Assembly: GCA_002269645.1 (NCBI GenBank)
Contig: NIVC01000767.1
Coordinates: forward strand, 1 to 64,000
From: Macrostomum lignano
Lineage: Eukaryota
Direction: 5' to 3'
Length of the DNA: 64,000 nucleotides
Positions within the stretch are counted from its first letter, which is position 1. Every line of letters starts with the position of its first letter. A program made the position numbers and the translations under genes. The notes under the pieces are model-generated. The model was not told where the DNA came from and searched no databases. It was given only the letters and a program-made list of their open reading frames with translations. Shown in pieces: positions 1-64,000 of the stretch.

Positions 1-2272
1 CGGCTGGTGCCACTGAGCCACCAAACGCCGTACGTTCGAACCGAAGAGTTCGAGCTGGCGATGCGCTTCGGTGTTGATGGCGCAGGCGAAGAAGGCGACG
101 CAGGCATCGATCTGAAGTCGGAGATGCTGGGTATCGGAGCGGACGGAGGGACCGAGTCGGTCGGCGACTACTCGTTAGTGAGCGGCGTCGAGGGCGGCGG
201 CTTCGAGGTGCGGTGCCGGTTCCCGAGAGCGGGCCACTACCTGCTACGCCTGTCGTTCCGAGAGAGCGGCGGAGACTGGCGCCCGTACTTCACGTACTTC
301 GTGCGAGCGGTGGGCCAGCTGGACGGATCGGCATCCGCGTTTCCGAGCCTCGGTGCGGACTGCCGGTCGGCGGAGCGCTCATCGAGCCGCTGGACCGCAC
401 GCTGTCCGTTGGACAGCCGACGCCGATCCGCCTCCGTTTCGAGGACGCCACAGCTGTCGGCGCTGTGGAGGTGGTCGATGAGCGAAGCGGCAGTCGGGAG
501 CCGTTGAGTCGCGACCCGCAGGACCCGCGGTTGTGGTTCGGGTCCGTGACGGCATCTGCGGGTAACACCGATGGAGCGAACACTGCGGGGAGCGGCGGCG
601 TGACGATGGTGGCCCGTGTCAACGACGGCGTTGAGACACAGCTTGTAAAGTTCGACGTTGAGTCGGAGAGCAGCGCAGAGGCCAAGGCGGCGGCACTGCG
701 CGAAGCTCGGGAGCTAAACGAGCGACGTCGGGTGGCCGAGGAGAATCGGCAGCGGAAACAGGAGAACCGACACCGCCGCGATAAGGGACTGGAGTCGCTG
801 CCTGTTTGGGTACTTAATAAAGTTGTTCTGCCATCGGTTTTATCTCGAAATGCATTTGTTCGAAATATTTTTGGTATTTTTTATCCTTTTCCTGACAGAG
901 TCACGCTGAGGTGAGAGCTGCTGCCGATTTGGCTGCAAAAAGGCTGGCCTTGGCGTACGAGAAAGAAGAAAAAAGAGCAAAAGCTTTTGCAAAATCAGCT
1001 GCGGCAGAAAGAGCTCAAGCTCAGAGCCTAGCAGCAGCAAAAGCAGCGGCTGAAGCCAAAGCGGCTTTGAAAGCGGCAGCAATGGAGGCATCAAAGTTGG
1101 CGGCTTTAGCATTCGCGGTGTCGAGGGCGGTGGCCGAGTCCAATCGGCAGTATTGGCGGCTGCTGATGAGGAACTGGAAACAAAGACCGCGGCTGATGCG
1201 AAGGATATCTCGGCGGCATCGTATCGATCGGAAATGACTGAGAAGGCGGCTGTCAAAGCCAAATTAGCGGCTGAGTCAGCGAACGACGTGGCAGCCGAAT
1301 TGCAGGCGCTTGCAGCTGCAGCAGCAGAAGAAAAAGTGACTGCCAGTTCGGCAGCTGATGCGGCTTCAAAAGCGGCTGAGGCTGCAGCCTTCGATGCGGA
1401 GATCGCCGGTTCTCCGCTACCCGACGAGGCTGCAAAGTTTGCATCATCAGCGTCGCACGAAGCCGAAGCTGCTGCCAGGGCAGTCACCGAGATCGCTGCA
1501 AAGTCAGCCACCGAGGCCTCCATCGCGAAGAGGGGAGCCCGCATGGCGGCTGCTTCGGCGGAGACGGCAGCAAAGTCAGCTGCGGTTGCGGCTGCTGCAG
1601 CGCAGGAGGCCACAGAAGCGATTGCGGCGGAAAAAGCTGAGCTGAATTATTTGATTGCTGAGCTGGACGTGGCCTTGTTGGACCGAAAGTTAACTCGGGT
1701 GCGCAAGGCCGTTGAGTCGTTGGAGGCTCGCGAAAAGGAGCTGCGCGGCAGTCAGTCGAGAAAGCTGAAGGAGGCACAACAGACTTTAACGGCGCTACAG
1801 AATAGAAAAGGTTCTGTTTTTCTTTTGACCAAAAAAGTAGCAGTTGTGCTTGAATTCTGATATGTAACTCAAAGTAGCTTGTACATGTATAGTAAATCCT
1901 TTACATTCAGTTGGCGAGTGACAATTTCGAACCCTGCTCTATCCAACCTCCTCAGATCTTCGGGACGCCATGGCGGACGCTCAGCGAGCCCGCAGCACCG
2001 ACCGCCTGCGCGCGTTGGTGCACCGTCTGGAGGCTGAAGCCGAGTCGCAGCCGCTGACGGAGGCGCAGCTGGCGCTGTTCAGCGAGGACCTGCGGCTCGC
2101 CAGAGAGGCCATCCAGCGAGATGACAAGCTGAAGCGAATTCCCTCACACCGGCTGGAGATGAGTCCGAAGAGTCTGTCCGAGCTGAAGCAGTACAGCCGG
2201 CCAGTGGAAACGGTGCACCGGACGGTGCAGGCGCTGCTGCTGCTGCTCGGGTACTACGAAAAGCGCACACGG
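1..2272 (+). CDS. KY/hillarin-like gene A, 3' portion only (Ig-like KY repeats, Ala-rich coiled coil, first half of a dynein-MTBD-like domain)
   Basis: Open from base 1 (RLVPLSHQTPYV...FEVRCRFPRAGHYLLRLSF...YFTYFVRA...AFPSL, typical of KY C-terminal Ig-like repeats). Exons about 1-809 (donor 804 or 810), 899-1810, 1956-2272 with matching phases (0, 1). The last exon reads LSELKQYSRPVETVHRTVQALLLLLGYYEKRTR. Two single-base frameshifts are needed (about 352 and about 1143). No downstream exon of its own was found. Confidence 0.7.
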
Positions 2273-3968
2273 GTGAGTCAAGGACTACCCAAGTAGAAGG
2301 GCGGGAAACTACATTTTCGGGGAACTTTTGAGAGGCTTGTTTTATTGAAGAAATACATTACGGAGAATGGAGAGGTTTTCATTTTTTCAGCGTAAAATTT
2401 GTAATGATCCATTTGATGGCGGACAAACCCAATGATCATCTTTTGATACGACTTGATTTTCTGTTAGTTCTATAGATATTCGTAGAGCTTTTTTGTTCAG
2501 AAGTTTGTATTTTGTGTTAATTTTATGAGCGCAATCCTAATTACATGTCCAAACATCGTAAAAATGACACAACTTAATTCATTCGCAATTTCGCATTGAG
2601 GGCGGAGAAGCTTTTTAAATGCTAGGTCGGTGTGTAGTGTACAGAGTGCAGAGCTTGTGTTCTATAGATTGTACTGTGCAGTCATTTTGCTGCCCCTCAC
2701 TGGGTCTGTTTACTCGTGAACTTCTCCACGTTACCAACAGAAGTGGCACCGCTGCCAGCCGCTGTTGAAGAGCATCAACAAGTTTGTCGCGGAGTTTCAG
2801 CCGCGCTTCGTTGATCCGCGCATCGCCGCCCGAAGTTCGGAGATTCTGGGCAGCATCGACAAGCGCGAGATCGCCCTGCAGAGCGCTGCCGCCTTCGCCT
2901 TCTACCAATGGGTTCGTTTGAGGAATTTTTCTTGACAATGAGAGTGCAGCATGGCAGCCTGACTCCTTCATCAATCAATTTTACTCCAGGCGGTCAGGAC
3001 CACGCAGTCCATCAAGGATGCGACCTCAGTGGACAGTTTTGTTCCAGCCAGCATGGTTCAGCAAAGGTGGATCCTTCGGGTCACGATGGAGGAGGACTCT
3101 GCGTTGGACTTTCAAGACAAGGGCATTCGCAAGAAGAGTGCACGTCGTCCTCGGACTTCAAAAATTTGAACTTTAAACTCACTCTTCTTTGCTAAAAGTA
3201 GGGCAAAGAGTATTTTAAAACTGAATTTTCAAACGCATTGAAATAATGGGAAATCATCTCAAGTGAAATTTTGCAGTCAAGTTTATCAATCAATTGAGAC
3301 TACCAGATTCAAACCTGTCGAATTCCATATGATTTTGTAAACATTACAGAAGATTTTGACTTTTTCATCGTTTTAGCAACATTCGTGTACTGTACGTGCT
3401 TTAAATACCTGCCGAAGTTTTTTCTGTGCAAGCGAAAGTCCAAGACTGCCACAGACAACTTTTGGGCTTTCGACCACAGACGAAATTTTGTCGGGTATTA
3501 TAGAATTTAACCAGCACGAGTGAACGTGAAGGAATCCCATTGACATATGGCCAAGCATTCTTAAATGGAATTTACTGCACGGCTTGGGATTTACTGCACA
3601 GTCGCGTTATCTATCTATGTCTATGGCTAAAACCAGAAGAATGCTTTGCCCATAAATCAATGAATCTATCACTAGGTTTCGAGTGCGTAAATAGTCTTAG
3701 CACGAGTGCCATAGACTATTTACGCACTCGAAACCTAGAGATAAATCTACCATTGTTAGATGAGTCATCGCAGGGACAACTAAAACCCTCGGGACGCAAA
3801 ACGAGCCAATTCATGGCAAAAAATCTGAGGGGCTCGCTTAAAAGTATTGTTCTATGGCTTTTTCAAGTCTTCTCTGCTATCAGGCAAATTAAAATTGCTT
3901 TAGCTGCGGCCAGCAGTGAAGCTAAGCTGAACTATATCAAGTGAATCATTTTTTATTCACTTGATGAA

Positions 3969-5480
3969 ATGCCAAGAAAGTGCAGCGTATTTCCGTGCTC
4001 GTCAAATTACAACTCTGAAGCCGTTCGAACACGGACATTTGCGTTTCCCAGAGATCCACAGGAGCGAGAGCGATGGAGAAAGGCGCTGCCAAATATTCTC
4101 CAGGTAAGAAACCAGATCATTTGCTGTCATTACTGCTGCATAATTCCGCTTCAATTCTGCATGCCAGTCTCGTCCAAACAACTTGAAACCCAAAATTTAT
4201 TATTTTAGAGAGTGACTGACCATATGGGCGTGTGCGTAAAGCATTGGCCAAGCGATGCTCCAATGGTCAAGAAAAACTCTACCGAAAGGCCAATTAATCC
4301 TCCTTCTGTTTTTAATGGAGTTCCTAGCTCGTGTTTTGTTCAGAACCAAGGTACGTAACTTAAAGATTGCTCAACACTTAGCGTCTATATCGATTTTGCC
4401 GCTCACAATTATCTTACTTTTATTTTTACTCTTATTTTAGACCAGGACCGACAGGCCGAAAAGCGCGGTGTTCTTTCTGATGCGAGGTGCGGCGACATCG
4501 ATGAGATGGACGCTTTTCAGCTGCTTGATTTTTTGCCGGCATGGGAAAGTTTTCGAGCTGAGGTGAAAAATTCGGATGTCGTATCTCGACATGCACTGAA
4601 CACAGCTATTCTGAACGAAGACGTTTACTTGTTTACGTTAGATAAAGATGGAGACCTGTCTGTTCGAATTTTTGTCTCACCCAACTTTCTGATTCGTGCA
4701 TTCAAACTGCATACACCGATTTCGGTTCGAGACTTGTTGGGATTTCAACCGACACTCAAGCGCTGGATGCTGTTGTCGTGCAGTGCAAAAATTCCGACGC
4801 CAATCCCCAACGTGAAGTCGAAGCGTTTGTTAGTAGAATCAGTGATGATATAGATTCTGACTCTGATTTGGATCCGTCGCTTCAGTTTTTTATTCGACAA
4901 CTTAGCCTTACATTAGTAAATCGGAACAATCGCCGCTATGACATTTCACTACACCTTTTCACGTTCAATTTTGAACAAAGTCCAGTTCTAAAAAAACTAG
5001 CGGAAATTCAATTCAGACAATTCAGACTGGGGACAATTTTGTCTATGGCTAAACCTCGCTTCCGTAGCAGAATGTTTTGAACTGGGGTTTGTTGCCCCAG
5101 TCTGAATTGTCTGAATTGAATTTCCGCTAGTTTTTTTAGAACTGGCCTTTGTTCAAAATTGAACGTGAAAAGGTGTAGTGCGACAGTCAGCATTGCTCTA
5201 CTTGATCAGTAGTTCGGCTTACTCTTACCTACGGAAGCTATTGCCATTGCCTCATCCCCGAACGCTGCAGCTGCAACTAGCAGGTACAGGAGAAGTTAAC
5301 ACAGAAACCGACGCAGCCGATGTGATCCAGTCAGTTTTTGCTAGTCTATCAGGAGCTCAGCGAAACTGCGTAATATGTTTGACGAAATGTACATACAACC
5401 GTCCGTTCGATATCGATGCCGTCACCTTCTGGGTCGAGCCGTCGACGATCCGGACCAGGTTCCTTTATGTACGAGCTACT
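3969..5480 (+). pseudogene. THAP-domain P-element-type transposase, disrupted and 3'-truncated
   Basis: Spliced exons 3969-4103, 4209-4350, 4441 onward give MPRKCSVFPC...FAFP...RW...GVCVKHW...PSVF (THAP C2CH). After removing the MITE the sequence reads RRYDISLVRQSALLYLISSSAYSYLRKLLPLPHPRTL, then FDEMYIQ after a frameshift (first catalytic Asp motif of P transposases). The rest of the catalytic core is missing. Confidence 0.85.
4952..5175. mobile_element. 224-bp foldback MITE with TA target duplication, inserted in the transposase
   Basis: About 90-bp inverted arms (CACCTTTTCACGTTC.../...GAACGTGAAAAGGTG), TA on both sides (4950-4951, 5176-5177). Excision restores the transposase frame. Confidence 0.85.
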
Positions 5481-6404
5481 GACTGTTTGTGTCGTCTTGT
5501 CCTTGGAGTTCCGTATTTGCTTCTATCTTCTTGCCGTTGGAGTTTCATCTTCGCTTTCATCCTTTATCTTCTTGCCGTTGGAGTTATATCTTTGCTTTCA
5601 TCTTTTATCTTCTTGCCGTTGGAGTTTTTTGTTGGTATGGCGGTTACTTTATTGTAAATAATTATATCACTGGTTCCTATTCTTTAAATTAAATACTCGA
5701 CATTGCCTCGCTTTACTATTTAATCTAACCGTTAATGCCTGATAGCAGAGAAGACTTGAAAAAGCCATAGAACAATACTTTTAAGCGAGCCCCTCAGATT
5801 TTTTGCCATGAATTGGCTCGTTTCGCGTCCCGAGGGTTTTAGTTGTCCCTGGAGTCATCGTGAAGCAATGCACAAAACCGTGCAGGAATGCATTTCTTCG
5901 CCTAATGCTTTTTCAGTGAAATTTTACCATACTCGTTGACATCCACTCCTGCACGCAAAAGCGTGCAAGAATGCCATTCCTGCATGGAGAATCAGCCGAC
6001 AATGAGACATGGACGCCATAGATATTTTTGAGCTTATCGAGGCTGATATAGCCTGGCTAAAAACACATAGCCGCAAATAATGAGACCAGTTTGATGGGTG
6101 CTGCACTCCAATGCTCTAGATTTGCGACCTTCAACAAAGATCAGATTGCTGAAAAGATCGACGCCGCAGTGCCTGCCAATGCGAAGAGGAAGAAGAAATG
6201 GGCCGTCAAGCCAAATGAGCCGTCAAGTCCAGACATGAGGCCATCCTGAACGGCGGACACACTGGATTGCTGGTGCTCAAGCCAATTAAAGAGTGAAGCA
6301 ACGCCGAATGGGCCTACTAGCTGCGGATGATTTGAGGCAGGACTTAATTTGAGACCAGTTACATGAAATCTGACCATAGACTACGCGAAAGTAAGGCATC
6401 CTAC

Positions 6405-6446
6405 CATGGACTTCTATACTTAGCATGCTAAGTATAGAAGTCCATG
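6405..6446. mobile_element. 42-bp perfect palindrome with 8-bp TSD (minimal P-like element)
   Basis: CATGGACTTCTATACTTAGCA followed by its exact reverse complement, flanked by CATCCTAC at 6397-6404 and 6447-6454. Confidence 0.75.
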
Positions 6447-6763
6447 CATCCTACGAAGAAGAAAGGCCAAGTTAAATAAGCCATTAGTCGGTTTTAAACG
6501 GTTTCAACGGATTGGGCATTTCAGCCAAAAGTTGGGTAATTGAAATAATGATGTGACAGAATATATTTGAATGAGAATTCTCGGTGTAAAATGTGCGCGA
6601 TGATTCATCAGTCTACACTAATGCGTTGCGTCACTGCACGGGAATATCGTGAGTCAGTCTGTGGAGTGTGGAATATAGTTAATACAATGGCTGCAAATTT
6701 CATCGGCATTGCAAGCAGAAGCAATAGCAGTTTAGAATGATGAGCGGCACGCTTAAGCAATCT

Positions 6764-7809
6764 TTATACATCAGGCGTCTTCCAGCACATGACGATATGG
6801 CGACCAATCTTGAAGAAAAATGACAGCCCAGGCTCGTGGCTATAGCTGGCCCAGTACTGTCCCGTAACCATGACAACGTGCCAAAGCTTGCCGAACTGGC
6901 CGTCCAGCTGCTGCTTCAGCCGGCCAGCGACATCTTTCTCATCTTTGCCGCGTCTCTGGGCGTCGCGAAATATTTCAGTCAGGTCCACCTGCATCTCTAG
7001 GCCCATGCTGGAGGCGATGACGGTGACGTCCTCCGGCAGCCGGTTATTCCTCAGACACTCGGCCTTGAGCTGGTTGAGTCGGTAGATTCGCCTATTTTAG
7101 GAAAATGCGATGGGTTGCTTTCGTGCGTTACCACGAGTTCATTCGACGCATTGCACGAAGTTGGGTTTTGCGAGCTAATGATGACGCAGCAATATGTGCT
7201 CTAAAGAATAAAAAGTTCAATTGAATCATGAAAAACAGTATACAGTCTTACGCTTGCTTCGGATTGAGCCCCAGAACGTTGCAGTATTCGTCCAGTGTAA
7301 TCGCGCCGTCATCGTTCTCATCAAATAGCTTCATCCATTTCTGAAAAAGCGAATTCGGTAAATGCCATGACTTGGATGTTTGTGTGTAACTATTACTCAA
7401 TACTATCTGCGAGTCTGATGAATGCAGCTAAATAACATTTCAGCGACCATTTTACCTACCTTGATACCAACATAAGATCTGTTAGATCAGTTTAAACCCT
7501 TAAATACCGGAGTCCGGATCACCGTGTGAATAAGTACACAAAGCATTGGAAACACTGGAAGCTACAAACCTCGCCAAAATTGGCCTCAAACTGGCTGCTG
7601 CTGGTCATGTAGGCCGCTAATTCATCCGGTGTGATGGACTCGCTCCGATCCTTGTCGACCGCAAAGAACGCATCAAGGAAGGGATTCTGTGCAGCTGCCT
7701 CCTCTGCTGCGACGCGTCCCGGTGACAACGGCGGTGGAGCAGGCGATGTTGAGCCCGAAGCGGAGGCAGTGGAGTGCGCTGGCGACACAGAGAGCGACAT
7801 GCTTCGCAT
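6764..7809 (-). CDS. Tegument allergen-like (TAL) protein: EF-hand pair plus C-terminal dynein light chain-like domain, about 241 aa
   Basis: Exons 7809-7570, 7340-7252, 7200-7132, 7091-6764, all GT-AG, phases 0/2/2, 726 nt total. EF loops DKDRSESITPDE and DENDDGAITLDE. DLC-like tail LKQQLDGQFGKLWHVVMVTGQYWASYSHEPGLSFFFKIGRHIVMCWKTP. Start could be 7809 or 7800. Confidence 0.9.
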
Positions 7810-8351
7810 ATAGAAATATAGCTAGTAGCCTTATTCCCAGCGGGTGCACTGCGTTTTCCACTACTGCTTTGTATTAAACCCTGGCTCTCCATGAGCAATG
7901 ACTAAGCGCAGTCTAAAAATAAGCTGCAGAGCAGCGCTGTGTTCTCTGCATCGTCGCGATAATAAAAATGCCACTCCTGCAGAAGAACCCAGATTTAATT
8001 TGTGATGCGAGATTAAGGCTGAGTCCCGATCAAGAACGGATCAAGGGTAGCTGGGGCCAGGACAGTTCAGGACTTCGCGTAAATAAAACATGCAAGTTTT
8101 CTATACTAGCCCACTTTTAACCACAATGCTTGGTTGCTCCAGCTTCTCTGAGCAGTTCTTAAGCTGATCATCCCTCATCCGCAATCTGTCTGCTGGCAAC
8201 CTAGAGTCTCCACTGTTAAATTAATTATTTAAATGTTTCTTAAGTTACCCCTACCACCCGTTTCGCCTGATGACACTCCTAACCAATTTAGTAAATGGAC
8301 GTTAGCGACTGCTAGAAAAACAAAGGAAAACAAACTTTGAAATGATTGACT

Positions 8352-8399
8352 CAAGGACCACTAGAAGTTACCGTTGTAGGTAACTTCTAGTGGTCCTTG
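8352..8399. mobile_element. 48-bp hairpin with 8-bp TSD (minimal P-like element)
   Basis: 21-bp arms CAAGGACCACTAGAAGTTACC / GGTAACTTCTAGTGGTCCTTG, 6-bp spacer, flanked by GATTGACT at 8344-8351 and 8400-8407. Confidence 0.75.
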
Positions 8400-9823
8400 G
8401 ATTGACTCATCCCGTGAATCGACAAATCCAATATAAGATTGTTTAAAAGTAAATTTATGTCCATGTAGTGATAGAAAGCTTAGATATTACTACAAATATT
8501 CTGCACGTTGCCTTTAAATCCTTTGACTGCCTGGGATCTTAAGTTTGGATATCCAGTTGTAAATTAGTTGCTGTTATGTTTTTTTTTTCTTTTCTCTAGG
8601 AATTTCTGCTGCTATATAGTGAGCTAAGTCGTTTTTATATACAGCAAGTTTTAGCCAAAGCATTTGAATTAGCGCATGTTTAGATGCATATTTTTTTAAT
8701 CAAAAACTATTGAATTGAAAGTAAATATTTAATTAAGATTCCGTTTCCTTCTGTCTAATATTCGAATGTGTAGAGCAGTGCCAAAGACTCCAATCAATAT
8801 TTCAAAAGAATCTAAAAGATTTTCGCTATTTAGTAGTTTAAATATTTTTGCTAGAGCGACAATCTACAAAAAAGTTCAACAACGTTGAAATTTTTGTTTG
8901 TCTTTTTGCAACTAAGGTTATCCGCGGCAAATTGACGTAGGAGCACATTAACAGGCAAGTCAGTGTTATTAACACTTTGAAATGGTACCGCATGTCGTGA
9001 AACAGGTCACTGATTCACTGTTATTAATTTTATACCTACTTCCCGTTCTCACCCAGAGTAGTTTTTTACTATAATATCTAAATATACTAAATCTCTAATA
9101 TTTGTATGCTTGTCCATAACGCTCTAGTAAGATATACTATTACTATGTTTCAAAGCACCGCACCACTTAGCTGATATTAGCAAAAATAAAACTTAAGCAA
9201 TTCACGTTGTCGTTTTGTTGATTATATTTTAGAATTTACATTTGCTACTTGCTACAAGTAAATATAGTATATGCATTTATAATTTCGAAATGCTGTTTTT
9301 AAGGCTGATTATTAGAGTTCTTAGGGGTGAATATGTGTTGCAAACTAGTCACGTGCAATCAGATACAATTAGATTGTACTCTTTCCAATTTTTGGGTTGG
9401 CTTGTTTTGCCTCTTTTTATTTCAAATTTTGTATTGCATTTTCATCCTCTTATTGTATTACTTATTTTAAGACCTAAAGCATAGTCCTAAAAATTAAGGA
9501 CTTTAGCTTATTGTTTTCTTAACTTAAAAATTTTAAATAGGCTTTTAAAATAGATTTTCTAATTCAAAGAGCTAAAATATTTAAACGGAGTTAGAATATC
9601 ATTTTCATCTTTAATAATTTTAACCAACATATATAAAAACAATACCGTTATAATATTAATAACTTTGTTGTAACTGGAGCTATGAGTATTTTCCTATACT
9701 AAAAACTGAAATACGTTAAATTACCATGTATAACAAAACGCTTGCTTTCCATGTTATGCCTTAGTTTCGCATTTTTATAGTGAATGATGATACACGTGTG
9801 TTTTCATTTCTGTTCCAAAGAAT

Positions 9824-12496
9824 ATGCCAGAAGGAAACATTTTACAAGTACTAGACTACTACAAAAATTATGCGCTAGAAGGAGATGAAATTCCATTAAA
9901 TAACTATCTTTTGAGTTCCCCAAAAGGATTTCCAACTTTGCGCAGCCTGGTTGACAGTCAGCTGCAAGCTGCCAAACCGAGTGCGGCGAGGGCCAACCAG
10001 CCACAGCCAACTCCGTGTAGCAGACGAAAAGAAGAGCTGTTTCAGATTCAGAAATTCACCGATATTGATCAGGCAGCAGAGTCGGTGCAACTGAACTGGC
10101 AGGACGACTGGGAGACGCTTTCTCAGAAATTGTTTCGGAATTCGACCGGCGATCTCGAAAAAGTGCGCTCTGCTTTTGTGTTTACCTGCAGAGACTGGAA
10201 CAACGGACTGCCAGCTCGCAACAAAGAGAGCTCAGCGTACACGCTTATTCGAGAGAGAAACTATGCAGAGATTTTTGAGAACTTGGTCAGGTAGGACTGC
10301 TCATTCTGAAGAGTTCAGGTTCAGTCATTCAGTTTGTTAAGGAAATTAATTTTTGTAGCAAATTGTGTGTAAAGATTGTTGAAGAAGAGCACGTGAAGCC
10401 TGTATGTACGATTTGATGCGAGAGTGCCTTGAAAGTGCTAAATTTTTATTTTAGAAAAGAGACTATCGCATTGGGAGTGAAACCTAGTAGATTAGCCTCT
10501 TAGCAGACCAGTGTCTTAGTTGATCAGTGTCTTAGTAGACCAGTGTCTTAGTAAACCAGTGTCTTAGTAGACCAGTGTCTTAGTAAACCAGTGTCTTAGT
10601 AGACCAGTGTCTTAGTAGACCAGTGTCTTAGTAAACCAGTGTCTTAGTAGACCAGTGTCTTAGTAAACCAGTGTCTTAGTAAACCAGTGTCTTAGTAGAC
10701 CTGTGTCTTAGTAAACCAGTGTCTTAGTAGACCAGTGTCTTAGTAAACCAGTGTCTTAGTAGACCAGTGTCTTAGTAGACCAGTGTCTTAGTAAACCAGT
10801 GTCTTAGTAGACCAGTGTCTTAGTAGACCAGCGTCTTAGTAAACCAGTGTCCTCGTAGACCAGCGTCTTAGTAAACCAGTGTCTTAGTAGACCAGTGTCT
10901 TAGTAGACCAGTGTCTTAGTAGACCAGTGTCTTAGTAGACCAGTGTCTTAGTAAACCAGTGTCTTAGTAAACCAGTGTCTTAGTAGACCAGTGTCTTAGT
11001 AAACCAGTGTCTTAGTAGACCAGTGTCTTAGTAAACCAGTGTCTCAGTAGACCAGTGTCTTAGTAAACCAGTGTCTTAGTAAACCAGTGTCTCAGTAGAC
11101 CAGCGTCTTAGTAAACCAGTGTCCTCGTAGACCAGTGTCTCAGTAAACCTGTGTCTTAGTTGATCAGTGTCTTAGTAGACCAGTGTCTTAGTAAACCAGT
11201 GTCTTAGTTGATCAGTGTCTTAGTAGACCAGTGTCTTAGTAAACCTGTGTCTTAGTTGATCAGTGTCTTAGTAGACCAGTGTCTTAGCAGACCATTGTCT
11301 TAGTAGACCAGTGTCTTAGCAGACCAGTGTCTTAGCGGACCAGTGCACTGAGAGTCTTGAGGCTCGATCGCACCTCCATAAAATGGAGTAAATTTTTGCG
11401 TGATCACGCAACTTGTACATATTCTTTAGTCCCTTTGTGCATCAGTGCTGCGACTTGACGGTTCATTTAGCGTAGCGGTGCACTAACCAAGAGTGACTTA
11501 GTGAGCCTTTTCCCATAGTAATGAAAGTATAGCAAACGCAGGAAAATATTTCAGAGCCGGAGGCGTACCAATAGAACGAATCGAAGGCTGGAAGAAGTCT
11601 GCAGACTCCAAAGTTGGCTTCCATGTCAGACGATCGGTAAATCCTTGGCACGCCTGCTTCGTGAGCGGAGAATGGCGACTGGTTGACGTCCACTGGGCTG
11701 CCTCGTCGGTATTCAGCAGCCGCACTGGCAGATACCGCGAGCTGGACAAAGATGGCGAGTTGTCCCAGACCCTGACAGCCAGTGAGACCCCTCAGATTGA
11801 GGAGAAGTTCGGCCGCAACGAGTTTTTCTTTCTAACTGATCCCGAGAAGCTGGTAATGAGCCACTACCCGGACGATAGGAGCTGGCAGCTGTTGAAGAAG
11901 CCGATCAAGTTCGAGCAGTTCGAGCAGATGCCGCACTATTTTGCCGGCTCTGAGCAGGCCATGCCGCACTGCTGGCAGGTGGAGCCGCTCAACTATCTGA
12001 AAAATGTCATTCTAGCTGAAGAGGAAGGCCGAGTTGAGATTCTTTTCAGGTAATTTATTTTAAAATTTTGGACGTGCAAACTTTTCAACAGCTCGTCGTA
12101 CACCCGTACAAAGTGCCGATTGGAATGGATATTGCAGAGTGCCTGACGCCGAGCTGCTTCGAGATTTAGAATTCGATGCCAAGGTCAGCATCGCCAGCAG
12201 GTGCTTGTCGAGTTCTGATGCGCCGGCATCCAACAGGTTGAAACATGGCAGAATCATTCGCTGCGACCGGCTTGGTCCTGCACCATCGGACATTGTCCGG
12301 GTTGTGTTTCGGTCACCTTGCGCTGGCAAGTTCGCTCTGACAGTTCGAATTAAAAAGAAGTATGGAGGCAGCGGCTGGGCTCGACTGGCCACCTACATTG
12401 TGCACTGTCCTGTGGTAGGTGTCCTGTGGTTTGTCTGCCTCAGTCTGTCTTTCCTTAGTCTAGGGAAAGCCATGTGTTTCTCTGTCATCAGCATTG

Positions 12497-12548
<52 letters not shown>

Positions 12549-14227
12549 TATTATTATTATTATTAAAAGTTTTTGATTATTAAATATTATTAAGAATTGA
12601 AACCAGCTGACGAAAAGTGAAGTTTCAAAAACCAGTCCTGGTCTATCGCGAGTTACACTTACACTTACTGTTAATCTATGAAAGCATATTGTTACTACAG
12701 GTGTCTAAAAAACCAGACTCAAAGTCATCTCAATCGCCAAATCCAGAACCAGACTCAGAGTGCGGACCAAAGCTCAAACACGCATCAGCACCAAATCGAG
12801 AGTGAAAACCAGAGTGAAAACCAGAGCCAAAACCGGAGTCACAACCAGTTTCAAAACCAGAGCCAAAGCCAGAGCCAAAACCGAAGCCAAAGCCAGAGCC
12901 AAAACCAGAGCCAAAACCGGAGTGCAAGCCCTTTGGGTCGAAAGGTTCCTATGGGAAATTTGACCAGAGATCAACTGGCTCAGCTGCGCAGCTACCCGAG
13001 GCCGCCAAAATGGGAATTCAAGGCGGTCAAAGCCACACTGCTCATGCTGGGCTTCTACGAGGGACGGAGCAACGTGAGTGGCAGGAACGGTGTTGTTTAG
13101 GGTGGCAACAATTTCAAGTATACGAAAGGTTAAAATATGGCTAATTTAAATTTCAGAAATGGGTCCGCTGTCAGCAGCTAATCTCTGCCATACCTCAGGC
13201 GGCCAACGATTTAATTATCGAATCCGTTCATCCGGAAATTGCTGCCAGATGCCTGCAACTCGTCCAGTCGAAATCTGGTACGCCAGCGGCCAAAGATAAC
13301 CCGGAAGAGAAAGCTTCGTATATCTTCAGGGAGTGGGTGAGTTTGCGATGCAATTGCGATGTGACTGAGGGTCAGGGCATGAGATAGGTGTCGGGAGGGG
13401 CAGAGGGGCAGCGTGTGAGGTGGGTGTCGGGAGGGGCAGGGGAGCACGTGGAGGTGGGTGTTGAGAGGGGCAGAGAGGCATGGCAGCGCGTGAGGTTTCG
13501 GGAGGGGCAGGGGGAGTGCGTGGAGGTGGGTGTCGGGAGGGGCAGGGGGCGCGTGGAGGTGGGTGTCGTGAGGGGCAGGGGGCGTGTGGAGGTGAGTGTC
13601 GGGAGGGGCAGGGGGCGTGTGGAGGTGAGTGTCGGGAGGGGCAGGGGGCGTGTGGAGGTGAGTGTCGGGAGGGGCAGGGGGCGTGTGGAGGTGAGTGTCG
13701 GGAGGGGCAGGGGCGCGTGGAGGTGAGTGTCGGGAGGGGCAGGGGGCGCGTTGAGGTGGGTGTCGGGAGTGGCAGGGGGGCGCGTGGAGATGGGTGGTCG
13801 AGAGGGGCAGGGGAGCGCGTGGAGGTGGGGTGTCGGGAGGGGCAGGAGGAGCGCGCAAGGTGTGGGTATCGGGAACGGGTCTTTAGTTTCAATTTATTCG
13901 CTGAAATAAAATTTCTGTCAGAACTTTATGTATGCAATCTAACATTAAATTCTCAAGGTTGAAAAGAACGCCAACGCAGTCAAGGAGGTGACGCCGCCCG
14001 GCGAGTTCAAAGCAGCTGACAAACAGCGGCAGGTGCAGCTGTTCGGCATCACACCCGAGGAGGAGGCCCATTGGGACTGGGAGGACAATATAAAAAAGTC
14101 TGAAGTGGCCCAGAAATTCATCTGCTTTTGCGACTATTGTCACGTTGCGATTTATAATAACGATTTAAAGATCCACCTGCACTGCAACGTGTCCAGAGCG
14201 AATGGCTTGCGCAAAAATGCGCTGTGA
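9824..14227 (+). CDS. KY/hillarin-like gene B: transglutaminase-like domain (triad degenerate), Ig-like repeat, Q/S/N-rich linker, dynein-MTBD-like domain
   Basis: Exons 9824-10290, 11555-12049, 12138-12414, 12701-13073, 13157-13336, 13958-14227. KY motifs DLEKVRSAFVF, GEWRLVDVHW, EFFFLTDPEKLVMSHYPDDRSWQLL. Phases are consistent except for one 1-nt shift needed in the A6 run at 12707-12712. Confidence 0.8.
10497..11345. repeat. Intronic minisatellite, 16-bp unit (AGACCAGTGTCTTAGT)
   Basis: Direct reading; lies in intron 1 of KY-like gene B. Confidence 0.95.
12497..12564. repeat. (ATC)n(ATT)n microsatellite
   Basis: Direct reading; explains the poly-Ile tail of ORF 12139-12576. Confidence 0.95.
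13380..13870. repeat. G-rich intronic minisatellite, about 33-bp unit
   Basis: GTGTCGGGAGGGGCAGGGGGCGTGTGGAGGTGA repeats starting shortly after donor 13337. Confidence 0.9.
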
Positions 14228-15470
14228 GACTAAATGGTGATTACAGTCTGAACATTTCGTAGAAACTGGGAACCTTTTGACTCGTTAACGTTTTACAAAT
14301 GGCAATGCTCGTATGTAAGACTGAGTTAATCTCTTGTGTTATGAAAATATTTTGCACTTCTAAAGTACTAAAGAGAAAGTAAATGCATGATAGCGGAGAC
14401 AGGAGAGTCAGGTTATGGGTGGGAGGAAATGCGAGAAAGGAATCTGAGAAATCGAGGAGAGGGAGAGCAGAGATGGAGAGAATAAATAGAGAAGAGATGA
14501 AGAGAAGAGAAAGAGAGAAGATGCGAGGAAGGTGGGCGTCGGCAACACTGCTTGTACCCCAGTTTCTGCTTTTTCATATCCAAATATTGCCGTTGTGAAC
14601 TCGCGTATTCTTGGTCGAATCAATTTGCTGCTGATATTTTCTTTATACATAAACTTTGATTTGCAGATTTGATATATTCATCATTTGTCAACAACATTAT
14701 TTATTAGCACATTGGACTTCGGAATCATTTTCGGCGAGTTTTTACAAAAGATTGGCGCTGCTTTTTTAATCTAGAAATAAATTAACGTTTTACAATAAAG
14801 CTGGCCATTTTACTCAAGAAGCGCCCGTTATTGCTTTTTTTTAAATAAATATTCAGAAAGGCTGACATGAGCAAAATACTTTTTGATTTTCTTTTTTTGA
14901 AGGGAGTGTGAACCTTCAATTGCGGTATCTACATGTATATGAAATTCTGCGGCTTGCCGTGATTAAGGCTCAGGGTTTAAATTGGGTTTCAAGTACATTG
15001 GCTTTCAGGATGCTAAACTAAACTTGGTTTTATAGAGCCGTATTTGTGTCAGTAGGGCACAGTTAGGCGTCCAGGAGGGCGCGTATTATCAGTTGTCAAG
15101 GGGTTCATTCAGATGTCTATCTGTGAATAAACCGGGTGTCACTGCATTGTACAATTTAACCTAATGAATCTATACGAACTGATGACCTCCCATAAATACG
15201 TCATAGAGAGGTTTGACCGGCATGAAATCCATACCATGTTCAATGAGCTGACTATCCATGAATTCTTGATCCCTTACCTTCATATATTCAATTTGCCATG
15301 GCGCAGTTTAAGTTGTTTGAAATTTGTTTTTTAAAATTCTATTTTTCTGGAAAATATTAAAGTAAATTTACATACTCGTAATTTTGTTTTTTCTTAAAAG
15401 GTTACTCAGTAACATTTTAAAGTGGTTTTCCTGGTTTCTAGAAAACTTATAAGTATAGGTAAAATTAAAC

Positions 15471-17314
15471 ATGCAGGGATTCCCCGAGCGATATTCAAGA
15501 TCGATATTCGGAAATAACAAAAATCTTTGCTTTTAAAGCACCAAACGCTATGATTTTTACAGAAAAAACATCACCCACGAGATAAACCGACTTGAAAAAA
15601 ATTACGGCTACAGATAGAAAGGATTTTTTACAATTTGCAAAAAACTGATGTTCCTATCTCCGCTATGCATTAGATTGATATTCGATTTCGAGTACTTCTG
15701 CTTGCTCTCTGTCGCTGAAAATTGACATGCAGGACTTCACCCAGACACTAAGCGATTATCATAACTCAAACCGAACTCAAAGCTTCATGCTCGAGAACTA
15801 TTCGAGAAAAACTGATGTTTCTACATGTAAATGTACATGTATCTCCACAGTGCATTAGATTGGGATAATAATTTTGTTCATTAATTGTGTGAATATATAG
15901 TAAGATGTTTGCATGCATGATGTACATATATTGGCTGATTTACAATAATTTTTTTAAATATTCTCTGCGAAATTCTCTGTTATTTTTACCTGGTAGCGAT
16001 TAACGTATCAGCTAGAAATGTTTACCTCTTCGACTCCTCTACCAGTAATATCCGCCAGCAGAATGTGTTGCCCAGAATTGTAGAAAACTGGAAGTAAGAA
16101 GCTTTTCCTTTCAACCTTTGACTTCAGATAAGACAATTATGAATATAAGGATACACATCCATGTAAGCTTTTCCGAACACCAATTGTAGTGCTTTTCTAC
16201 GTCTGGCACCAAAAGAAATCTACGAGTATTTTTCACTCAAAGAAAATACTCCTTTTCGCAGTGGCAGCGCTCCACACACTAAGCAAGACGATTCTTTTAG
16301 TTGTGGTGCCTTTGTCTGCTTGTATGCCAGAAGCATAATTCTTGGTAGGGAGCTACAATATCAGAAAGCAAGCAAAGAATTTCTTGAGAAAGTGCGTTGT
16401 TACATATAGAAAGTAATCAGTAACAACTCCGTCGATAGCAACCAAGGTTCTTGTGCCATTTGTCAAGCAGAAGAGCCGCCAAAAGCAGACGGTGCAGCAA
16501 CAATTGATTGGGTGGGTTGTAAAATTCTTGTACGTATAAATACCTCTGTGTCAAATATCCATGCACATGTACTCACTTTACCTTTACTTCTTGTACATGC
16601 ACTACGGTAGATCGAGTGCTCATCCTGTCTTGACTGGATCCACTGCATCTGTGCATCCACAACGCAAGAAGAGGAAAACTTCTGCTGCTCGACCTGCATC
16701 AATTTACTCAGCTGATCGATTACCATACAATTCAATGGCCTAACTTTGTGCAGCATTAAATATGCATGACTATTAGACTATAGTCTAATGATTTAATTAA
16801 ATGATAAGACTAAAGAGCTAATTGAGTTTCATCTAAATTATAATTTATTCAGTGCAAATAAACGCTTAGTGTCTGGCTGAAGTCCTGCATGTCAGTTTTC
16901 AGCGACAGAGAGCAAGCAGAAGTACTCGAAATCGAATATCAATCTAATACATTGTGGAGATAGGAACATCAGTTTTTCTCGAATAGTTCTCGAGCATGAA
17001 GCTTTGAGTTCGGTTTGAGTTATGATAATCGCTTAGTGTCTGGGTGAAGTCCTGCATGTCAATTTTCAGCGACAGAGAGCAAGCAGAAGTACTCGAAATC
17101 GAATATCAATCTAATACATTGCGGAGATAGGAACATCAGTTTTTTTGCAAATTGTAAAAAATCCTTTCTATCTGTAGCCGTAATTTTTTTCAAGTCGTTT
17201 TATCTCGTGGGTGATGTTTTTTCTGTAAAAATCATAGCGTTTGGTGCTTTAAAAGCAAAGATTTTTGTTATTTCCGAATATCGATCTTGAATATCGCTCG
17301 GGGAATCCCTGCAT
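15471..17314. mobile_element. Long-TIR foldback DNA element with 9-bp TSD (Mutator-like by structure)
   Basis: About 390-bp inverted termini ATGCAGGGATTCCCCGAGCG.../...CGCTCGGGGAATCCCTGCAT containing internal tandem subrepeats. AAATTAAAC at 15462-15470 and 17315-17323. The interior has only broken ORFs. Confidence 0.8.
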
Positions 17315-17758
17315 AAATTAAACACCTAACTTTTAACATTTAGGGCTCTGAGCTGAGACTAGCTGTTGACGAATCTTTTGGAAGAAATTGTTTTTATATT
17401 GATTTTTCTGCTCATTTTTAGACTTACATTACTCATACCAGACTGTAAGTATCTATACAGTCTTCAAATTCCTCCATTTGACATTGTGTCGTGTCATCTC
17501 CACTTCAGGATAGGCCTACTATACTGAGTGATAGTGTCAGTGATAGGCCTACTATACTGAGTGATAGTGTCAGTGATAGGCCTACTGGATAATTGTATAA
17601 CGTTTAAAAAACTTTTCATTAATCACAATAACAAGATATTCCTACGTTAATATTGTAAAACCATAAAATTAAATTAAGTTAGGCCTCCTTAGCTACTTTA
17701 TTTGTTGGTCTTAAGCCAGTTAAGTATTGAATCTAGTCCAGACTAGACAAATTTTATC

Positions 17759-28283
<10,525 letters not shown>

Positions 28284-29309
28284 GCTGAGCTGAGCTGAGC
28301 CAGCCATGCTTATTTACGAGAATCTATCTCTCAGATAAAGCCCAATTTAATCGCGTCCATCTGAAAAAAAAACATTTATTGCACCTGTCTGGGCTTTACG
28401 AGTAATATGTCCGCTCTCGTATTTTTTTATTACCGTTTTGCGCTCATTTTGTAGTACTCGCTGTAGCCAGTGCACGTGCATTAAGGTTTGGTTTTGCCTG
28501 TTTCTATTTAGCGTGCAATTTCTTAAATCATTGATATGTAATAACTGACACTAAGACTGGACATAGTCATCGTTTATTCACTGTTTTTTAGCTGGTCTAG
28601 CAAATTTAATTAGTATGTCGCTAATACTACTACTACTGTCGGCAGTTATCGACAGTAGTTCATTGCAAGCATATAGATATTCTTTATTTTTCAATCGTTT
28701 ATTCTTTAGCCAGCGTGTGCAATTAAAAATGATAACAACCAGAAGTAAAAAAATGATAAGTCTGTCAGCGATCTGTGATAACAGAAATTGGTGAAACGGA
28801 TGGATTGAATTGAAATTGAAATTTCATAAGGCTCTGTTTTAGGACGCGACTATTCGAGCCATTGTTTTTCTTAACTTTCATTCATTGAGGCCTATAGATA
28901 CTGCTTGGTAGTTTATGCATATAAATTATTATATTGTGTGAATATGATAAAATAATAATTTTTGTATTGCGAATCAGCAAGTGCTCAGCACTTCATCAAT
29001 CAATTTGTTGGACTTCTCAAACCCTACAATCCCAGATCTCTCAGTCGATCTCGGTTAATCTGTAATTACAGTTTTACATTTGTTGCTAATTTATTATTTT
29101 ATTACGAGTAAATTGTGCAGTTCACATTTTCAGCGCAAATTTGGGCAATTCTGAAAATATATTAAATAAAATTGCTTGCTAGAATGACTCGCATTCACCT
29201 GTGCGTTGGCTGTTTTGCCTCAGCCTCTTTGGGCGAATCTGTACCCGCATCTTGGCTAAGTAATTCGCCTTGCCTCTTTTGCAACAGACCTATGCTTGTG
29301 GGCGCCGCC

Positions 29310-29830
29310 GCTCCCACCCCACCTCCCCGATGTGAGTCTCCTCTGCGGGGCGCCGCTTCTCCACCACCCCACCTCCACGATGCCTCTGCGGGGCGCCGCT
29401 TCTCCACCACCCCACCTCCCCGATGTCTCTGCGGGGCGCCGCTTCTCCCCCACCCCACCTCCCCGATGTCTCTGCGGGGCGCCGCTTCTCCACCACCCCA
29501 CCTCCCCGATGCCTCTGCGGGGCGCCGCTTCTCCCCACCCCACCTCCCCGATGTCTCTGCGGGGCGCCGCTTCTTCCCCACCCCACCTCCCCGATGTCTC
29601 TGCAGGGCGCCGCTTCTTCCCCACCCACCTCCCCGATGTCTCTGCGGGGCGCCGCTTCTCCCCCACCCCACCTCCCCGATGTCTCTGCAGGGCGCCGCTT
29701 CTTCCCCACCCCACCTCCCCGATATCTCTGCAGGGCGCCGCTTCTCCCCCACCCCACCTCCCCGATATCTCTGCAGGGCGCCGCTTCTCCACCACCACAC
29801 CTCCCGATGCCTCTGCGGGGCGCCGCTTCT
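29310..29830. repeat. GC-rich minisatellite, about 41-42-bp unit
   Basis: CTCTGCGGGGCGCCGCTTCTCCCCACCCCACCTCCCCGATGT variants. Confidence 0.92.
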
Positions 29831-29949
29831 CCGCCTCCCATTGATCTTTGAAGTTTATGGAGTGCCCCCTCCAAGTGTCACTAAAGAAAATCAATGAAAG
29901 TCCGGTATTATAAAAATTCTCGCCCTGAATGCAACTGTGGGGATTATAG

Positions 29950-30800
29950 ATCTTCAGAGGACTGCTCTGTCTCCCGGGCAGCTTTGCATTGAGATGGCCG
30001 TTATTGGCGTTGTCCGTCTCCTCAGCTGGCTGTATTTTATTTGCATATAATCGACTTTCAGGGATTTAAAGCAATCCGCTGTGCCCACTGAGATGGGGGA
30101 GGGGGATTTCTACCGACTCGGCTCCTCCTCAGCTAGGGAGGAAGAGCTAGCGCTGCTCACAGTTTGAAAATCCCCTCTGCCGGATCGAATGCCCGCATTT
30201 GCATGATCTTGCCCCCCGCTGGCCATCGGCGCCTGCACATGATATCCCAACTTTCCTAGCAGTTCTTTATACCCCTTATAGACAATCGATTTCTCTTGGG
30301 TAGGGGAGATTGAGGCTGAGGGGGGATTTATCTGACTCTCCGGAAGGGATGCGGCAGTAGGGGATCTGCGGGAGCAAGTAAAGCCGTCGTCATCTTTGAC
30401 TGACAACCTGTCTGCTTCTTCCGATATGATCTGCATGGAATCCCGGAGCGAATGCTTTGATGAGAGGGGATAATTCAGCTTCTCTGATCCCAAGCCTCAT
30501 TCAGCTTGAAGATAAACAGGAACTGCGCCTTGGGCCCCGCCTCAATTTTCCCGGGAATAATCGGAGGCAAACCTCTCTTCCCCGTAATTTGATTGCCGCG
30601 CCAGGCGCCGCGCTCCCAAATCTCCCCACTGTTTCCCAGCGCAAGGACCCCTTCCCTACGGCTACTGATCGGGGCGACTTGGGACTGGCCTTTGCGTGAG
30701 GAACCAAACTGTTATGTATGACATGGAAAACAACAGACTCGGGGTGGGGGGGGGTAATGGGTGGGTCTAGGGCCTGTGTAACCTTCGCAGTCACGCATCG
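29950..30800 (-). mobile_element. Possible decayed non-LTR retrotransposon ORF1 (gag-knuckle-like) remnant
   Basis: Stop-riddled minus-strand reading with Cys/His spacing such as RSCKCGHSIRQRGFSNC. Weak similarity, recognised by eye only. Confidence 0.25.
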
Positions 30801-31959
30801 CGCTTATTTGGCTTGTGCGTGTGTCAAAATAAAAAAAACAGAGCCAGACTACAAGTCAGAGAGAGACTGATCGCTTTCACAAGCTAAGTTGTGAGCTAGC
30901 GGAACTGACTTTTCGACGATACGAGCGTATGAAATTGGCGCGTTTGAGCTTGTGAAACGCATCATAGCCAGATGCTAAAAATAGCACATAATCTCTAAAC
31001 TAAGTTGTCTATGATAGCGAGCGTTCACCTCTGAGAGTCTCGACTAGTCCAGCTTCACAAGACACCAGGGAAATAGACTAAGCGAACAGGGAAAATGTGG
31101 AAATGCTTGCTCCTTCAATTGCTTGCTCATTTTCATATTTTAGTCTCGCAATATGCTATAACTTGCTTCAACCCTTACTTACTTGCCCTTGCAAATCTTG
31201 AGAGCGGCAAAGAGAAACAGACCGGAGGCTGTTCATCATGAGCACGGTATTTCTTATAACTATAGATTATATTTCATTCTAGTATATAGGATTTTTATAA
31301 CGTCGCAAAGTTTTAAATGATTGCGGGAAATCGGCTGGGTAATAAATACGTCAGATGCGCGGGCGCAGCAGCGGGGGTGTGGGGTGTTGGCGTCTGTGAT
31401 TAACTATGCTGGCCATGGACCTCTGCATGCTCTGGACTGGGAGCGATTACCTCGCTGAAAAGTAGAAGAACCTCTGAGAAATTTGAAGAAGTCTCCAGTT
31501 GTGTGAGCGTGGGTCTGCTCCCAGTCCAGGTTTATTAGAAACTAGATTAAAATCAATTAGAAATAGCAATAAAAAAGCAAAGAAACATTATATGGTTGCA
31601 GGACTGCGAAATTATTAGGCAAAAGTTTCACTAGTATTCACTACAGTATTTATTTCTTTTTTGACATATCTGCAGAATGGTCCGTGTGGATGCACGTAAG
31701 GAGGTCACGACGCAAAAAATAAATCGCTTTATTTTCGGTGCACACAAGGCTTGTTTTAAGAGTATCATTTTGCTATAAGAATTGTAACACTTTTATAACG
31801 ATCTTTGTTTATGTACATCTAACGAGAATACGATTCAAAAAAGCCGCATTGAATTTCAGACTGTTATTATGGGTCATTTCGTGGCGCAGAATGTCATTTA
31901 AAGTTATTGAAAAAGTACTCAGCTTTCTCAATTTCAGGCATGTACATATTAGCACCTAC

Positions 31960-32645
31960 CCCTCTCCATTCTCTTCATTCTCCAGCACAAATCTCACTCC
32001 ATTTCCTTCCTCCCCAGCCCCACCACTCCATTTCCTTCCTCCCCAACCCCACCTCACTCCATTTCCTTCCTCCCCCAGCCCCACCTCACTCCGTTTCCTT
32101 TCTCCTCAGCACAAACCTCACCCGATTTCCTTCCTCCCCAGCCCCACCTCACTCCGTTTCCTTCCTCCTCAGCACAAACCTCACTCCATTTCCTTCCTCC
32201 CCAACCCCACCTCACTCCATTTCCTTCCTCCCCCAGCCCCACCTCACTCCGTTTCCTTCTTCCTCAGCACAAACCTCACTCCATTTTCTTCCTCTCCAGC
32301 CCCACCTCACTCCATTTCCTTCCTCCCTAGCACCCACCTCACTCCATTTCCTTCCTCCCCAACCCCACCTCACTCCATTTCCTTCCTCCCCCAGCCCCAC
32401 CTCACTACGTTTCCTTCTTCCTCAGCACAAACCTCACTCCATTTTCTTCCTCTCCAGCCCCACCTCACTCCATTTCCTTCCTCCCTAGCACCCACCTCAC
32501 TCCATTTCCTTCCTCCCCAACCCCACCTCACTCCATTTCCTTCCTCCCCCAGCCCCACCTCACTACGTTTCCTTCTTCCTCAGCACAAACCTCACTCCAT
32601 TTCCTTCCTCTCCAGCCCCACCTCACTCCGTTTCCTTCCTCCCCA
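31960..32645. repeat. CT-rich minisatellite, about 30-33-bp units with CACCTCACTCC core
   Basis: Direct reading. Confidence 0.92.
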
Positions 32646-32792
32646 GCGACCCTATTACAATCAGTAGCACTATGACCTCAACAGAAATATTTTGGGCACA
32701 AATAATCCATGAGAGTATATGGCAAAACAAAGATCATTTTGAGTTATTTTTCAGTAACAAGCAGCCGTTAAACACTTTATCATATCAGGTGG

Positions 32793-50123
<17,331 letters not shown>

Positions 50124-50350
50124 GGAGACTATATATACTCATAAATCGACGATTCACGCCTTGTACTATTCTTGAGAAGTTGCATATGCTCTTCGCTAGC
50201 CATTTTGGCATAAATAGGTGAAAAATATGATATCAAATTGGCCAATCGGCGTAACGGACCAATAGCAGCTGCATGATGATCAGCTCGTTTAAATCATCTG
50301 ATGGGCTACAACTGCTACTGTCAGCGAGCAGTAGTATAATGTGCACGCTG

Positions 50351-50560
50351 GGGTGCCGTAGCCCAGTGGTCTAGCGCGGCGCTCTGATGTGCCAGAGGCC
50401 CAGGCTCGATTCCAAGTGCAGTCACATTAATTTGGGGCTAAATTGGAATCTCGGCTTGGCTCTGCTCGTGCAATTAACGGCCTTGAGGGCCACCCCCCTC
50501 CCAAGGCACAGTGAAGTGTACATGCCTAACGATAGATAAAGTTAGGGCCGCTGTACGTGT
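50351..50560 (+). mobile_element. Second, 3'-truncated copy of the tRNA-derived SINE
   Basis: High identity to 43136-43340, with A and B boxes present. Confidence 0.8.
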
Positions 50561-51014
50561 GTGCGCAATTTATTTAGAAATTTAAGTACTTTTGATGCAC
50601 AAAACACTTTTGGTGTCAAAGAGCCAAAATTTGTACTTTTTGTAGAATCCACTGTCCAAGAAGGGCATGATTGACAGATAAATCAAGAGATTTTTCACGA
50701 TCGCTTTTGTTTTTATTTTGAACGCGAAGAAAATTGCTGTTCGATGGGAAACTCAAGGAATTTAATATAGTTAGTCCTGAATAAAAAGCGGCTATATAAA
50801 TGACAAACAGAATTAAGGGAATCGATTTAAATCAAGATTTCAGCTCGTAAAAGCTTAAAAGTTCGTAAACCAGAAAGATTTTAATAACTAAAAAATTTTG
50901 CTTATTAGACTTGAAAACTATAACAAGAGTTAATTATGAAAGAAGCGAATTTAAGACAGTTTTTCCAACATGAAGTTAGTTTTTAGGCGGCAAAACAGAC
51001 CGACAAACACTGGT

Positions 51015-55495
<4,481 letters not shown>

Positions 55496-58400
55496 TGTTG
55501 CTGTTTTCTGTGAGCAAAGAAATTTAATAATTTAAAATAGACAGTAGAGATAGTATATTGTGATTATGTAATAATTGAGATATTAAAAAACAAGCCATAG
55601 TTTAAGAAGCATAAAGAAATTTATAAAATTATAGATTGTTTAAGGTACATTGGATCCTCAATTCTTTATTTCAATTTTTAGTTTTCAATTTTTACAACTT
55701 CTAAACTTCCTAGATAAATATTAAGAAAACTCAATAGCCTTTAAGAACACATGATAAGAATTTTTGCAGTATAAAAGCTTTCTCAGTTGTCAATAACCAG
55801 ATGGGCTAAATTGAGTTCTCAATGTAGGCACAATTTCACTCATGGCAGAGTTCCAAGTGCTTGAAAAAATGGCTTGCAGCTGCAGCCTGAAGCACTTTGA
55901 CCTATATAACTTTTGCTGACACATTTGTAAACATATCTTCCGATGCTTTTAACACTTTAAATGTTGCTCAAAGCTAAGTCATATACATGTATATCACTTA
56001 TCATTTGCCTTTCCTATCAGTCTCCCTATTATAAAAATAAAATAAGACTCAATTCATTGACATAAAGCAATTAGATAGAATTAATTTAGGTACATAAATT
56101 TATATAAAAAAAATACATAATACTAATAGTGCTTTGATTTTATCAATATTCTTTATTTATTAATTTTAACTAATAAATAAGGTTAGGAACAAACTTAGTC
56201 TTAGGCAGATTAGAAATCAAATAAATCATTTCTAAAATAAAAGGCCTACCTAGTAAAAAGCTAACAAAATAAATTTAAATTATTTTAGCAAGCTTTCATT
56301 TCAGATATTTTTATATTGCTATAATGATCTACTAATTATTAATCCTCATGCAATTTTTGATATCTACCAACTAAAAAGTGACAAGCAAAAATACTAAACA
56401 TAGCATTTGCTGCATTCTGCCATTCATAAACTAATTAGGCCTAAACCTATGCCTATGGATTCTAATCCTAATTTGCAAGTTAGAAAGTTAGATTAGGCCT
56501 AGAGATGAATATAAATCCAAACCAAAGGCAAAATTTGATCCAAATTTAAAGAAGTTCATAGGCCTATTCAATCAAACCATTTTCAAAGTTAAAATGACCT
56601 ACTCACTCTACTGCTGGTAGGTAGTAAAATACTAAGGCCAAGTACAAATTTAAATTAATAATATAAGCATGCTGAGCATATAAGGCATCACTTAGTAAAC
56701 ATAAACACCATAATTAACACAGTCGCTGAAGAATAACTTGACAATGTCAGACTAAATACTGACTAACAGACTGATCCTGCTGATTCCTCCCCATCGTCGA
56801 CGTGTCGAAAATGAAAATCAGCTTTAAGTCACTTTTAAACAACCTGTAACTTGAACAACAACATCTTGCAAGCAAGAAAATTAAAAACAAGAAGATATTA
56901 AAAGAAATAGAAAAAAATAACTAACAGAAGCTTTGCTTACTGCTTGTTAAGAGAACTAATAAACAAATTTAATTTGGTTTGTTTTACTTTAATAAATCAG
57001 AACATAGCGACCAGATTTTGTTTACTTTGAAAATTCAGTACCGTTATGGCTATTTAATCTGCGCAGCTGTGCCTGATTTGTGTTTGTGTGTATTTTATTT
57101 GAAATTTAATAGTTATTGGAGAAGAGCTAGTTATTTATATTTGCCATTTTTTAATTTGTTTGCCTTATTATTGGGCTACTTGCCCTACCACAACATAAAA
57201 TATGGCAAAGGCATCAATTTGTGGCCCTGCAGTAACAAATTTGACTGGAAGCTGGGTAGGTATTATTTCACTGCCTTTTTTGACGTTTTCTATATAATTT
57301 TACTTTTAATATTAAATTTTAATACAGCCATACATGCCTGTGCATTTATTTAGGCCTTGTAGTCATAGGACATAATATTTAGAGTAGAAACTAACTGTTA
57401 ATATGGTATGATGATATGATATAAACCATGGCATAAGCCAGGTTGCGGATGGTATGCATGTACGCCGGAACTTTTCCGGCGTACAAAATGGCCACCCTCA
57501 GTCCTTGGCGTACACAATCGGCGTACACAACCCTTGGCGCACTTTGTTGGCGTACACTATTGGCGTACACAAGTAACACAGCCACGCATACTTTTTTGGC
57601 GTACAAATTTTGGTGAATCAATTCATGCCATGCATGAAAATTGTAATGTAAATTAATGTTTTTACGTAAAGTAAAGGAAAATTTATATCGTCAGTGATAA
57701 ACTTTTTGCTTATTTTAAGTTAAAAAAAAATAAAATTAGTGTAAAATTTTGCTGAAAGTATTAACTTTGCATTAAATTTTTTCTAGGTGTTATTTAAGTT
57801 TGTTTAAACTGACAATATTCGTAATATTTTAAAGACACTTTTCATACGAAAGCCTTTCCTAGAAAACTCTACTCGTGAAAACCGAGTGACCCTTTTTTTA
57901 GGAATTTTTGGTGTACATTTTAGTGCAACTTTTTGTTTTTGGCGTACACTGGCATACAAAGTCCTTGACGCCCGAATTTTTTCCGGCGTACACGGGTACA
58001 TGATCCGCACACTGGGGCATAAGGCCCTCTTAAACCAAGATTTCCAACACAAAATATTCCTTCTTCATTCAAGCTTTATAGTATTACTATTACTCTAATA
58101 TAGTATACTCTAAATAAAAATAAATTCTTCTTTACTATAGGCATAGCTGTCATGGCTATGGCTATGGGCACCTATTCATGTATTAGCTTCTGCCACCACT
58201 GCCTGTCCTTTGTTGCTCTTCTTAGCCTTTCCATTGACTTATCTTGTCTATTCTTTCAGGTTATCTTCCCTCTATCTTTTTGGTTTTCTTTTACCTTTTC
58301 TCTTTAAATATAAAATATTTTATTATTTTTTAGACTTTTCTTTGTCTAATATCCAATATATGAGAAAGCCCAAAAAAGAATTTTGCTACTATTGAAACCT

Positions 58401-58672
58401 AAAATTGAAATTTGATATAGAAAGACAACACCATGGCTTTCTGGAGTAATACACAAGATTGGACAAAATAATATAAGCAAAAACCAAAAATAAAAGATGA
58501 TTCAAAATTTTAAAGCCAACAAAACAATCAACTGAATCAAGCTTGCAATTGCAATTTAGATACAGTTTATATTTTATTCATATTCATTCAAAATATCCAA
58601 GAATGTCATTATTCATAAGATATTTAGAGCTTTAGTTTAAGTTCAAAGTAGCTTCAATGAACAACAATTATT

Positions 58673-59680
58673 CAAGGACTTCTAGACTAACAGGACGTGG
58701 GACTCAAGAATCGTGCAATTTTTTGGAGGCCACAATTTCCTAGAAAAAATACACTGCGAAGATAGGAAAAAATCAGTTTTTCGTCACAAAATCTGTGATT
58801 GTATTTGATCTGGGGCAGTGAAGACTACCATTCTTTTAATTTAACATGCACAACATGTTACTCTATTATATTTTCATATAGCTATGTAGTGAAGTTTTCA
58901 TTTTCATATTGTTTTCACTTTGTTTCATGGGCCCAAAGTTGCAGGTGCTCACGGGTGGCATTAGCCAAATATCAAATTCAAGAAAAGAAAAGCTATTCAA
59001 ATTTGTAATATAATAATTTTTTTAGCCTTTAAAATAAAAATTATAAAAAATACTAATCAATGTTTTTTCTTATAGATTAGTAACCTAATCTATTAGATTA
59101 CCTAGTAAAAATGGTTAGGGCCTATTTTTGTGATTAAGTCTATTCTTCTTAAATCTTAGTCTTAAATATAGGCTTGGCTTAAAAACTGATAATACAGCTT
59201 TCTCAAGCCTAGGTAAACAACAATATGAAACTATGTATTGGTAATCTATATATAATAAAAAAATCTTTGTCTAAATTTAATTACTTATTAGGCTAGATAC
59301 TAAACCTACAATAATAGCTCAAGACTAAGAGTACCTACATGCAATGTTTTTATACTTTATTTAAAAAAGAACAACACAAAAAGTTTGGCTAATGCCACTT
59401 GTGAGTGTTTGCAGCTTTGGGCTTGAGAAATAAAGTGAAAACAATATGAAAATGAAAACTTCACTACATAGCTATATGAAAATATAATAGAGTAACATGT
59501 TGTGCATGCTAAATTAAAAGAATGGTAGTCTTCACTGCCCCAGATCAAATAAAATCACAGATTTTGTGACGAAAAACTGATTTTTTCCTATTTTCGCAGT
59601 GTATTTTTTCCGGGAGATCGTGGCCTCCAAAAAATTGCACGATTTTTGAGTTTTGCGTCCTGTTGGTCTAGAAGTCCTTA
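58673..59680. mobile_element. About 1-kb foldback element, about 310-bp TIRs, CAAGGAC terminus, 8-bp TSD
   Basis: CAAGGACTTCTAGAC.../...GTCTAGAAGTCCTTA. CAATTATT at 58665-58672 and 59681-59688. AT-rich noncoding interior. Confidence 0.88.
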
Positions 59681-60995
59681 CAATTATTATGCCATTTTAG
59701 CTGAAAGCCTATTCTTTTCTTAGTCATAATGAGTTCTTTAGCATTGAAGAGAAATTCAAAATCTGCATTAGAAGCAAGTGTAATAAGAATGCACATAATA
59801 AGCATTGCCAAATATGTGTACTTATATCTATTGTTATTGTCTACCTACCAATATTGTGTGAGAGCTGTTTGCTAACTAGGTTTATTAGGTTGTGGAAGCA
59901 CAAGTTCCTACAGATAATCAGCCACCTTATTAAGCACTAGTCCCATTGAAGTTGGCTTTGCAGTGGTAGTCTATAAATATAGAGCCTCTAAGTCATCAAG
60001 AACAATTAGAGCATAGTTGGTGCTATTGCCACATAGAGTAAGCAGGTTAGGCTAAGCCATTGTTAGTTTTTTTTTCAAAATGGCTTGTGCTTCGTTTTAG
60101 TACTATTGCATTACTACAAAAGCCCATATCTCAGTAATGTGGGTCTAGCAATGTAGCAAGTGCAAACAACTCATCATTCAAGTTCAAGATATCAAAGAAG
60201 CAACACTTGATATATGCTAGCAAATTTCTAGCCAATGTCTGATTACCTTTAGCTTTTGGATCACTCATTATATGCAGCCTATTCTAGAAAGGCATATAAT
60301 CCTTAGAGTTATTGTGAAAATAAATAACTTTTTGAAATTTTCAACAATAAAATAACTATTTTGTTATATAGGAAAATTCTGCATTGATATATATAGGTTT
60401 CACATTTGAGTTAGCAGCTGTCTCAGAGGAGATATATGTTAAACCTAGCTAGTCAATCAATCAATCAATCCACTTGGATTTTAGATATAAGATGAAATTC
60501 TAACTAATAATAGTATGCTAAAGTTAATAGGATTTAATAAGAATACTCCTACTTTATTTAATCTTTAAAATTCACAAATTCAGCACAATTTTTTATGCAT
60601 TTTTTTTATCTATTTTTATTAGCTTCAGTTATAATTTAAATTTGCAGCTTAGATTATGTAGAAAGGCATTTCTAATTAAATACCATTAGCAAATAAGTTG
60701 GCAACACAATTTGACAGCAAACAAAGTGATTGGAACCCCTTGCTATTGGCTTTATTTGGCATAGGATTAGGATAGACTAGCAATCAGCACCCTCTGTTGA
60801 GAAGCCAGAAAATGTAGTACAAGTTTTTTTAATAAACTACATGTAGCATCTCTTTGCAATATTCCTTAGCAGTCCTTTGTAAACCTTGACATGTTAGCAA
60901 TTCCCCCCACAAGCCTTAACATATCACTTCCCCCCTTGACATCTTAGCAATACCCCCATAAGCCTTTAAATCTTAAAAAAATCTGTCAATATTCT

Positions 60996-61030
60996 AACCC
61001 TAACCCTAGCCTAACCCTAACTATAACCCT
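60996..61030 (-). repeat. Short degenerate interstitial (TTAGGG)n-like tract
   Basis: TAACCCTAACCCTAGCCTAACCCTAACTATAACCCT on the + strand. Confidence 0.5.
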
Positions 61031-61809
61031 ATAGCATTAACATTTTAGTAGTTCTCCCCAAGAGTCATTATAGCACTACAGCATTATAGCAATTCCCTAT
61101 AAGCCTCGACATTGTAGGGATTCCCCTTGATTCTTGATAGATGCTTATTCTTTATCATATACTTTATTTATTGTTTTTAAAAAATAGAGCTAGCTTTTAG
61201 CTAAAAGATAATAATCATAATTATTATAGTCAACACAATAGTTCAAATGATCAATGGCTAAGTTAAATGTTATGGCTAAGCTGTTTTGCTAATTTATATA
61301 GCTTTGTGAATGCTAGAATATATTATATAAAACTTTGATTAACAATTATTTTTAATTGTGCAATCAGATTGACCCCTTTTATAGTGGTTTTTCATTGATT
61401 TTAATTTTAGACAGGTGTAAGATATGCTTTGTTTTTTATAACCTAAAAGTGTAATGTTTGACAACTCATACATATTTCAGCTTTGCAGATAAAAAAAATC
61501 TTTGGTAATCTAATTAATGTTTATAAATAAGCAGTATTTAAAAAGGCTGTTTTTTCATGTATATTCTTTTACCTAACTACTTATCTCTATCCATTTCTTT
61601 TGCTTAATATTGTGCATTCAAAAAAGTTGGTTGTAATTTTTTAGTGCTATGTATAAAATTCTTCTAAGTCAAATTGTAAATCTTGGTGATGTATCATTCA
61701 TAATATGCTTAGCTAATTTTAAATCATATATAAAGTAACCATACAGTATATAAAAAGTATGCTTGTGCAGTTTTAACTCATTTGTGTCTCATCAATCACA
61801 AATTCGCAG

Positions 61810-61923
61810 TTTCCCTCTGGTTACTATGGACACAACAGGGACAGCCATCGCAATGACATCTATACAGAATACCGCAGGCTTGCCAAGCCTCAGCCGCCTC
61901 GGGTATTTCTCACCAGAATGAAG
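61810..61923 (+). CDS. Isolated probable coding exon of an unidentified gene (FPSGYYGHNRDSHRNDIYTEYRRLAKPQPPRVFLTRMK)
   Basis: TTCGCAG acceptor, AAG/GTAAAT donor, 114 nt open in phase 0, GC-richer island in AT-rich DNA. No family recognised. Confidence 0.5.
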
Positions 61924-62479
61924 GTAAATAAGCGTCTACTAATTGTGCTAACGTTTTATGGTTAATGTATGGTTTTATAATTTCATCTCCAATGATTTTT
62001 ATTGACTAGCCTTGTAGTTGACTAGCTTGACATATATGCCGTCAATAAAAGTTTCTTAATTAAAAACAACATTTGGGATAAAACTTAAGAACCATACTCC
62101 CGATTTCGAAATGGAAGCTGCAGTATGGAGATTCTGAAAAGAAAGCTAGTGCAGATTACAGTCTGCAAGCTACAGATTCCAAATAAGAAGCTATGGATTC
62201 CAATCATAAGCTTGAGGCAGAAGGCCTTTTACGAGCTAGTTTTAATAGATGGATAGAATGATTTTGTGCTGTTTTGCGCGTGTATTTATATTTACAAACA
62301 GCGCGAGATTGAGGGGCCTAGGGAGGTGCGGAAAGGTGGCGTGGCATGATAGGCTACGCCAACCCCCCCCCCCCGGCTTAGCCTCAGCTAGACAGAGATT
62401 GTGGGGTTTCCAGTGCGGCTGCACTGGTGCTGCCGGTCGCGTACAGTCTGACCGCCTGCCGCCACGAGCTACATATTTC

Positions 62480-64000
62480 AAATGGGAAGCTACGTATTCC
62501 AACTTGGAAGCTACGTATTCCAACTTGGAAGCTACGTATTCCAACTTGGAAGCTACGTATTCCAACTTGGAAGCTATGGATTCCAGTCGGAAGCTATGGA
62601 TTCCAGTCGGAAGCTACATATTCCAAACGGGAAGCTACATTTTCTAAATAGGAAGCTATGGATTCCAGTCGGAAGCTACATATTCCAAACGGGAAGCTAC
62701 GTATTCCAAATAGGAAGCTACGGATTCCAGTCAGAAGCTACATGTTCCAAACAGAGTTGCCACCCCGGCGAATTTTAATCGCTGGGCGATTTTAAATAGC
62801 TGAGCGATTTTTTGTAATATTCAGCAATTTTCAGCAATGTTTTATTCTTATGGGGTAGAATCCCCCCCCACAATTACCCCAGAATTACCCAGAATCGTGA
62901 GATTCTGGGTGTAGGAATCGTGAGATTCTGGGGGTAAGAATCGTGAGATTCTGGGGGTAAGAATCGTGAGATTCTGGGGGTAAGAATCGTGAGATTCTGG
63001 GGGTAAGAATCGTGAGATTCTGGGGGTAAGAATCGTGAGATTCTGGGGGTAAGAATCGTGAGATTCTGGGGGTAAGAATCGTGAGATTCTGGGGGTAAGA
63101 ATCGTGAGATTCTGGGGGTAAGAATCGTGAGATTCTGGGGGTAAGAATCGTGAGATTCTGGGGTAAGAATCGTGAGATTCTGGGGGTAAGAATCGTGAGA
63201 TTCTGGGGGTAAGAATCGTGAGATTCTGGGGGTAAGAATCGTGAGATTCTGGGGGTAAGAATCGTGAGATTCTGGGGGTAAGAATCGTGAGATTCTGGGG
63301 GTAAGAATCGTGAGATTCTGGGGGTAAGAATCGTGAGATTCTGGGGGTAAGAATCGTGAGATTCTGGGGGTAAGAATCGTGAGATTCTGGGGGTAAGAAT
63401 CGTGAGATTCTGGGGGTAAGAATCGTGAGATTCTGGGGTAAGAATCGTGAGATTCTGGGGGTAAGAATCGTGAGATTCTGGGGGTAAGAATCGTGAGATT
63501 CTGGGGGTAAGAATCGTGAGATTCTGGGGTAAGAATCGTGAGATTCTGGGGGTAAGAATCGTGAGATTCTGGGGGTAAGAATCGTGAGATTCTGGGGGTA
63601 AGAATCGTGAGATTCTGGGGGTAAGAATCGTGAGATTCTGGGGGTAAGAATCGTGAGATTCTGGGGGTAAGAATCGTGAGTTTCTAGGATAAGAATCATG
63701 CTCAAAACAAAGCCTTTTATTTCAAAGTTGCAGCGATTTTTTATTACATATGCGATTTTTGCAAGCCAAGAGTCGGTGGCAACATTGCTTCCAAACTGGA
63801 AGCTACATATTCCAAATAGGAAGCCATGGATTCTAGTCGGAAGCTACATATTCCAAACTGGAAGCTACGTGGAAGCTTCACGTAACTTGGAAGCTTCACA
63901 TTCCAAAAAGGAAGCTATGGATTCCAGTCATAAGCTACATATTCCAAACGGGAAGCTACATGTTCTAAATTGGAAGCTGCATATTCTAAATAGGAAGCTA
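62480..64000. repeat. About 20-21-bp GGAAGCTAC..ATTCCAA minisatellite, interrupted by a hAT-like MITE
   Basis: Same unit at 62480-62750 and 63790-64000. Confidence 0.9.
62752..63787. mobile_element. hAT-like MITE carrying an internal 23-bp tandem array (62885-63690)
   Basis: Termini CAGAGTTGCCACC / GGTGGCAACATTG. 8-bp flanks GTTCCAAA / CTTCCAAA (7 of 8 match). Internal GAATCGTGAGATTCTGGGGGTAA repeats. Confidence 0.75.

Follow-up and report, generated by a model that had tools for sequence, protein, structure and literature searches.

To our knowledge, the microtubule-binding domain (MTBD) of dynein has so far been regarded as a fold unique to the tip of the dynein stalk. There it sits between CC1 and CC2 of the long antiparallel stalk that emerges from the AAA+ ring, and strong microtubule binding requires the stalk coiled coil to be in the right registry. 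In yeast dynein, salt bridges to tubulin are formed by K3117, R3124, R3152, R3159 and R3201 (PMC7042235). Proteins of the KY/hillarin/LTD-1 family consist of a transglutaminase (TG)-like core (PF01841) followed by the Ig-like_KY domain (PF23265), and hillarin proper, of the Drosophila and C. elegans type, has in addition an N-terminal LIM domain. Vertebrate KY keeps the catalytic triad. Leech hillarin is reported to localise to the axon hillock, and D-hillarin to act via the septin Pnut (cited in PMC3081291). In FAP246, a component of the C1b projection of the Chlamydomonas central apparatus (PDB 7N6G, 7SQC), a papain/TG-like domain has a structural role within a microtubule-based assembly.

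The gene Mlig020068.g3 of Macrostomum lignano occupies positions 9824-14227 (+) of the window, by which we mean the whole 64,000-nucleotide stretch of DNA analysed, and comprises six exons encoding a product of 671 aa. A sequence-only reading had taken it for a pseudo-transglutaminase fused to a module resembling the dynein MTBD. The features are as follows:

9824..10290, + strand: exon 1, opening with the ATG at 9824 and encoding the N-terminal region plus the initial half of the TG-like core; donor GT at 10291
11555..12049, + strand: exon 2, remaining half of the TG-like core, together with the FFFLTDPE...WQLLKKPI motif and the first part of the predicted Ig-like_KY domain, placed by frame and splice sites
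12138..12414, + strand: exon 3, remainder of the single predicted Ig-like_KY domain (residues ~305-412)
12747..12953, + strand: exon 4, 5' part, low-complexity linker rich in Q/S/N, with a coding repeat of the CCAGAGCCAAAA type
12954..13073, + strand: exon 4, 3' part, where the MTBD-like domain begins (GNLTRDQLAQLRSYPRPPKWEFKAVKATLLMLGFYEGRSN), equivalent to the end of CC1 plus H1 with the PP kink; aligns with dynein
13157..13336, + strand: exon 5, H2-H6 of the MTBD-like domain, KWVRCQQLI ... VHPEIAARCLQLV ... KASYIFREW, from family alignment, AF2 model and Foldseek
13958..14086, + strand: exon 6, 5' part, last stretch of the H6-like helix and the family-specific conserved tail
14087..14227, + strand: exon 6, 3' part, C-terminal tail carrying a Cys/His cluster; stop TGA at 14225-14227

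All peptide strings quoted in the sequence-only reading were present in the DNA in their frames, and the junctions 13073/13157 and 13336/13958 use canonical AG/GT sites, with a family alignment that runs unbroken across both. The start proposed there for exon 4, position 12701, had to be abandoned: because exon 3, whose last position is 12414, finishes in phase 0, this start is out of frame and reads into stops (VSKKPDS...NRE, then a stop). The deposited model instead uses the acceptor AG at 12745-12746, which gives an exon 4 of 12747-13073 and fits the exon phases, and the spliced translation with this start is identical to PAA74371.1 (hypothetical protein BOX15_Mlig020068g3, NCBI). The exon 3/4 junction sits within the low-complexity linker, where homology gives no check on it. 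All four NCBI copies of the gene are modelled as a TG/MTBD-like fusion. Database models differ, in that A0A1I8JCC8 (P0002) omits exon 4, which would delete H1, and P0003 uses another exon 5 acceptor; linker length and reading frame also vary between gene copies (PKPEPKP in P0071 versus QSQN in P0074). The window gene and the paralogous locus L001 are 95-98% identical, and since this includes the introns the two are recent duplicates, for which a selection test is uninformative.

The assignment of the N-terminal half to a KY-type TG-like domain was borne out by phmmer, profile and Foldseek matches. With phmmer the TG-like region matched the relatives P0012 (E 4.6e-21) and P0015 (E 6.4e-19), and P0004-P0006 were found as further homologues of this half. 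The corresponding profile, A3, matched FAP246 in the PDB (E 4.6e-19), over a region spanning the exon 2 motifs, as well as the TG-like protein 9crn (E 8.5e-7). FAP246 was also the best Foldseek match (E 5e-9) of the N-terminal AF2 model, which is of moderate quality (pLDDT 60) and was used solely for the FAP246 and Ig-like matches. The Pfam search gave no match to PF01841 for the window sequence alone; the relative P0012 passes with 26.1 bits, and UniProt names the window gene product 'TGc domain-containing'.

The catalytic residues were as earlier described, with Cys replaced by Glu in ERNYAEIF (10253-10255), His replaced by Asn in VNPWH (11640-11642) and Asp kept in LVDVHW (11685-11687). The alignment reference P0006, a bacterial-type homologue whose Cys motif reads CDGYAGLF, keeps all three residues, and no placement of an intact Cys-His-Asp triad in the window protein emerged from the alignment. 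Catalytic Cys and His are likewise lost in P0012, P0015 and P0016, relatives that also carry the MTBD-like domain, and the Asp, W, FLT.P and WQLL are invariant across the homologues. Judged by its sequence, the window protein is a KY-type transglutaminase-like protein that is predicted to be catalytically dead. An Ig-like_KY domain (PF23265) was matched at residues 305-412 with E 6.8e-4 and 20.2 bits, below the gathering score of 27, and is strong in P0012, P0015 and P0016; the model of this region gave Ig/FN3-like fold matches, but at low pLDDT. No Pfam match to a LIM domain was obtained in the window protein.

The C-terminal ~150 aa belong to a conserved domain family, and the likeness to the dynein MTBD, first proposed from a motif pattern, proved to be far above chance, as the family profiles matched only dynein heavy-chain MTBDs in the PDB. 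Profile A2, in which the window sequence is included, gave 52 matches, all to dynein heavy chains (best E 3.9e-7). The leave-one-out profile A4, made of 14 members without the window protein, gave 55 matches at E<0.01, again all to dynein heavy chains (best E 3.4e-10), which cover ~115 residues exactly at the MTBD; the window domain itself matched A4 with a probability of 99.6% (E 8e-25). The motifs common to the window domain and the dynein MTBD, E(L/I)R S..PP ... LLG ... W ... S.A...W, are collinear. The window sequence alone matches neither Pfam MT nor dynein in the PDB, and the link to dynein goes via the family profile. A phmmer search with the C-terminal 200 aa found nothing meaningful in the PDB, and the suggested comparison with Pfam MT (PF12777) was negative for the window protein at E<=1, the weak Ig-like_KY domain being its only Pfam match. 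A word-indexed homologue search with these 200 aa failed to recover even its own query and so has no bearing on the existence of homologues. Two of the 14 family members were touched by Pfam MT at E<=1 and none passes the gathering score; the sub-threshold matches lie at profile positions 93-215, which correspond to the MTBD, with at best 19.8 bits against a cut-off of 24.

Structure prediction, also put forward earlier as a check, agreed with the profiles. The C-terminal AF2 model (pLDDT 88.9, pTM 0.84) is all helical and predicts a compact six-helix bundle, and ranks 1-5 of the Foldseek search of the PDB were all dynein MTBD or stalk structures (probability 0.77-1.0, TM 0.41-0.59), at weak E values of 0.04-2. 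With 6kjo the model aligned over 126 columns at TM 0.59 and an rmsd of 3.8 A. The 671-aa protein contains neither an AAA module nor a CC1/CC2 stalk coiled coil; the MTBD-like domain follows the Q/S/N-rich linker and has ~75 residues beyond it. Homology of the C-terminal domain to the dynein MTBD is well supported by sequence profile and predicted fold, and from the sequence we infer that it may bind microtubules.

An exhaustive phmmer search of 1.84 billion proteins with the MTBD-like half identified 12 relatives, among them Mlig001984 and KY-like proteins from Helobdella and Nucella. The family was seen in M. lignano paralogues, Helobdella, Nucella, Ridgeia, Lamellibrachia, Elysia and Plakobranchus, and on these sequences it is a small conserved spiralian family of flatworms, annelids and molluscs. 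TG-like and C-terminal MTBD-like domains are predicted independently in one polypeptide in Helobdella (P0015), Nucella (P0016) and M. lignano Mlig001984 (P0012). Other paralogues are short and stand-alone (P0007, 172 aa; P0009, 250 aa), and in yet others the domain follows N-terminal modules of unrelated kinds, suggesting that it is portable.

At the positions of yeast K3117, R3124, R3152, R3159 and R3201, the window protein has R, R, V, S and K, so that three of the five are basic and the two tubulin-contacting arginines of H3 are replaced by Val and Ser. Across the family, the R3124 position is basic in 14 of 16 members and the other four in 4-9 of 16. The domain as a whole is basic (pI 9.4, net +5; the mouse dynein MTBD has a pI of 9.6). 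This charge, the R, R and K at the K3117, R3124 and R3201 positions and the portability seen in the paralogues would be compatible with microtubule binding. The strongest conservation falls on W-x-x-C, VHPEIAAR and the PA...RQ tail, none of which is a dynein feature and which could form a different binding surface. The tail, ..F.(P)A...RQ..(I/L)...EE....LDWED, is kept in P0007, P0008, P0009, P0012, P0015 and P0025 and absent from dynein. Further downstream, at 14123-14185, lies a Cys/His cluster, CFCDYCH-x10-HLHC, which occurs only in the window gene and its near-identical copies and matches no Pfam family; conceivably it binds zinc.

On balance, we consider it probable that the protein as a whole is a dead TG-like/Ig scaffold with a microtubule-anchoring module derived from the dynein MTBD. 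It would have four parts: a dead TG-like core, one Ig-like_KY domain, a hypervariable Q/S/N-rich linker and an MTBD-like domain without stalk or motor. Having lost Cys and His, the KY/hillarin-type core would be a binding scaffold rather than an enzyme. The MTBD-like domain would act as a portable targeting module, tethering this scaffold (or, in the paralogues, the different N-terminal modules found there) to microtubules or tubulin, with contact made through the basic H1/H3/H6 face. Because there is no stalk to shift the helix registry, binding would be constitutive and not nucleotide-gated, and the family-specific conserved tail probably packs back onto the bundle, replacing CC2.

The same domain could have descended from the dynein MTBD and lost microtubule binding. 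Re-purposed for a new partner, e.g. septins, some other filament system or a surface within the protein itself, it would serve as an all-purpose adaptor between proteins, carried by a dead TG scaffold. Four of the five salt-bridge positions are poorly conserved, with V and S at both H3 positions in the window protein; the strongest family motifs (W..C, VHPEIAAR and the PA...RQ tail) are foreign to dynein; no stalk sets a high-affinity registry; and D-hillarin, as cited in PMC3081291, is reported to act via Pnut. We nevertheless regard this reading as somewhat unlikely, as H1 with its R3124 equivalent, the PP kink, the invariant Trp and the S.A..(F/Y).W of H6 are all kept, the domain is still basic like its mouse counterpart (pI 9.4 versus 9.6), and FAP246, the closest relative of the TG half with a solved structure, belongs to a microtubule-based structure.

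It is a good deal less probable that the fusion is an annotation artefact, with exons 1-3 and exons 4-6 being separate transcription units or isoforms that are never joined. The same fusion is predicted independently in P0015, P0016 and P0012, four of four NCBI gene copies are modelled fused and the 12747 acceptor is compatible with the exon phases, which has to be set against an exon 3/4 junction in low-complexity sequence without homology support, its out-of-frame placement in the earlier reading, the conflicting models (P0002 without exon 4, P0003 with another exon 5 acceptor), a Met at 12951 (MGNLTRDQ) ahead of the MTBD-like domain and the short stand-alone paralogues P0007 and P0009. Convergence, or a chance likeness between small all-alpha domains, was rejected on profile A4 and the Foldseek ranking and seems to us hardly credible: although the window sequence alone found no dynein, Foldseek E values were weak at 0.04-2 and Pfam MT touched only two of 14 members, A4, built without the window protein, matched 55 PDB sequences (best 3.4e-10), every one a dynein heavy chain at the MTBD, the motifs in common come in the same order, and dynein MTBD or stalk structures take the first five places among the fold matches.

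Extending the microtubule-anchoring reading beyond this gene, we suggest tentatively, and with slightly less than even confidence, that the dynein MTBD is not exclusive to dynein heavy chains, and that motor-less, stalk-less modules captured from a dynein gene may have been reused as portable constitutive microtubule anchors. The carriers would then be spiralian animals and at least one eukaryote in EukProt, with the modules mounted on dead KY-type transglutaminases, on an ankyrin-repeat protein and on coiled-coil proteins, and the window gene would be the most compact example. In the literature searched, which leaves many subscription papers outside, the original hillarin papers included, we found no paper describing the TG-like plus MTBD-like architecture, and none describing a dynein MTBD outside dynein. 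The earlier word 'undescribed' calls for qualification: the gene itself is deposited as hypothetical, and two paralogues carry the automatic UniProt name 'MT domain-containing protein'. If the family binds microtubules, it would offer a natural experiment on an MTBD without registry control by the stalk, a minimal microtubule tag of ~120-150 aa, a case of a motor part recycled as a non-motor MAP module, and a concrete cytoskeletal function for the poorly understood inactive KY/hillarin branch, whose described members localise to cytoskeletal sites. If it does not, what remains is a spiralian domain family that is conserved and that Pfam misses.

Compared with the dynein MTBD (PF12777; PDB 3ERR, 6KJN/6KJO, 6RZB), the window domain shares the E(L/I)RS..PP kink, a hydrophobic H1 ending in LLG, the invariant Trp, the S.A..(F/Y).W of H6, a basic net charge and a predicted helical bundle, but has neither CC1 nor CC2. 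Unlike dynein, its family has W..C, VHPEIAAR and the conserved PA...RQ...EED..LDWED tail, and does not conserve four of the five yeast salt-bridge positions family-wide. With the KY/hillarin/LTD-1 family the window protein shares the FRW, W.AV, W(R)LVD.(H)W and F(F)LT(D)P...WQLLK.P motifs of the TG-like core, after which it has a candidate Ig-like_KY domain; it differs in the replacement of the catalytic Cys and His (by Glu and Asn), in having one Ig-like domain and, from hillarin proper, in lacking the LIM domain. A C-terminal MTBD-like domain was not found among the KY/hillarin architectures described in the literature searched. The 'W180' domain of hillarin was considered as a counterpart of the MTBD-like domain and judged unlikely, since its five conserved Trp, as reported for hillarin, fit the TG-like core. 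FAP246, to which the TG-like half is most closely related among solved structures, also has LRR and EF-hand domains and keeps the His in NHCWAGV; it gets to the microtubule through a multiprotein projection and not by way of an MTBD-like domain.

The same plan as in the window protein is found in Helobdella robusta HELRODRAFT_173674 (P0015), Nucella lapillus KAL8598713.1 (P0016) and Mlig001984 (P0012), namely a degenerate TG-like core, Ig-like_KY, a C-terminal MTBD-like domain and the same tail motif. These proteins are far longer (1194-2303 aa), with two to three matched Ig-like_KY stretches as against one, and have a long helical-repeat region before the MTBD-like domain where the window protein has its low-complexity linker; the N-terminus of P0012 and P0015 reads MGC(N/G)SS. 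Relative to them, the window protein is compact and has an additional Cys/His tail.

The candidate gene of the free-living flatworm Macrostomum lignano was rebuilt from the three forward frames as follows:

9824-10290, 11555-12049, 12138-12414, 12747-13073, 13157-13336 and 13958-14227 (+), exons
14225-14227 (+), TGA stop codon
10498-11345, minisatellite in intron 1, 16-bp unit, 53 copies
12495-12560, microsatellite in intron 3, (CAT)n/(ATT)n
13388-13855, G-rich minisatellite in intron 5, 33-bp unit

Every intron has AG/GT boundaries, and the 671-aa translation is identical to PAA74371.1 beyond that entry's two extra N-terminal residues. Its N-terminal 413 aa show 99-100% identity to an NCBI entry (hypothetical protein BOX15_Mlig020068g3, partial) and to two UniProt 'TGc domain-containing protein' entries. 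The sequence-only reading had begun exon 4 at 12701, which is wrong: because exon 3 ends in phase 0, this start would be read in frame 0 and run into stops, and the deposited model uses the AG at 12745-12746 as acceptor. The peptide strings quoted in that reading were all found in the sequence, and its junctions 13073/13157 and 13336/13958 are both crossed unbroken by the family alignment, which supports these two splices. Immediately 5' of the ATG, positions 9800-9823 hold a polypyrimidine tract and an AG (ttctgttccaaag), while the NCBI models of the gene are flagged 5'-partial and start 2-3 codons further upstream; this arrangement would be compatible with trans-splicing of a spliced leader at this site, or with a non-coding exon further upstream. 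On either strand, the large tandem repeats in the introns produce long ORFs that are spurious.

The C-terminal domain is a member of a family whose homology to the dynein microtubule-binding domain (MTBD) is well supported by profile comparison and predicted structure. A profile of 10 family sequences that included the window protein (A2) gave 52 matches in the PDB at E<=10, every one a dynein heavy chain with the MTBD as the aligned region (best E 3.9e-7). To avoid circularity, a second profile (A4) was built from 14 members, excluding the window protein together with its near-identical copies; its 55 PDB matches at E<0.01 were again exclusively dynein heavy chains, the best being the yeast and mouse cytoplasmic dynein MTBDs (E 3.4e-10, 43 bits, about 115 residues), and the window domain itself aligned to A4 with an hhalign probability of 99.6% (E 8e-25). 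AlphaFold applied to A2 returned a confident all-helical model (pLDDT 88.9, pTM 0.84), for which the first five Foldseek ranks in the PDB were dynein MTBD or stalk entries (3ERR, 5AYH, 3WUQ, 6RZA and 6KJO; TM-score 0.59, rmsd 3.8 A over 126 columns for 6KJO), with weak E-values (0.04-2) and unrelated helical proteins from rank 6 on. The MTBD-like module proposed initially is thus borne out by the leave-out profile and the structural ranking. In the suggested comparison with Pfam MT (PF12777), the family matched only below threshold (19.8 bits versus 24, at profile positions 93-215) and in only 2 of the 14 members. Curated domain models do not capture this family.

A word-indexed search for homologues, with the last 200 aa of the protein as query, returned no match, not even the identical deposited protein, and this null is uninformative on the absence of relatives. 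An exhaustive phmmer search over 1.84 billion representatives gave 12 matches at E<1e-3, among them:

P0007, P0008, P0009 and P0011, M. lignano paralogues, two of them auto-named 'MT domain-containing protein' by UniProt
P0012, KY-like M. lignano protein (Mlig001984), 1217 aa
P0015, leech protein (Helobdella HELRODRAFT_173674), 1194 aa
P0016, Nucella lapillus protein, 2303 aa
P0010, Ridgeia fragment
P0014, EukProt eukaryote protein

Profile searching extended the family to further members in Ridgeia and Lamellibrachia, and to fragments in Elysia and Plakobranchus that are named 'kyphoscoliosis peptidase'. The full window protein matched P0012 and P0015 in both the transglutaminase (TG) region and the C-terminal domain, so that TG-like core, Ig-like_KY and C-terminal domain form a conserved architecture of which the window gene is a compact version. 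The family shares a tail, ..F.(P)A...RQ..(I/L)...EE....LDWED, that is absent from dynein. The domain is preceded by a Q/S/N-rich low-complexity linker in the window protein and by helical repeats in the long relatives; in paralogues it is joined to unrelated N-terminal modules, e.g. in P0020, which carries an ankyrin annotation, and in the coiled-coil protein P0008. A Cys/His cluster at 14123-14185, CFCDYCH-x10-HLHC, occurs only in the window gene and its near-identical copies; it matched no Pfam family, was not found in other family members, and may form a small zinc-binding knuckle.

The linker, encoded in exon 4 at 12747-12953, separates the Ig-like domain from the MTBD-like one and consists of a coding repeat resembling CCAGAGCCAAAA. 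It is read as QSQN/QSQS in the window copy and as PKPEPKP, corresponding to window frame 0, in other copies (compare P0071 and P0074, which are 670 and 630 aa long and differ in linker length). Both reading frame and length differ between copies, and the linker is therefore hypervariable and can shift frame between near-identical copies.

For the N-terminal half, Pfam gave the window protein alone a weak Ig-like_KY match (E 6.8e-4, residues 305-412). With E-values calculated for a notional database of one million sequences, phmmer matched its TG region to P0012 (E 4.6e-21) and P0015 (E 6.4e-19), which themselves carry Transglut_core and strong Ig-like_KY matches. A seven-sequence profile of the region (A3) detected FAP246, a papain/TG-like protein of the Chlamydomonas central apparatus (E 4.6e-19), and 9crn, a solved 'transglutaminase-like domain-containing protein' (E 8.5e-7). 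The AlphaFold model of this half was of moderate quality (pLDDT 60); its best Foldseek match was likewise FAP246 (E about 5e-9), and Ig/FN3-like folds came next, matching its C-terminal part. Aligned with P0006, a homologue that keeps the catalytic triad (CDGYAGLF / NHAWNAV / LLDATW), the window protein reads ERNYAEIF / VNPWHAC / LVDVHW. The replacement of Cys by Glu and His by Asn, with Asp retained, agrees with the pseudo-enzyme claimed earlier, and three long relatives bearing the same C-terminal domain also lack the catalytic Cys and His. The alignment thus supports a dead KY-type transglutaminase-like scaffold; inactive TG-like domains serving as scaffolds are well known.

Five yeast dynein residues form salt bridges with tubulin (Nishida et al., PMC7042235). 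The corresponding positions were read after the family had been aligned to the MTBDs of yeast and mouse with MAFFT.

Tubulin-contact positions: yeast residue (MTBD helix), window residue, basic residues among 16 family members
K3117 (H1), R, 6/16
R3124 (H1), R, 14/16
R3152 (H3), V, 9/16
R3159 (H3), S, 7/16
R3201 (H6), K, 4/16

In the window protein, the domain with its tail corresponds to residues about 478-630 (GNLTRDQ...WDWED), and the Arg at the R3124 position lies in LAQLRSY. The window domain is basic (pI 9.4, net +5), as is the mouse MTBD (pI 9.6, net +5). In what we infer to be the best mechanistic reading, the C-terminal domain would be a portable module for constitutive targeting. It would tether the dead TG/Ig scaffold to microtubules or tubulin, and the tail conserved in the family would stand in for CC2 of the dynein stalk. 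Its attachment to unrelated N-terminal modules in paralogues fits such portability. The main rival is that the MTBD fold has been re-purposed for a partner other than microtubules: the strongest family motifs (W..C, VHPEIAAR and the tail) are not dynein features, and the tubulin-contact positions have mostly drifted. A smaller rival questions the fusion itself, which might be a gene-model artefact, as the exon 3/4 junction lies within low-complexity sequence, one UniProt model (P0002) skips exon 4, and a Met immediately precedes the MTBD-like domain. However, the same fusion is predicted independently in leech, snail and a second M. lignano locus. The taxonomic range of the family (so far Platyhelminthes, Annelida, Mollusca, one EukProt eukaryote and environmental fragments) is a lower bound, because the exhaustive search used a single sequence.

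Further features were observed in the window:

6764-7809 (-), upstream neighbour encoding two EF-hands and a dynein light chain domain of the LC8 type; its ORFs contain FDENDDGAITLDEY and GKLWHVVMVTGQYWASYSHEPG
21306-22196 (+), large exon with Ras, EF-hand and EF_assoc_2 matches, from the gene of a Miro-type mitochondrial Rho GTPase
51738-54623 (+), retroelement ORF of 961 aa, encoding reverse transcriptase and RNase H domains
5178-5657 (+), short ORF matching the HTH of a P-element/THAP9-like transposase

A paralogous M. lignano locus (L001) is 95-98% identical to the window locus, introns included. It carries the same upstream neighbour (PF13499 and PF01221) and, downstream, the Miro-type gene, indicating that the three-gene arrangement was duplicated as a block. 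EF-hands with an LC8-type domain are the architecture of flatworm tegument-allergen-like (TAL, Sm22.6-type) proteins, and it is probably by chance that this gene lies beside the MTBD-like one. Minisatellites are unusually abundant in the window (22242-25190, 20311-20981, 27063-27998, 44652-46350, 48183-49545 and 62891-63697, among many sites); the largest, about 189 copies of a C-rich 16-mer over about 3 kb, accounts for the extreme skew in GC and AT between 22 and 26 kb.

The component parts, namely the KY/hillarin TG-like family, the Ig-like_KY domain and the dynein MTBD, are of known kinds. In the literature, with subscription papers incompletely covered, we found described neither an MTBD homologue outside the dynein heavy chain nor its combination with a KY-type core, and both are, as far as established, undescribed; the initial claim to that effect stands for the published accounts covered and is tempered by the automatic UniProt naming of two paralogues. 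The finding is of real interest to cytoskeleton researchers, and its microtubule function is what we infer. In contrast to the MTBD in dynein, the window domain sits in a protein without the AAA+ module and without the CC1/CC2 stalk. Among solved structures, FAP246 (PDB 7N6G/7SQC) is the nearest relative of the KY-type TG-like core (residues about 160-290 of the window protein). FAP246 belongs to the C1b projection in the central apparatus of cilia, a hint that TG-like domains of the KY type may be used repeatedly as structural elements in machinery built on microtubules.
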